Shown: piece after piece, positions 1-48,692 of the stretch | Layout: each line of letters begins with the position of its first letter | Numbering within the stretch: position 1 is the stretch's first letter | IMG/VR virus record: IMGVR_UViG_2654588006_000004 | Length of the DNA stretch: 48,692 nt | Strand: one strand, 5' to 3' | Origin: a virus | Lineage: Duplodnaviria > Heunggongvirae > Uroviricota > Caudoviricetes | Program-made: the position numbers and the translations under genes | The notes under the pieces: model-generated | What the model was told of the DNA's origin: nothing | Seen by the model: the letters and a program-made list of their open reading frames with translations, nothing else | The model's database searches: none

Positions 1-7
1 CATCCAG

Positions 8-40
8 CCGCAGCACGTTCTTGCGCACGACGTGCTGCGG
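8..40. repeat. Perfect 11-bp inverted repeat (CCGCAGCACGT / ACGTGCTGCGG) with 11-nt spacer, just 3' of tfa
   Basis: Read directly: 8-18 is the reverse complement of 30-40. No U-tract follows on the minus strand, so not a canonical intrinsic terminator. Confidence 0.5.
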
Positions 41-54
41 CATAATCCCAATGA

Positions 55-639
55 TTACTCCCTGACAGGATTTGCAGGCCACTCAATATCAGGTGCAGTT
101 GATGTATCAACACGGTTCAGCAATACCCGATACTTCTTCCAGGCTTCCAGCAACGACGCCTCTTCTTCCGTTGCGATCTCCAGATCTACAGCATCCTGAA
201 GCGGCGCTATATGCTCACTGGCTACCTGCATCAGGCTGTTTTTTGTTTCTTCCGCCTCCCGGATCCGGAACAGTTTTTCTGCTTCCGTATCCTTCACCCA
301 GACTGTACCGTTCCACTTCTGAAACTCCCCTTCCGGGGATAACCAGGTGACATTTTCCGGTAATGAGCCGAGTTCAGAAATAAATAACGCGTCGCCGGAA
401 GCCACGTCATAGACCGTTTTACCACGATGGTCTTCAACGAGATGCCACGATGCCTCATCACTGTTGAAAACAGCCACGAAGCCTGCCGGAATATCTGGCG
501 GTGCAATATCGGTACTGTTTGCAGGCAGACCTGTATGAGGCGGAATATATGCGTCACCTTCACCAATAAATTCATTAGTTCCGGCCAGCAGGTTATAAAT
601 TTTTATGGTCCGTGCTTGTTCACTCATTCTGAATGCCAT
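55..639 (-). CDS. tfaR: Tail fibre assembly protein (Tfa)
   Basis: 194-aa ORF immediately downstream of the side tail fibre gene; resembles lambda/Rac Tfa. Start codon overlaps the stf stop at 639. Confidence 0.85.
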
Positions 640-3600
640 TATGCGAGCCTCACAATATAGTTAAATGCGATGTTTTTGACGGTGTTTTCCGCGTTACCAG
701 CAGCGTTAACGGTGATGGTGTGTCCATGTGAGCCAATCGCAACCGAGTGCGTATGCGCACCAATACCTACAGTATGTGCATGTGCGCCAGAACTTGCTGC
801 AGTACCAGACAGCGAGTGGGTATGAGCACCTGCTGACTGTGTCTGAATACGTTGATAATACGATCTACTGGAAGAAGTCCCCGGGCTTACTTGATACTGT
901 GAATCCTTGACATAAGTGAACCCACCGCCATCATAAAATGCTAACGCAGAACCGCCGCCTCCTGGCCAACGAATACCATTACCATGAGTATGAGCACCGG
1001 CAGACCCCGTAGAGCCACTCAGACTGTGCGTATGCGCCCCGGTGTTATTCGTGGATTTAGTGCCGTAATCAAACGACGATGTGGTTTTCGTCCCCAAATC
1101 CGTACTGGATGCGCTGGCGCTGTGGGTGTGCGATTTAATGCCGTCCTGTTCCTGAGACAATACGGCACGACCACTGGCAGGTTTGCCCTTAATCGTCCAG
1201 CCACGCATATCAGGGATCACGCCTGACGGATAAGCGGCAGCAAGTTTCGGGTAGGCAGATTTGTCAAAAGTCTGCCCCTGCATCAGGGCATAACCAGACG
1301 GAACGGTATCTGATGGCCACGGGATTGGTGCGCCGACTGGGTAGCTTTCTGGTGGAAGATTTTTCGAGGTATAAACTTCTGCCCAGTCTTCCTCAAAACC
1401 ATAGCCATCTCTTGAAGAACGGTAGAACAGACCACCATTTCTGTAATGCGCCTTCATCTGCAGGGTCCGGCAACTTCCGACTCCGGTATAGAAGTTAACC
1501 AGAATATAGCTGTCGCCAGAGCGGGTGACATTATAAGCGCCTGATTCGGCATTCCAGGGAACGCCACCATCCGCATCGGCATATGTATCCGTTGCCCTTC
1601 TGGCAAAAGCAGCCACATGCGCGGCGGTTAAAGTAATATCTCTGGAACCATCAAACTCAACACCAGAAACCCGTCTTGGCGTTTGCAGCTTTGTTGCTGT
1701 TAATGCATTACCGTTCAGACTTGCGGACAGTTTGGTTCCAATAACCAGTTCGCCGGTTGCGTTATCAATAGCAAACGGTCTTAATGTATTCCAGCCACCA
1801 TAAACATCACCTTGATTGGTAAGCAGCAGGTAAGTTTTAGCGCCATCATTACGCCATAATGCACCATACTCCCCACCTATCATTCGAATCTGATTACCAC
1901 CACGCGCTACAATTTCGTCTGTGGCAAAAAGTTTTTTGCACGACAAGTTATCGTTAACGATTAACGAATGAGACTCATAAAAACCACGGCCACTCTTAAA
2001 ATCAAGGATAACGTCCGCCGCGATACATTCAGTCGCTGGATTTGTTGCCCCAAACTTATAGGTCGTATCATTAACAACGAGATCAGCACCAGGTGCGGAT
2101 ATTGACAGGCCATCTTCAATAAACGCAAAAACAGGGAAAGCAGCACCATCAACATAGAACACAGAGCGCAAATCATCGCCCTTATTACTCATCATTATTG
2201 AGTGGATGGCTCGTTCATTGTTTTGATATTGCCAGAACATTCCATAAGCATAACGCCCCCTGTCAGTCCAGCCACCAGGCATAACAAACCCGTTAAACTC
2301 GCAGTTATTCATCGGATCGCCTGCGGTTCGCGTTGCCGTGGTGATAATGACCCTTGATGCCAGTTCGCTTACTGAGCCAGCAGAACGCATAACAACAACA
2401 GGGTAATATCTTCCAGATATTGCACCTGCAGGAGCGTTAACCCGCACATAACGCATACCACGCTTATCAGCAAAGTCTGTTTTACTGACCGCGTTAATGT
2501 TGTTCAGGAAGCGTCCCTTATCGGGTATATCAGCGCCGTTCTGGTCTTTCTGCAGACGTTTCTCTGCATTGTCATAGGCTGATTTTACTGCCTTTGGCGT
2601 TGCCGCCAGCGTTTCAGACGAACTGTTGGTCGCACTGCTGAGCTGTACTATCCCCTTTTTCGTCGTGCTCGCATCCTCAAGCGCCACGGCGGATGCAATA
2701 TCCTCTGCCCGTTTTGCCGCTGTCTCAGCGCGCGTTGCTGCGGATTCCGCCGTACTTTTGCTCTGAGCTGCTGCCGTCGCACTGCCAGCTGCCTCTGTCG
2801 CCTTCGTGGATGCCGTCGTGGCGCTGCTCTTCGCTGCTGACGCCTGTCTGGTCGCCTCATCTTTTGAAGCAGACGCAGATGATGCCGATGACGCTGCCGA
2901 ACTGGCGGACGATGCGGCTGCCGTTTTTGAGGATTCTGCACGGGTTTCCGACGCTTTCGCATTCGTTTCGGATGTCTTCGCTGCGGAAGCAGACCTCGCT
3001 GCTGCGCTGGCCTGTACAGCGGCTTCGCCAGCCTTCGTTGTGGCTGTTGAAGCGGACGATGCAGCACTTTCTGCCGATTTTCCGGCGGCGGTGGCACTGG
3101 CTGAGGCCTGCCCGGCATTTGTTGACGCGGCGCTGGCAGATGAGGCAGCCGCTGTTTTTGAGTCTGCTGCTGCGGAGGCACTCTGTGCTGCTGCCGTCTC
3201 AGAAGACTTAGCGTTCGTCTCGGACGTTTTTGCCGCCTTCGCGGAATTTCCTGCCGCTGTTGCCGAGGAAGCTGCGCTGCTGGCGCTCGAGGCTGCGCTC
3301 GTTTCTGATGATTTTGCCGCCTCTTTTGAAGCCGACGCATCCCGGGCTGAGGTGGCAGCTTCTGACGCTTTCGTGGTCGCGGTGGATGCTGAAGTGGCTG
3401 CTGATTGTTGTGACGCTGCCGCATTCGTTTCTGACGTTTTTGCCGCAGCGGCACTGGTGGCCGCCGCGCTTTTTGAGGACTCTGCAGCGGCAGCACTTTT
3501 TGATGCTTCAGTGGCCTTTGCTGATGCCGTTCCTGCGCTGGAAGACGCTGACTGAGCCGACGAAGCGGCCTGTCCGGCTGACGTGCTGGCTGCGCGTGCT

Positions 3601-4052
3601 GAGCCTGCAGCATCAGTCGCATGGGTTGCCGCCTCACGGGCAGATGTGCCGGCATCGCCGGCTGACTTCTTCGCGGCTGCCGTGTTCTGTGCCACTGCGG
3701 ACGCGTTACGCGCCACCTCTTCCACCATCAGTTCAAAACGGCGCAGTGCCTCTGGCCGGACATCATCCTCCGTCATTGCACCGAGGAAATCATTCAGTGT
3801 GCCCGGCTTTGAGTCCTCATATACGGTGATAATCCCGGCGTGTGACGGCGGGAATCCCTCCACCAACAGACTGACGCTGTACTGACCATACTCGACGTCC
3901 ATTGTGTAACGCCCGGCTTCATCCGGGTTTTCTGAGGCCACTGTGTTCACCACCACCGTGGTGCTGTTGCGCCTGGCCTTTAGCTGAATGGTGCAGTTTT
4001 GTATCGGCTTACCTGCGCCATCTTTCAGTACACCTGAAATCCGTACTGCCAT
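639..4052 (-). CDS. stfR: Side tail fibre protein (Stf)
   Basis: 1137-aa ORF; N-terminus [38 protein letters not shown] closely matches the recalled lambda Stf N-terminus; long Ala/Ser-rich repeat core; His-rich C-terminal receptor-binding region. Confidence 0.9.
2650..3650 (-). repeat. Low-complexity Ala/Ser/Thr-rich repeat region inside stf
   Basis: Protein shows reiterated [10 protein letters not shown] / KTSETNA units; compositional bias leaves two other frames open (Arg-rich 2648-3655 minus, Ala/Asp-rich 2806-3555 plus). Confidence 0.7.
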
Positions 4053-4116
4053 ATTCCCCCCACAAAAAAGCCCGCCTGAACCGGCGGGCTGTCATAACAC
4101 TGTGTTACCTGGCTAA

Positions 4117-4716
4117 TCAGAATTTATAACCGACACCCACGATGAAACTGTTGGTACGCCAGTCACCGCTGCCGGAGCCTTCATAAGCGACGTCAACGGC
4201 CACGGATTCGGTCGGGTTAAACTGCACGCCAGCTCCCCACGCCAGAGACGTGTTGCTGTGGCGACCGTCATCACTTCCGGTCAGCACATCGTGCGTTTTC
4301 CCCTTGTTGTCAGTTACGCGGATATAATCCCCGGAGAAAGTCGACACACGGCTGTAAGCCATACCCGCCATCGCATACGCGCTGAACCATTCATTCACGC
4401 GCACAGACGGCCCCGCCATCACGCTGAACCAGCGATTACGCACGGAATCCTCATGCCAGCGGGTATCGCTGTAATGCGTTTTTTGCTCATCTTCAGCGTT
4501 GGCATAACTGAATGACGTAATCAGCCCCAGCGTGTCCGTAAACTCATAACGGTATTTCACGTTAATCCCGTTCAGATTTTCGCTGCCGGGAGCGTTCGTA
4601 CGGGCATGAAGATACCCTGCGCTCAGTGTGGCCTGCTGCTCAGACGCCCATGCAGGCGCACCGGATACGGCCAGACAGATGGCTGCGGACAAAATGGCTG
4701 CACAAACTTTACGCAT
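4117..4716 (-). CDS. lom: Lom-like outer membrane protein (Ail/Lom family)
   Basis: 199-aa ORF with signal peptide (AICLAVSGAPAWA) and C-terminal beta-barrel ending GVGYKF; located between J and stf as in lambda. Intact here. Confidence 0.9.
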   Translation of the reverse strand: MRKVCAAILSAAICLAVSGAPAWASEQQATLSAGYLHARTNAPGSENLNGINVKYRYEFTDTLGLITSFSYANAEDEQKTHYSDTRWHEDSVRNRWFSVMAGPSVRVNEWFSAYAMAGMAYSRVSTFSGDYIRVTDNKGKTHDVLTGSDDGRHSNTSLAWGAGVQFNPTESVAVDVAYEGSGSGDWRTNSFIVGVGYKF

Positions 4717-4783
4717 AATTACCTCTCGCTTTTCTGCAATAAAAAAGGCGCCATTTCTGGCGCCCGTATATGGGTTATAAAAT

Positions 4784-7700
4784 TCAGCTGATACTGATGC
4801 CTGCGGTGGCTTTCTTCATCACCACAACCAGCAAATCGCTGATACTTGCTGTGGGATACCAGTCATTTACCAGCCATGCTGACACCGAAAACTCCAGCGT
4901 CATGTGGCCGTGACCAGCTGGCATATCAATAACACCACTGTAAATCAGCGTATTATCCAGCGCGGTACGGTTATAAATTTCAGCACCATTTTTCTTCACT
5001 ATCAGGCGGCATGAGGAGTAAATATCAGTATGCTCTCTCTCATGTTTAGCACCGCTGAATGCCACCGCCGGAATAACAATCTGCCGGTCAAACGGCTGAT
5101 CGTCATAAATCCTGACGGTAATGGTCCCTGATGGCCACCGCTCCGGTGCCCGGGAGTCCCGCGGGAAAGCCTTACCCACTGTTTTGACAATATCGCCTTC
5201 AATCTGGTTGGCTGACAGTTTCCCTTTAATCTGACAGTTCTCATTTATCGTAACGTTGTTGAGCGTCCCGGCGTTCGCATTCACACTGCCACTGATATCT
5301 GCATTTTTAGCGGTCAGCTTTCCGTCCGGTGTCATGGAAAATGCAGGAGGATTACCGCCGCTGGTAATGGTGGGAGCCGTCAGATATTTCAGGAACACTT
5401 CATTCATGAATATCTGATCACCCTGACCAACAAACATCGGTTTTGTGTTGCCATTTGCAGGATTAATCATCGCAATCCTGTCTGCCGCCAGCAGCACCTG
5501 ACTCTGCATGCCGTCGGGGGTGTTCTCAATACCGACACCGATACCCGCAATATAAAGGCGTCCGTCCTGCATCTGCTGCAGCTTCACAGCCCACATGCTG
5601 TTCAGGTTATTATTTGTATCAACCTGAACCTTCTGTATCTGCTGAATTGCCGCACTCTGGTCTTCCAGTTTCTTATTGACGGTCTGCGTGATTTCATTGC
5701 TGACATCCGTAATGGACGTCCTGATTTCAGCCAGGTCAGGCGCAAGCTGACCGTTATCAATCTGCGTCCACAGCTCCTGAGCCAGATGGGTTTTCCCTAT
5801 CTCGCCTTTGAAAAAATCCAGATAACCGGATGCATCATCACTCGGCTGACCAACAGCCTCCACGAATGCCGATTTGCCAACGGTGTTCACACTGCGGATA
5901 TAAAAGTAATAATCATGGCCCGGTTTGATATTGATACTGGCGGCTATCCAGTACAGCGCCGTGCCAAGATAGCGTGCTGTGGTTTCAACCTGCCTGATAT
6001 CCGCAATCCGCTTTTCCGAGAACCAGAACTCAAACTGTACCGTCGGATCATAAACCGCAAGATGCGGCGTGGCGGTTATCTGAAAATAGCCCGGCGTCAG
6101 CTCAATCCGCGACGGCGCTGCCGGTGCGGCAATCCGGAACGATACCGACGCCGGATCGCCCTGCTGCCCCCACGCATTTACTGCCCGGACTGTCAGCCTG
6201 TAGTTCCCCAGCGCCAGTTGTGTGAAGCGGTAAGTGGTTTCCGTCGTCCGGGCCGTGCTGACCAGCCGCTCACTGCCGTCATCCGCTGTTACGGTCAGAC
6301 GGAGCAGGAAGCTCACGCCCTTCACCACCTTCGGCGTGTCCCAGCGCGCCAGCACCTGATATTCCCCGCTGTCTGCGGTGACTTCGGCAGTCAGGTGCTG
6401 CACCGCTGGCGGCGTGACACCATTCACCGTGCCGCTCTGGTCGCCGTCAAAGTGCGCCCCGTTATCCACGATGGCCTCTTTTTCCGGTACATGCTGCACG
6501 GCGGTGATGGCATACGTGCCGTCGTCGTTCTCACGGATACTCACGCAGCGGAACAGGCGCTGGCGCAGCGTCGGCAGCTTCAGCCCCCACACGCTGTATT
6601 CAGCAACACCGTCAGGAACACGGCTCACTTTCACCTTCACGCCGTCGGTGACGGACTGGACCTCCACGCTGACCGGATTGCCACTTCCGTCAACCAGGCT
6701 TATCAGCGTGGTACCGGAGGATGGCAGCGTGATTTCACGGTCGAGCGTCAGCGTCCGGGTCTGGCTGTTCACCGCCAGCACGCGCCCGCCGGTGCTGATA
6801 CCGGCATAGTCATCATCGCAGATTTCAATGACATCGCCCGGTACATGGCGAAGCCCTTCAGCACCCACGCTGAAGTCCACGGTCTGCGTTTCCAGCAGCT
6901 CCGTTTTAATCAGCCACAGCCCGGCGCGGTGTGCCTGCCCCCGGCTGGTACAGCCAAAGGCATCCATCTTCGTGACGTTACGACCGTAACGGGCAATGGC
7001 CTGCGTATCCTCCACAAGCTCTGTCGCCGTCTCCCAGCCGTTGTTCGGGTCAATCCAGTTCACCTCAACGGCATTATGGCGGTCCTTCAGGGCGCTGAAG
7101 CTGTAGCGGAACGGCGCGCCATCATCCGGCATCACCACATTACTGCGGTTATAGGTCCACACCTTATCTGATGGTCGGTCCTGCACGAACGTCAGCGTCT
7201 GCCCGTTCCATACCGGCATACAGCGCATCGCCGAGCAGAAATCACTGAGAACATCCCACACCTTACGCTGTGTGGTCAGCCAGGCATTACAGGTGATGCG
7301 CGGCTCCGTGCCGCCAAAACCGTCCGGCACCGACTGGTCGCAACACTGGCCGATGACATACAGCGCCCATTTATCCACATCTGCCGCACCAAGACGTTTA
7401 CCCATGCCGTAGCGCGGGTGGGTCAGCATATCCCACAGACACCAGGCCATGTTGTTGCTGTATGCTGGCTTAAACGTTCCGTCCCAGATACCGCTGTATT
7501 GCCGCGTCTGCGGGTTATAGTTCGACGGCACCTGCAGAATGCGTCCGCGAAGATGATAATTACGGCTCACCTGCTGGCTGCCGAACTGCTCCGAGTCCAC
7601 CTGCACGCCGACCAGTGCCGTGTTCGGGTAGCACTGTTTCACATCGATGATTTCGGTGTATGACGACCAGAGCGTTTTGTTCTGCAGCTGGTCTGTGGTG

Positions 7701-8263
7701 CTGTCCGGCGTCATCCTGCGCATCCGGATATTAAACGGGCGCGGCGGCAGGTTATCCACCACCACCGAGGCCAGATACTGCGAGGTGGTTTTGCCCTTAA
7801 TGGTGATGTCTTTTTCCGTCACCCAGCCACCATTACGCTGTATCTGAACCAGCAGGCGAACTTCCGACGGATTCCGGTCCCCCTTTGAGGTGGTTTCCAC
7901 CAGTGCCTGCACACCGAAGGTAAAGCGCAGACGGTCGATGTTTGCAGACGTAATGGCGCGGGTGATCGGCGTGTCATATTTCACTTCCGTACCCAGCACC
8001 GTCTCGGAGCCGGAGGATTCAAACCCCTCCGGCGGTGTCTGCTCCTGCTCACCGGCACGGAACACCACCGTGACACCGGCGATGTTGGTATTCCCCTCAG
8101 TGTCCAGCACCGGCGTACTGTTCAGCAGCACGCTTTTTAATCCATCCACCGGACCTTCAACCGGCCCTTCGCTGATGGCATCGATCACACTCAGCAACTG
8201 CGTGGACTTCAGGTTGTCCTTCGCTTCGCGCGGGGTATGCCCCTTACTGCTGCCTTTACCCAT
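4784..8263 (-). CDS. J: Tail tip / host specificity protein J
   Basis: 1159-aa ORF; length, position after I and extensive similarity to recalled lambda J. Confidence 0.95.
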
Positions 8264-8323
8264 TCCTCACGCTCCATAAACGACAAAACCGCCCGGAGGC
8301 GGTTTCACATAAAACATTTTGCC

Positions 8324-8971
8324 TCAGCGACCAATCACCACAACCTGACCACCATCCCCTTCGTCTGCCGTGCTGATCTCCTGAGAAACCACACGTGATC
8401 CCACGCGCATTTCACCGTACAGAACAGGCAGAACATTGCCCTGGGCAACCATGTTATCCAGTGACGAGAAATACGTGTTCTGCTTACCGTTATCCGTGCT
8501 GGTCGTTGTTGCGGTACTGGCTTTCGGTGCCAGCATCTGCGCCACACCGCCAAGGATCATACTGGCCCCCGCAGCATACATGCCCGATAAAGCCGCAGCT
8601 CCCAGCCAGCCTGCAGGGTTCCACCACGCCACTGCAATCAGCGCCGCACCCAGCACCGCCTGAAACACACCGCCACTTTTTGCTCCCGCAAGACGCGGAA
8701 CGATGTGGATCACGGCACCATTTTTCAGCGGCTCATTAAGACGGGCTGATAATTCGTTTTCGCCTGCATCACGCCCGGCAATGCGCACCTGATACCAGCC
8801 ATCGCTCAGTTTCTGACGAAACGCCGGGATCTGCATGGCCAGCGCCCGGATGGCTTCGGCCCCCGTTTTCACACGAAGGTCGATGCGGCGGCCAAATCGT
8901 TGCAAATCCCCGTAAAGGCAGATACGTGCCATGCCCGGTGACGCCAGAGGGAGTGTGTGCGTCGCTGCCAT
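8324..8971 (-). CDS. I: Tail assembly protein I
   Basis: 215 aa; N-terminus MAATHTLPLASPGMARICLYGDLQRFGRRIDLRVKTGAEAIRALA matches recalled lambda I; overlaps K by 103 nt as in lambda. Confidence 0.9.
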   Translation of the reverse strand: MAATHTLPLASPGMARICLYGDLQRFGRRIDLRVKTGAEAIRALAMQIPAFRQKLSDGWYQVRIAGRDAGENELSARLNEPLKNGAVIHIVPRLAGAKSGGVFQAVLGAALIAVAWWNPAGWLGAAALSGMYAAGASMILGGVAQMLAPKASTATTTSTDNGKQNTYFSSLDNMVAQGNVLPVLYGEMRVGSRVVSQEISTADEGDGGQVVVIGR

Positions 8972-9612
8972 TTGTCGGTATACCTCTCTCGTTTGCTCAG
9001 TTGTTCAGGAATATGGTGCAGCAGCTCGCCGTCGCCGCAGTAAATAGCGGCATGATTCGGCACCGATGAACCAAAACAGCACAGCAGCACATCGCCCGGC
9101 TGCGCCGCTGACAACGGCACCTGATACAGCCCCGTTGCCTCCATATTATCCAGATAGAGATTCTGACCGTGACGCCACCAGTCATCCTCACGATGAAAAT
9201 CAGGCATCTCAATTCCCGCCAGATGGTAAGCATCCCGGAACAGCGTGTAACAGTCCGTCACCCCGTGCTCAAAGCGCCGCCCGGTAAGATGTGGCACACA
9301 GCGGAACTTGTGAATCGCCCCCCGGCAGACCAGCCACCACGGCAAATCACTCTGCACCTGCAGCCGCCGGTCGGCCTCACTCAGCCAGGGCAGAGCACCG
9401 GGGTGACTGTGGACCAGCGCCACAATCTCACCCTGCATTTCTGCCCGCAGCCAGTCCTCCGGAGCCATCCGGAAATACGCCTCCGGCTCACCGGAGATAT
9501 TCACGCAGGGAAAATATCTTTCCCCTTCCGGCGTTCTCACCACGAAGCCGCACGACTCCGCTGGCGCACATCGCCGGGCGTGCGCCAGAATCGCTGATTC
9601 TGTCTCTGTCAT
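8869..9612 (-). CDS. K: Tail assembly protein K (JAB/MPN + NlpC/P60-like)
   Basis: Longest ORF is 247 aa; JAMM-like HSHPGALPWLSEAD motif. Lambda K is 199 aa, so the true start may be the internal Met at 9468 (MAPEDWLRAEMQ...). Confidence 0.9.
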   Translation of the reverse strand: MTETESAILAHARRCAPAESCGFVVRTPEGERYFPCVNISGEPEAYFRMAPEDWLRAEMQGEIVALVHSHPGALPWLSEADRRLQVQSDLPWWLVCRGAIHKFRCVPHLTGRRFEHGVTDCYTLFRDAYHLAGIEMPDFHREDDWWRHGQNLYLDNMEATGLYQVPLSAAQPGDVLLCCFGSSVPNHAAIYCGDGELLHHIPEQLSKRERYTDKWQRRTHSLWRHRAWHVSAFTGICNDLAAASTFV

Positions 9613-9617
9613 GGGAT

Positions 9618-10316
9618 TTACTGCGAAAGTTTGTTAATGGAAAGGAAGCCGCCAAAGTTGCCGACATTATTGCGGAACTTACAGCCACTCAGGCATTTGC
9701 TGCATTTATCCTTCGTGATTTCGGATGTCGGCTGGTCATATTCATCCGCGACCGCCGGACCGTGATAACCGCACTCATCACCGCGATAGGTCCAGGTGCA
9801 GGTATTAGCAAGCATGATGCGCCCCGGAAAAACAGCGCCGTCCGTTTCCGTCGGCGTGGACAGTACAAAGGAGGCACTGACCGCGCTCAGTTCGCTGCAC
9901 TGCTCAATACGCCAGCGGCTGATCACCTCCTGCTCCGGATCGGCGTCACTGTTTCCGTTGACGAAGTTCACCGCATCCAGAAAACGGGCGTAAACCTTAC
10001 GCCTGACCACCGTTCCGCCGACCAGACTCTGCAGGTCTTCCGCCATCCCGGTGACCATGCCGTGCAGATTAGAGACTTTCAGCGTTGGCCTTGCACTGGC
10101 ACCTTTGCCGTTCATCTCAAATCCACTCCCCTGAATGGGATAGGCCTGATACTGCCGACTCTGCCAGGTGACAGACTCTCCTTTCTCGTTCTGCTCATTG
10201 CAGAAAAAGTAGCGATCCCCGCCTACCTCGGTCAGGTCGATTTCCCAGAGCACCACGCTGGCCGACTGCTCCGCACGAATGCATTCATTCAGCGTTTCCT
10301 GTTGTATGTCCTGCAT
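9618..10316 (-). CDS. L: Minor tail protein L
   Basis: 232 aa, same length as lambda L; C-terminal Cys cluster (CSKCLSGC); position between M and K. Confidence 0.9.
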   Translation of the reverse strand: MQDIQQETLNECIRAEQSASVVLWEIDLTEVGGDRYFFCNEQNEKGESVTWQSRQYQAYPIQGSGFEMNGKGASARPTLKVSNLHGMVTGMAEDLQSLVGGTVVRRKVYARFLDAVNFVNGNSDADPEQEVISRWRIEQCSELSAVSASFVLSTPTETDGAVFPGRIMLANTCTWTYRGDECGYHGPAVADEYDQPTSEITKDKCSKCLSGCKFRNNVGNFGGFLSINKLSQ

Positions 10317-10320
10317 CAGA

Positions 10321-10653
10321 TCACCACTTCGTCAAACTGACACGAAAAATCGGTATAGGTGATATGTTCTGTCGCTGACCACGTTCGACACACCACTCTG
10401 ATTTTTCTGTTAATACCAGGCGGGCGCCAAAAAAATATTTATAGCCTTCATGCCGGGCTAAAAATTTTTCAAATGAATCACGTTCATTCGCCTCAACTTT
10501 GAAATCACAGGTGAAAACGCGCAGAGAATGATTAAGTCCATTTGGACTTCGTTGCTCATAACCATCGCCAAATCTTACAGTTTTTATCGATGGTTTATTT
10601 TCTGTTTTCATTCCATCCTCTGGTAACCAGTGAAATTCTTCCGTATTAGCCAC
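10321..10653 (-). CDS. M: Minor tail protein M-like
   Basis: 110 aa; VRFGDGYEQRSPNGLN resembles lambda M VRFGDGYSQRAPAGLN; overlaps end of tape measure gene by 8 nt. Confidence 0.7.
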   Translation of the reverse strand: MANTEEFHWLPEDGMKTENKPSIKTVRFGDGYEQRSPNGLNHSLRVFTCDFKVEANERDSFEKFLARHEGYKYFFGARLVLTEKSEWCVERGQRQNISPIPIFRVSLTKW

Positions 10654-11386
10654 TTAACATTCCCCCATCACGTCGCATATTTAACAGATTGCCCTGCACC
10701 CGCTGATCAACCATCCCCATAAGTGCTTTTATTGCCTGAGGGCCAATCTCTCCATTCTGGCCGTCATTTTGAATAGTGATTTGGTATACAGGGGCATAGG
10801 TAATATCTCCGCCTCCATTACCACTTTTACTATTAATAGCTCTGACACCAAGAGAACCATCGGAAGTTCGTGTTAATGGCATAATGGCTTCCGGACCAGC
10901 CTCACCAAAAACACCAGCCCCTTTTGCAAAAGCAAAAAATTGCGGGGAATCATAAATACCGTTCGAATACGTGTTCAATGACGGAGACTCATAAACACCG
11001 CCCTTTGCATTCGGAATAAATTTACTAATAGCACTCCCGATAGTTCCTAAAATCCCCCCCGAAGAACTGTTACTAATGCTGTCGAAAATCCGAGTAATTG
11101 AAGCCTTTAATGCTATTCGACTAAGATCCGAAATCACGGAAGTAGCGAAAGAACGAAAATTTGCCTTGCCTGTCGTGACAAAATCACCCAGCGCATCGGT
11201 CATTCCATCAAACATCTGAGTCGTGGTTGATTTTATCTGCTCACTGATATCCTTAGTGTCATCCAGCCAGTTATTGAATCCCTGGGAGGAACCACTAACC
11301 CAGTCTCCTGCCTGAATATCGAGCTGCTCGTTTTTCTGTCTGACAATTTCTTTTTCTCGTTCCAGAGCATCATTCAGAGCCTGCAT
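10646..11386 (-). CDS. Tape measure protein, C-terminal segment (downstream of an in-frame TAG)
   Basis: 246-aa ORF in the same frame as the 828-aa ORF upstream, separated only by TAG + 2 codons; Gly-rich C-terminal region with GVFGEAGPEAIMPL-type motif. Confidence 0.6.
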   Translation of the reverse strand: MQALNDALEREKEIVRQKNEQLDIQAGDWVSGSSQGFNNWLDDTKDISEQIKSTTTQMFDGMTDALGDFVTTGKANFRSFATSVISDLSRIALKASITRIFDSISNSSSGGILGTIGSAISKFIPNAKGGVYESPSLNTYSNGIYDSPQFFAFAKGAGVFGEAGPEAIMPLTRTSDGSLGVRAINSKSGNGGGDITYAPVYQITIQNDGQNGEIGPQAIKALMGMVDQRVQGNLLNMRRDGGMLSG

Positions 11387-11392
11387 TTTCTC

Positions 11393-13879
11393 CTAAAAAA
11401 CATGATTTGACATCCCACGGGATTTATCTGCATAGTCACGTTCAAGTTGCAGACGCTGATTGTTATATTCACGTTCAATCCGCAGTAATTCCTGCTGGCG
11501 TTGCTGATTTTTATCGCCAACCCCATAACCAGCAATCTGAATATCATACCCCTGTTGACGATTATCAATCGAAGCCTGCAATGAATCACGCCATGCAGCT
11601 ATTTCGGCGGATTCCTTGATTAGCCTGTTATTTTTTTCAATCGCAACATTTTTCTCCATCAACGCGGTTATTTCTTCCCGGTGTAAGAGAAGCGATTTCT
11701 GATCCTTGGTTAATTTCGATGACGGTCGTGACTCCAGGTCGGCAATCTGCTGACGCCACTTAACCAGTTCCTGTTCAGAGGAACTTAATTTAACGGTTAA
11801 TTCAGTTTGTGAACTTAGTAACGCATTCTGTTGATTCAGATGATCAATCATTCGTTGGGCAGCATCATCCGAATAACCTTTCGCCTTTGGTTGCTTTGGA
11901 TCTTTATAACGCTCATTTATTTGAGCGATAAGATTATTATATTCTTCCTTTGAATACTGACTCTTTAGTTTTTCCAGTTTTGCAAGTTCACTAGCTCTCT
12001 GCTGCTCCCGGGTCTGATATTGTTTTGAAAAGGCATCTGCTCTCTGTCTGAGTTCAATTCCTTCCTGTTGTCGCTTGTTGTAATCGTTTATTGATGAATT
12101 TAGTACGTCCTGAGCAATTTTTTCTGCTTGAAGTACGCCCAATTGCTGCTTTAATCGTGCCAGCCTTTTATTTTGAGCTCCGCCATCTCCAATGCCACCT
12201 AACCCGAAAACTCCGGGTCGGGTATTTTTTTCTATTTCATCAATTTGACGGAGAACATCTGAGATTTTTTGATCAAGGGAGGCCTCACGGCCAATATCCA
12301 GCATGGAATCCCATGCCCATTTTGCGGAGTCTGCGACAGCTTTCCATGCAGTCTCAAGATAACCAAGATTTTCTTTAATCTGGTTGGTGCGCTGGATCAT
12401 TGAGGATGAGTATGCTTCTGTCGCAATGCGGGCGGCCTCCTGCTGGTTCCCTTCATCCTGTAGCGCCTTAATCTGGTTATAAGTCGCAATTGTCAGAAAA
12501 TGGTACTGATCATTAAGTTTTGATATGGCACTGACAGGATCCTTTGCAATTTCATTGAAGTCATTAACCAGTTGTTCGGTTGATATTCCTGTTACTTCGC
12601 TCGTTTTTACTATCGCTGTCGTCACTTGCTCCAGCGAACTGCTCGCTACCTTTCCCGAACGCACAAGCTGGTTTAATACTGCCGCCGCAGCGCCAGTTGT
12701 CGAATCAGCCGCATTCCCGGCACGTTGAGCTATATCGGCCAATTGCCCGCTGGTTGTCCCCAACTGATTTCCGGTAAGAATAAGAGATTTATTAAATTCG
12801 TCCTGCTCCTGAGAGCCTTTATAGTAAGCCAGCCCTAAGACGCCAACGGCTGCTGCGGCCAGGGTAAAAGGATTAATTAATCCCAGCACATAAGAACCAA
12901 CACCTTTGATCGCCGGGCCAATCCCACCGAACATATCTTTTAGCTGGCCGCCCTGCTGCATTAACACCATAAAAGGCGACTGACCAGTGGACAACCCAAC
13001 AACAATATCCGTCATTTGTGCAGGCAACATGCGCATAGCAAAAGCCGTTTGTTTTGCCGACATTCCGGTTTTGCTTAATTGAGATTGAGTAACCTCAAGC
13101 TCACTCCGCATAGCACGAAGTTTTCCAGAAAGTTCCTCATACATTTCAGGAGAGAGCATCCCCTTAGCTTTTGCTTCATTGAGCTGTTTCTGTTGTTCTA
13201 CCAGACGATTAAAAGCAGTTCCGACAGGGTCAAGTTGAGCAATCAGACGTTGCAAAGCAGCAACCTGTTCATCATGCGCTTTTGCTGCTTCTCGCTCTGC
13301 CTGAGCCTCTCCGGTAAGCTCTCGCCGTGTTTCCTGTATTTTTCGGCTATAATTCTCAAACTGAGAACCATTTATTTTCCCGGATGCAAACGCAGCATTA
13401 AGTTCATCCTGCTGTTGTTCAAGATTTCTTAGCGCCGCAACCAGAGGGTCGATCTTGTCCAGCATTCTTTGAAAGGCCTGAGCCTGCGATTCCTGCTGGG
13501 CGGCAGCAAGTTTTCCGGCCTTCTCGGCTTCTCTCTGCGCTTGCGCAACCCCGCTCAATTCCTCTGTGGTTTCATTAAGTTTACGGACAAGAAATTCATA
13601 TTCTTCTTTATCAATAAGCCCTTTATCGAAAAATTTCTTTAATTCAGAATAGCGTCGACCGACAGTATCAATTGCGGCACCAACTGGATCAATAGCTGCT
13701 TTTAATTTTGCGAGCGCGTTCTTCTCATCTTCTGTTGCCTTAGTCACTTTCCCTGCGCTATTTGCAGCAGTTTCCCCGGCCTGCGTCATTTTGACTAATG
13801 AGGAGGTCAGATTGTCAGCATTATTTTTTGCTCCAGTGCTATCAATAATTATTGCGAGACGCGAGGTTTGCTCTGCCAT
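11393..13879 (-). CDS. Tail tape measure protein, N-terminal 828-aa portion ending at an in-frame amber codon
   Basis: Long coiled-coil-rich ORF between G/T and M; ends ...SNHVF then TAG at 11393-11395. Confidence 0.75.
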
Positions 13880-13894
13880 TTATTAAAACTCCAG

Positions 13895-13920
13895 ACAACA
13901 AAAAGCCCACCGAAGTGGGT
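13895..13920 (-). terminator. Hairpin with UUCG loop plus U-tract on the minus-strand transcript, between T and tape measure genes
   Basis: Plus strand acaacaaaaaGCCCACcgaaGTGGGT; on the minus strand this gives CCCAC-UUCG-GUGGG followed by CUUUUUGUUG, immediately upstream of the tape measure RBS. Confidence 0.4.
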
Positions 13921-14042
13921 TTCAGGCGACATAATAGTAGATATAGCGATTACGAGGCCACGCAATGCTTTTCTCCAGGAGCATCATCGATTTAATTAAA
14001 GACACCATCACATCTCTGTAACAGAGTGTACGTAATTAACAA

Positions 14043-14363
14043 CTACACACACTGCTCCTGAAAATACTGGTCATCCAGTGCAAAGATCACTGCTTCAAAT
14101 TCATCGCGCTCAATCAATACCGGATGAGTGGCTAAATATTCATTTATCTCTGTCAGAGATAAAGGCAAAGGCACCCCAGCCATTCCAGCATAACGTCGGG
14201 CACGGGATATTACCGAATAGGCGTACAACAACTCCTTAAGCACCGGGTCTATTTCTGGTTCCGGTATCGGTGGCAACCTGAGTTTTTCTCGCTTCCATCT
14301 TGCCTTTTCCCCCCTTTCTCCCCCGAACTCCGATAACCACCGCTGGGCAGCTATGGCTTTTTT
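14043..14363 (-). CDS. Tail assembly chaperone T-frame extension (G-T fusion via -1 frameshift)
   Basis: The -1 frame relative to G is open from the slippery heptamer to the stop at 14043-14045 (104 codons); the track ORF 14043-14276 (TTG start) is its C-terminal part. Confidence 0.7.
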   Translation of the reverse strand, partial: KKAIAAQRWLSEFGGERGEKARWKREKLRLPPIPEPEIDPVLKELLYAYSVISRARRYAGMAGVPLPLSLTEINEYLATHPVLIERDEFEAVIFALDDQYFQEQCV

Positions 14364-14812
14364 ATCGTATCCTGCTTCTGCTGCTCTTTACCCTGGGCGA
14401 TGCTGGCTGCTTCTGCAAGGATCTGCCAGTACAACTCTGGATTCTGCTTGAGCAGCGCGATCCCTCGTTCTGCCGTATATTCCAGTGCAACCTCAACACC
14501 ATTAACCAGTTCACCAACCCCTTTCCAGTCTTTCAGCAGATAACGAGCGGCATTATCAATGAGTAAATCATCAACAGAATCCACCTCGGAAACCTTTGAA
14601 ATATCAAACTCCTTCGTTCCGACGTGCAAACTGGCATCCATTTTCTCAATGTGGCGACGGATTAATGCATTACGGGAGCGATACTGATCGTTATCGCTGC
14701 TTGCCACCAACAGTTTTAACCCGTCTACAGGTTTTAAGTCCTTCATTGGCGTAAACCAGCGTTCTCCACCAATGATAATTTTCTGATTAAGAATAAACAT
14801 CCATAACCTCAT
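14351..14812 (-). CDS. G: Tail assembly chaperone G
   Basis: 153-aa ORF directly upstream of the tape measure gene, with a 3' slippery site and overlapping -1 frame ORF (G/GT arrangement). Confidence 0.75.
   Translation of the reverse strand: MRLWMFILNQKIIIGGERWFTPMKDLKPVDGLKLLVASSDNDQYRSRNALIRRHIEKMDASLHVGTKEFDISKVSEVDSVDDLLIDNAARYLLKDWKGVGELVNGVEVALEYTAERGIALLKQNPELYWQILAEAASIAQGKEQQKQDTIKKP
14357..14363 (-). other. Programmed -1 frameshift slippery heptamer A_AAA_AAG
   Basis: mRNA reads GAT ACG ATA AAA AAG CCA TAG; the heptamer is identical to the E. coli dnaX slippery sequence and sits two codons before the G stop. Confidence 0.7.
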
Positions 14813-14860
14813 TCAATGCGTCCCCCTGTAGGGCAGTACCACAGGAGGAATAACGGAAAA

Positions 14861-15823
14861 TCAACTAATCGCCTCAGCACTGGCTTTTGCGATCACGGCA
14901 GCCGGGGAATTTTTTTTTCTGGTTATCGTAGGTGCTTCATCTGCTGCGGTAATGCTCAATTGAACCTGGATAATGTCGCTATTACCCCCATCAGGCCATT
15001 CACCTGACACCTGAACCTTCGGGAAACTGAAAGTGTATGCCCCCTCTCCATTCGAAAGCGTGAAGCTGAACGGAACTGTTTCTCCAGTCAGTGTTTTACT
15101 CCAGATTTCCCACGCGGCTTTAGACCATGAAAGCGTCACCGTACCGGACGGTGTAAAAGTAGTCGGAATATTTGCTCCTGCATAAGGCGAGCCAGTCCCG
15201 ATACAACGCTGTGTCTGGAGTTTGTTATCGAACTGAATATCAAAACTGTCGATACAAAAACCGTTACCTCCGGCAACACCATTCAGGCTTACTGCTGAAA
15301 CCTCCTTAAACGAATAACGTAGCTTTCCTGCACTATCCACAGGTTCGCCTTTGATAAAATTCGTATCATCGGCCTTTGATTCCCAGTCCAGTCCGGCAAA
15401 GGTTACGGTCGCTGTAATATCGCCGTCGTTAGGGATCTGCATTTTCCATGAGCCAACCTGCGCTCCTCTGACGACAGAGGCAATTCCGACATCGGACGCA
15501 TAGGTCGCCAGAGAAAATGTTATTCGCTCATTCCCCATTGTCAGAGAATCGCCTGACCATTCCGCGCCGAAACAGGATGCAAGAAAATCATCATGTTGAC
15601 CCCAGCGAAATTTGGTACCAACATCACCGCCGACATCCACAGTGCCAGGCGTCGCCCCCTGAGCCATCCGGGAGCCACCAATCTCATTATTTTCGCCTTT
15701 ATTCTGGGTGGGTTTTACTCCCCAGCTTGTGCGTTTTAATAAACTCCAGTCACCACTTGCTGGCGTAGTGCCTGCAACCGTCTCCCGGATAAATGCCGAG
15801 ATAACCTTTGCACCTGAACTCAC
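14861..15823 (-). CDS. Major tail (tube) protein, probably with C-terminal Ig-like domain
   Basis: 320-aa ORF immediately upstream of G; position and size consistent with a lambda V-like tube protein. Confidence 0.65.
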   Translation of the reverse strand: MSSGAKVISAFIRETVAGTTPASGDWSLLKRTSWGVKPTQNKGENNEIGGSRMAQGATPGTVDVGGDVGTKFRWGQHDDFLASCFGAEWSGDSLTMGNERITFSLATYASDVGIASVVRGAQVGSWKMQIPNDGDITATVTFAGLDWESKADDTNFIKGEPVDSAGKLRYSFKEVSAVSLNGVAGGNGFCIDSFDIQFDNKLQTQRCIGTGSPYAGANIPTTFTPSGTVTLSWSKAAWEIWSKTLTGETVPFSFTLSNGEGAYTFSFPKVQVSGEWPDGGNSDIIQVQLSITAADEAPTITRKKNSPAAVIAKASAEAIS

Positions 15824-15849
15824 AGGAGCCTCCTATGTCATTAATTGCG

Positions 15850-16299
15850 CTAGAGCGCGCGATATGGAATTTGAAGATTAAGCTGGAACCAGCCATTCTT
15901 TTCGCCGACGGCTATTGAGGAAACAGCCTGGTAACTGAGACGATCGTCATCCTGAAACTCAAACAGTTCCCGCAATTTATCGGCTGTCTCAGTAATGAGT
16001 TTTGAACCAGAACCTGCGGGGACAAATAACTGAATAATGATTATCCCCGTGCGATAAACAACCGGCCCCGCGCCAATTTCATTAACTCCAGCCTGCCCGG
16101 GAATATTACTATCAGATATACCAAAATCGGGATGCTGTAACGACACCAGGTTGTTATTTCTGAAACGTCCGGTATCAACCGGAGCAGCAATATCAATAGC
16201 AGTAAGAATCTGAATAGCGATGTAGCGAATCTTCAGCCCTACATCTTCCTCAATCATCCCGGCAAATATTGACGGTTCTATATCCCATGCCTTTGCCAT
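15850..16299 (-). CDS. Tail terminator / tail completion protein (U-like position)
   Basis: 149-aa ORF between head-tail joining genes and the tube gene; assignment by synteny only. Confidence 0.45.
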   Translation of the reverse strand: MAKAWDIEPSIFAGMIEEDVGLKIRYIAIQILTAIDIAAPVDTGRFRNNNLVSLQHPDFGISDSNIPGQAGVNEIGAGPVVYRTGIIIIQLFVPAGSGSKLITETADKLRELFEFQDDDRLSYQAVSSIAVGEKNGWFQLNLQIPYRAL

Positions 16300-16683
16300 T
16301 TACGCTCTCCTTAACTGGATAGAGTAAACTGATGCGGAAGGATCTACACTTGCTGTAATTACCTCGTATCGTTGTAACTGCCTTGATACAGGATCATAAA
16401 TCTCAATAATATGGTCGACAGCTGGTTTATCCGTAACCTCGCATACCAGAGCGGTTAATTTAAGGTCACCATGCAAAATATTAATCCCATCAATTCTGCC
16501 CAGCTTATAACGTGTCAACACGCCTCGCCCGGTATAGATTGCGGTGGATTCGCCGCCAGTTTCCGTCACAGGATCCCAGTGCCGGTGCGTAACGTAAGAA
16601 CCAGAAAAATCACTCACGGCGTCCGCTAAATCCTCATCAAAAGCAGCGGCAACCTCTGACTGAATCTCTTCACGAAGCCCCAT
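16300..16683 (-). CDS. Head-tail joining protein (Z/FII-like position)
   Basis: 127 aa; start overlaps the stop of the upstream gene; synteny only. Confidence 0.4.
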   Translation of the reverse strand: MGLREEIQSEVAAAFDEDLADAVSDFSGSYVTHRHWDPVTETGGESTAIYTGRGVLTRYKLGRIDGINILHGDLKLTALVCEVTDKPAVDHIIEIYDPVSRQLQRYEVITASVDPSASVYSIQLRRA

Positions 16684-17078
16684 TATCCCCCCCTCACAAC
16701 CCTGACTTGTGAGCGACTAAGTCCGTACGGTTTCAGCAGTGCTATCGCAAGCTGTAAATCGGGTTCAAGCAATGCAGTGCTGTTTGCTGGCAACTCAGAA
16801 AATGATTTCGATACACTGACCCCGTCAGCCGACACGGCTTTACTGATAACAACGCCAGAATCATTTTTCTGCTGAAACAACTTACCGAATGAGGCAATTC
16901 TGGCTGCATATGCTCCCGCAAGTTTTACCTCTTCCGGAATACGGGATGGGTTAATTTTCAGGTTGAAGCCATTAAGCCAGGCATTAGCCATTAAAACAGC
17001 TTTATTTTTAGCGTTCTCACTCGTCCAGGCGTTCCCAAACGCATTATCAACGTCATCACAGGTCACGTAAGTGATCAT
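16683..17078 (-). CDS. Head-tail connector / head completion protein
   Basis: 131 aa; downstream of the capsid gene; synteny only. Confidence 0.4.
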   Translation of the reverse strand: MITYVTCDDVDNAFGNAWTSENAKNKAVLMANAWLNGFNLKINPSRIPEEVKLAGAYAARIASFGKLFQQKNDSGVVISKAVSADGVSVSKSFSELPANSTALLEPDLQLAIALLKPYGLSRSQVRVVRGG

Positions 17079-17269
17079 GTGTTACTCCTGAGTTTTCCAG
17101 CCCATAGCCTTCCAGTTGTCAACTTCATCAGGATGAACATTAGCGATAGTTGGTGCGCCGGGAAACATCTGATAATCGGTCACCATAACCACTAACTCAA
17201 TTTGCGTTTTTTGTGCGGCTTCACGCTGTGCTCTTTGCTCTTTAGTTAATCCGGCCATATGCCCCCCAT

Positions 17270-17290
17270 TAAAAATGGGGCCGAAGCCCC
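17270..17290 (-). terminator. GGGGC-UUCG-GCCCC hairpin with U-tract, directly after the capsid gene
   Basis: Plus strand aaaaatGGGGCcgaaGCCCC at 17271-17290; the minus transcript has the hairpin followed by AUUUUUAAU. Confidence 0.5.
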
Positions 17291-17300
17291 GTTTGAATGT

Positions 17301-18440
17301 TTAACCAAGAATCAGACAACCATGTGCCGGCTTCACTGATGAAACACCCCATGCCAGTCCAACTTCATAGCGCACCTGGCGATACTGACGATACAGTGCA
17401 ATCTGGAACGTAATCCCTGAAATCGGGTCCGTAACATTCATTACATCATCAGCATTATCGCCACCTTCCGGCATTGCCGGAGTACGGGATGCCAGCAGAA
17501 ACGCGTTGCGATCAAACGCCATATTTGCAGTAAAGGCCCCAACAACTGTGATGGCAGTATCATCGGCCAGATCCTGACGCAGTCCGGGCGCTGCAAGAGT
17601 AATCAGATTGCTGGTCGCTGCTGCCACAACATACTGATTCGGATCACCAGCGAACGTAACAATCTGACCTGCAGAAATACTCCCCGAACCAGTATCAATG
17701 GAAATAAGAACATCGCCTTCTTTTTTCTCTCCATTCACGAGATAACCAGTTGCAGCAACCTTTGGCGCTCGTTTCACACCTGCCGAACTGTGAATATTGA
17801 ATCCCTCCAGACGCCCCAACACGCCCTCACGCAGTAGCTGTTCAGTGCCGGATTCATTCACTTTAAACAATACAGACTGTTTTCCGCGCAAATTAGCAAT
17901 GGCAGTGGAGCCAAGCACCATCTGCAGATCGGTTGTCGGTGCGCCGTTATCCTCCAGAACCTGACGAGCCAGAGCAGCATCAGAAAGATCATCTTTAACA
18001 CCAAACGGCGTTGTCCCTGCGGTTCCCACGGCGCGGGAAGCACCGAAATACAACGCACCAAGATCAGCCTCAACCTCGTTTGCAAGGGCGCGAAAAGCCT
18101 GCTTGAACTGATCAGCCAGAATGGTGTTGTAAGTCCCTGAAGGGCCAAGAGCCAGTTGTTCTTCACCATTCCATTTAACCGGTGCCATTTTGGATTTAGT
18201 AATTTTTACATCAACAGTGCCAATATTTTGATCACCGGTATTCGGAGCTGACGGCCCCGGTACGATATCTTCGGTTTTCGCCTCAGGCGCAACTGGCGCG
18301 GTTACCGTCTGATCTTTTGCTGCGGCGTCAGCTTTTGCGTTTTTTGCTACCGCAGGGATAAAACCTACCTGCTCACGGGATACAACATCCAGGGCGGTAT
18401 AAATAGTCGGGATCAACCCGGTCAGGGTATTTCCAGCCAT
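17301..18440 (-). CDS. Major capsid protein
   Basis: Track ORF is 410 aa (17301-18533); the internal start at 18440 (MAGNTLTGLIP...) has an AAGGA SD 11 nt upstream, giving 379 aa. Position after the scaffold-like gene and before head-tail genes; no family-level match verified. Confidence 0.55.
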   Translation of the reverse strand: MAGNTLTGLIPTIYTALDVVSREQVGFIPAVAKNAKADAAAKDQTVTAPVAPEAKTEDIVPGPSAPNTGDQNIGTVDVKITKSKMAPVKWNGEEQLALGPSGTYNTILADQFKQAFRALANEVEADLGALYFGASRAVGTAGTTPFGVKDDLSDAALARQVLEDNGAPTTDLQMVLGSTAIANLRGKQSVLFKVNESGTEQLLREGVLGRLEGFNIHSSAGVKRAPKVAATGYLVNGEKKEGDVLISIDTGSGSISAGQIVTFAGDPNQYVVAAATSNLITLAAPGLRQDLADDTAITVVGAFTANMAFDRNAFLLASRTPAMPEGGDNADDVMNVTDPISGITFQIALYRQYRQVRYEVGLAWGVSSVKPAHGCLILG

Positions 18441-18538
18441 AATTAAATATTCCTTAAAAATTTGCGTAATTGTGAATAGATGGAGTAATGAGCTATCCAG
18501 CCCTGACACCAGCTCCCATCCGGAAGCTGACAAATGTG

Positions 18539-19303
18539 TTAATCAACGATTGTGATACCGTCTTTCAATGCGTTTTGCTTACCTGCAACATCCAGTGCAT
18601 CAAAAGCAGAGCGTTTCATCGTTTTCTGACCAATATCATGCTGTGTCGGACGGGAGCCGCCGCCATTGTTGCCACTGGCTTTCAGGATGTAGTCTTTCTG
18701 AGGGTAATTTTCGACAAGGAACTCCAGCGCCTCATCAAACTGCGCCAGTTCGCCAGGCTTCGCGCGGGAATAAATTTTGTTGCCGGAAGCGTCATAAGCA
18801 ACGATCCTCCCTTCTTCCACTTTGAATGCCTGCCCGAAGCGGGCTTGTAATAAATCTGCCGGGATCGCAATTTTATCGGCAATATATTTTGAACCCGCAA
18901 AACTACCGCCAATCATAGAATCGTAAAGCTGCTTCTCCAGCATCTGAGAGCGTTGCTTTTCTTCATCTAATTGCTGCTGAAAATTTTTCGTAATTTCTGC
19001 CTTAACCTGGTCAACCTGTCCCGCATCGAGCAGCTTTTTCTGGTCGATTTTTGACAGCATTTCCAGTGCCTCGATCGCCTTCTTCGGGTCTTCGATAGCG
19101 GCAAACTTAGCCAGTTTTTCCTCTGCAGCTTCTTTAGCCAGGCGATGATTTTTTGCCTCGCCATTAAGCTCTGTAATTTTTTTTGTCGCCAGCGGTGCAT
19201 CGAAGCCAATTTCTTTACCATCGTCGTGCACATAAACTGGCAGGCCAGCAGTATCAATTTCTGCGTATTGTTTTCCGTTAATCTCGACCGTTTTCAGTTT
19301 CAT
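18539..19303 (-). CDS. Scaffolding protein (coiled-coil, acidic)
   Basis: Track ORF begins at 19375, but a terminator hairpin occupies 19369-19388; start at 19303 (MKLKTVEINGK...) is more likely. Charged, helical composition typical of scaffold proteins. Confidence 0.5.
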   Translation of the reverse strand: MKLKTVEINGKQYAEIDTAGLPVYVHDDGKEIGFDAPLATKKITELNGEAKNHRLAKEAAEEKLAKFAAIEDPKKAIEALEMLSKIDQKKLLDAGQVDQVKAEITKNFQQQLDEEKQRSQMLEKQLYDSMIGGSFAGSKYIADKIAIPADLLQARFGQAFKVEEGRIVAYDASGNKIYSRAKPGELAQFDEALEFLVENYPQKDYILKASGNNGGGSRPTQHDIGQKTMKRSAFDALDVAGKQNALKDGITIVD

Positions 19304-19360
19304 ATTAGTACCTGGTTTAAGTCTTCCGACAGTTACGCTGCTCACCATCCGGATCGCAGC

Positions 19361-19388
19361 AATAAAAAAGGCCACCCGAAGGTAGCCT
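19361..19388 (-). terminator. AGGCUACC-UUCG-GGUGGCCU hairpin plus U6 between Mu-F-like and scaffold genes
   Basis: Plus strand aataaaaaAGGCCACCcgaaGGTAGCCT; on the minus-strand RNA this is an 8-bp stem (one G-U), UUCG loop and UUUUUUAUU tract. Confidence 0.55.
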
Positions 19389-19407
19389 GTTGTAATAAAT
19401 GATTTAT

Positions 19408-20523
19408 TTAAATCCCTGCTTTTCTGAATACCTGTGCATCACGCTCACGGAGCTGCTTCAGCGTCAGCCATTCGCCTTTATCGGTGTAAAATTCATCTGG
19501 CGACATACCACCATCCCGAATCAGCTTTGCTCGGGTTTCCCCCACAATCTGTTTTTGTCTGGTGTAAGGCTGACGCAAAAACCATTCCCTGTAGGTTGTA
19601 TCTCCGGCCACCACGCCATCCATGCTGGCCCGCTCAGCCGGGGAAATATCGCGAACATCAATACCCAGTTCCTTCGCTGATTTCAGAATGAACGTTTCCG
19701 TTGAGCGGCAGCAGAAATGAATTTTTCCCGGCCCCTGCAAATAAGGCACGCTGTGACCTACAGGTTTATTATTCAGCGTATATTTGAGGCGATCCCTGAT
19801 TCGACATTGTGGCGTAGTACGATTATCAAGCGTTGATAACCATTGCTTACCCTTAATCAAATCATTATTCGCGCTGGCAAAACTCTCACGGGCAGTAGCA
19901 GCAAGATGTCCAACCGCTGTTTTTGCAATGCTGGCCGCATTAGCCCGGCTCATCTGCAATGCACCATCCTGAAATCCCTTACTGACATGTCCCCGAATTT
20001 TTCTTGCGATCTGCTCATTGGTATCCCCCAGCAAAAAACCCTGACGCACTGTATTTGTTATGCGTCTGAGCCGATCCGCCTCAAGATCTGAGGCCCACTC
20101 ACTGAGCAGTCGTCCCTGGAATGGTCGCGCCATTGCAGCGGCATAAAGTGCATCAGGAGAGATACCAACCAGAGGGTGAACATCAGCAACAAAATCAGGT
20201 AGCATAGAATCAAACAGACTTAACTGATAACCAGCCTCATAAATTGCCAGCTCGTTCAGCTCTCCGGAGAGACTGGTAAACATGCTGTTAATAGCAGTGC
20301 GGTTAACCTCTCTGACGCTCGCCAGAAGTGACTCCAGGCGCTTAACGGTAAAACTACCTGGATCGAGGCTGTCCAGTGCTATCAGCAGGCGAGCAGTAAG
20401 TTCCGCATCGCTGTCATTCAGTATTTTCACCATTCTGGCAGCCACGCCAGTGCTATAGCGGGATATCCAGACTGCATGAGCAATTGATTCATCACGCAGC
20501 CGTTCATTCACGGTTTGCATCAT
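19408..20523 (-). CDS. Head morphogenesis protein (Mu F / SPP1 gp7-like minor head protein)
   Basis: 371 aa immediately downstream of the portal gene, with 20-nt overlap; typical location and size for the Mu-F family. Confidence 0.6.
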   Translation of the reverse strand: MMQTVNERLRDESIAHAVWISRYSTGVAARMVKILNDSDAELTARLLIALDSLDPGSFTVKRLESLLASVREVNRTAINSMFTSLSGELNELAIYEAGYQLSLFDSMLPDFVADVHPLVGISPDALYAAAMARPFQGRLLSEWASDLEADRLRRITNTVRQGFLLGDTNEQIARKIRGHVSKGFQDGALQMSRANAASIAKTAVGHLAATARESFASANNDLIKGKQWLSTLDNRTTPQCRIRDRLKYTLNNKPVGHSVPYLQGPGKIHFCCRSTETFILKSAKELGIDVRDISPAERASMDGVVAGDTTYREWFLRQPYTRQKQIVGETRAKLIRDGGMSPDEFYTDKGEWLTLKQLRERDAQVFRKAGI

Positions 20524-21910
20524 TGATTTCCATCAGCATTACACTCTGATTTTTTAATTCATCGATCACTTCCTCTGGACGGGAATCCTGATCGATAAAT
20601 TTCAACGCCTGCAACACCCGAACCGCATCAATCTGACGTATATCACCGCCCTGACGCAATGACTGAACAGCCAGCGCGGAGGATGAGTCAAACACCTGGG
20701 CAGATACATCCAGTTCAGTGCGCACATCCACATTGCCACCGCAACTCTCTCCGATCCATTCCGCCATTATCTGGAGAATATTATCGAGGGCATCTTCGAG
20801 GGAGTTCGCCATTGTATAAAGCGGCGAGTTTTCCTGCATTCGCTCTTCATTAGTCTGATCAACAGATTTGGTGGATGTATTTTCAGCACGCAGAAGTTTA
20901 GCGCCGGCATGACGCATCTGATTTTCCAGCTTCTCAAGTGATGTTTCGCCAGATTCTATCGCTGCGCCACTATGTTCAACATATTCGAGGCCATTTTTTG
21001 TTCTGTCCTCAAAAATCGTAGCGGTGGATGCACCAACCGTCAGTTCTTCATTCCTGTCCAGCCCGTAGGCCACCAGCAATGGAACGCGGGCAACATGAAG
21101 AATATTGTCCTGCTCGCTCTGGCTTTGCCAGTGCTTGATATTCAGCAAGCCAAGATTAAGCAATGGCGGTGTACCACGCATAAATCCTGTTTTCTTCGTG
21201 TACAGTGTTACCAGAGGAATATCATCACGGCTGGTATTCCATGACTCATGAAGCGTCCAGACAGATTCGCCATTAGTGCCTTCGCTACGTCGATAAATTT
21301 CAACTCGACGGGGCATAATATGGCGGATCTGCTCCACCTTCTTCTGCCCGAAATCATCACCATCAATAATGATGACCTCTTTTATACGCAAATCAGTGAG
21401 AACAACTTTCCCTTTTTCAACTTTCGATTTCCATCCAATAACCTGGCGTGGATTCAGCATCGTAACGTACGGACGACCACCGGTCGCGTTTTCATCGGCT
21501 TTTGTCCGAATCTCTTTCATATCCGTTCGTGGATAGTCCACCAGCGCATGTGCCACACCATACTGAAATGCGAGGCTGAAAAATTGCTGCGCCCACACAT
21601 CCAGTCGGCTCCCCTCCATGTCGATATTTTCTGCATATTCCCTGATTTTTGCCGGCGTTTCCTCACTCAATACTGTCGGCTCTGCAAATATGCGCCCAAT
21701 ATTTTGCTTGATGCTTTCTTCATACACAGGAAGTAGCGTAGCCACAGACAGGCGTTTTTTATAAGCGTCTTCATCTTCGTTAGGCCATTTTGGGAGATAA
21801 TTTTCCCCCTGCCTGCGCATTTCAAGCGTACCGCCCATCAGTGCGTCGTTAATATCCCACGCCTCCAGCATATCGTTATAGTCGAGGTTGGGTGTTGATA
21901 TATCAGCCAT
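20504..21910 (-). CDS. Portal protein
   Basis: 468 aa directly downstream of the terminase large subunit; acidic C-terminus. Confidence 0.75.
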   Translation of the reverse strand: MADISTPNLDYNDMLEAWDINDALMGGTLEMRRQGENYLPKWPNEDEDAYKKRLSVATLLPVYEESIKQNIGRIFAEPTVLSEETPAKIREYAENIDMEGSRLDVWAQQFFSLAFQYGVAHALVDYPRTDMKEIRTKADENATGGRPYVTMLNPRQVIGWKSKVEKGKVVLTDLRIKEVIIIDGDDFGQKKVEQIRHIMPRRVEIYRRSEGTNGESVWTLHESWNTSRDDIPLVTLYTKKTGFMRGTPPLLNLGLLNIKHWQSQSEQDNILHVARVPLLVAYGLDRNEELTVGASTATIFEDRTKNGLEYVEHSGAAIESGETSLEKLENQMRHAGAKLLRAENTSTKSVDQTNEERMQENSPLYTMANSLEDALDNILQIMAEWIGESCGGNVDVRTELDVSAQVFDSSSALAVQSLRQGGDIRQIDAVRVLQALKFIDQDSRPEEVIDELKNQSVMLMEINDANRE

Positions 21911-21912
21911 AA

Positions 21913-23223
21913 TTAAATCCGAAGTGATGTGACTCTTCCGGTCGGTTTGACAATAGGGAATTGCTTAACGATGAAATAACCTCCGGCATCATTCGGGTGA
22001 TCATTGCCAGATTTTTTATCAGGCTCCCCCTTCTCATCCCAGGCCTGTTGCTCCAGAGATTCGGCATATAACGGGCAACGCTTCACATTAACTTTATAGC
22101 GACGCTCACCATTGGCATTGCAGAACATTGCATTCATTGAGTTAACGCGATCTTTTACTGGCGGGTTCGAGCTGTTCACCACAACGTTAAAACCAGCCTG
22201 CTTAAGCTGGGCTATATCCGTCGTACTTGCGTTACTTGATTTTCTGGAATCCCCGGAAGCATCTGGATAAATATAAATTTCCCTCACTTTCCGGTAATCA
22301 TGCCCGTCATACAGCCAGAAGCGTTCTTTAATGATGCGGATCATATCCGGCGTATCGTAGGCATTGATGATTTCAGTTACCGCACATGGAAGCCCCAAAC
22401 GCAGCACATGGACGATTCCCGCCATCTTTCCAACGTTAAAATCCATCCCAATATAAATCGGCTCCCCTGGCTGCTCCACTTCTTCGCAATTATTCAGTTT
22501 CCGGTCAAACTGATGGTAAACAGTACCACTTGTCAGGTTAGTAAACTGTCCTCGAAGATAGGCTTTAATCAGCTCTGGAGGGTATGATTCAAGAAGCGAA
22601 GGAATGTAATCTGCTGGCAGGTTCTTTTCATTATCGAAAGTAGATGCCTGCACCAGACCATACAGTGAGGCCAGCTCTGTTTTTTCACGCACGGCTTTAA
22701 CAAACTGCTCGTAGACAAATTTGAATCCTTCCGGCGTGGTTGTAACGTCAATACCGTTGCGAAGTCCATCAATCTTATAACGCATACGTGCAATTATCTT
22801 GCGCCACGCCGTTCTGGCTTTTTCCTTCGGCAAAATGTCCAGTTCATCCACCAACGCATTACCAATTTTGAAACCGACGATCGTTTGTGGCTTCTCCATC
22901 GATCTGCAGATAGTGGTTCCCCGATACTGGCGTCCGTAATAAAAGTGAACCTCTTTATTTCCCTCATTAATTTTTACGTTCAATCCCCAGTCAGCAGCAA
23001 CTTCTTCCACTGTAGGGTAAAAAATATCGCGAATTTGGGGATACGTTGGCGCAAAATATCCCTGATTTATACCTGGATGCTCCCAAATCCCCTTGCATAT
23101 GCCGCCACACCCAACCCATGTTTTGCCCGAGCCAAAACCAGCAATATAGGCTTTAAATTTATGGGGCATTGAAAGAAATCGCGCCTGAGGCACATTAAGC
23201 GTCGGAGAGATCATCTTCATCAC
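21913..23223 (-). CDS. Terminase large subunit
   Basis: 436 aa; Walker A AGFGSGKT near the N-terminus; followed by the portal gene. Confidence 0.9.
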   Translation of the reverse strand: MMKMISPTLNVPQARFLSMPHKFKAYIAGFGSGKTWVGCGGICKGIWEHPGINQGYFAPTYPQIRDIFYPTVEEVAADWGLNVKINEGNKEVHFYYGRQYRGTTICRSMEKPQTIVGFKIGNALVDELDILPKEKARTAWRKIIARMRYKIDGLRNGIDVTTTPEGFKFVYEQFVKAVREKTELASLYGLVQASTFDNEKNLPADYIPSLLESYPPELIKAYLRGQFTNLTSGTVYHQFDRKLNNCEEVEQPGEPIYIGMDFNVGKMAGIVHVLRLGLPCAVTEIINAYDTPDMIRIIKERFWLYDGHDYRKVREIYIYPDASGDSRKSSNASTTDIAQLKQAGFNVVVNSSNPPVKDRVNSMNAMFCNANGERRYKVNVKRCPLYAESLEQQAWDEKGEPDKKSGNDHPNDAGGYFIVKQFPIVKPTGRVTSLRI

Positions 23224-24289
23224 TCCTTACTCTGGCATCAACCACATTAATATTGATCGCCACAGGCTGGGGATGTTCATTATCCTCCACCGTTTCGATC
23301 TCTTTGCGCAGCTTCTGGTTTTCTATTCTGCGCCGTTCAATTTCCAGTTCCTGTAGCCGCTTATCTGCACATAATGCCCCGCCAGCAGAAAGCAAACGCA
23401 ACAATTCACGCCGGGCGGCAGCCTTATCCTCCAGCAGGATCTCAACACCGTATTTTCCGAGCTTTGACCCTGCATATAATTGCCGCGCATCCCCATCAAG
23501 CAGTGTGGTATCAGCCATATAAAGCTGTCCCGTTCCCTCACCGCAGCACTTCGGGCAATCAGGATTGGGTATGGCGTTATCAACAAAGCCGAGGCCTCCA
23601 TATTCCGGCTCGGGTTTACCATCTCTGGAGGCCTGTGCCGCAGCCTTATCGAATTCTGCAATATCACGCCACTGGTAGAGATGATTCTCGCCCCAGCAAT
23701 AACGGCAGTTAACACGGCGAAATTGTGCCAACTGATTGGGGTCGGCCTGGACAATGGCCATCAACTGGCTCACCAGTAAATCCAGGTCTGCGGTATAGCG
23801 TTTCTGGTACTGATTGCGGAAGTAGCTGATAGCACGATAAACCCTGGCATTTCTAAGCATACGGCTGGCGTTGCTGTTAGCTGTCGCACCTTGCCCCTCA
23901 TAACCGGCTAGTCGGTACGCCTCTGTCGGCTTTTTACCCTGAGCAACAAGCATCGCAAACTTAGCCTGCTGGTCAGAAATGCCGAATTCATCGGGACAGA
24001 ACGAAAATTCCTCCGCGTCGCCCTCATTCAGGCCCGCATCGAATACTGGCTTTTTTTCCTGAGATTTTTCGTTCCGCTTTTGTGCAGTCTGCGCAGATTT
24101 TTTCTGCGCACTTTTTTGCGCAGTTTTGCGCATTTCTGTCTGCGCATTTTTCGGAGTTTTTTTGATGTAACGACGGGCTGTTGCGTAATTCAGTCCCCTT
24201 GCTTCACACCATGCCACCGGAGATATACCGGAGCGGGTGTATTCAGCAATATACTCCTGCTGCAACGCCCCCCAGTCCGGTCTGCTCAT
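23195..24289 (-). CDS. Terminase small subunit (N-terminal HTH extension)
   Basis: 364 aa; central FAMLVAQGKKPTEAYRLAGYEG...ASRMLRNARV matches the small-terminase (Terminase_2-type) signature; overlaps the TerL start. Confidence 0.7.
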   Translation of the reverse strand: MSRPDWGALQQEYIAEYTRSGISPVAWCEARGLNYATARRYIKKTPKNAQTEMRKTAQKSAQKKSAQTAQKRNEKSQEKKPVFDAGLNEGDAEEFSFCPDEFGISDQQAKFAMLVAQGKKPTEAYRLAGYEGQGATANSNASRMLRNARVYRAISYFRNQYQKRYTADLDLLVSQLMAIVQADPNQLAQFRRVNCRYCWGENHLYQWRDIAEFDKAAAQASRDGKPEPEYGGLGFVDNAIPNPDCPKCCGEGTGQLYMADTTLLDGDARQLYAGSKLGKYGVEILLEDKAAARRELLRLLSAGGALCADKRLQELEIERRRIENQKLRKEIETVEDNEHPQPVAININVVDARVRSDEDDLSDA

Positions 24290-24292
24290 CAG

Positions 24293-24544
24293 TTAGTCCT
24301 GATTTTTATCCACCCTGAGTAGTTCGCGCAGAGCAAAGGCATCCCCTTTTCTGGCAAGCTTAAACAATGCCGCTCGTAACTCGGCTTCACCTTTCGCTCT
24401 GCCCTTACGGATGGCCGCATAAAAATCTGTCATTGCTTCCCGATTTTCTTTCAGTCGGTTCAGATCAACATCCAGAACGTCAGCGATTTGTTGTGCAGTC
24501 ATCCGGCACGCTGCCAGAGACTCGACTTTCGAATACGGAATCAT
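24293..24544 (-). CDS. Small hypothetical protein, possible HTH; coupled to terminase small subunit
   Basis: 83-aa ORF ending 4 nt before the TerS start; no family recognised. Confidence 0.35.
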   Translation of the reverse strand: MIPYSKVESLAACRMTAQQIADVLDVDLNRLKENREAMTDFYAAIRKGRAKGEAELRAALFKLARKGDAFALRELLRVDKNQD

Positions 24545-25433
24545 TTGTCACCCCCATTGATATGCAGGGTGTCTTCTTCCTGTATTTTTCGTGAAGGATT
24601 TTTACTGCAGCGTTGTTCCAGGTGACCTGATGGTGAATGCGTTTATGGCTGGCACCCATCAGTGAAATTTTTACGCACGACGGCGCATACATGACGGAGT
24701 AAAAACTTTTAACGTAGGTTCCGGAATCCAGATACAGCTCGGTCATTCCGCCGCTGTTTTTCTGCGTCTGTTTCTGCCCTAACTGGACAGCACCGATCGT
24801 CATAAACAATTCACCACAGCGACCGAGATTCGTGTACGTATTCACATCCTCGTTAATGCGCCCCATGAATGAGAACGGTCGATCAACCGAACAGATAAAG
24901 CTGTTCATTGCCTTGCGTTTCACCCACGAAGCATGGCCGCCATTGTCACCAAGAAAATCCCCGCCCTGCGACATAGCGATGGAAAGCGCGGGTATTGATT
25001 CGTAATACGCCAGCATTTCAGAAAGGATCGCATCCAGTTTCCTTATCGGAAAATAGGCCTGGTCATAGTTGCGATCCACCCGAAACTGGAACTCGTGATA
25101 ATCATCATCGAGCTGAATGAAGTATTTACACCCGACCAGTTTTGCCAGGTCGAAACAGGCATTACGGGCGTAAAAAATTGAGCGGCGGTCACAGAAATTA
25201 TCGGCTTCGTCAAAACGACTGGCGATATCGGTTTTGGAAAACACCAGCACCTGTTCACCAAATTCAGCCATGTACTGATGCCGTGTCTTATCTTCATCAT
25301 CAACAACGATAAAAATTTTCCCGGTATAGCCAGCACGACGCAACGTTCGGTAAGTCAGAACTTTGTCCGGTCGCCCGTGAGTCAGAATAAAGGCGCAAAA
25401 ATCATCACGCATATTCCTCCTCCTCACCACCAT
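24480..25433 (-). CDS. Hypothetical protein with acidic DxD-type motifs (FIVVDDEDKT, QLDDDY); function unknown
   Basis: 317-aa ORF (likely start at 25412, MRDDF...) translationally coupled to the ParB-like gene upstream; motifs are suggestive of a nucleotide-dependent transferase fold but unverified. Confidence 0.45.
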   Translation of the reverse strand: MVVRRRNMRDDFCAFILTHGRPDKVLTYRTLRRAGYTGKIFIVVDDEDKTRHQYMAEFGEQVLVFSKTDIASRFDEADNFCDRRSIFYARNACFDLAKLVGCKYFIQLDDDYHEFQFRVDRNYDQAYFPIRKLDAILSEMLAYYESIPALSIAMSQGGDFLGDNGGHASWVKRKAMNSFICSVDRPFSFMGRINEDVNTYTNLGRCGELFMTIGAVQLGQKQTQKNSGGMTELYLDSGTYVKSFYSVMYAPSCVKISLMGASHKRIHHQVTWNNAAVKILHEKYRKKTPCISMGVTNDSVFESRVSGSVPDDCTTNR

Positions 25434-26196
25434 GCATGATCTCCACCATGCGCTGCGTCATCCGGACAAATCCATTTTCAATAGCCTGCTGATAATCAAT
25501 GATCACCAGCGCCGACTCCTCGAAAAAACACTGAATTTCAGCGGGGGCGTGAGCGTAATAGTCCGCAATTCTGCTGAAATTAAACACCGTGTGACGTTCT
25601 GCCGCACACAGGAGGAATTTCTCAATATCAGGCTCAAGGGAAGCCGAACGTATCCGGCTGATCAGCTCCTGCGTTTTCGTATCGTCGTACAGTTCACTGA
25701 TATCCGGTTTACCGCCCGACGGCTCATAAACAGGCGTATCAATTTTCGTCGTATACGGCTCCTCCTCATTTCCTGTACCGGGCAAAACATCCGTCAACAG
25801 TTCATCAATTTCTGTCGGGATGAAGCCTGTCAGGGAGACATCAAAATCAGCATTGATTAGGTCCGACAGCTCCATCCGCAACAGATCTTCATCCCAGCCA
25901 GCATTCATCGGCAGGCGATTATCTGCCAGGCGGTACGCCTTTTTCTGCTCATCCGTCAGGCCAGACAGAACAATGACCGGAACAGAATCCATTTTGAGCA
26001 TTTCAGCCGCCATAACACGACCGTGACCCGCAATAATTTCGCCCTTTTCGTCAATCAGCACCGGATTAGTCCAGCCGAATTGCTTAATACTTTCTACCAG
26101 TTGTGCCACCTGCTCAGGGCTGTGCGTCCTGGCGTTGTGCGCATACGGTGACAATTCTTGTAATGGGCGATAGACTATCTTTAATTTCTCGCTCAT
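25405..26196 (-). CDS. ParB-like nuclease domain protein
   Basis: 263 aa; N-terminal region PYAHNARTH...VLIDEKGEIIAGHGRVMAA fits the ParB/Srx-like N-terminal domain pattern. Confidence 0.7.
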   Translation of the reverse strand: MSEKLKIVYRPLQELSPYAHNARTHSPEQVAQLVESIKQFGWTNPVLIDEKGEIIAGHGRVMAAEMLKMDSVPVIVLSGLTDEQKKAYRLADNRLPMNAGWDEDLLRMELSDLINADFDVSLTGFIPTEIDELLTDVLPGTGNEEEPYTTKIDTPVYEPSGGKPDISELYDDTKTQELISRIRSASLEPDIEKFLLCAAERHTVFNFSRIADYYAHAPAEIQCFFEESALVIIDYQQAIENGFVRMTQRMVEIMHGGEEEEYA

Positions 26197-26333
26197 ACAT
26201 CCTTGCTTTATGAATAAAACGCACCCCAGCAGCCAGTGCTACTGGGGGCGGAGGTGTTGCTGGTAAAGTTAGGTATTGGATCAATGAGTGAGTCAACATA
26301 ATATTAAGCTCACAATTATAAATCAGCCATATA

Positions 26334-27791
26334 TTAGGAGCGCCAAAAAAAACCTGAAAACAATATAATAACAGGATAAATTTCAAGGCGACCAAGAATC
26401 ATAGCTATGCACATTAAATATTTTGCAATGTCATTAAGCACTCCGAATGACGATGCAGTAGCCCCAAAACCTAATCCCATATTATTAATACATGCAGCCA
26501 CTGTTGCAAATGATGTAAGAAAATCATATCCCATACCATTTAACACCAGTATAAAAAACACCGTGAAGAGAGTATAAAGAAAAAAGAAACTCCATACAGA
26601 CCTCATTACACGATCTGTAACTATCTTCCCTCCTACATTTACACTCAACAACGCTCTGGGATGAGAAAGCTGATTTATCTCGTGTTTGCTTTGTTTGAAA
26701 AGTATAAGAAATCGAAGTGACTTAATTCCACCACAAGTTGAACCTATACATCCCCCAAAGAAACTTGACAACAGCAAAAACACTATCGTGTGCGTGGGCC
26801 AGCTTGCATAATCCTGCGTAGCTAAACCATTATCAGTGAGCATGGAGCTGGCAAGAAAAAACGAATGAATAAAACTTCCATGCAAGTCATACATACCTAT
26901 ATGCCAGACCTGGAAAGAGGTAACAATGATCACCCCTAAGGCTATTAACAGAAAGAAACGAAGTTCAATATCTCTGATTAAAGGTTTTATCGTTTTCCTG
27001 CTAATAACAATATACCAAAGAGTGAAGTTGAAAGCCGATAGCAGGGAAAAAGAACCAGCCACCAGCTCAACCAAATAGTTATTAAAATATCCGATACTCT
27101 CGCTATGAGTTGAGAAACCACCAAGCGAAACTGTGGAAATCCCGTGACAAATAGCATCAAACAAAGGCATTCCTGCAAGTCTATAACAGACAATACAAGC
27201 AATACCTAATAAAGAATAAGTTATCCACAGTGTCCGTGACGTATCGGCCAGGCGGGGAGTGAGTTTGTCATCCTTAAATGGCCCCGGCATTTCTGACTGA
27301 TAAAGCTTTGCACCACCAATACCCAATAATGGCAATACAGCAACCGCCAGAACAATAACTCCTAAACCACCTATAAAATTTAACTGTGACCGATAGTACA
27401 AATATGCCCGAGGTAATGAACTAACATCATCAATTACAGTTGCTCCTGTTGTTGTTATTCCAGAAACCCCTTCAAACAGAGCATCAATGAACGTTAAATT
27501 AAGTTCTGAGTCAATCCATAAAGGGAATGCACTAATAACAGAAAACAAAATCCAAAACATTACAATTATAATAAACCCATCACGGGTACGTAATTGAATG
27601 CCAGATTTCTTAGTTGTATACCACGCTCCGCCACCAATGCAAAAAAATATAACGAAAGTTATAAAGAAAACGAACAGGCTTTTTTCTTTATAAAACAATG
27701 CTACAACCATTGGTGGCAACATTGAAAGACTATAGAGCCAAACCAGGAACCCACACATATGAGTAACAACTCTTACATGAGATGTATTCAT
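26334..27791 (-). CDS. trkG: Potassium uptake protein TrkG (TrkH family)
   Basis: Polytopic membrane protein whose sequence from MNTSHVRVVTHMCGF... matches the recalled K-12 TrkG (485 aa). The track start at 27809 is a TTG; the ATG at 27791 is more likely. AT-rich gene. Confidence 0.9.
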   Translation of the reverse strand: MNTSHVRVVTHMCGFLVWLYSLSMLPPMVVALFYKEKSLFVFFITFVIFFCIGGGAWYTTKKSGIQLRTRDGFIIIVMFWILFSVISAFPLWIDSELNLTFIDALFEGVSGITTTGATVIDDVSSLPRAYLYYRSQLNFIGGLGVIVLAVAVLPLLGIGGAKLYQSEMPGPFKDDKLTPRLADTSRTLWITYSLLGIACIVCYRLAGMPLFDAICHGISTVSLGGFSTHSESIGYFNNYLVELVAGSFSLLSAFNFTLWYIVISRKTIKPLIRDIELRFFLLIALGVIIVTSFQVWHIGMYDLHGSFIHSFFLASSMLTDNGLATQDYASWPTHTIVFLLLSSFFGGCIGSTCGGIKSLRFLILFKQSKHEINQLSHPRALLSVNVGGKIVTDRVMRSVWSFFFLYTLFTVFFILVLNGMGYDFLTSFATVAACINNMGLGFGATASSFGVLNDIAKYLMCIAMILGRLEIYPVIILFSGFFWRS

Positions 27792-27928
27792 ATCTAAATA
27801 TTCTTTCAATTATAACCACCTTGCTGCAATATTATGATTATACTGTATAAAATTTAACTCCTCTTAGATCTTACTTCACTGTTCCTTATGAAACAATCAT
27901 CAAAATGAATCATATTGTAGTTAAGATT

Positions 27929-28408
27929 TTACTTTAAACACTGTTCGGTTATGTATTGCTGAGCACCTTCAAGTTGGGCCTGCATCATTACCAGTCGTTC
28001 CCGGAGGGTGAAATAATCCCGTTCAGCGGTGTCTGCCAGTCGGGGGGAGGCTGCATTATCCACGCCGGAGGCGGTGGTGGCTTCACGCACTGACTGACAG
28101 ACTGCTTTGATGTGCAACCGACGACGACCAGCGGCAACATCATCACGCAGAGCATCATTTTCAGCTTTCGCATCAGCTAACTCCTTCGTGTATTTTGCAT
28201 CGAGCGCAGCAACATCACGCTGACGCATCTGCATGTCAGTAATTGCCGCGTTCGCCAGCTTCAGTTCTCTGGCATTTTTGTCGCGCTGCTCTTTGTAGGC
28301 GGTGGCGTTATCACGGTAATGATTAACAGCCCATGACAGGCAGACGATGATGCAGATAACCAGAGCATAAATAATCGCGGCGACTCTGCTCACTGATCTA
28401 TCCCCCAA
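27929..28408 (-). CDS. i-spanin Rz
   Basis: 159 aa; N-terminal TM helix then coiled coil; overlaps the endolysin 3' end; contains embedded Rz1. Confidence 0.8.
27988..28173 (-). CDS. o-spanin Rz1 (lipoprotein embedded in Rz, +1 frame)
   Basis: 61 aa; lipobox VVGC and Pro-rich core ([15 protein letters not shown]); wholly inside Rz in a different frame. Confidence 0.75.
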
Positions 28409-28923
28409 CAGGCTAATGCGCTTTCCTGGTCACGACGAATAACCTGTCCATAGCAGTTATTTGAACGTATGCGGCAATCGCGCCCACCATCTTTTATCCA
28501 CCAGCGAATCGCCTCGCATGCACCCTTACGATCACCGGCATTCAGCCGCTTATAAAACGTCGACGGGAAACACTTACCGGGGCCAATGTTATAGGGACAA
28601 AATGACGCTATACCCGCTTTCTGTGGTTCGGTCAGTGGTACTTTAATATTGCGCTCCACCCATGCCAGCGCCTTATCACGTTCAATAGCGTTAACCTGGT
28701 CGCATTTTTCCTTCGACAGCCTCATTCCCGGTATGACGGGCTTACCATCCACCATTGTGGCACCACGACAGATGGTCCATATACCGGAACCATCGCGGTA
28801 TGCCGTTGTGTGGTTACCTTCTTTTTCATCCAGAAACTGGTCGAGAATATCAGGCGCAGGCGCACCGACGGCAATCAGTGCCAGAACGGCAGCCGACAGG
28901 CCGTATCTGATTTTTGCGTTCAT
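28390..28923 (-). CDS. SAR endolysin (T4-lysozyme-like, phage 21 R21 type)
   Basis: 177 aa; N-terminal signal-anchor-release segment ([16 protein letters not shown]) and E...D...T catalytic spacing ([16 protein letters not shown]). Confidence 0.85.
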
Positions 28924-29028
28924 GGATATTTATCAGGATTTATCGGTTTCTGAACCCTGGATATGTTTATCTGTCCCGGCCTGTTGAATCAGGCAAGGAA
29001 TAGTTAAATACAATAGAGAGGATTATTT

Positions 29029-29301
29029 ATGGACAATAGCACCATTTCTCTACAGGAGTTGCTCGACTGCATTTCCAGGCTTCGGGATGATGTAAATGCC
29101 CTTACTGTCGCATTTTCATATCTGGCATTCTCAATTCCCAAGGAACAAATGCAACCAACACTGGCATCGCTCCAGCTTGAATCACTCAACCCCAAATGGT
29201 CCCAGCAACAACAAAATTCTTTCAAGTGGCTGGCGGTATTACTGGAAGAAAAATATGCTGGTGAAATTACCATTTCGGCGGAGTCTTCAGTGAACCAGTA
29301 A
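29029..29301 (+). CDS. Hypothetical acidic protein, opposite strand inside the lysis cassette
   Basis: 90 aa; strong RBS (GAGAGGATTATTTATG); convergent with and overlapping the 114-aa gene by 35 nt. Confidence 0.4.
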   Translation: MDNSTISLQELLDCISRLRDDVNALTVAFSYLAFSIPKEQMQPTLASLQLESLNPKWSQQQQNSFKWLAVLLEEKYAGEITISAESSVNQ

Positions 29302-29611
29302 TTCTTCCCGGCAGTTTTCCTTTGTAGGTTATCCACACACCCTGCGCCTCTAAAATTATGGGGCGCTTTTCCGGTGACTGCTCATCCCCTTCACATAACC
29401 CGGCAGCAACATCCAGGAAGACCTGTCTGATGCTCCTTCTGGCTGCTGCCTCATAAAACTCCAGCGCGGCACCTTCAACACGGTCCAGCGAGATGTCCAG
29501 GTCTAAAATTTCACCGTCAAAGCGTTTTTTGTCCCGTAACGCTAAAGTTACCGTAACTTTATTCTCAAAATTGCGGATCCCTTTCACAATCAGTTCATAG
29601 TTTTGAGTCAT
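29267..29611 (-). CDS. Hypothetical protein inserted between holin and endolysin
   Basis: 114 aa; GGGGAGAG SD; ATG 5 nt after the holin stop; no recognised family. Confidence 0.5.
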   Translation of the reverse strand: MTQNYELIVKGIRNFENKVTVTLALRDKKRFDGEILDLDISLDRVEGAALEFYEAAARRSIRQVFLDVAAGLCEGDEQSPEKRPIILEAQGVWITYKGKLPGRITGSLKTPPKW

Positions 29612-29615
29612 TGAA

Positions 29616-29831
29616 TTACTCTCCCCGTGCAGCCTTACGCTTATCTTCTTTAATCTTGAAATAAAGATTTGTCAGATACGTCAACAGGCCAAACACCAGA
29701 CTACCCAGCACACCTATTGCTGCCCACTGTGAGGGCGTGACTTTATCGAGCAACTGTAAAAACCAGTAGCCAGCACTGCCTGCGGAGGCGCCATAGGCAA
29801 TGCCTGTTGAAATTTTGTCCATGGATTTCAT
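29616..29831 (-). CDS. Class II holin / pinholin, phage 21 S21-like, with dual-start motif
   Basis: From [26 protein letters not shown]... (71 aa) the sequence closely matches the recalled S21; Met-Lys-Ser-Met dual start preserved; GGAGGTGAGG SD upstream of 29831. Confidence 0.8.
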
Positions 29832-30082
29832 AGCCTCACCTCCGCACGGAACGGATGGCATAGTTATTATGTGTAGGCTTTCAGACACATCAATCAGAGC
29901 CTTAATTGATATATATGCTGGAGACGATGCAATATAAAAAGCTCGCCGTAGCGAGCTAATAAAATGTATTTCTCTGATATTATGTTTATTTGTATTAGCT
30001 CAGACTTGACATCACAGGTTTCGTATATAGAACATCATCAAATCTGTCAGTTTGCTATGAATGAGATATAGTAATTGAAGAG

Positions 30083-30478
30083 CTAACCTCGCATGTCAAA
30101 GCCAGATTTCTGAAAATCTCTGTAGACTTCCGGATTGTTGAAGGCCGGAAATTTGGCTTTATGAGCTGCGGACTTTATCGCTTCGCAATAGGCTTTATCA
30201 CCGTTACTGGTAGATATTTTTAACGCCGTGCCATCCTGAGAGAATTCCATATGCAACCTGCATTTTTTCCCTTTCCAATTATGCGGCTCATCAAGTTTGG
30301 CATTAATTGCAGCTCTTATTCCCCGCGCTTGCGCCCCCCATTCATCCTGATCATCCCAGCGTCCTGAACTGCAACTACCTGTAGCAGTAGTTTTGTGGCA
30401 ATCTGAAGGGTGTAAAGGTGTGCATCCCGCAACAAAACCGACCCAAAAAGTCAACATAACGATTTTCTTTAATCCCAC
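30083..30478 (-). CDS. Lipoprotein with TolA-domain-III-like C-terminal domain (paralogue 2)
   Basis: 131 aa; lipobox VAGC; C-terminus KCRLHMEFSQDGTALKI...NPEVYRDFQ parallels the 142-aa neighbour. Confidence 0.6.
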   Translation of the reverse strand: MGLKKIVMLTFWVGFVAGCTPLHPSDCHKTTATGSCSSGRWDDQDEWGAQARGIRAAINAKLDEPHNWKGKKCRLHMEFSQDGTALKISTSNGDKAYCEAIKSAAHKAKFPAFNNPEVYRDFQKSGFDMRG

Positions 30479-30628
30479 TTCTTGCTCCTCAATCCATTAA
30501 AATCTCAGCAATAGTAGTTGTTACGTCCGCCACTGGCTCAGAGCTGACTATCCGCTAAATTTAGCTCAGTGCCGTAGCTGTGTCAGAACAAACCTAAGCC
30601 GAAACCGTTTATTACAAAACAATAAATA

Positions 30629-31057
30629 TCAGGGTTTAAAATCCAGCACCCCATTTTGAAATACTTTATATACTTCCGGCGAAGGGGGGGCAGGTATATC
30701 AGCATTCTTTATCGCATTCATCGCTTCACGACATAAATCGAGGTCTCCACTTTCTCTTTTAACCTCCAGTAGAAGGCCATTCGGGGCCATATGCATTCTC
30801 AGTGTACACTCTTTTCCTGAATACTTACTCGCATCCCCGAACTGTTTTTCGATGGCGCTCTTGATTTGATGGGCATACAGACGGATATCCTCACTAACAT
30901 CAGAAGTACGTTCAGATGAACTCACATACTGTGTCTCTATTGCTTTATCGGAGTAATATGATGTACGGTCATGATAATTTGTCGATACAGCATCAGTGCA
31001 CCCGATAATAATCCCACTAATAATCAACGTAAGAATTGATGCGCTACGAAAACCCAT
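30629..31057 (-). CDS. Lipoprotein with TolA-domain-III-like C-terminal domain (paralogue 1)
   Basis: 142 aa; lipobox IIGC; C-terminal ~85 aa align closely with the recalled E. coli TolA C-terminus (QIKSAIE...CTLR...LAPDG.LL..K.E.GD..LC...PSP.VY.VF.N..LDFKP). Confidence 0.7.
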   Translation of the reverse strand: MGFRSASILTLIISGIIIGCTDAVSTNYHDRTSYYSDKAIETQYVSSSERTSDVSEDIRLYAHQIKSAIEKQFGDASKYSGKECTLRMHMAPNGLLLEVKRESGDLDLCREAMNAIKNADIPAPPSPEVYKVFQNGVLDFKP

Positions 31058-31645
31058 TTTTCCTCACATATGTCATATAGTAAAGGATTATATATACCGT
31101 TGTTTTGGACGCTCAAACAGCGAATCAGATCAAATAAAACGCACATTTGTTAACATTTACACAAAGTCTGCGTGGGATATTCTGAAAGAAGATCCATAAT
31201 GTGGAGAGAATCTATTGAAGTGCATGGTGCCGGGTGCCTCCCGGTGAACAAAATGTTCGTGATACCTGTCGGCGACAGAAAAGGTTAATGGTATCACCCC
31301 ACCGCACAGGGGGATTCACCATGCAGGAGTTTTCTTAGCAAACTCACTGCGCGCCCGGCAACTCCCAACCACATAAAATGCGGAGTTTGTGGCATTTATG
31401 CATATAACTCGCAGGAATTAACTTAAAAAACTGATGTCGATCCGGATTAAAAAGAAGCAGGTCATCATCAGATGACTGGAAAAAAGGAAAACAAAAAATA
31501 CTCATCATACCGTTTTGATTGCAGGGATGAGCCTGCTATGCACAATATGCAGAATATAAGCAAGATAAAAATATGCAGGCATATTATTTCGGATTTTGTT
31601 ATTAACACAACCTTTTTAATAATCATTTGGCATACAATAAACCAG

Positions 31646-31674
31646 CCCAAAAAGAACCGCCTAAACAGGCGGTT
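31646..31674 (-). terminator. Hairpin AACCGCC/GGCGGUU plus U-tract on the minus transcript
   Basis: Plus strand cccaaaaaGAACCGCCtaaacAGGCGGTT; on the minus strand the stem is followed by CUUUUUGGG. Confidence 0.4.
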
Positions 31675-31994
31675 GGTCAATACAAAGGATGCTTCGTCTT
31701 TATTATAGTAATCTGAGGCGTCGGGTGTCTTGTATCAGACAACATATTGTCCCGCTAAACAGCGAATTACAAACCACCCTGCAATGATCTCTCATCTCAT
31801 TTTATATGAGTTGACGACATCAGGATAACGCATCATCAGCCCCTGCCAAGAAATATCAAAACTCCCGCCAGCAATGTGTTATCACAATATTGTAAAAAAA
31901 ACACAGCACCGAAACTATAACTGGTCTCTGTTATAATTTGGAGCAGAAAGACCAGTTGCCCAACTAGCAGCATTCTCCCCTGCTTTCCTGACGT

Positions 31995-32021
31995 AAAAAA
32001 ACCGCATTAAGCGGTTTTTTT
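31995..32021 (-). terminator. Symmetric intrinsic terminator about 80 nt downstream of the Q-like gene (candidate tR')
   Basis: A7-ACCGC-ATTAA-GCGGT-T7; flanking A and T runs make it bidirectional. Confidence 0.6.
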
Positions 32022-32101
32022 ACGATGTCCATGTCTGCAATCCGCCTCGCGATACAGCTTTGCAAAGCATAGCAAAATTGAAGCAGTTTATACGTAAGAA
32101 A

Positions 32102-32644
32102 TCAAGCCATTTTCTCAGCAAATGATTCACGCATGGGAATATATAGGGCATACTCAGCAACAGCTAACCAATTAGCAATCCGTTTTTCGCATGTGCTAAA
32201 ACACCACTCTGGGTGTGCATCATTTAGCAGTTCAGCCATTTTGCGCTTAGTCATCCCCCGCCCTTCATAGCGTTGCCGGAGAATGCAAATCAATCCTGGA
32301 TGCTCTGCCAGCACCTCACTTATGACTCGATCAATACATAACGCCTCTGCATCAGTACAATGCGCCAGCCAGCTCTTTTGCTTGCCGTTGATCATCTCTC
32401 GCAAAAACGCTTCCAGCTCAGCTTTCTCTATTCCCGCTTTTTTCATTCTGCGCAGGGCTTCATTAATGGCTGTTTTCGTCAGTTTTTTGGATGCCAACAA
32501 CTGATTGAACATATTCCCTGACCTGCCACCGCCAATATACGACCAGCGCCCCCACATACGTAGTTTTCCCTGAATCCAGACACTTTCCAGCGTGGTGAGG
32601 CGAAGGTGTTCTCCGCTTTTTCCTGTATTCGTTGGGTAAATCAT
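32102..32644 (-). CDS. Late-gene antiterminator Q-like protein
   Basis: 180 aa; LRMWGRW motif resembles the LERWGAW of phage-82-type Q; Cys pairs (CTDAEALC, CFSTC); immediately upstream of a terminator and the late region. Confidence 0.5.
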   Translation of the reverse strand: MIYPTNTGKSGEHLRLTTLESVWIQGKLRMWGRWSYIGGGRSGNMFNQLLASKKLTKTAINEALRRMKKAGIEKAELEAFLREMINGKQKSWLAHCTDAEALCIDRVISEVLAEHPGLICILRQRYEGRGMTKRKMAELLNDAHPEWCFSTCEKRIANWLAVAEYALYIPMRESFAEKMA

Positions 32645-32931
32645 AAATGACCTTTCTTTCTCCAGATTTCTTGTGTGCGAAAAACCCCTTCAGCATGCAT
32701 CAGGCGCAATTTTTCTTTGGTGTAATCGCTGGTTTTTACCCGCCCGTCGATTAGATCGTGGCATGAGCTACAGGCTATCGCCGCCTGCATATCGTGTGGT
32801 TTTGTCGCTGTTCCGCACGTCCCCGCCAGCCTGTAATGCGCCAGCACAGAGGTTTCGGGATTGTGATTGCAGTAGCCAGGGATTCTGATCTGGCACATCT
32901 GGCCTTTAGCCGCTTTACGTAAATTCACCAT
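32641..32931 (-). CDS. Cys/His-rich small protein, nin region (possible Zn-binding)
   Basis: 96 aa with C-x-n-C and CSSCH clusters; overlaps the Q-like start by 4 nt. Confidence 0.45.
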   Translation of the reverse strand: MVNLRKAAKGQMCQIRIPGYCNHNPETSVLAHYRLAGTCGTATKPHDMQAAIACSSCHDLIDGRVKTSDYTKEKLRLMHAEGVFRTQEIWRKKGHL

Positions 32932-33530
32932 TACGCAAACTCCAGTAGTTCTGCGGCCACATTTTCAACTTCCTCCTGAGAGGAGAATTTACGGAACAGA
33001 ATCCAGTTCCACAGCACATTCAGTACAGATTTATAAACCTGCCGAAACTCGACTTCGTCCATATTCGCAAAAGCGATGGATTTTGCCCGACGCCCACGGC
33101 TACCGTCCGGATAAATATGCTCGGTGTAAAATCCGGCCTGAATGGTTACCCACTCGCGGAAAGCCTCAAACGACTTTAGCAACGCCGTATCCCGGGTTCT
33201 ACGAGTCGCAACGGTGTTAAGGTATTGCTCTGCGGCTTCGCTCAGAGCTGGCGTATGTTCCCGGCCAACTGATTCACATAGGTAATCAACGAATCCTGAA
33301 ACCAGCTTTCGTTCGCGAGGCGTGATCGCCCCACCGACCGGAGTCCAGTAATCGAATCCCAGTTGCAGGAGTTTGAAAAAACGCTTGTGGAATGCGTAGT
33401 TACGCACACGCTTAAAGTCTGCGTGTATCCACTCGCCTATTTTGATTTGATGCAGAAAATCACAACTCTCCGGCGTCGCCGGGAGAAGTAATCCGGAAGA
33501 GGTTTGTTTGACCAGTTGTATATGCGCCAT
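32931..33530 (-). CDS. Conserved lambdoid nin-region hypothetical protein
   Basis: 199 aa; coupled to the downstream Cys-rich gene; family not verified. Confidence 0.45.
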   Translation of the reverse strand: MAHIQLVKQTSSGLLLPATPESCDFLHQIKIGEWIHADFKRVRNYAFHKRFFKLLQLGFDYWTPVGGAITPRERKLVSGFVDYLCESVGREHTPALSEAAEQYLNTVATRRTRDTALLKSFEAFREWVTIQAGFYTEHIYPDGSRGRRAKSIAFANMDEVEFRQVYKSVLNVLWNWILFRKFSSQEEVENVAAELLEFA

Positions 33531-34113
33531 TTCTCAATCTCTCGATGGCGCAGCGCAGCAGATGCCAGTTGTTCAGGCTGACGTATGAAGTATAAATAAA
33601 CTGGCTCCAGTGTAAAGCCCCCACCTTAATGGAATAAAAACCAAACAACAGATTGCTGGGATACAAACAACGCTTATTATTAAAAGCGGTTAAACAAATT
33701 AAATTTTAATGTTATGCAAATCTGCCAGATCACCATAATATCTCATTTGAAAACCGCTGAAATAACAACCCTACCAGGGTTAAGAATATTAAGGTGAGTA
33801 AATATGGAAAACAACAAATTTGCACATTACGTTCCTTTTTTATCTGTAATACTTTTTGTTTTATGCTGTGCGTGGGCATTATTTTTATAAAAATATTCAC
33901 AGATAAAATATACCTGCCAAAGCTGATTAAGTGCGGGTGCGTTGAGGAGGCCTGACACATCAGAGGTGGCGAGGGATTCTTCATCATCTAACCAGCAACC
34001 TTAACTTTGGGATTCACTAATTTAAGTACGCTAAAGGTGTTAAAACCCCGAGCCACCCAGGGACTGCTTGAAAAGTATATAAAAATCAATATCAACTATC
34101 GATTTTACCTAAA

Positions 34114-34127
34114 TGTTATGATATAAA
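34114..34127 (+). promoter_or_regulatory. Candidate extended -10 element (TGTTATGAT / TATAAA) for the island gene
   Basis: TG-n-TATGAT at 34114-34122, overlapping TATAAA at 34122-34127, about 60 nt upstream of the ATG; no good -35. Confidence 0.25.
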
Positions 34128-34184
34128 AAGTTAGCGTATCATTACGCATCCACAATATTCGAAGGTTTCCATATTCAATGTAAG

Positions 34185-36659
34185 ATGTCGACAAAGGCCT
34201 ATTATTCTATGGATATCATAACAAAAATCATTGAAGACGCTCAAAAATTACAGTTATCCTCTGCAAATGAAGCTGAAACACGCCTTAAGATCATAGATCA
34301 AATACTCTTTGAAGTATTGAAGTGGACTAGGGATGATGTATCGGTAGAAACTCGAGTTAGCGAAGATGGCGAGACTACTTTTGCTGATTATGTCATTAAA
34401 ACAGCAAGTACTGCGTTTATAATTGAAGCAAAAAAAATTGGTCAGGCATTCGACACAAAACAATTCGATAGGAGACTGAAACTCAACAACAATAATCTTT
34501 CCGGTCCTTTTGGAGATGCCATAATTCAAGCAAGAGATTATTGTAGAAAACTGAGCATTCAATTTGCTGTTGTAACTAATGGTGAACAATGGGTTATATT
34601 CCCAGCAAATAGAACGGATCAAGTTGCATTCAACTCATCTTACGCAATTGTATTTAACAATTTACAAAGTGCACTTAAAGATGACTATACAGAATTTTAT
34701 GACTTATTATCAAGAAAAGCAGTTATAAACTCTAGCCTTGAAGTTACTTTATTAGGCAACAGGGAAGATCAAATAGAAGAAAGACGCTTAAAAAATACAG
34801 TCCGTAAAAGTATCTCTTATGATGCAAAGAATCCAATATACCCATTAGTCGAAGAAGCAATTATCACTTCATTTTCAGATACAATAACAGAAATCGACAA
34901 TGATCTTTTTGAAAGATGTTATGTAAATACTCCTGACAGGATGAAATTTGATAGGCGTATTAATATGCACATATCAAAAAGTCAACACCTCTTTAGTACG
35001 GCGCCTATAAGACCGATGCAAAAAAGAGATGCTAATGTTTTTAAAGAATCACTATTACGAGCAAAAAAGAATTCAAAACCTTTAGCTATTGTTATATTAG
35101 GAACTGTTGGCGCAGGTAAAACCACATTTTTACATTACACACGAAATATATCTGCCGCATCGTATTTCGAAAAATCAAATAATAAACCCTATCCTCATTG
35201 GATAAAGGTGGATTTTTTACAATACACGAATGACGAGTCCCCTATAGACTACATTTATAATATAATAAAAAACTATATTATAAGTGATCCATTTTTTTGC
35301 AATTATGAGCTATGCATACAGAACGCATACAAAGATGAGATAACTTCTATAAAAAAAGGACCTGCATTTCTTATTGCGAAGGATGAAGAAAAAATCAATC
35401 AACTAATTACAAACAAGCTACAAGCTGATTTTGACAAAGTTAAGCCATATGCTGATACTTTAATCAGCTATGCAACGAAAAACACACCTGTTTTTCTTGT
35501 TGTGGATAACGTTGATCAACTCAGCGAAGAAGTCCAATCTCAAATTTTCACTGATTGTGTAGCATTTTCCCAGAGACTCAAATGTAATCTTGTTATATCA
35601 TTACGTAATTCTACATATGTTGAACACCGTAACTCCCCAGCGTTTAACGCATTTGATTTCGATCCTATTCTTATTGAACCACCAAAAGTAGAGGCTGTTT
35701 TATCTAAACGTTTTTTCTTAGCCAAAAATATGCTTGAAGGAGAAGAAGGTGATTTTCTTTCAGATAATGGGATAAGATTTCACGTTGATAACAAAGCCGA
35801 TTTAATAAGCTTATTACAAAGCTCTGTTTTAGGAACAGAAATCGGCAATTTACTTGAAGTACTTGCTGCCGGAGACATCAGAAATGCACTAAGAATGACA
35901 AGAGAATTTATTGAACATGGTTATACAAATCCAGGTAAAGCTATGCGAATATATAGTGAAGGTGGCAACTATATATTGCCTAAGCATGAGGCTCTCAGAG
36001 CGATACTGCTAGGGAACCAAGCTGTATATTCAGAGGCTTATTCATTGGTTGGCAACCCATTTGATTCAAGACTGGGAAGGACCAACTTCCAACTTTTGAG
36101 ACTATTCGTTTTAGCAGCATTAGTCCAATATAGTGCTGATCCTGCATTTCAATATATCGACGGAATTGACATCCGAAAACAACTTAGAAAAATTGGTGTC
36201 GGTGATGATGACTCAATTGCCATACTGCGTGATTTATGTAAATTACGCTTTATAAGCACGGCTGGTCATGATGTACCAGAATTCAAATCAAGTTTTTATC
36301 CTACAAGACTTGGGGGATATATTACTAAGGAGCTAATCAGTAATTTTACATTTGTTGAATGTACTATGATGGACTCATTCATTGCGAACGAAAAAGTTTG
36401 GGAAGATCTAAAAGGATTTGAACGTTTAATTATAAACTCCTCCAGCGATGTAATCAAAAGACTAGAATATAGAAAGGAACGAGCACAAATATTTTTTGAT
36501 TATATGCTAGAACTATATAGTTCGCTGCTTGAGGAAGCCAATAAACGTGTATTACCTAAAGAATGGCGCACCAATCCTTTGCAGGAAGCTAGATATTCCT
36601 TCATTGAAAATCTAAACAAAGCCCTGCAATCAGCACAGAGAAATTACGGGGAAAAATAA
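34185..36659 (+). CDS. Large nuclease/NTPase fusion: N-terminal HsdR-N/Mrr-like PD-(D/E)xK signature + P-loop NTPase + C-terminal helical domain; candidate defence protein
   Basis: 824 aa; FADYVIK...FIIEAKK (D68, E81, K83); Walker A GTVGAGKT (aa 306-313); Walker B-like VFLVVDNVDQL; sensor-2-like GDIRNALR; AT-rich; opposite strand to neighbours; own terminator. Confidence 0.7.
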   Translation: MSTKAYYSMDIITKIIEDAQKLQLSSANEAETRLKIIDQILFEVLKWTRDDVSVETRVSEDGETTFADYVIKTASTAFIIEAKKIGQAFDTKQFDRRLKLNNNNLSGPFGDAIIQARDYCRKLSIQFAVVTNGEQWVIFPANRTDQVAFNSSYAIVFNNLQSALKDDYTEFYDLLSRKAVINSSLEVTLLGNREDQIEERRLKNTVRKSISYDAKNPIYPLVEEAIITSFSDTITEIDNDLFERCYVNTPDRMKFDRRINMHISKSQHLFSTAPIRPMQKRDANVFKESLLRAKKNSKPLAIVILGTVGAGKTTFLHYTRNISAASYFEKSNNKPYPHWIKVDFLQYTNDESPIDYIYNIIKNYIISDPFFCNYELCIQNAYKDEITSIKKGPAFLIAKDEEKINQLITNKLQADFDKVKPYADTLISYATKNTPVFLVVDNVDQLSEEVQSQIFTDCVAFSQRLKCNLVISLRNSTYVEHRNSPAFNAFDFDPILIEPPKVEAVLSKRFFLAKNMLEGEEGDFLSDNGIRFHVDNKADLISLLQSSVLGTEIGNLLEVLAAGDIRNALRMTREFIEHGYTNPGKAMRIYSEGGNYILPKHEALRAILLGNQAVYSEAYSLVGNPFDSRLGRTNFQLLRLFVLAALVQYSADPAFQYIDGIDIRKQLRKIGVGDDDSIAILRDLCKLRFISTAGHDVPEFKSSFYPTRLGGYITKELISNFTFVECTMMDSFIANEKVWEDLKGFERLIINSSSDVIKRLEYRKERAQIFFDYMLELYSSLLEEANKRVLPKEWRTNPLQEARYSFIENLNKALQSAQRNYGEK

Positions 36660-36660
36660 A

Positions 36661-36700
36661 AAAAAGCCACACCTTACGGTGTGGCTCCTCTGTTGGTTTT
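36661..36700. terminator. Bidirectional intrinsic terminator between convergent genes
   Basis: A5-GCCACACC-TTAC-GGTGTGGC followed by TCCTCTGTTGGTTTT; A-run on the other side serves the minus strand. Confidence 0.7.
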
Positions 36701-36758
36701 ATAGGATCATTCCTTTTTGAGGTGGTCATTATATTCCCTATCTATTTTCCTGGCAATA

Positions 36759-37178
36759 CTAATTTCCTTGATAAAACGCCAGCACTCGCTGCATAGCTTC
36801 GCTTTTCCGGCACTCGCGACAGATTATGTTCAGACGCCTGTCGTAGCGGCGTATTTCTCCGTCTGGTAATGACCAGATAAGGTCCGGATCAACCACAGAT
36901 AGTTTCTTCACCTTTGCCCTAGATAGTTTTTTGCGGGCATTTTGCCAATCCTTACGAGCCTGTTCAGACGGGAATAACCCGTAACCAGAGTTGTATACAT
37001 CGCCACTGGCAACCAGCTCTCTGGCGAGAACGCTCATCAGATATCTTGTCGCACCTGTCTTGGCTTCCAGTTGCCGTAACGTCTCGCGCCCACTCCGGCG
37101 TACTAGCTCAACAACCTGCCCTTTAATTTTTTCCCGCTCTTCTTGTGTAAATACTTTTGCCATAAGCGCCTCCGGCAA
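36759..37178 (-). CDS. Hypothetical protein, possible HTH
   Basis: 139-aa ORF downstream of the ydaW-like gene; basic C-terminus. Confidence 0.45.
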   Translation of the reverse strand: MPEALMAKVFTQEEREKIKGQVVELVRRSGRETLRQLEAKTGATRYLMSVLARELVASGDVYNSGYGLFPSEQARKDWQNARKKLSRAKVKKLSVVDPDLIWSLPDGEIRRYDRRLNIICRECRKSEAMQRVLAFYQGN

Positions 37179-37940
37179 TCACTTTTCCGATACAACACGG
37201 CGGGAAGAATCAGTAATCTGTCGAACAATATCCCGGTGCTTGTTCAGCTCCCGCAGCGCGGCGCAGACTCGCTCCCACTTCTGGACATGATTTTTCGCCC
37301 GACGCAGTTCGCGGTTTGCCATATGCAGCGATGGCAAAATCAGGTCATCAGCTCGCGTTTCAGTAAACGATGGCAGCGACTGCACAATGTCCGCCACAGT
37401 TTCTGTTTTAATATTTTCCTGTGTTGCCGCTTCCTGTACTGGTAACGCAACACCGGCTGGCTGAGGAAAGGTTTTACCATCATTTTTCGTTACCAATGCA
37501 GCTTTCGGTTCTGCTGGTAAATTATCGCCCGCCATGCAGTAACGAAATTTACCGCCCTGATTTACGCGAATCAGACGACCTTTGCTGATTGCCATTGCCA
37601 GCGTTGAAGCCACTTTGCGTGATGTGGTACCAAACAATGTAGCCAGCTCATCAGCCGTTTGTGGTCCTCGTTGTTCAATCGTCGCGGTTAAATCGCACTC
37701 TGAGATTTTCGCTACTGTTGCTGTGGTGATTTCTTCCGGCAGTTCTGCCTGCGCTGGCTGTTCCTGCTGAACATTGTTATCAGCCACACGCCAGGTGTAC
37801 GCGCTTTTATCAACAAAACCAGCCTTTTTCAGTTCCCATAGTTCGTTCAGCACTTCTTCACGACTGATATCAAGTCGCGCAGCAAGTTCTATGGATGTGG
37901 CTTTTCCCATTGCTTTCAGTGCGTCAAAAACAGTCTCCAT
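37179..37940 (-). CDS. YdaW-like protein with two predicted winged-helix segments
   Basis: Track ORF 37179-37991 overlaps ydaV; start at 37940 ([23 protein letters not shown]...) more likely. Confidence 0.5.
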
Positions 37941-37962
37941 TAAATTTTTCTCCCGGTAAAAA

Positions 37963-38709
37963 TTACTTCGCAATTCCTGGCTGGACGACATTCGGACGCC
38001 AGCTCTCCCAGTTAAAATTCACCCATCGCCCGCCGTTCATGGTCATGCGATCCATAATCCGCTCGCCGAGCAATGTTTTCATGGCCTCATAGTTCAGGTT
38101 TGTCAGCATCCCCACGCTGCGCATCGACGCTGTCCGGCGATCAACAATCTGGTGCAGTACCACCTGCTCGTTTTTCGTCTCGCGCTGAATGCCAATTTCA
38201 TCAAGAACCAGCAGATCCACTTCGCACAGTTCCCGCAAAAATTTTTCGCCTGACTGCCCATCGTCATAGCTGGCGTGCAGGGCACTCATAACATCAGCCA
38301 CGGTAACCACAATCACTGTCTGACCGTCTTTCAGCAGGCGATTCCCGATAGCTGCCGCTAAGTGGTTCTTCCCGGTACCAGGTTTTCCGCTGAACGCAAA
38401 ATTTGTACACCCGGTCATCAGTTCATCAGCGATGGATTTCGCCTGACTCAACGCGTATCGCTGCCCTTCGTTCTGCACCTGGTAATTCGAAAACGAGCAT
38501 TTGCGGTGCAATGGCTGGATGCCAGAGCGATTCAGAATTTTTTCCACCCGCAACTGACGATTCTGACGGTTGATCTCCTCACAACGTTTCTGGCCTTCGG
38601 AAAGTTGCCACTCGCGCCACTCCGCTACCGTCTTGAATGGCGCGGTTACATGTGACGGGGCCAGTCTGCGGATACGTTCAAGAACATCGCCTGTCGCAAT
38701 ATTTTTCAT
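37963..38709 (-). CDS. ydaV: DnaC-like helicase loader (replication protein)
   Basis: 248 aa; Walker [16 protein letters not shown] and Walker B LLVLDEIG; matches recalled Rac YdaV. Confidence 0.9.
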
Positions 38710-38715
38710 GGTCAG

Positions 38716-39573
38716 TTACCCCCTGAAGCCTGGCGGGATCGCACTATCCGGTAACGAGACGGTGTTAACCTGTCGGAGTAACGTCTCAGGTCGAACACCT
38801 TTCGGCGCGAACAAGCCCTGGTATTCATTGGCGATGCTGTGTCGAATCACCTGCTCAGGTGAAAAACCCTGCTGGCGGAATTTTTCCAGCTCCCGTATCG
38901 CCCCGTTAGCGCCCTGCTCCGTTCGAATCGGTTTTCGCAATGCCTGGCGAAATTCAACCCACTCACGCCAAAGCGAGACAGAAATCCAGTTCGGCAAAGC
39001 AATATCCAGAGGGTCAAACTTTTTGACACCTCGATTCCCCCGGGGGGGATTTAGGGGGGGATCTGTTTTTAGATCTTTATCTGTATCTTTATTAGTTGCC
39101 TTTGTGTTGACATCATGTTCAAACACCACTTCAACATCTGTTTGAACACCTGTTAAATTTCTCTCTTGTTTTGTTTGAACATCTGCTTCCTTTCTGCTTC
39201 TTCTGGCCTGAACAGATGCTTTTCCTGCGGCTGATTTTTTGGTTAATTTTTCCCTGACTGATGCCAGATCTTCCTCAATCCGAAGATGCACCCATTCCTC
39301 GCCGTTATCGCAAAAAAACTCCTGCAAGGATGGTTCAACATCAGCCCATCGCTCGTTAGTCAGACGGGCAATTTTTGCCAGCCTGTTTTTAGGTATTGGC
39401 TTTCCTGTTTGCCAGTAATTGAACATCAGCAACAAATACGCACCATGCTCCTCTGCTGACAAATGCATGGTGTCAGCCAGGTAATCAGCTATGTACAGTT
39501 GCATGTATGGTAATGCGGCCATAATTGCCCCGTATGATGCTGCCCGGTGGCTTAGAATAAGCACAAACAGCAT
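38716..39573 (-). CDS. ydaU: Replication initiation O-like protein
   Basis: 285 aa, same length as recalled Rac YdaU; upstream of the DnaC-like gene. Confidence 0.8.
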   Translation of the reverse strand: MLFVLILSHRAASYGAIMAALPYMQLYIADYLADTMHLSAEEHGAYLLLMFNYWQTGKPIPKNRLAKIARLTNERWADVEPSLQEFFCDNGEEWVHLRIEEDLASVREKLTKKSAAGKASVQARRSRKEADVQTKQERNLTGVQTDVEVVFEHDVNTKATNKDTDKDLKTDPPLNPPRGNRGVKKFDPLDIALPNWISVSLWREWVEFRQALRKPIRTEQGANGAIRELEKFRQQGFSPEQVIRHSIANEYQGLFAPKGVRPETLLRQVNTVSLPDSAIPPGFRG

Positions 39574-39585
39574 GGAAACTTTTGC

Positions 39586-40008
39586 TTAATGAACAATGAC
39601 AGAATCGTCGGAAGAACCGCCGCCGCTGAAATGCGCTTTCCGGTAAACGGCTTGGACTGCATCATCATGCGCATCAATTGCCGTACTTAACGCTTCCTGC
39701 GCCGCCAGTAATGCACGGCGTTCCAGGGTATCGAAGATGCAGAGTCGGTGACGCAGCTCGCGCGGAAGGATTGCCAGAATTGCTGGGATCAGCTTCTGAA
39801 TTTTTTCTCTTTGCGTTTTCGTTTCACCTTTCAACCAACGGTGATAGATATTCTGCTGATTGTTCCAGTCCTTGCCTGGAACCAGGGGCAATTCGCCGCC
39901 CCCCTGGCGCAGATATTCTTCAGTAATTGCATTGGCTACCCATGCCTGCCCTTTTTCGGCTGCTAGGGCAAACAACACTGATTCGATGTGCTCATGCTTG
40001 ATTTTCAT
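39586..40008 (-). CDS. ydaT: YdaT (CII-like regulator / toxic protein)
   Basis: 140 aa; matches recalled Rac YdaT; follows ydaS. Confidence 0.85.
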   Translation of the reverse strand: MKIKHEHIESVLFALAAEKGQAWVANAITEEYLRQGGGELPLVPGKDWNNQQNIYHRWLKGETKTQREKIQKLIPAILAILPRELRHRLCIFDTLERRALLAAQEALSTAIDAHDDAVQAVYRKAHFSGGGSSDDSVIVH

Positions 40009-40030
40009 GAATCATTTGCCTCTTGATGTT

Positions 40031-40327
40031 TCAGGTATGATCAAATGAGGATTTGTTACTGTCATTTAGTTGCTTCACTGACATATTCTGCGAACAACAT
40101 GCCGAACGTCGTAAATATGACCAGTCAATATCAGGACGAAGTTCTTCGCACAGAACCTCACCTCTTGTTGCACGTTCAATTGCTGGACATCTCTCGGCAG
40201 GCAATTGACGTACCCCTTTGATCCATTGATTTACGCTTGGAGGTGATACACCTAAAAGCCTAGCCATTGCTGATTGCCCACCGACAACAGCACAAGCTTG
40301 CTTGAATGAATAGTTCTCTTTTTTCAT
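40031..40327 (-). CDS. ydaS: YdaS (Cro-like HTH protein)
   Basis: 98 aa; HTH QSAMARLLGVSPPSVNQWIKG; divergent from racR. Confidence 0.85.
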   Translation of the reverse strand: MKKENYSFKQACAVVGGQSAMARLLGVSPPSVNQWIKGVRQLPAERCPAIERATRGEVLCEELRPDIDWSYLRRSACCSQNMSVKQLNDSNKSSFDHT

Positions 40328-40353
40328 CGAATGAACTCCAAAAACACACAGAA

Positions 40354-40383
40354 ATATTAGGCGACGCCTAACGCAATTGTCAA
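40354..40383 (-). promoter_or_regulatory. PR-like promoter for ydaS (consensus -35 TTGACA, 18-bp spacer, -10 TAATAT)
   Basis: Minus strand reads TTGACA-attgcgttaggcgtcgcc-TAATAT; the spacer contains the palindrome TTAGGCGACGCCTAA. Confidence 0.5.
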
Positions 40384-40437
40384 TAGGCTGTGCCTAATGC
40401 GGTAAGGGTAGGGATTGCCTAATGTAATGCGCATAGG
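40357..40437. promoter_or_regulatory. Operator cluster between ydaS and racR (TAGGC/GCCTA palindromes)
   Basis: TTAGGCG-A-CGCCTAA (40357-40371), TAGGC-TGT-GCCTA (40384-40396), imperfect GCCTAAT...CATAGG (40417-40437). Confidence 0.55.
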
Positions 40438-40450
40438 AGAATATTAAGCA

Positions 40451-40927
40451 ATGCTTAGTGGTAAAGACTTAGGCCGAGCGATAGAGCAGGCCATTAACAA
40501 AAAAATCGCATCGGGATCCGTCAAATCAAAGGCGGAGGTCGCACGCCACTTCAAAGTCCAACCACCATCAATTTATGACTGGATTAAGAAAGGCTCTATA
40601 AGTAAAGATAAACTTCCAGAATTATGGCGTTTCTTTTCTGATGTTGTTGGTCCAGAGCATTGGGGGCTTAACGAATACCCCATACCAACCCCCACCAATT
40701 CAGATACAAAAAGTGAACTTTTAGATATAAACAACCTTTATCAAGCAGCCTCTGATGAAATAAGAGCGATTGTAGCTTTCCTGTTATCTGGAAATGCTAC
40801 AGAACCAGATTGGGTTGACCACGATGTTCGCGCCTATATAGCAGCGATGGAAATGAAAGTGGGTAAGTATCTGAAAGCTCTAGAATCTGAACGGAAAAGC
40901 CAGAACATCACAAAAACTGGAACTTAA
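40451..40927 (+). CDS. racR: Prophage repressor RacR
   Basis: 158 aa; matches recalled RacR; GGAG SD 8 nt upstream. Confidence 0.9.
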   Translation: MLSGKDLGRAIEQAINKKIASGSVKSKAEVARHFKVQPPSIYDWIKKGSISKDKLPELWRFFSDVVGPEHWGLNEYPIPTPTNSDTKSELLDINNLYQAASDEIRAIVAFLLSGNATEPDWVDHDVRAYIAAMEMKVGKYLKALESERKSQNITKTGT

Positions 40928-41000
40928 ACTTATATGGTCTGACGGAAAACTCCTGGATTCCGTTATTTAACCCCCCCATCACTTTCTGCTGTCGCCATCA

Positions 41001-41063
41001 CCTATTAGGTTACGCTCAAAACATTAGGCATAGCCTATTGACAATCAATTAGGCATTACCTAT
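41001..41063. promoter_or_regulatory. Second operator cluster downstream of racR (OL-like)
   Basis: CCTA-T-TAGG (41001-41009), TAGGC-ATA-GCCTA (41025-41037), TTAGGCATTACCTA (41049-41062); same half-site as the racR-ydaS operators. Confidence 0.5.
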
Positions 41064-41066
41064 AGT
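41038..41066 (+). promoter_or_regulatory. PL-like promoter (TTGACA, 17-bp spacer, TATAGT) driving ydaG-ydaF and the early-left operon
   Basis: Read directly; -35 abuts one operator palindrome and the spacer/-10 overlap another. Confidence 0.5.
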
Positions 41067-41235
41067 TCCAGCATACCACCCACCCCGCCCCACAGAACGC
41101 CGGGCAATACTTCGAGTTACCAGGCAGTGGTAAGGGGTTAAGTAGCCAGCCCGAGGCGTATGAACATGACGGCGGGATTCAAATTTTGCAGTGCAGCAGT
41201 TAGTTCCGCCACCCGGCGTTAAGGGGAGAGATAAG

Positions 41236-41370
41236 ATGGTGCATTACGAAGTAGTTCAGTATTTGATGGATTGTTGCGGTATCACTTACAACCAGGCTGT
41301 GCAGGCTTTACGCAGCAACGACTGGGATCTCTGGCAGGCAGAAGTCGCTATACGTAGCAACAAGATGTGA
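41236..41370 (+). CDS. ydaG: Small protein YdaG
   Basis: 44-aa ORF MVHYEVVQYLMDCCGITYNQAVQALRSNDWDLWQAEVAIRSNKM (below the track cutoff); AAGGGGAG SD; matches recalled Rac YdaG. Confidence 0.7.
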   Translation: MVHYEVVQYLMDCCGITYNQAVQALRSNDWDLWQAEVAIRSNKM

Positions 41371-41380
41371 GATTCGCAAA

Positions 41381-41536
41381 ATGCAAAAAATCGACCTCGG
41401 CAACAACGAATCCCTGGTGTGCGGCGTGTTCCCCAACCAGGATGGAACGTTCACTGCCATGACGTATACCAAAAGCAAAACATTTAAAACCGAAACTGGT
41501 GCGCGCCGATGGTTGGAGAAGCACACAGTAAGCTAA
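41381..41536 (+). CDS. ydaF: Small protein YdaF
   Basis: 51-aa ORF MQKIDLGNNESLVCGVFPNQDGTFTAMTYTKSKTFKTETGARRWLEKHTVS translated by hand; 10 nt after ydaG. Confidence 0.7.
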   Translation: MQKIDLGNNESLVCGVFPNQDGTFTAMTYTKSKTFKTETGARRWLEKHTVS

Positions 41537-42021
41537 CGATTAAAACGTCTACTCCTGCTGTTCCAGAATAACTTCATAAAATGGGAGTATTTTTCGGTGA
41601 CGAGATAATAAGAACAGTTTGCGCTATCACTCTGATGTTGAATGATGCCCTTCCGTTCTAATTTTTTCATAACCGGGTTACGGCAAGGAGAAGTGATAAT
41701 AAGATTTCCTGTTTTAAGGAAATCTTTAAATACAGCGATTTCTTTCTCAGATAAACGAAGCAATACTCGTTGCTCTGGTAGTAATGAATAATGCTTTTGA
41801 ATATGTGCTCGCAATCTTGAGAAGGAAATGGCGACCACGAAAGAAAAGGCAAAAACGATAATCTGAAAGAGCCAAGGTATTTCAGTATAAGCATTGAATG
41901 CGGCAGTAAACTCTTTCGGTATCAGCCAGAGAGTGAGACCAAAAATGATAATCGTATACATAAGTCTTTCGAGTGGCTCGTTAGCAAAAAGTTTCAACAA
42001 TGGAGTAAATACATCCAACAT
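41533..42021 (-). CDS. sieB: Superinfection exclusion protein SieB
   Basis: 162 aa from MLDVFTPLLKLFANEPLERLMYTIIIFGLTLWLIP...; membrane protein; track ORF extends upstream to 42144. Confidence 0.85.
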   Translation of the reverse strand: MLDVFTPLLKLFANEPLERLMYTIIIFGLTLWLIPKEFTAAFNAYTEIPWLFQIIVFAFSFVVAISFSRLRAHIQKHYSLLPEQRVLLRLSEKEIAVFKDFLKTGNLIITSPCRNPVMKKLERKGIIQHQSDSANCSYYLVTEKYSHFMKLFWNSRSRRFNR

Positions 42022-42462
42022 ATCAATAACTCTCAACTGTAAGGGTATTGAAATGTTAACACAAGCTCTCGCTGTAGGGGTATAGCCGAGACCACCGAAG
42101 CCCGGAGGTGGTGAAATAAAACCGGGCACAACACGAAGGCGCATTTCCGATATCCATAAAGAGTCGGTCTTGTCTGTTAAATTTAAATGGTGGGAGTGCG
42201 CCTCCGGTTGTAAATAACGACATTGCTGTGTGTAGTCCTGGCGGCATCAGTTTTTTTCTTGAAGTTCGGCTGATGTCCGCCCTTTTTAAAGTGAATTTTG
42301 TGATGCGGTGAATGCGGCTAAGCGCACGTGGCACAGTTAAAAGTCATGTTAGTCCTTATTGGTTTGGGTGGGAAAGCCGACTGTAATTGTTAACTGGTTG
42401 CAGTCACCTGGAGGCACCAGGCACCGCATCAACAAAGTTCATTTGTAAAAATGGAGATAATT

Positions 42463-42684
42463 ATGATTGCACATCACTTCGGAACTGATGAAATACCACG
42501 TCAGTGTGTGACTCCTGGCGATTATGTTCTTCATGAAGGCCGGACATATATTGCCTCGGCAAACAATATTAAAAAGCGAAAACTATATATTCGTAACCTG
42601 ACCACAAAAACATGCATTACTGACCGCATGATTAAAGTCTTCCTCGGTCGTGATGGTTTACCTGTAAAGGCGGAGTCATGGTGA
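42463..42684 (+). CDS. kilR: Cell-division inhibitor KilR
   Basis: 73 aa [35 protein letters not shown]... matches recalled KilR; GGAG SD. Confidence 0.9.
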
Positions 42685-42854
42685 TGCCTAAGAAAATAAA
42701 ATGTGCTTACCACCTTTGCAAAAAAGACGTTGAAGAAAGCAAAGCTATTGAAAGAATGCTTCACTTCATGCACGGGATTTTATCAAAAGACGAACCGAGA
42801 AAATATTGCAGTGAAGCTTGTGCCGAAAAAGACCAGATGGCACATGAACTTTAA
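42684..42854 (+). CDS. ydaE: Small Cys-containing protein YdaE
   Basis: 56-aa [59 protein letters not shown]; ATG overlaps the kilR stop (TGATG); below the track cutoff. Confidence 0.7.
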   Translation: MPKKIKCAYHLCKKDVEESKAIERMLHFMHGILSKDEPRKYCSEACAEKDQMAHEL

Positions 42855-42928
42855 TTAATTGACTATTCGAAACTGAATTTATGCCAGAAATGGCAGGTAT
42901 TCGCTCAACCTTAATTAAGGAGAAAAAC

Positions 42929-43204
42929 ATGATTACCAATTATGAAGCCACTGTTGTAACTACCGATGACATTGTTCACGAGGTGAATCTGGAAGGAAAG
43001 CGCATTGGCTACGTAATTAAAACAGAAAATAAAGAAACCCCATTCACTGTGGTTGATATCGATGGTCCATCAGGCAACGTAAAAACACTTGATGAAGGTG
43101 TCAAAAAAATGTGCCTGGTGCATATCGGAAAGAATCTGCCCGCAGAAAAAAAAGCCGAATTTCTGGCAACTCTAATTGCAATGAAATTAAAAGGTGAAAT
43201 CTGA
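42929..43204 (+). CDS. racC: RacC
   Basis: 91 aa from MITNYEATVVTTDDIVHEVNLEGKR...; AAGGAG SD. Confidence 0.85.
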   Translation: MITNYEATVVTTDDIVHEVNLEGKRIGYVIKTENKETPFTVVDIDGPSGNVKTLDEGVKKMCLVHIGKNLPAEKKAEFLATLIAMKLKGEI

Positions 43205-43305
43205 AAGAAATAGCCTGCGTATGGCGCAGGCTATGAACAGTGTGTATCCGGCAAGATCATTCACTGAACAAAACGAATTTTAATCTGAGTTGAGGTTAAA
43301 AAACA

Positions 43306-45906
43306 ATGAGCACAAAACCACTCTTCCTGTTACGGAAAGCGAAAAAATCATCCGGTGAACCTGACGTCGTCCTGTGGGCAAGCAACGATTTTGAATCGAC
43401 CTGTGCCACTCTGGACTACCTGATCGTTAAGTCAGGTAAAAAACTGAGCAGCTATTTTAAAGCTGTTGCCACGAATTTTCCTGTCGTTAATGACCTGCCC
43501 GCTGAAGGTGAGATCGATTTTACCTGGAGTGAACGCTATCAACTCAGCAAAGACTCCATGACATGGGAACTAAAACCGGGAGCAGCACCAGACAACGCTC
43601 ATTATCAAGGCAATACCAACGTCAACGGCGAAGACATGACTGAGATTGAGGAGAATATGCTACTCCCAATTTCTGGCCAGGAACTGCCCATTCGTTGGCT
43701 TGCTCAACACGGCAGCGAAAAACCGGTAACGCACGTTTCACGCGACGGACTCCAGGCATTACACATTGCTCGGGCTGAAGAACTACCGGCTGTTACTGCC
43801 CTGGCTGTTTCCCACAAAACCAGCCTGCTCGACCCGCTGGAAATTCGCGAACTCCACAAACTGGTTCGTGACACTGACAAAGTTTTCCCTAATCCTGGTA
43901 ATTCAAACCTGGGACTGATAACTGCTTTTTTCGAAGCATACCTGAACGCTGACTACACCGATCGAGGACTGCTGACAAAAGAGTGGATGAAGGGTAATCG
44001 TGTTTCACACATCACTCGCACGGCTTCCGGTGCTAATGCTGGCGGCGGAAACCTCACCGATCGCGGCGAAGGTTTCGTACACGATCTGACGTCACTGGCG
44101 CGCGACGTAGCCACTGGCGTACTGGCCCGTTCAATGGATCTGGACATCTATAACCTTCATCCGGCACACGCTAAACGCATTGAGGAAATTATCGCTGAAA
44201 ATAAACCGCCCTTTTCTGTTTTCCGCGACAAATTCATCACCATGCCTGGCGGGCTGGATTATTCCCGCGCCATCGTGGTTGCGTCCGTAAAAGAAGCACC
44301 AATTGGGATCGAGGTCATCCCCGCGCACGTCACTGAATATCTGAACAAAGTACTGACTGAAACCGATCATGCCAACCCTGATCCGGAAATCGTGGATATT
44401 GCCTGCGGTCGCTCCTCTGCCCCGATGCCGCAGCGAGTAACAGAAGAAGGAAAACAGGATGATGAAGAAAAACCGCAACCATCTGGAACAACGGCAGTTG
44501 AACAGGGAGAGGCTGAAACAATGGAACCGGACGCAACTGAACATCATCAGGACACGCAGCCGCTGGATGCTCAGTCACAGGTAAATTCTGTTGATGCGAA
44601 ATATCAGGAACTGCGGGCAGAACTCCATGAAGCCCGGAAAAACATTCCATCAAAAAATCCTGTCGATGCCGATAAATTGCTTGCTGCATCACGTGGTGAA
44701 TTTGTTGACGGAATTAGCGACCCGAACGATCCGAAATGGGTAAAGGGGATCCAGACTCGCGATTGTGTGTACCAGAACCAGCCAGAAACGGAAAAAACCA
44801 GCCCAGATATGAATCAACCTGAGCCAGTAGTGCAACAGGAACCGGAAATAGCCTGCAATGCCTGCGGCCAGACTGGCGGGGATAACTGCCCTGACTGTGG
44901 TGCGGTGATGGGCGACGCAACATACCAGGAAACATTCGATGAAGAGAGTCAGGTTGAAGCTAAGGAAAATGATCCGGAGGAAATGGAAGGCGCTGAACAT
45001 CCGCACAATGAGAATGCTGGCAGCGATCCGCATCACGATTGCAGTGATGAAACTGGCGAAGTCGCAGATCCCGTAATCGTAGAAGACATAGAGCCAGGTA
45101 TTTATTACGGAATTTCGAATGAGAATTACCACGCGGGTCCCGGTATCAGTAAGTCTCAGCTCGATGACATTGCTGATACTCCGGCACTATATTTGTGGCG
45201 TAAAAATGCCCCCGTGGACACCACAAAGACAAAAACGCTCGATTTAGGAACTGCTTTCCACTGCCGGGTACTTGAACCGGAAGAATTCAGTAACCGCTTT
45301 ATCGTAGCACCTGAATTTAACCGCCGTACAAACGCCGGAAAAGAAGAAGAGAAAGCGTTTCTGATGGAATGCGCAAGCACAGGAAAAACGGTTATCACTG
45401 CGGAAGAAGGCCGGAAAATTGAACTCATGTATCAAAGCGTTATGGCTTTGCCGCTGGGGCAATGGCTTGTTGAAAGCGCCGGACACGCTGAATCATCAAT
45501 TTACTGGGAAGATCCTGAAACAGGAATTTTGTGTCGGTGCCGTCCGGACAAAATTATCCCTGAATTTCACTGGATCATGGACGTGAAAACTACGGCGGAT
45601 ATTCAACGATTCAAAACCGCTTATTACGACTACCGCTATCACGTTCAGGATGCATTCTACAGTGACGGTTATGAAGCACAGTTTGGAGTGCAGCCAACTT
45701 TCGTTTTTCTGGTTGCCAGCACAACTATTGAATGCGGACGTTATCCGGTTGAAATTTTCATGATGGGCGAAGAAGCAAAACTGGCAGGTCAACAGGAATA
45801 TCACCGCAATCTGCGAACCCTGTCTGACTGCCTGAATACCGATGAATGGCCAGCTATTAAGACATTATCACTGCCCCGCTGGGCTAAGGAATATGCAAAT
45901 GACTAA
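43306..45906 (+). CDS. recE: Exonuclease VIII RecE
   Basis: 866 aa, the recalled RecE length; long acidic N-terminal region and C-terminal exonuclease domain; overlaps recT. Confidence 0.95.
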
Positions 45907-46708
45907 GCAACCACCAATCGCAAAAGCCGATCTGCAAAAAACTCAGGGAAACCGTGCACCAGCAGCAGTTAAAAATAGCGACGTGATTAGTTTTATTAAC
46001 CAGCCATCAATGAAAGAGCAACTGGCAGCAGCTCTTCCACGCCATATGACGGCTGAACGTATGATCCGTATCGCCACTACAGAAATTCGTAAAGTTCCGG
46101 CGTTAGGAAACTGTGACACTATGAGTTTTGTCAGTGCGATCGTACAGTGTTCACAGCTCGGACTTGAGCCAGGTAGCGCCCTCGGTCATGCATATTTACT
46201 GCCTTTTGGTAATAAAAACGAAAAGAGCGGTAAAAAGAACGTTCAGCTAATCATTGGCTATCGCGGCATGATTGATCTGGCTCGCCGTTCTGGTCAAATC
46301 GCCAGCCTGTCAGCCCGTGTTGTCCGTGAAGGTGACGAGTTTAGCTTCGAATTTGGCCTTGATGAAAAGTTAATACACCGCCCGGGAGAAAACGAAGATG
46401 CCCCGGTTACCCACGTCTATGCTGTCGCAAGACTGAAAGACGGAGGTACTCAGTTTGAAGTTATGACGCGCAAACAGATTGAGCTGGTGCGCAGCCTGAG
46501 TAAAGCTGGTAATAACGGGCCGTGGGTAACTCACTGGGAAGAAATGGCAAAGAAAACGGCTATTCGTCGCCTGTTCAAATATCTGCCCGTATCAATTGAG
46601 ATCCAGCGTGCAGTATCAATGGATGAAAAGGAACCACTGACAATCGATCCTGCAGATTCCTCTGTATTAACCGGGGAATACAGTGTAATCGATAATTCAG
46701 AGGAATAA
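45899..46708 (+). CDS. recT: Single-strand annealing recombinase RecT
   Basis: 269 aa from [21 protein letters not shown]...; ATG embedded in the recE terminal codons. Confidence 0.95.
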
Positions 46709-46764
46709 TTCAGCCTGGCGGTGTAATGCACCGCCAACTTGAAATATTTTTTATGAGAAAAATT

Positions 46765-46959
46765 ATGAGATATGACAATGTTAAACCATGTCCATTTTGT
46801 GGTTGTCCATCAGTAACGGTGAAAGCCATTTCAGGATATTACCGAGCGAAGTGTAACGGATGCGAATCCCGAACCGGTTATGGTGGAAGTGAAAAAGAAG
46901 CACTCGAAAGATGGAATAAACGAACCACTGGAAATAATAATGGAGGTGTTCATGTATAA
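46765..46959 (+). CDS. ralR: Restriction alleviation protein RalR (Lar)
   Basis: 64 aa from MRYDNVKPCPFCGCPSVTVKAISGYYRAKCNGCESR... matches recalled RalR. Confidence 0.85.
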   Translation: MRYDNVKPCPFCGCPSVTVKAISGYYRAKCNGCESRTGYGGSEKEALERWNKRTTGNNNGGVHV

Positions 46960-47161
46960 AATTACCGCCACTATTGAAAAGGAAGGTGGCACTCCTACTA
47001 ACTGGACAAGATATTCAAAATCTAAACTAACGAAATCAGAATGCGAAAAAATGCTCTCAGGTAAAAAAGAAGCAGGCGTTTCCAGAGAGCAGAAAGTAAA
47101 ACTGATAAATTTTAATTGCGAGAAACTTCAGTCCTCGAGAATTGCATTGTATTCAAATTAA
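46952..47161 (+). CDS. ydaC: YdaC
   Basis: 69 aa from MYKITATIEKEGGTPTNWTRY...; GGAGG SD; overlaps ralR 3' end by 8 nt. Confidence 0.7.
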   Translation: MYKITATIEKEGGTPTNWTRYSKSKLTKSECEKMLSGKKEAGVSREQKVKLINFNCEKLQSSRIALYSN

Positions 47162-47239
47162 AACTTCATAGCTGATTATTAATAATCAACATCGGGCGTC
47201 AATTTCAGTCTAACATTGGCGCCTGCCAGAGGTGATGCG

Positions 47240-47455
47240 ATGGCACAAGTAATCTTTAATGAAGAGTGGATGGTTGAATACGGCCTGATGCTTCGCACTG
47301 GTCTGGGGGCCAGACAAATTGAAGCATACCGCCAGAACTGTTGGGTGGAGGGCTTCCACTTCAAACGAGTATCTCCTTTAGGTAAGCCAGACAGCAAACG
47401 AGGGATTATCTGGTACAACTATCCAAAGATAAATCAGTTTATCAAAGACTCATGA
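47240..47455 (+). CDS. xisR: Excisionase XisR
   Basis: 71 aa from [33 protein letters not shown]...; immediately upstream of int. Confidence 0.8.
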
Positions 47456-47456
47456 T

Positions 47457-48692
47457 ATGTCTAAATTACCAACAGGTGTCGAGATTAGAGGTAGATACAT
47501 TCGCATCTGGTTCATGTTTCGAGGAAAACGATGTCGGGAAACATTAAAAGGCTGGGAGATTACAAACAGTAATATTAAAAAGGCCGGAAATTTAAGAGCG
47601 CTGATAGTTCATGAAATAAACTCCGGTGAATTTGAGTATTTAAGACGTTTTCCCCAGTCCAGCACTGGGGCAAAAATGGTGACAACGAGAGTCATAAAAA
47701 CGTTCGGAGAGCTTTGTGATATCTGGACAAAAATTAAAGAGACAGAGTTAACAACAAACACAATGAAGAAAACGAAATCACAATTAAAAACACTCAGAAT
47801 AATAGTTTGTGAAAGTACCCCGATATCACATATTCGTTATAGCGATATCTTAAACTACCGGAATGAACTGCTGCATGGAGAAACGCTTTACCTGGATAAT
47901 CCAAGATCCAACAAAAAAGGAAGAACCGTGCGCACAGTTGATAACTATATCGCCCTGCTCTGTTCGCTGTTGCGTTTTGCGTATCAGTCGGGATTTATAT
48001 CAACCAAACCATTTGAAGGAGTAAAAAAATTACAGCGAAACAGAATAAAGCCTGATCCGTTATCTAAAACAGAATTCAATGCATTAATGGAAAGTGAAAA
48101 AGGACAGAGCCAGAACTTGTGGAAATTTGCCGTTTACTCAGGACTTCGTCACGGGGAACTGGCAGCTCTGGCGTGGGAGGATGTGGATCTCGAAAAGGGA
48201 ATAGTGAATGTCAGAAGAAACCTGACGATACTTGATATGTTCGGTCCCCCAAAAACAAATGCCGGGATCCGAACAGTAACACTACTGCAGCCTGCTCTTG
48301 AAGCACTGAAGGAGCAATACAAACTGACCGGGCATCATCGCAAAAGCGAAATCATCTTTTATCATCGGGAGTACGGCAGAACCGAAAAGCAAAAACTGCA
48401 TTTTGTTTTCATGCCCAGGGTGTGTAACGGAAAACAAAAACCTTATTACTCGGTAAGCAGTTTGGGGGCAAGGTGGAATGCAGCAGTAAAACGTGCTGGT
48501 ATTCGCCGCCGTAATCCGTACCATACGCGGCATACTTTTGCCTGCTGGCTGTTGACGGCAGGAGCGAACCCGGCATTTATAGCCAGCCAAATGGGGCATG
48601 AAACTGCGCAGATGGTGTATGAAATTTACGGTATGTGGATTGATGACATGAACGACGAACAGATAGCCATGTTGAATGCGCGGTTATCGTAG
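47457..48692 (+). CDS. intR: Tyrosine integrase IntR
   Basis: 411 aa; C-terminal catalytic region with HTRHTFA...Y motif region; last gene in the window. Confidence 0.9.
   Translation: MSKLPTGVEIRGRYIRIWFMFRGKRCRETLKGWEITNSNIKKAGNLRALIVHEINSGEFEYLRRFPQSSTGAKMVTTRVIKTFGELCDIWTKIKETELTTNTMKKTKSQLKTLRIIVCESTPISHIRYSDILNYRNELLHGETLYLDNPRSNKKGRTVRTVDNYIALLCSLLRFAYQSGFISTKPFEGVKKLQRNRIKPDPLSKTEFNALMESEKGQSQNLWKFAVYSGLRHGELAALAWEDVDLEKGIVNVRRNLTILDMFGPPKTNAGIRTVTLLQPALEALKEQYKLTGHHRKSEIIFYHREYGRTEKQKLHFVFMPRVCNGKQKPYYSVSSLGARWNAAVKRAGIRRRNPYHTRHTFACWLLTAGANPAFIASQMGHETAQMVYEIYGMWIDDMNDEQIAMLNARLS

Follow-up and report, generated by a model that had tools for sequence, protein, structure and literature searches.

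Does a P-loop NTPase that carries asparagine where the catalytic glutamate of its Walker B motif is expected work as a fast ATPase or as a nucleotide-bound switch, and to which of the known clades does it belong? The question is raised by a gene of IMGVR_UViG_2654588006_000004, a record of 48,692 nucleotides from a tailed virus of the Caudoviricetes, which is the window analysed here. An earlier note on this DNA, made from the letters alone, had singled out the asparagine and suggested a STAND-like switch or an unusual clade. To answer the question, we examine the gene and its surroundings, the conservation of the motif, the domains of the protein and the known systems that it resembles.

The gene, its island and its distribution

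The gene is a solitary, opposite-strand cargo in a Rac-like prophage (Table 1). GC content drops to 0.34 within its island, at 34-36 kb, from ~0.45-0.53 on either side. The left edge was placed at ~33979, where homology to other Rac-like prophages ends, and the right edge was set by the stop codon of the gene and a terminator. The GC-rich hairpin directly 3' of that stop codon has a 14-bp stem with 6 GC pairs and a T-run on the minus strand, and is the terminator-like site of the converging DUF977/replication operon. A scan for sigma-70 promoters upstream of the gene gave 15 sites, compared with 13.7 expected, none of them above background. Homologues start at the equivalent of M9, and the true start is probably this methionine (ATG at 34209), which would yield a protein of 816 residues; RefSeq holds the 816-residue form as WP_040091717.1, named “P-loop NTPase fold protein”. 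The ORF also matches phrog_14719 over its full length (2e-156), a family whose annotated function is unknown, and a literature search retrieved no experiment or publication on this nuclease-NTPase family.

Table 1. Features of the nuclease-NTPase gene and its island, with positions in the window and residues numbered along the 824-residue ORF.
Feature	Position	Strand	Basis
Low-GC (~34%) single-gene cargo island of a Rac-like lambdoid prophage, flanked by its DUF1367 (NinB-like) and DUF977 genes	33979..36700		GC drop and homology break
ORF of 824 aa (coding part 34185-36656)	34185..36659	+	Translation; stop codon at end
PD-(D/E)xK nuclease, HsdR-N type, aa ~20-190	34242..34754	+	Pfam profiles and invariant residues
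D68-Y69	34386-34391	+	Invariant nuclease residues
E81-A82-K83	34425-34433	+	Invariant nuclease residues
Helical linker, aa 191-295	34755..35069	+	Model and conservation; partly low-confidence in model
Walker A / P-loop GTVGAGKT, aa 306-313	35100..35123	+	G306, G311 and K312 invariant
Six-helix insert, aa 353-433 (~80 aa), separating strand 2 from the Walker B strand	35241..35483	+	DSSP of model
Walker B VFLVV-D441-N442-V-D444-Q445-L, aa 436-446	35490..35522	+	Strand and conservation
N442 codon AAC	35508-35510	+	Translation
Strand 4 ending in sensor-1 R474, NLVISLR	35586..35606	+	Strand 468-473 in model
Helical lid, aa 501-612	35685..36020	+	Model and conservation
Sensor-2-like motif G-[DN]-x-R566-x-A-L, opening helix 565-578	35871-35882	+	R566 in 246/248
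H601 in PxHE, conserved	35985-35987	+	202/245
Winged-helix domain, three helices then a beta hairpin, aa 638-707	36096..36305	+	Model
Short C-terminal helical region, aa 708-824, with a long helical hairpin at 756-821	36306..36656	+	Model and conservation
Terminator-like GC-rich hairpin directly 3' of the stop codon	36660..36691	-	14-bp stem, 6 GC pairs; T-run on minus strand

The island is rare, with only 7 carriers among 5426 complete E. coli genomes, but the family has about 2,050 representative clusters at E<=1e-3, which extend beyond the Proteobacteria. Other members lie between the portal and gpA genes of a P2-like prophage, in a PM2-like prophage, at the edge of a filamentous prophage, in a phage-plasmid-like replicon and on a conjugative plasmid, and elsewhere as a single-gene insertion between housekeeping genes. 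A tblastn search of 50,697 deposited phage genomes returned no match to the protein, and what megablast recovered from deposited phage genomes was limited to 67-79 bp of prophage backbone in the flank. In E. coli B4103-1, the same slot is occupied by proteins that resemble known defence proteins, matching the PADLOC models PD-Lambda-2_C (1.7e-41) and cII (2.4e-28). No methyltransferase partner gene was present in the loci examined. At the phage-plasmid locus, a phage DNA methyltransferase gene is found ~4 kb off, not adjacent.

An amide in the Walker B motif and the domains around it

In the AlphaFold2 model of the protein (mean pLDDT 79.6; secondary structure by DSSP), the P-loop, a GxxxxGK[ST] motif, follows strand 301-305, the first of the sheet, and VFLVVD forms beta-strand 436-441, which terminates at D441 and is the central strand of the P-loop sheet. 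Strand 468-473 ends at R474, and the motif assignment thus fits the fold. The earlier note had read VFLVVDNVDQL as a Walker B-like stretch with Asn at the Glu position, a reading borne out by the translation, and had named a canonical hhhhDE elsewhere as the case against it; the regular expression [hydrophobic]x3-D-[DE], run over the whole 824 residues, had no occurrence, so that no canonical Walker B is hidden in another part of the protein. Its estimate of about 130 residues between Walker A and Walker B agrees with the 129 residues that we count from K312 to D441. This long spacing is due to the helical insert between strands 2 and 3, which is more variable than average and soluble rather than transmembrane (top Kyte-Doolittle 19-residue window 0.74).

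Conservation was evaluated on 104 full-length cluster representatives (clustering at 50% identity; 20-49% identity with the query and a mean column identity of 25%) and on a wider alignment, made with hmmalign, of all 270 retrieved sequences, 249 of which cover the Walker B site at identities down to about 20%. Only 14 columns are invariant in the representatives, K312, D441, N442 and D444 among them, and each of these four residues is present in 249/249 sequences of the wider set. The hydrophobic strand therefore always ends in Asp, followed by Asn in place of an acidic residue. Q445 is Gln in 224/249 sequences and otherwise Leu, Arg, His, Pro or Val, but Glu in none, and the broad alignments contain no other conserved Glu in the NTPase domain. 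Conservation of D441, N442 and D444 is, on these alignments, far beyond chance, and the D-N-h-D-Q Walker B is a real family signature, although it departs only modestly from immune NTPases already known.

The rest of the NTPase module is conserved at further positions. R474, at the end of strand 4, is found in 244/247 sequences within the family consensus hhh[SA]LR[EP]E (position 475 is Pro in 33/104 and Glu in 59/104), and this motif, in the form hhh[ST]xR[PE], resembles the TSRP motif of STAND and NACHT sensor 1. The lid residue R509 is near-invariant (247/248), as is N624 across 244-249 sequences, and R566, from its position and motif, may act as sensor 2; in one divergent member, a Pfam ORC-CDC6-like match falls exactly over the lid helix with R566. 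Neither a conserved arginine finger nor a conserved Arg between strands 4 and 5 was seen in the broad alignments. The net charge is 0 for the winged-helix domain and -2 for the lid. The tail of ~115 residues after the winged-helix domain is too short for a repeat sensor of the Avs type.

Upstream of the NTPase, the N-terminal domain scores 26.7 bits against Pfam HSDR_N_2, above the cut-off of 25, and 22.3 bits against HSDR_N, and is also matched by the N-terminal domains of the PADLOC models DrmMI and type IIG REase. E55, D68, Y69, E81, A82, K83 and Q115 do not vary among the 104 representatives, and Y119, which completes the QxxxY motif begun by Q115, is present in 103/104. With both the D...(D/E)xK core and QxxxY in place, the HsdR-N-type nuclease domain is intact. 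The linker that joins it to the NTPase is among the least conserved parts of the protein. Differences in entropy between domains are small, and no domain is markedly hypervariable.

Affinities of the NTPase module

The best fold matches to the model are Cdc6/Orc1, then TnsC, BrxC (including “Walker B mutant” structures), CED-4, NLRs and RdrA, in an order that Foldseek reproduced identically. The fold is the base-lid-winged-helix module common to Cdc6/Orc and STAND proteins, and transposase ATPases also have the base and winged-helix domain in common with both. Pfam searches over 53 diverse members matched AAA_16 in 44, AAA_22 in 38, nSTAND5 in 29, NACHT in 23 and KAP in 10 (KAP and NACHT at E<0.01), which, together with the fold, upholds the STAND-like assignment made from the sequence alone. 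The scores are low: among the inspected members AAA_16 exceeds its cut-off in only one (38.3 vs 32.6), and nSTAND5 (at most 30.4 vs 34) and NACHT (25.7 vs 26.7) stay below their gathering cut-offs. Almost no specific NTPase model of Pfam attains its gathering score in most members, in agreement with the unusual clade that had been offered as an alternative.

Other collections were less specific. NCBIfam gave only a sub-threshold P-loop match, and the viral folds of BFVD only generic RFC/AAA+ matches. Profile searches of solved structures, with the full-length protein and with the NTPase only, were rejected as a means of classification, the matches being almost only P-loop fragments (midasin, kinases, GTPases, ABCE1) with one marginal Cdc6 match (2qby_A, E 0.039) over the Walker B region. 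No model of PADLOC v2.0.0 covers the protein, and matches are restricted to single domains: DrmMI, type IIG REase and PDC-M54B match the N-terminal nuclease fold only, and mad8 matches the NTPase weakly. In the absence of a full-length match, the protein is not a catalogued system in that version. A sensor-1 Arg without a trans-acting arginine finger is reportedly a defining feature of STAND proteins, and the family has R474 and no conserved Arg between strands 4 and 5. By profile and fold, the NTPase appears to belong to the assemblage formed by STAND and Cdc6-Orc proteins, in an unusual and unnamed clade.

Within this assemblage, the closest parallel for the motif is the NACHT clade, defined by the extended Walker B D[GAS]hDE. 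The DNhDQ of the family lines up with it position by position, placing D444, as invariant as the Walker A lysine, at the site of the displaced acid, three residues downstream of the Asp that binds Mg, a result in line with the assisting role that the earlier note had proposed for the second Asp. Nevertheless, the family departs from the NACHT signature by an invariant Asn in place of the small residue and by Gln, never Glu, at +4, and differs also by its sensor-2-like Arg and the insert of 80 residues in the base domain. A DxhD pattern is known across the neighbourhood of NACHT, KAP and Cdc6, which makes the motif less exotic than the mere lack of hhhhDE implies. In architecture, bNACHT25, an Mrr-like restriction endonuclease fused to a NACHT module, follows the same logic as our protein, with an N-terminal effector of restriction-endonuclease fold and then P-loop base, lid and winged-helix domain. 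Some bNACHT clades have short C-termini, as this family does, but the arms-race signature of bNACHT01 is absent from it.

Avs nuclease proteins such as EcAvs4 and SeAvs3 show the same single-chain logic of effector and NTPase, and Avs proteins are active as ATP-bound oligomers that bring the N-terminal regions close together. They are tripartite, however, with a TPR-like repeat sensor of at least 400 residues, and no AVAST model is among the PADLOC v2.0.0 matches of our protein. Avs5, a SIR2-STAND protein, has a non-canonical Walker B, and its E410Q mutant (E-to-Q) still protects, from which its authors infer binding and not hydrolysis. It provides a precedent for a defence STAND protein that has no second acidic residue and still works once the carboxylate is lost, although it differs from this family by its motif (IIFIE-R), its SIR2 effector, its nSTAND3 domain and its large repeat sensor. 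Prophage-encoded STAND proteins are recognised as defence genes, and the catalogue of Lee et al. 2026 lists 589 STAND clades. Upx, a single-gene sensor bearing a nuclease, was considered and rejected as a relative: its nuclease is C-terminal and it has no NTPase.

On the side of the initiators, Orc1/Cdc6 proteins combine a DE Walker B, a small polar sensor 1 and an arginine finger, whereas the family has DN, Arg as sensor 1 and no conserved finger, and shares with them only the sensor-2-like Arg among these features. They act at replication origins, and the protein studied here is a nuclease fusion in mobile cargo. TnsC and BrxC have a canonical DE Walker B. Unlike our protein, they work in multi-protein systems and without a fused nuclease.

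Proposed switch and alternative readings

The N-terminal nuclease and the prophage-cargo context point to the biology of the protein. We consider that the region between 35100 and 35920, which starts at Walker A, ends at residue 579 and includes R474 and R566, is probably the nucleotide-binding core of a single-chain, prophage-borne nuclease-NTPase of immune type, working as a nucleotide-state switch with slow or no hydrolysis. The protein itself is most likely an uncharacterised anti-phage protein, a nucleotide-gated and NLR-like defence nuclease. In such a protein, D441 would hold Mg2+, and D444 would be the sole other conserved carboxylate near the site, N442 and Q445 presenting amides where AAA+ and NACHT proteins carry carboxylates. 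The gamma-phosphate would be read by R474 as sensor 1 and by R566 in the manner of a sensor 2, and hydrolysis would be either slow and dependent on D444 or absent. A trigger linked to phage infection would lead to oligomerisation in the NTP-bound state, which would bring the nuclease domains together so that DNA is cut and the infection aborted or blocked, after the manner of nuclease-bearing Avs and bNACHT proteins. A slow or non-hydrolysing switch is plausible by analogy with Avs5, whose E-to-Q mutant retains defence, and with AAA+ proteins, where such a substitution traps ATP. NACHT proteins whose +1 residue is not acidic do hydrolyse ATP, so that the Asn alone is no proof of such a switch.

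Several findings count against this explanation. No large repeat sensor follows the winged-helix domain, no domain stands out as hypervariable, the protein is covered by no PADLOC v2.0.0 model, and the literature search and the tblastn search of deposited phage genomes were both negative. The top structural matches are DNA-binding initiators (Cdc6/Orc, TnsC) and not NLRs, and a sensor-2 Arg belongs to AAA+ proteins more than to STAND proteins.

Among the alternatives, the one that survives best, although we regard it as unlikely, is a DNA sensor akin to ORC and TnsC. In its ATP state the module would bind DNA and oligomerise there, like Cdc6/Orc1, TnsC and BrxC, the Asn would hold it on the DNA with ATP locked in, and the HsdR-type nuclease would cut that same DNA, in a restriction-like response to invading or replicating DNA and not to a phage protein. 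The lack of a conserved arginine finger before strand 5 in the wider family argues against it, and so do the charges of the winged-helix domain and lid, and sequence profiles that favour STAND-type families. The sparing of self DNA would also be hard to explain with no methyltransferase partner at the loci.

Slightly less probable still, and clearly more speculative, is that the family forms a distinct, unnamed branch between Orc-Cdc6 AAA+ and STAND proteins, with an amide-fixed, ATP-locked switch of a single turnover serving an ORC-like immune nuclease on invading DNA. The absence of a repeat sensor, together with the closest likeness to DNA-loaded initiators, makes an ORC-like assembly directly on invading DNA, and not on a phage protein, possible. 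We know of no description of direct DNA assembly as a sensing mode for NLR-related bacterial proteins. The module would pair a sensor-1 Arg of the STAND kind with a sensor-2 Arg of the AAA+ kind, and at both places where a carboxylate might activate water, Walker B +1 and +4, an amide is fixed (Asn and Gln), in an “E-to-Q-like” arrangement.

It is improbable that the protein is a plain P-loop NTPase of the KAP family, its Walker B and insert both usual for that family, fused to a nuclease. The query does score 23.8 against KAP PF07693, whose gathering score is 20, yet KAP matches a minority of the diverse members (10/53, compared with 44 for AAA_16) and RdrA is a far weaker fold match than Cdc6/Orc. 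The KAP NTPases, which include RdrA of RADAR, PifA and EF_KAP, typically carry transmembrane helices within or beside their NTPase domain, and their Walker B is DD (D246/D247 in EF_KAP), whereas our protein has no transmembrane segment anywhere (maximum 19-residue Kyte-Doolittle mean 1.32) and the family has DN in 249/249 sequences.

A degenerate and catalytically dead scaffold resembling “iSTAND”, in which the Asn reflects decay of the active site, is very improbable. Bacterial conflict systems do include inactive STAND modules, and the loss of the Walker B +1 Glu/Asp with no other conserved Glu in the NTPase domain would suit one. Decay, however, gives variability, whereas K312, D441, N442, D444, R474, R509, R566 and N624 are near-invariant over 244-249 sequences, which implies that nucleotide binding and gamma-phosphate sensing are under strong selection and that the Asn itself has been selected. 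A misplaced Walker B, with a canonical acidic pair elsewhere in the fold, is effectively refuted by the lack of any hhhD[DE], by the central position of the DN strand in the modelled sheet and by Pfam AAA_16, AAA_22 and KAP matches that run from Walker A to strand 436-441.

Were the preferred reading of a nucleotide-gated defence nuclease wrong, a correct, ordinary annotation would still stand, that of a STAND-like NTPase whose Walker B is specific to its lineage. If it is true, the family would represent widespread single-gene defence candidates that current defence-finding models have missed, borne by plasmids and by four unrelated kinds of prophage, and the DUF1367-DUF977 slot of Rac-like prophages would be a hotspot of defence cargo. 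The invariant D-N-x-D-Q would then amount to a natural experiment on the role of the Walker B +1 residue in NLR-type switches, and would bear on whether immune NTPases driven by oligomerisation need hydrolysis or merely the sensing of their nucleotide state.

Walker B asparagine and its conservation

The NTPase core lies within a single large ORF whose longest form opens at the first of two ATG codons. The same sequence occurs unchanged in seven E. coli genomes, where RefSeq annotates it as WP_040091717.1 (‘P-loop NTPase fold protein’), an entry that begins 24 nt downstream, at M9; because all close homologues begin there too, this second ATG is probably the true start. We use ORF numbering throughout, RefSeq and database residue numbers being 8 lower. 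A sequence scan finds no hydrophobic-x3-D-[DE] string anywhere in the 824-aa protein, and in an AlphaFold2 model built from 30 homologues (mean pLDDT 79.6) the strand VFLVVD stops at D441, strand 301-305 precedes the P-loop and strand 468-473 stops at R474. For these two reasons the Walker B assignment proposed in the earlier note is right, and the observation of Asn where the catalytic Glu is expected is confirmed; what the note named as its refutation, a canonical hhhhDE at another site, does not occur in the protein. The spacing of about 130 residues between Walker A and B also stands (129 from K312 to D441) and is due to a helical insert that is soluble (peak Kyte-Doolittle 19-mer 0.74; whole-protein peak 1.32).

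By sequence, the protein is a member of a large family of constant architecture. A word-indexed search of 5.8 billion proteins yields 595 matches, the best 120 of which are 811-878 aa long, bar one of 766 aa, and when 1.84 billion representatives of 50%-identity clusters are searched with a profile, 2,053 reach E<=1e-3, of which 580 also reach E<=1e-30. In 104 full-length representatives that share 20-49% identity with the query, at a mean column identity of 25%, just 14 columns never vary: eight in the nuclease (E55, D68, Y69, E81, A82, K83, Q115, G133), three in Walker A (G306, G311, K312), and D441, N442 and D444. When 270 retrieved sequences are aligned to the domain HMM, D441, N442, D444 and K312 are each present in all 249 that span the Walker B site; Q445 is Gln in 224 of these, the rest having L, R, H, P or V and none Glu, and Q451 is Gln in 230 sequences of the alignment. 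N442 is under selection as strong as that on the Walker A lysine, as a functional residue and not a product of decay.

Domain anatomy and placement among P-loop NTPases

Features of the nuclease-NTPase gene and its surroundings (window coordinates)
Feature	Residues	Position	Strand	Remarks
Nuclease-NTPase ORF	1-824	34185-36659	+	longest ORF, ATG 34185
Probable start	M9	34209	+	second ATG
PD-(D/E)xK nuclease, HsdR-N type	~20-190		+	Pfam HSDR_N_2 26.7 bits, cut-off 25
Helical linker	191-295		+	variable, partly low-confidence
P-loop base domain	296-500		+	
Walker A/P-loop GTVGAGKT	306-313	first Gly at 35100	+	
Insert, ~80 aa	353-433		+	six helices, between strand 2 (338-343) and Walker B strand
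Walker B-like VFLVVDNVDQL	436-446	35490-35522	+	
N442 codon AAC	442	35508-35510	+	
Helical lid	501-612		+	R509 near-invariant
H601 (PxHE)	601	35985-35987	+	
N624	624	36054-36056	+	near-invariant
Winged helix	638-707		+	
Short helical tail	708-824		+	
Hairpin		36660-36691		14-bp stem
hokD downstream flank		33900-33978		79 bp
ydaV		37963-38709		intact 248-aa ORF
trkG		26334-27809		

The nuclease core (D68...E81-x-K83...Q115xxxY119) is fully conserved. R474, directly after strand 4, occurs in 244 of 247 sequences (family consensus hhh[SA]LR[EP]E), and the motif G-[DN]-x-R566-x-A-L (R566 in 246 of 248) opens helix 565-578, exactly across which Pfam ORC-CDC6-like matches in one divergent member. 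Between lid and winged helix lie H601, which is His in 202 of 245 sequences and Gln in 33, and N624, Asn in 243 of 244. NLR winged-helix domains have an ADP-sensing His, mutation of which hyperactivates bNACHT25 and NLRC4, and H601 could be its counterpart.

Among 53 diverse members the commonest Pfam matches are AAA_16 (44; best E 1e-10), AAA_22 (38) and nSTAND5 (29), followed by NACHT (23; best 1.4e-8), ATPase_2 (11) and KAP (10), nearly all NTPase matches of the family lying under the gathering scores; the query passes that of KAP only (23.8 vs 20). A sensor-1 Arg without a conserved Arg finger is a STAND trait, and the family has this combination together with a GDxR-type sensor-2 Arg, which is AAA+/Cdc6-like. 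Its D-N-V-D-Q parallels the D-[GAS]-h-D-E of NACHT proteins position by position but breaks the NACHT definition at two of them. [quoted passage not shown] The earlier interpretation is partly supported: its suggestions of a STAND-like domain, of an unusual clade and of an assisting second Asp all stand up, this Asp being D444, which would correspond to the displaced acid in NACHT proteins.

A putative nucleotide-state switch

The phosphate-contacting residues K312, D441, R474 and R566 are all conserved and the nuclease fused to the module is intact; D441 and D444 are the sole conserved carboxylates near the nucleotide site, with amides fixed at +1 and +4. The account that we consider rather likely is that of a nucleotide-state switch, in which D441 would bind Mg2+, D444 would stand in for the displaced acid, and N442 and Q445 would orient water or the gamma-phosphate but not serve as a base; the module would sense the state of its nucleotide while turning it over slowly or not at all. 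On the model of Avs and bNACHT nuclease proteins, a trigger would lift autoinhibition and let the NTP-bound form assemble into oligomers, whose gathered nuclease domains would cut DNA. Avs5 offers a precedent as a defence STAND protein with a dispensable Walker B carboxylate.

The main alternative, an ORC/TnsC-like assembly templated by DNA, would agree with how the fold matches rank, with an insert located where initiators have their specific motif, with the sensor-2 Arg, with the lack of a repeat sensor of any kind and with the rather even conservation between domains, but it seems doubtful given the absent conserved Arg finger, the non-basic WHD and no evident means of sparing self DNA. Plain KAP membership is unlikely, since the family lacks TM segments, has DN in Walker B and not the DD described for KAP proteins, and matches the KAP profile in just a minority of members; by these features the protein is not a typical KAP. 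Also unlikely are a dead scaffold, given the selection on N442, and a mis-assigned Walker B, given the strand end at D441 and the sequence scan.

It is already a hallmark of NACHT proteins that the Walker B Asp is followed by a non-acidic residue, and a non-canonical Walker B is documented for Avs5; to a specialist the finding would come as no great surprise. What is new is the combination of a D-N-h-D-Q that never varies, sensor residues of both STAND and AAA+ type, an HsdR-type nuclease and the lack of a large sensor domain, in a family that is widespread, escapes PADLOC v2.0.0 and has no publication that literature searches could find.

Cargo of prophages and other mobile elements

The window is a Rac-like lambdoid prophage with the gene order tail proteins, TrkG, lysis, DUF1133/DUF1364/DUF1367, nuclease-NTPase gene, DUF977, DUF1627, YdaV, YdaU, RacR and RecE. 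The nuclease-NTPase gene is the sole + strand gene within a minus-strand block, and its island (34% GC) occurs in only 7 of 5,426 complete E. coli genomes. The strong hairpin directly after its stop codon carries a minus-strand T-run; transcription of the converging DUF977/replication operon would end there, which would protect the + strand gene against antisense read-through. Backbone homology with the Rac-like prophages of E. coli A2 (L014) and B4103-1 (L015), over 33531-33978, stops at ~33979; in other prophages the type I toxin gene hokD comes immediately after this boundary, followed by variable cargo. In the window no hokD coding sequence stands at this point, and its downstream flank, found in 2,836 of the 5,426 genomes, alone remains; it looks as though the island has taken the place of hokD. 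In B4103-1, proteins of the DUF1367-DUF977 slot (L015 6810-8445) match PADLOC PD-Lambda-2_C (1.7e-41) and cII of gop-beta-cII (2.4e-28), and the slot therefore holds defence genes. The A2 slot (L014 6537-7870) codes for two hypothetical proteins, neither of them matched by PADLOC; these, too, may be uncharacterised cargo.

Elsewhere in the prophage, ydaV (DnaC-like), which adjoins the island, carries the annotation of a frameshifted pseudogene in strain VTB97022v (L001 13064-13809), the island region being otherwise 100% identical. The potassium-transporter gene trkG, a known Rac cargo gene unrelated to the NTPase finding, lies in a second low-GC stretch (0.37-0.40).

Homologues occupy diverse settings. 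In the P2-like prophage of Serratia liquefaciens an 88%-identical homologue is flanked by the portal gene and gene A, a location that we take to be the old/tin cargo position; directly behind the CI repressor gene, a KAP_NTPase gene (L006/L007 15827-16451) would be a second candidate defence cargo of that prophage. Others are carried by a PM2-like Vibrio prophage, by IncF conjugative plasmids and by a Klebsiella replicon that has phage genes and resembles a phage-plasmid, and one lies at the edge of a filamentous Kerstersia prophage; in Pseudomonas, Marinomonas and Shewanella the homologue is a single-gene insertion between housekeeping genes, the Marinomonas copy adjoining HigBA and Fic. No homologue locus examined has an adjacent methyltransferase, and the homologues are solitary in every setting examined. 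Such a solitary distribution over mobile elements is what one would expect if the gene were a self-contained defence gene.

Follow-up and report, generated by a model that had tools for sequence, protein, structure and literature searches.

Genes, promoters and operators at the racR locus

The window, by which we mean the whole 48,692-bp stretch of DNA analysed here, is the E. coli Rac prophage, and within it the repressor gene racR lies between two outward-facing promoters, PydaS on the minus strand and a PL-type promoter on the plus strand (Table 1). The product of ydaS matches the Pfam families YdaS_toxin (E 2.6e-31) and P22_Cro (E 3.4e-09), and also HTH_3. E. coli K-12 depends on RacR for viability, since RacR silences toxic prophage genes. 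A Pfam search with RacR returned no domain above the cut-off, S24 included, and the protein had no sequence match in the PDB. Repressors of the autocleavable CI/LexA-type class carry a helix-turn-helix and a Peptidase_S24 domain, the second of which is missing from RacR; since its C-terminal domain is not an S24 peptidase, induction through RecA-mediated cleavage is not expected.

Table 1. Features of the racR locus, with positions in the window; mismatches are counted against TAGGC-N3-GCCTA.
Feature	Coordinates	Strand	Sequence	Mismatches	Description
ydaS	40031..40327	-			ORF, RefSeq annotation; Cro-like regulator, first gene of the rightward (PR-type) operon
PydaS (PR-type)	40354..40383	-			-35 TTGACA 40383..40378, 18 bp, -10 TAATAT 40359..40354; 10/12
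OR site a	40358..40370		TAGGCGACGCCTA	0	Over the PydaS spacer, reaching 2 nt into the -10
OR site b	40384..40396		TAGGCTGTGCCTA	0	Abuts the PydaS -35
OR site c	40409..40421		TAGGGATTGCCTA	1	Over the probable racR -35 (leaderless promoter)
PracR3 -10	40437..40442	+	GAGAAT		Promoter of the leaderless racR mRNA, PRM analogue; assigned and mutagenised in PMC9638921
OR site d	40445..40457		TAAGCAATGCTTA	2, symmetric	Centred on the racR ATG
racR	40451..40927	+			ORF; repressor with an N-terminal HTH domain and a non-S24 C-terminal oligomerisation domain
Doubtful third OL copy	41006..41018		TAGGTTACGCTCA	3	19 bp from OL site 1, off the 25-bp register
OL site 1	41025..41037		TAGGCATAGCCTA	0	Abuts the PL -35
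PL-type promoter	41038..41066	+			-35 TTGACA 41038-41043, 17 bp, -10 TATAGT 41061-41066; 11/12
OL site 2	41050..41062		TAGGCATTACCTA	1	Over the PL spacer, reaching 2 nt into the -10
Predicted PL leader transcript	41073..41235	+			Common to heteroimmune Rac/Qin-type phages; predicted start near 41073
ydaG	41236-41370	+			First gene of the leftward operon
ydaF	41381-41536	+			DUF1391 (E 1.9e-28); same family as Qin ydfA

A pattern search for TAGGC-N3-GCCTA with at most one mismatch gave six matches in the window against 0.76 expected, and six were reached in 0 of 100 dinucleotide shuffles. Five of these flank racR, three upstream and two downstream; with the two-mismatch site over the ATG, the operators around the gene come to four upstream and two downstream. 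The sixth match (29794, TAGGCAATGCCTG, 1 mismatch) lies inside a 90-aa minus-strand ORF, fits the chance expectation and was set aside. Among the sites compiled across loci the consensus spans 17 bp, ATTAGGC-N3-GCCTAAT, with an N3 spacer in all of them (40/40). A preliminary description of this DNA had placed TAGGC/GCCTA palindromes on both sides of racR, each set over a TTGACA promoter, and this was borne out by the pattern search and by the promoter scan, which found the same two promoters with the spacings proposed. The variable half-site spacing of 1 or 3 bp that it also proposed comes from the way one palindrome was read: TTAGGCG-A-CGCCTAA is the same sequence as TAGGC-GAC-GCCTA, and the spacer is therefore constant at 3 bp. 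Its degenerate third copy between ydaS and racR corresponds to OR site c, and the fourth upstream operator, over the racR ATG, was absent from its list.

Operators on the ydaS side

The ydaS-side half of the operator set is already published. Three repeats on this side, together with RacR EMSA, were reported in 2017 (PMC5700373), and a RacR DNase I footprint and the consensus W-TAGGC-n3-GCCTA-W followed in 2022 (PMC9638921). RacR at OR is documented by EMSA, ChIP-qPCR and footprint (PMC5700373, PMC9638921). The start site of PydaS was located by primer extension, and mutation of its -10 abolished activity (PMC9638921). The OR operator model of the preliminary description thus stands as regards RacR binding, and not as the new proposal it was presented as; its assignment of ydaS as the target of the minus-strand promoter agrees with the published OR-side experiments (PMC5700373, PMC9638921).

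The region of OR site a was the first to be protected in the footprint, at the lowest RacR concentration (PMC9638921), and in our locus comparison this site is confined to Escherichia. Site b is kept at -66 or -67 from the racR ATG in 9/9 non-redundant loci, while sites c and d are kept in all loci compared, at -41 or -42 and at -6, respectively. From the sequence, site c likely overlaps the racR -35. Site d, which corresponds to the 'O3' already reported to cover the start codon (PMC9638921), is likely the autoregulatory site.

A putative second operator pair and a candidate leftward promoter

Downstream of racR, two of the copies listed in the preliminary description stand as OL sites 1 and 2, whereas a third is doubtful. 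The latter (41006-41018) has three mismatches, falls off register and lacks conservation outside Escherichia, and the same holds for a site ending in ACCTA at 40992-41004; both count as doubtful at best. The two retained sites lie on PL, the best plus-strand promoter match in the window. Promoter strength alone is weak evidence here, with two 11/12 matches in the window over both strands against about one expected; because such a match is not rare by itself, the promoter claim rests on the fixed operator register and on conservation. This register is common to both sides of racR: an operator, TTGACA, 6-7 bp, a second operator, and a -10 that begins in the last 2 nt of that operator. At both lytic promoters, one operator thus adjoins the -35 and the other lies over the spacer and reaches 2 nt into the -10, and an identical 14-mer, AGCCTATTGACAAT, is common to PR and PL.

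Palindromes after a gene could instead be terminator hairpins, in this case of racR (or antisense sieB) transcripts, with the promoter match a coincidence. The chance frequency of 11/12 matches would allow for this, and a terminator scan did report weak minus-strand 'terminator-like' sites at 41037..41025 and 40372..40356. These intrinsic (Rho-independent) candidates amount to weak matches of 5-7 bp; the downstream palindromes have stems of 5 bp, loops of 3 nt and no T-run on the racR strand, and across loci it is the exact TAGGC/GCCTA bases that are kept, not pairing through compensatory changes. Moreover, the two sites stay 25 bp apart about a conserved TTGAC and -10, upstream copies of the same sequence are footprinted by RacR (PMC9638921), and Rho-dependent termination is what has been reported for racR transcripts (PMC4150792). 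We therefore regard hairpins as an extremely improbable explanation of the downstream palindromes.

Conservation and exchange of the immunity cassette

We compared loci with 57-75% identical RacR-type repressors from Mixta, Morganella, Proteus, Achromobacter, Pigmentiphaga, O157 and E. ruysiae. In all of them the downstream sites recur at a spacing of exactly 25 bp, TTGAC adjoins site 1 and a -10 overlaps site 2, so that this cassette is kept beside RacR-type repressors from Enterobacterales to Burkholderiales while its flanks have fully diverged. The half-sites and the -35 have an information content of 1.7-2.0 bits per position, which falls to about 1.0 for the N3 spacers and to 0.55-0.67 for the flanks; in OL site 1 the half-sites do not vary at all among 7 divergent loci (2.0 bits per position). 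Three viral-contig scans, which returned mostly redundant Rac/Proteus copies, were used for natural variants and for a domain-swap control (L181, below). The natural variants of the cassette number 26; all retain the PL -35 and -10, and where they differ it is in the N3 spacers, in the 6-bp linker or at one base of OL2. One homologous locus, in Klebsiella, had no downstream pair within 2.5 kb.

The cassette also moves as a unit. In one E. coli locus the segment 40015-41077, holding ydaS, OR, racR and OL/PL, has been swapped as one block, and identity is 99.7% from 41078 on, which places the cassette boundary at window position 41077/41078. Heteroimmune Qin-like phages have their early-left promoter where PL aligns, with the TTGAC of the -35 in the same column, and each has palindromes of its own at both OR and OL. 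Taken together, the comparative evidence for the downstream OL/PL half is strong.

Operator type tracks the N-terminal domain of the repressor. Two Burkholderiales repressors (L009 and L010) join a RacR-like N-terminal domain to Peptidase_S24 (E 1.2e-13 and 3.7e-15) and have the same operators in the same OR/OL layout, and repressor L181, with that S24 domain and a different N-terminal domain, has no such sites. This tracking bears on whether the OL sites serve mainly the Cro-like YdaS and not RacR. The two proteins are 41% identical across the helix-turn-helix (RacR residues 18-46, YdaS residues 9-37), the OL region offers no other conserved motif that YdaS could use, and in CP-933P both PaaR2 and YdaS repress PL933P (PMC8630535). 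Against this, the OL sites match the OR sites footprinted by RacR, and the YdaS of Rac, which represses PydaS and thereby itself, was reported to repress less strongly and to leave racR unrepressed (PMC9638921). A role mainly for YdaS is thus very unlikely in our assessment, and use of OL by both RacR and YdaS is more likely than use by YdaS alone.

The leftward operon and its predicted leader

From PL to intR all genes are on the plus strand except sieB, and we found no strong plus-strand intrinsic terminator in this interval. RNA-seq after RacR depletion showed ydaG, ydaF and kilR up by 40- to 70-fold, with racC, recET, xisR and intR also derepressed, to an extent for which no fold is given (PMC6765115, PMC11014345, bioRxiv 10.64898/2026.09.06.749655). 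The preliminary description had aimed the plus-strand promoter at ydaG-ydaF and the kilR-recET-int operon, and conservation, the cassette boundary, positional homology and this published derepression all support it. The OL operator set is probably what silences the kil, recET and int genes.

Part of the leftward derepression after loss of RacR could be an indirect effect of YdaS, YdaT or excision, and it could also be read-through from racR, where a Rho-dependent terminator, trac, has been placed that normally prevents kil expression (PMC4150792). On such an account RacR would bind the downstream sites mainly as auxiliary operators, looping to OR or blocking read-through, and the leftward genes would be reached chiefly by read-through from the racR promoter upon failure of Rho termination, or from other promoters, and not from PL. 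The toxicity of kil in rho and nusG mutants has indeed been ascribed to failed trac termination of transcripts from the racR promoter (PMC4150792), and RacR forms octamers, as seen by size-exclusion chromatography (PMC11014345). However, in distant loci the -35 and -10 are no less conserved than the operators, the -10 occurring in two forms (TAATAT and TATAGT), and the TTGAC that heteroimmune phages keep in the same column stands directly upstream of the common leader. Furthermore, PL933P of CP-933P and dicBp of Qin are experimentally active and repressor-controlled (PMC8630535, PMC10448788). Finally, CRISPRi lowers racR mRNA 11- to 20-fold (bioRxiv 10.64898/2026.09.06.749655), and this outcome is the opposite of what read-through predicts, because the leftward genes rise while racR mRNA falls. 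Transcription that bypasses PL therefore seems unlikely to us, and we favour direct repression of PL.

Homology with heteroimmune phages begins right after the PL -10. The predicted leader that follows, about 155 nt long, is common to heteroimmune Rac/Qin-type prophages in their thousands and could be a cis-acting RNA not yet described. Known RNAs and an HK022 putL-like element were considered for the leader and rejected, there being no Rfam match in 41073-41235 and no putL similarity; an nhmmer search with a leader profile found nothing in the HK022 PL-nun or PR regions. When seven nearly identical leader sequences were folded with RNAalifold, the covariation term of the structure was unfavourable overall (+0.92) and compensatory pairs were few.

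Comparison with other lambdoid systems

In lambda, as in Rac, the repressor gene stands between outward early promoters and has 17-bp partly palindromic operators on both sides, which overlap the -35 and -10; the repressor forms octamers and has a leaderless mRNA, and a Cro-like gene is transcribed divergently. Adjacent operators are 23-24 bp apart in lambda and 25-26 bp apart in Rac, about 2.3-2.4 helical turns in both. The differences are equally clear. The lambda operator sequence is unrelated to that of Rac, and the lambda repressor has an S24 peptidase domain that RacR lacks. OL of Rac has two good sites, the second imperfect, where lambda has three, and OR has four in Escherichia and three elsewhere. 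Rac OL follows directly after racR, about 0.64 kb from OR, in contrast to 2.3 kb in lambda, and Rac has no N gene or nut site, with the conserved leader in that position. With flanking promoters, operators shared by both sides, operator-promoter overlap and exchange as one cassette, the lambda-like OR/OL reading given at the outset holds, at OR through published experiments and at OL through conservation, the cassette boundary and positional homology.

Parallels are also found among E. coli prophages. CP-933P of E. coli O157:H7 shares with Rac YdaS- and YdaT-type analogues of Cro and CII and an octameric repressor, and it has operators at OR and at a validated PL (OL1-3), whose -35 and -10 are like those of its PR (PMC8630535). 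It differs in its repressor, PaaR2, in its operators, which are GTTTAGTAA-type repeats, and in a toxin-antitoxin pair after the repressor gene (PMC8630535); its OL side is validated by experiment, and the experiments on Rac concern the OR side. PL of Rac is in the same position as dicBp of Qin, just upstream of the homologous leader and the DUF1391 gene (ydfA/ydaF) (PMC10448788), after which both prophages have a DicF-like RNA and a division inhibitor (dicB/kilR). The Qin DicA/DicC system differs in repressor and operator specificity, and Rac has sieB antisense inside the operon. RacR has been grouped with short repressors without S24 such as Gifsy GfoR/GtgR, which are non-cleavable and inactivated by antirepressors (PMC3121763), and in both cases induction should not depend on SOS-triggered cleavage. 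Unlike Gifsy, Rac has no known antirepressor, and the operator sequences appear, as far as checked, not to be shared.

A proposed model of RacR repression

We propose, with good confidence, that racR sits in a classical lambdoid immunity cassette with RacR operators over both outward lytic promoters. RacR dimers would recognise the 17-bp consensus, and operator pairs 25-26 bp apart would bracket each lytic promoter, so that bound RacR would block RNA polymerase on both sides. PydaS would drive ydaS-ydaT rightward, and PL, with a predicted start near 41073, would drive ydaG, ydaF, kilR, racC, recET, xisR and intR leftward, and RacR would occupy OL. Through the weaker OR operators over the racR -35 and start codon, RacR would limit its own leaderless promoter. 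The site pairs may be bound cooperatively, and YdaS may use the same sites.

In the published model the RacR octamer is four dimers on the four upstream repeats, without a loop. The octamer may instead consist of two OL-bound and two OR-bound dimers, looping out the roughly 0.64 kb that hold racR. That RacR bridges OL and OR in this way, and that in addition the PL leader acts in cis as an RNA on elongation or Rho termination, is a more speculative extension, and one we advance tentatively.

Our literature search found no genome-wide RacR binding data (ChIP-exo, ChIP-seq, SELEX or DAP-seq) and no searchable paper that describes the downstream OL/PL, although older print literature may already describe the promoter; the OL/PL half thus appears to be new as far as can be searched, and the OR half is known. 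The layout is an ordinary lambdoid OL/OR arrangement that a phage biologist would expect, and the gain is incremental. Published work presents RacR as a repressor of ydaS-ydaT only. A second operator pair over a strong leftward promoter would supply a direct mechanism by which kilR, recET, xisR and intR come on after RacR loss, and likewise for Rac excision after RacR depletion and for the zygotic induction of rac recombination functions (PMC5917428, citing Low 1973). The OL-OR loop offers a testable alternative to the published reading of the octamer and, if the bridge is real, long-range cooperativity would have arisen with an oligomerisation domain unrelated to that of lambda CI.

Operators and promoters around racR

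E. coli chromosomes match the interval 39900-41600 at 100% identity and carry it annotated as ydaT, ydaS, racR, 'phage protein' (ydaG), ydaF and sieB; it is the immunity region of Rac, a cryptic lambdoid prophage. Two K-12 sequences from the literature occur there verbatim (the reverse complement of ACTAAGCATTGCTTAATATTCTC at 40437-40459, and AAAAACACACA at 40340-40350), so that published K-12 results can be mapped onto the window. With at most one mismatch, TAGGC-N3-GCCTA was found six times in the 48,692 bp, against 0.76 expected, and none of 100 shuffles gave six. Five of the six copies flank racR, three upstream (OR; 40358, 40384 and 40409) and two downstream (OL; sites 1 and 2, at 41025 and 41050), which bears out the palindromes that a preliminary description had placed on either side of the gene. 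Allowing two mismatches adds a site at 40445-40457 with the racR ATG at its centre; a third OL site is doubtful.

A promoter scan recovered exactly the two promoters claimed, rightward PydaS and a predicted leftward PL. Promoter quality by itself is little proof (11/12 matches in the whole window, both strands: two, with about one expected), whereas the register with the operators is not due to chance. At each promoter an operator lies flush against the -35 and another, 25-26 bp off, lies over the spacer and extends two bases into the -10; the 14-mer AGCCTATTGACAAT is identical in both promoters. The sole other 11/12 sigma-70 match besides PL lies on the minus strand at 36756..36728 (TTGCCA, 17 bp, TATAAT), downstream of the ydaS-ydaW genes. 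The observation is thus confirmed and the earlier interpretation largely supported, except for a half-site spacing of 1 or 3 bp: the 1-bp case vanishes because TTAGGCG-A-CGCCTAA re-reads as TAGGC-GAC-GCCTA, and 40 sites from eight loci give the 17-bp consensus ATTAGGC-N3-GCCTAAT.

Features of the Rac immunity region (window coordinates) and repressor loci showing the domain swap (coordinates within each locus)
Feature	Coordinates	Strand	Detail
PydaS-side promoter	40383..40354	minus	TTGACA, 18 bp, TAATAT (promoter scan)
PL-type predicted promoter, downstream	41038..41066	plus	TTGACA, 17 bp, TATAGT (promoter scan)
ydaS	40031-40327	minus	ORF
racR	40451-40927	plus	ORF
ydaG	41236-41370	plus	ORF
ydaF	41381-41536	plus	ORF
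sieB	41533-42144	minus	ORF
kilR, racC, recE, recT, xisR, intR	after sieB, up to window end	all plus	ORFs
Repressor locus L009	2501-3598		Burkholderiales relative
Repressor locus L010	2501-3406		Burkholderiales relative
Repressor locus L181	about 3470-4330		viral contig

The upstream half of this arrangement is already known and experimentally established, because Krishnamurthi et al. 2017 described three GCCTAA/TTAGGC repeats within the 123-bp ydaS-racR spacer, with three RacR-DNA complexes in EMSA and ChIP-qPCR enrichment (PMC5700373), a 2022 NAR study mapped one ydaS start site, assigned TTGACA/TAATAT, abolished the promoter by a -10 mutation and found in a DNase I footprint that RacR protects the PydaS region first (PMC9638921), and a 2023 paper reported four upstream inverted repeats and, by size-exclusion chromatography, a RacR octamer, interpreted as four dimers on the repeats (PMC11014345). 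The 2022 study also mapped three racR promoters, one leaderless with the -10 GAGAAT, and gave the RacR consensus (T/A)TAGGC-n3-GCCTA(T/A), placing one of the operators on the racR start codon (PMC9638921). For RacR sites or a promoter downstream of racR, we found no mention in the Rac/RacR papers examined, a September 2026 CRISPRi preprint, Jobling's letter or targeted literature searches, and older papers may already describe the promoter. When RacR is titrated, ydaG, ydaF, kilR, ydaE, racC, ydaC and ralA rise 40- to 70-fold (PMC6765115, PMC11014345, bioRxiv 10.64898/2026.09.06.749655); in the CRISPRi experiment racR mRNA itself fell 11- to 20-fold (bioRxiv 10.64898/2026.09.06.749655). Jobling's letter recalls from Low 1973 that rac recombination functions undergo zygotic induction (PMC5917428), which is genetic evidence that a repressor controls the leftward genes. 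On the plus strand, the stretch separating sieB from kilR gives two sub-threshold Rfam matches, to DicF at 42227-42282 (39.1 bits against a gathering score of 48) and to STnc100 at 42284-42470 (35.5 bits against 47). Taken together with ydaF, which belongs to DUF1391 as does ydfA, they make the leftward operon of Rac resemble in layout the dicBp-ydfABC-dicF-dicB operon of Qin.

Conservation and exchange of the cassette

The downstream half appears to be a new example of the well-known lambdoid arrangement, with strong comparative support. Among loci of RacR relatives (one genome per species plus one O157:H7 strain), those of Mixta, Morganella, Proteus, E. ruysiae and O157 (57-99% protein identity) carry a downstream site pair exactly 25 bp apart, with TTGAC immediately after site 1 and a -10 (TAATAT or TATAGT) starting in the final two bases of site 2, in surrounding sequence that is unalignable. 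Information content, in bits per position, is highest for the half-sites of site 1 (2.0), followed by the -35 (1.9) and site 2 (1.7-1.9); it drops to about 1.0 for the 6-bp linker and the N3 spacers and to 0.55-0.67 for the flanking sequence. In a set of 26 different natural forms of the cassette (operator, TTGACA, linker, operator, overlapping -10), the changes are at N3 positions, within the linker and at the base that opens the right half of site 2.

Outside Escherichia (L005-L010) the rightward promoter is the same cassette, between sites at -41 and -66 from the repressor ATG, with the -35 ggtcaa, that is TTGACC; Escherichia has an additional operator at -93 and its rightward promoter lies on the -67/-93 pair, with a spacer one base longer. 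In Rac (window 40384-40421, compared with L005-L010) the -35 between the -41/-66-type operators has decayed (gtaagg) and the promoter is carried by the fourth operator (-93) and a new TTGACA, which suggests duplication of the cassette or its displacement by one unit. In Klebsiella sp. R390 the racR homologue retains the three upstream operators, but no downstream pair was found within 2.5 kb (L007, 2977-5429); a possible loss of the leftward early operon, suggested by a 391-aa ORF almost directly after this repressor, probably accounts for the absent pair.

In prophages of Achromobacter and Pigmentiphaga, repressor residues 1-77 are 74-75% identical to RacR and the C-terminal half is a Peptidase_S24 domain (E 1.2e-13 and 3.7e-15), as in lambda CI and LexA. 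The operators there are unchanged, at -65, -41 and -6, and a perfect 25-bp downstream pair with TTGACA lies 74 bp past the stop codon or 1.2 kb off, beyond accessory genes. In the viral contig L181, whose repressor joins the shared S24 domain to another N-terminal domain, no RacR-type sites were found, and AAGCAATGCTT-type repeats take their place. Judged from these natural domain swaps, the operator follows the N-terminal domain.

Identity between the window and the Rac-like prophage of E. coli L73 is 92.8% as far as 40014 and 99.7% from 41078 on; in between, window 40015-41077 (ydaS, OR, racR, OL/PL) is replaced by another cro-repressor pair with its own palindromes (L102, 616-1488); the right-hand breakpoint is at most about 5 nt from the predicted PL start. 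Six elements with repressors other than RacR (phages Evi, Tritos, pPE4 and 640R1, plus two prophages of E. coli) align with Rac from just past the -10; the -35 column is common to them and Rac, and the operator positions are divergent. The OL regions of Evi, 640R1 and AR0081 have 8-mers in common with their own OR; at that word length none were found in pPE4 and Tritos. The position of Rac PL corresponds to that of dicBp in Qin-type prophages and of PL933P in CP-933P, both experimentally repressor-controlled (PMC10448788 and PMC8630535, respectively).

From the predicted PL start to ydaG (41069-41235) runs a predicted leader of ~155 nt that opens with a C-rich tract, CCACCCACCCCGCCCCAC, and is conserved at ~85-99%. 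In Evi, Tritos, pPE4 and 640R1 it immediately follows the gene of an unrelated repressor, and more than 2,000 genome records of E. coli contain a match of 80-90% identity, which bears no annotation in the five sampled. It showed no Rfam family match and no similarity to HK022 putL, and the compared sequences resemble each other too closely to give more than weak covariation. The leader could serve in Rho loading or anti-termination; alternatively, a small ORF could lie within it (ATG at 41160).

A model for control by RacR

The most likely mechanism is occlusion of both lytic promoters by RacR dimers bound to the operator pairs, OL occupancy being predicted. The two weaker sites on the upstream side, one overlapping the racR -35 and the other the ATG, would provide negative autoregulation of racR, in agreement with the published footprint order. 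Lambda operators are spaced 23-24 bp centre to centre, close to the 25-26 bp here, a spacing that would suit pairwise cooperativity. YdaS probably uses the same sites, since it is a P22_Cro/HTH_3 protein whose helix-turn-helix is 41% identical to that of RacR, and the OL alignment has no conserved motif besides those of the operators and promoter; in published data it is the weaker repressor, with no repression of racR (PMC9638921). While the prophage is repressed, transcription from the racR promoter reportedly ends at a Rho-dependent terminator inside racR and would otherwise reach kil (PMC4150792), which fits our terminator scan, where no convincing intrinsic terminator was found after racR; read-through would be a second, minor route to leftward expression. 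We infer that the octamer could equally represent two dimers at OR and two at OL, looping ~0.64 kb around racR. The main interest of the arrangement is that the RacR octamer may be reinterpreted in this way and the control of kilR, recET and int explained.

Follow-up and report, generated by a model that had tools for sequence, protein, structure and literature searches.

Identity of the three small genes

The stretch of viral DNA analyzed here (the window, 48,692 nucleotides in full) raised the question of whether three short reading frames, each of fewer than 60 amino acids even from its furthest upstream start codon, are true genes, how they are expressed, and what they encode. The window is E. 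coli Rac prophage. Both direct reading of the sequence and RefSeq CDSs at the same coordinates bore out the claim of an initial annotation, made by hand translation, that three tightly packed short genes lie below the ORF cutoff. These genes and two of their neighbors are as follows.

41236-41370, plus strand: ydaG, from the ATG at 41236 to the TGA at 41370, 44 amino acids
41381-41536, plus strand: ydaF, from the ATG at 41381 to the TAA at 41536, 51 amino acids
41533-42021, minus strand: sieB (context), RefSeq CDS of 162 amino acids, matching Pfam SieB and PHROG 6399, convergent with ydaF
42463-42684, plus strand: kilR (context), RefSeq CDS, FtsZ inhibitor gene, NCBIfam PRK11354 at 161 bits
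42684-42854, plus strand: ydaE, from the ATG at 42684 to the TAA at 42854, 56 amino acids

The RefSeq CDSs coincided exactly with the proposed coordinates of all three genes, both in a K-12 derivative and in a strain whose sequence here differs at a single position. Comparison with the annotated Rac small proteins, which the initial annotation had suggested, gave matching sequences, and the names ydaG, ydaF, and ydaE were correct. RefSeq lists YdaG as a phage protein (WP_000233809.1), the second product as a YdaF family protein (WP_001169151.1), and the third as a YdaE family protein; PHROG family matches were found for each of them. Their position between racR, sieB, kilR, and racC is that of annotated E. 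coli genomes, and the K-12 Rac prophage (RefSeq/EcoCyc annotation) has them in the same position and order, with the same strand relations and lengths. K-12 YdaF is identical to that of the window (WP_001169151.1 in both records). Residue 15 of YdaG is Gly in the window and Ser in the K-12 derivative. At residue 2 the YdaE of the window has Pro, owing to an A-to-C change at 42687 that is private to it; Thr or a different residue occupies this position in all other alleles examined. In a separate comparison, the window was colinear with strain B-1109 only from approximately 38 kb onward.

ydaG, ydaF, and ydaE are genuine, already annotated small protein genes of the Rac early leftward region, which corresponds to the lambda PL operon. 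As they are already annotated in Rac, the initial finding was correct but ordinary.

Substitution patterns and the minus-strand ORF

A codon-level substitution analysis was performed on 162 related loci. For diversity, the IMG/VR scan was led by the most divergent allele; an earlier scan had returned only copies of 98 to 100% identity. Alleles of ydaE were extracted with tblastn guidance, as ungapped blastn misaligned the divergent copies. The substitution patterns across the 162 loci indicate that all three genes evolve as coding sequence in the frames given above. In the sample of approximately 160 loci, frameshift or nonsense alleles were absent from ydaG and rare in ydaF and ydaE, and the starts, Shine-Dalgarno sequences (SDs), and gene junctions were kept despite differing immunity regions. 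The dN/dS ratio was 0.15 for ydaF, with a strong third-position bias (29/37/70 changes by codon position), 0.46 for ydaE, and approximately 0.17 for kilR. For ydaG, the pooled dN/dS was 0.18 with a synonymous excess (p=0.003), the ORF was intact in length and frame in all 35 distinct alleles, and 27 of the 44 residues were invariant; one variant carried an in-frame duplication of 3 codons. Changes in ydaG were spread almost without bias over the codon positions (9/11/13) and the gene has no homologue outside Escherichia (see below), so protein-level constraint on it rests on few substitutions.

A longer ORF lies on the opposite strand.

41308-41526, minus strand: antisense ORF of 72 amino acids with a GTG start, opposite ydaF and the 3' end of ydaG

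It is the longest in the region, and it could be argued that this ORF is the true gene and ydaF its antisense shadow. Its frame also has an apparent synonymous excess (ratio 0.40), but a frame whose third codon positions fall on those of ydaF is expected to show such apparent constraint. Moreover, no SD precedes the ORF (+1.2 kcal/mol), and stops or indels disrupt it in 34 of 57 distinct alleles that have ydaG and ydaF intact. No family match to it was found in Pfam, NCBIfam, or PHROGs; ydaF belongs to a Pfam family, DUF1391, with 292 protein clusters across Escherichia, Shigella, and Salmonella. The case for the minus-strand ORF as a gene is effectively refuted already, and its disrupted alleles and lack of a family match mark it as spurious, as had been judged by hand.

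Promoter, operators, and leader

Three features were identified upstream of ydaG.

41025-41037 and 41050-41062: two operator-like palindromes, TAGG-N5-CCTA, the first abutting the -35 element and the second in the spacer/-10 region
41038-41066, plus strand: putative sigma-70 promoter, PL-like, TTGACA-17 nt-TATAGT, identified by its agreement with the consensus at 11 of 12 positions
41067-41235, plus strand: 5' leader of ydaG-ydaF, C-rich at its 5' end and invariant in its core

The promoter is one of two such consensus matches in 3 kb, against 6.4 expected. The palindrome occurs five times in the window, against 0.3 expected, and the remaining three copies (at 40358, 40384, and 40409) all lie in the racR-ydaS intergenic region, in which RacR operators have been mapped experimentally (PMC11879457). 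From this shared motif we infer that RacR would bind at 41025-41062. A sigma-70 promoter beside a repressor gene, overlapped by the operator motif of the racR-ydaS region, as seen here in sequence, is the lambdoid PL/OL layout. When RacR was titrated, ydaF, ydaG, ydaE, and racC rose approximately 40-fold in RNA-seq (PMC6765115, PMC11014345), and CRISPRi of racR derepressed ydaE and ydaG (bioRxiv 10.64898/2026.09.06.749655). The description of the promoter as PL-like is supported both by this published RacR-dependent derepression and by the two operator-type palindromes, which are common only to this site and the racR-ydaS region. In normal growth ydaG, ydaF, and ydaE are silent, and Rac is defective (PMC6765115).

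The leader shares 75 to 100% identity across prophages with different repressors. Its folding z-score was just -2.2, with a single compensatory base pair and no match in Rfam, and thus no claim of a structured RNA is made.

Translation signals and operon layout

SD strength was calculated as the anti-SD pairing energy for each start codon and ranked against all ATGs in the window. The initial annotation had credited both ydaG and ydaF with good SDs. This held for ydaG (AAGGGGAG, -8.3 kcal/mol, top 3% of window ATGs) but not for ydaF, the SD of which is weak (-2.7 kcal/mol, the median of window ATGs). As ydaF is almost without an SD and starts 10 nt past the ydaG stop (10 to 12 nt in all loci examined), re-initiation by ribosomes terminating on ydaG is most likely, and translation of ydaF probably depends on this coupling. 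At its other end, ydaF terminates at 41536 and the convergent sieB at 41533, confirming the overlap of 4 nt that had been read by hand; a longer in-frame sieB ORF, from 42144, would encode 203 amino acids. The reported overlap of the ydaE ATG with the kilR stop was likewise confirmed, as the TGA at 42682-42684 shares its A with the ATG (TGATG). This overlap was kept in 139 of 150 loci, and ydaE has an SD, GGCGGAG, of -7.1 kcal/mol (top 6% of window ATGs). In the literature searched, no ribosome profiling, tagging, or proteomics was found that shows translation of ydaG, ydaF, or ydaE.

Many prophages have no ydaG; where it is present, it forms an exact indel that separates the SD from the start of the DUF1391 gene, and ydaF is without an SD of its own. 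ydaG looks like a small, Escherichia-only cassette that parted the DUF1391 gene from its original SD and captured the latter by inserting between the two. A further element lies between the two gene pairs.

42227-42282, plus strand: DicF-like hairpin followed by a T-run, Rfam DicF (RF00039) at 39.1 bits, E 3e-7

The score is below the Rfam gathering score of 48, with only the 3' stem-loop aligning well and the 5' 14 nt diverging. The folding energy was -21 kcal/mol (z-score -2.9), and the hairpin looks like an intrinsic terminator between ydaG-ydaF and kilR-ydaE. With such a terminator between the pairs, ydaG-ydaF-kilR-ydaE would not be one uninterrupted unit; ydaG-ydaF and kilR-ydaE have been listed as operons (PMC12218254).

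Predicted products

YdaG matched Pfam UBA_4 (PF14555) at 24.1 bits (E 3e-5), a small margin over the gathering cutoff of 21.8, and 8 of 10 YdaG variants matched the family at an E of 0.01 or less. An AlphaFold2 model (pLDDT 74) has three helices of UBA-like lengths, and UBA domains (FAM100B, FAF1, HYPK, NAC, EF-Ts, p47) dominated the top of the Foldseek list obtained with it. YdaG thereby looks like a three-helix UBA-like mini-protein. E. coli has no ubiquitin. A published description (PMC13348028) predicts YdaG to be a three-helix miniprotein. Neither a word-indexed search nor a full HMMER scan covering 1.8 billion representatives revealed homologues of YdaG outside Escherichia, other matches being spurious repeat proteins, and no significant solved relatives were identified by sequence for either YdaG or YdaE. 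YdaF, which is highly conserved, belongs by its sequence to DUF1391 (PF07151, 98.3 bits, E 1.9e-28, covering positions 1-47 of the 48 in the profile, gathering cutoff 27.3).

YdaE matched NCBIfam YdaE_coli (NF041288) over the whole profile (1-50 of 50) at 86.1 bits, with a cutoff of 35 bits, and its homologues carry the precomputed Pfam annotation PF27493 (YdaE). The 56 residues and four cysteines noted by hand were found as described: Cys7, Cys12, Cys42, and Cys46 form the pattern CX4C...CX3C and are putative zinc ligands. Conservation of each was 90% or higher in a set of 13 diverse homologues, and all four were present in 40 of 41 distinct alleles (146 loci), the other allele carrying C7Y. 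A structure model with fold matches was obtained, according to which YdaE is predicted to be a TRASH-like zinc finger, that is, a four-cysteine treble clef (TRASH/eL24-like). Relative to the TRASH/eL24-type and Rtr1/RPAP2-type treble clefs, the last ligand of YdaE is Cys and not His. Classical TRASH ligands are arranged as C-X2-C...C-X3-C, with a first pair, CX2C, unlike the CX4C of YdaE. The Pfam Rtr1/RPAP2 profile (PF04181) scored 28.0 bits, below its gathering cutoff of 33; the name "Rtr1/RPAP2 family protein phosphatase," given to relatives of YdaE in some sources, is an over-annotation for a 56-amino-acid protein.

Proposed expression and alternative explanations

The best overall explanation, and in our assessment a highly probable one, is that these are genuine Rac early-left genes, probably controlled by RacR and translationally coupled, which encode mini-proteins. 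In a lysogen, the region would be kept silent by RacR bound to the two operators that overlap the near-consensus promoter, a short way downstream of racR. Upon removal of RacR, transcription would proceed through the conserved leader of approximately 170 nt, cover ydaG and ydaF, and continue into sieB in the antisense direction. Translation of ydaG would start from its strong SD, and that of ydaF by re-initiation after the ydaG stop. Transcripts passing the DicF-like hairpin would carry kilR, to which ydaE would be translationally coupled via the overlapping TGATG. The products would be single-domain mini-proteins: UBA-like (YdaG), DUF1391 (YdaF), and zinc finger (YdaE).

Two other explanations concern whether the peptides matter at all. 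ydaG may be translated into a functionless peptide, as a young leader ORF that feeds ribosomes to the SD-poor ydaF or shields the transcript from Rho. The restriction of ydaG to Escherichia, its even spread of substitutions over codon positions, its presence as an indel missing from many prophages, and the missing SD of ydaF wherever ydaG is present would all fit, but the preserved length and frame (the one duplication being in frame), the synonymous excess and invariant residues, and a predicted fold with UBA_4 above threshold argue for a selected product, and we regard a functionless YdaG as unlikely. It is very improbable that the ORFs are all relics decaying in a cryptic prophage, open by chance and no longer under selection. 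Rac is indeed defective and the genes silent in normal growth, and Tn-seq insertions in ydaE and ydaG were enriched, not depleted, under chemical stress (PMC5064937); however, dN/dS is well below 1 for each gene, starts, SDs, and junctions are conserved among loci with different immunity regions, isolated phages of Escherichia carry the genes as well, and HK225, Gifsy-1/2, and SPN3UB have relatives of ydaE.

For the preferred reading, that of selected early genes, our best guess is that YdaG, YdaF, and YdaE may bind host or phage proteins in early development. YdaE may act together with KilR or RecET, given that the order kil, ydaE-like, racC-like, recE is seen again in other lambdoid phages. 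A bolder proposal is that kilR-ydaE is a functional pair, in which the coupled zinc finger YdaE would bind KilR and tune, chaperone, or neutralize it, while YdaG, as a stand-alone UBA-like domain, would capture a host protein. The conserved TGATG coupling, the recurrence of kil-ydaE synteny in distant lambdoid phages (HK225 and Gifsy-2), and the protein-binding type of the folds allow this proposal, which we consider doubtful.

As ydaG, ydaF, and ydaE are already known genes, the additions made here are modest. The locus serves as a positive control for genome scanning, in which hand translation recovered three true genes hidden by a 60-amino-acid ORF cutoff and rightly discarded a longer antisense ORF. 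The cassette-like ydaG, the probable ydaF coupling, the RacR-type operators, the conserved kil-ydaE pairing, and the predicted UBA-like and TRASH-like folds add testable handles on the much-studied Rac/Qin early-left region.

Comparison with lambda, P22, and Qin

The Rac promoter lies beside racR and overlaps repeated operator-like motifs, an arrangement like that of PL in lambda and P22, which adjoins the repressor gene and has repeated operators across it; in Rac, two copies of the motif were found at this left site, compared with three in the racR-ydaS region. In both P22 and Rac, sieB runs opposite to the early transcript. The sas antisense RNA of P22 reportedly derives from the PL transcript. 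It acts on sieB mRNA (PMC12197685). Further downstream, kil and recombination genes follow in Rac as in this operon type, the latter being recET in place of exo/bet. In contrast to lambda and P22, Rac has no recognizable N-like antiterminator, and ydaG and ydaF occupy that position.

The Qin dicB operon (ydfA-ydfB-ydfC-dicF-dicB-ydfD) differs from Rac in several of its parts: Qin-type loci are without ydaG, ydfB and ydfC are found where Rac has the antisense sieB, the inhibitor is DicB rather than KilR, and the downstream gene is ydfD (DUF1482) rather than ydaE. The Rac DicF-like element is also without the 5' ftsZ-pairing segment of DicF. However, both prophages have the same layout: after a repressor gene come a conserved leader and an early DUF1391 gene (ydfA in Qin, corresponding to ydaF in Rac), and then a DicF or DicF-like hairpin, a cell division inhibitor, and a small overlapping downstream gene, with the leader and DUF1391 gene of the two sharing approximately 85% DNA identity.

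Gene content of the region

The window is the Escherichia coli Rac prophage, in reverse orientation relative to the K-12 map. Using positions 40900-43300 as a megablast query, matches were found in 4,431 of 5,426 complete E. coli genomes, with at least 80% query coverage in 1,339. Over 5.4 kb (39400-44800), the best match, strain B-1109, is one base apart, and a K-12 derivative shows 12 base differences. The RefSeq annotation of these two records was transferred to the window, giving the following genes:

40451-40927, +, racR (Rac prophage repressor)
41236-41370, +, ydaG (44-aa "phage protein" or hypothetical protein)
41381-41536, +, ydaF
41533-42021, -, sieB
42463-42684, +, kilR (FtsZ inhibitor)
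42684-42854, +, ydaE
42929-43204, +, racC
from 43306, +, recE

The initial annotation had placed three short, tightly packed genes, ydaG, ydaF, and ydaE, at 41236-42854, and the RefSeq genes match these positions exactly. Direct reading confirmed their lengths (44, 51, and 56 aa, respectively; all below 60 aa even when extended to the most distant 5' start codon), the presence of four cysteines in YdaE (C7, C12, C42, and C46), the TGATG stop/start overlap of kilR with ydaE, and the 4-nt tail-to-tail overlap of ydaF and sieB. The observation is thus confirmed and its interpretation supported; the three genes are an already known feature, to which only small corrections and additions are made here.

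At position 42687, the window has a C where the closest genome has an A, which turns YdaE codon 2 from Thr into Pro. This segment is present in 1,779 complete E. coli genomes, none of which matched it exactly, and Pro2 was found in none of 146 other loci; the change is either a private single nucleotide polymorphism or a sequencing error.

Coding evidence for ydaG, ydaF, and ydaE

A set of 162 related loci was drawn from two IMG/VR scans, public assemblies with divergent YdaG variants, and annotated genomes. Each of the 35 distinct DNA alleles of ydaG retained an intact open reading frame (ORF) with the start and length unchanged. Distinct changes in ydaG comprised 13 synonymous and 20 nonsynonymous (23.7 and 108.3 sites, respectively; binomial P = 0.003), with a pooled pairwise dN/dS of 0.18, and one protein variant carries an in-frame three-residue duplication. 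As the codon-position bias is weak (9/11/13), this coding evidence is moderate rather than overwhelming. The Escherichia marmotae allele has a 2-nt indel immediately 5' of the ATG, which speaks against the longer ydaG start at GTG-41191 used by some gene callers.

For ydaF, the pooled dN/dS was 0.15, changes were clearly concentrated at third codon positions (29/37/70), and residues 1 to 45 are nearly invariant. YdaF is a DUF1391 protein (98 bits) with relatives in 292 clusters at 90% identity from Escherichia, Shigella, and Salmonella, the best 120 of which are at least 76% identical to it. Both ends and all four cysteines of YdaE are conserved; its middle (residues 13 to 40; 42720-42805) falls into two allele classes, heavily divergent over the central 28 residues, which raises the pooled dN/dS to 0.46. 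Exchange of modules by recombination is one possible cause of this divergence, and diversifying selection acting on a binding surface is another.

An ORF on the minus strand at 41308-41526, antisense to ydaF, had been considered likely spurious, and this judgment held. Its frame shares third codon positions with ydaF, which explains both why it is open in Rac and its mirrored synonymous excess. Among 57 distinct alleles, 34 (49 loci) carry stop codons or frameshifts that break it, and all 34 retain intact ydaG and ydaF. It lacks a Shine-Dalgarno (SD) sequence, and Pfam, NCBIfam, and PHROGs gave no match to it, all of which effectively rules it out as a real gene.

A literature search found neither direct translation evidence nor a functional study for ydaG, ydaF, or ydaE, and we infer the roles of their products solely from fold type and gene context. 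The only phenotype data found come from Tn-seq (PMC5064937): during chemical stress, insertions in ydaE and ydaG were enriched, which may represent polar or prophage-level effects.

Translation signals and the ydaG cassette

Good SDs had been proposed for both ydaG and ydaF. This holds for ydaG, whose SD (AAGGGGAG) pairs with the anti-SD at -8.3 kcal/mol, in the top 3% among all ATGs in the window, but not for ydaF, at -2.7 kcal/mol, the median of those ATGs. The ydaE SD, GGCGGAG, reaches -7.1 kcal/mol (top 6%).

The racR-to-ydaF interval was aligned with prophages without ydaG, in which the junction AAGGGGAAA|TGAGGTCAGCATG sets a strong SD immediately 5' of the DUF1391 gene. Rac-type prophages carry the ydaG ORF exactly between the SD and the TGAG of this junction, so that the SD belongs to ydaG, and ydaF starts 10 to 12 nt 3' of the ydaG stop. 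Given this arrangement, ydaF would be translated through coupling to, or reinitiation after, ydaG. Compared with related loci L003 (1640-1682) and L004, the segment at 41221-41381 shows ydaG acting as an insertion/deletion cassette fitted precisely between the strong SD and the start codon of the DUF1391 gene. The ydaG-ydaF pair is retained beside at least four different repressor genes.

Proposed regulation at the PL-like promoter

The promoter upstream of ydaG, named for its likeness to lambda PL, matches TTGACA-17-TATAGT at 41038-41066. Shuffled sequences predict 0.3 copies of the palindrome TAGG-N5-CCTA in the 48.7-kb window, which contains exactly five. Three of them are in the racR-ydaS intergenic region (40358, 40384, and 40409; span, 40358-40421), where RacR operators have been experimentally mapped (PMC11879457), and two bracket the PL-like promoter (41025-41037 and 41050-41062), both clusters having an internal spacing of approximately 25 bp. 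The palindrome probably represents the half-site pattern of the RacR operator, and its recurrence suggests that RacR would also bind the left site (41025-41062).

In published transcriptomes, titration of RacR by a foreign C protein raised ydaF, ydaG, ydaE, and racC approximately 40-fold and kilR more than 70-fold (PMC6765115, PMC11014345), and racR CRISPRi derepresses ydaG, ydaE, and kilR (bioRxiv 10.64898/2026.09.06.749655). Operons have been tabulated as ydaG-ydaF and kilR-ydaE (PMC12218254). Since neither an operator motif nor a promoter match was found upstream of kilR, co-derepression of kilR-ydaE would most simply be due to read-through from the PL-like promoter.

The leader of approximately 170 nt (41067-41235, +) is 75 to 100% conserved among prophages whose repressors are unrelated. 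Its 5' end (ACCACCCACCCCGCCCCACAGAAC) is rich in C and poor in G, its core (AAGTAGCCAGCCYGAGGCRTAYGAACATGACGGC) is invariant, and it contains an upstream ORF of 20 codons (41160-41222); no Rfam match was obtained for it, and covariation was almost nil. It could be a candidate Rho-loading or other regulatory site.

Modular junctions and operon layout

The last five to six codons of ydaF (41515-41536; also in related loci L085-L087, L003, and L004) vary with the downstream module, reading EKHTVS, AIHSGE, ERNSGE, ARNTC, and others after RRWL. Together with the replacement of sieB by unrelated genes in some prophages, this places a recombination (mosaic) junction within the ydaF 3' end. Two in-frame ATGs are present in sieB (41533-42144, -), giving 203 aa from 42144 and 162 aa from 42021, both with weak SDs; RefSeq uses the shorter form and another gene caller the longer. 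The sieB gene of P22 also uses an internal start, which yields an additional product, Esc.

Phage record PP818812.1 (labeled H29 and H60) was submitted as a phage of Actinobacillus pleuropneumoniae. Its YdaE gene shares 96% identity with that of Rac, and it also has a kil gene and a Rac-type leader (76% identity), which is unexpected for a Pasteurellaceae host.

Two further elements precede kilR, both scoring below the Rfam threshold:

42227-42282, +, DicF-like element between sieB and kilR (39.1 bits; gathering score, 48)
42284-42470, +, STnc100-like stretch forming the kilR 5' untranslated region (35.5 bits)

Only the 3' stem-loop of the DicF-like element is conserved, and not the 5' ftsZ-pairing part. 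With a folding energy of -21 kcal/mol and a trailing CUUUUU, the element resembles an intrinsic terminator. The prophage-wide spread of dicF-like sequences was reportedly described in the 1990s. The Qin dicB operon parallels the Rac layout, as both contain a DUF1391 gene, a DicF or DicF-like hairpin, a division inhibitor, and a small overlapping gene.
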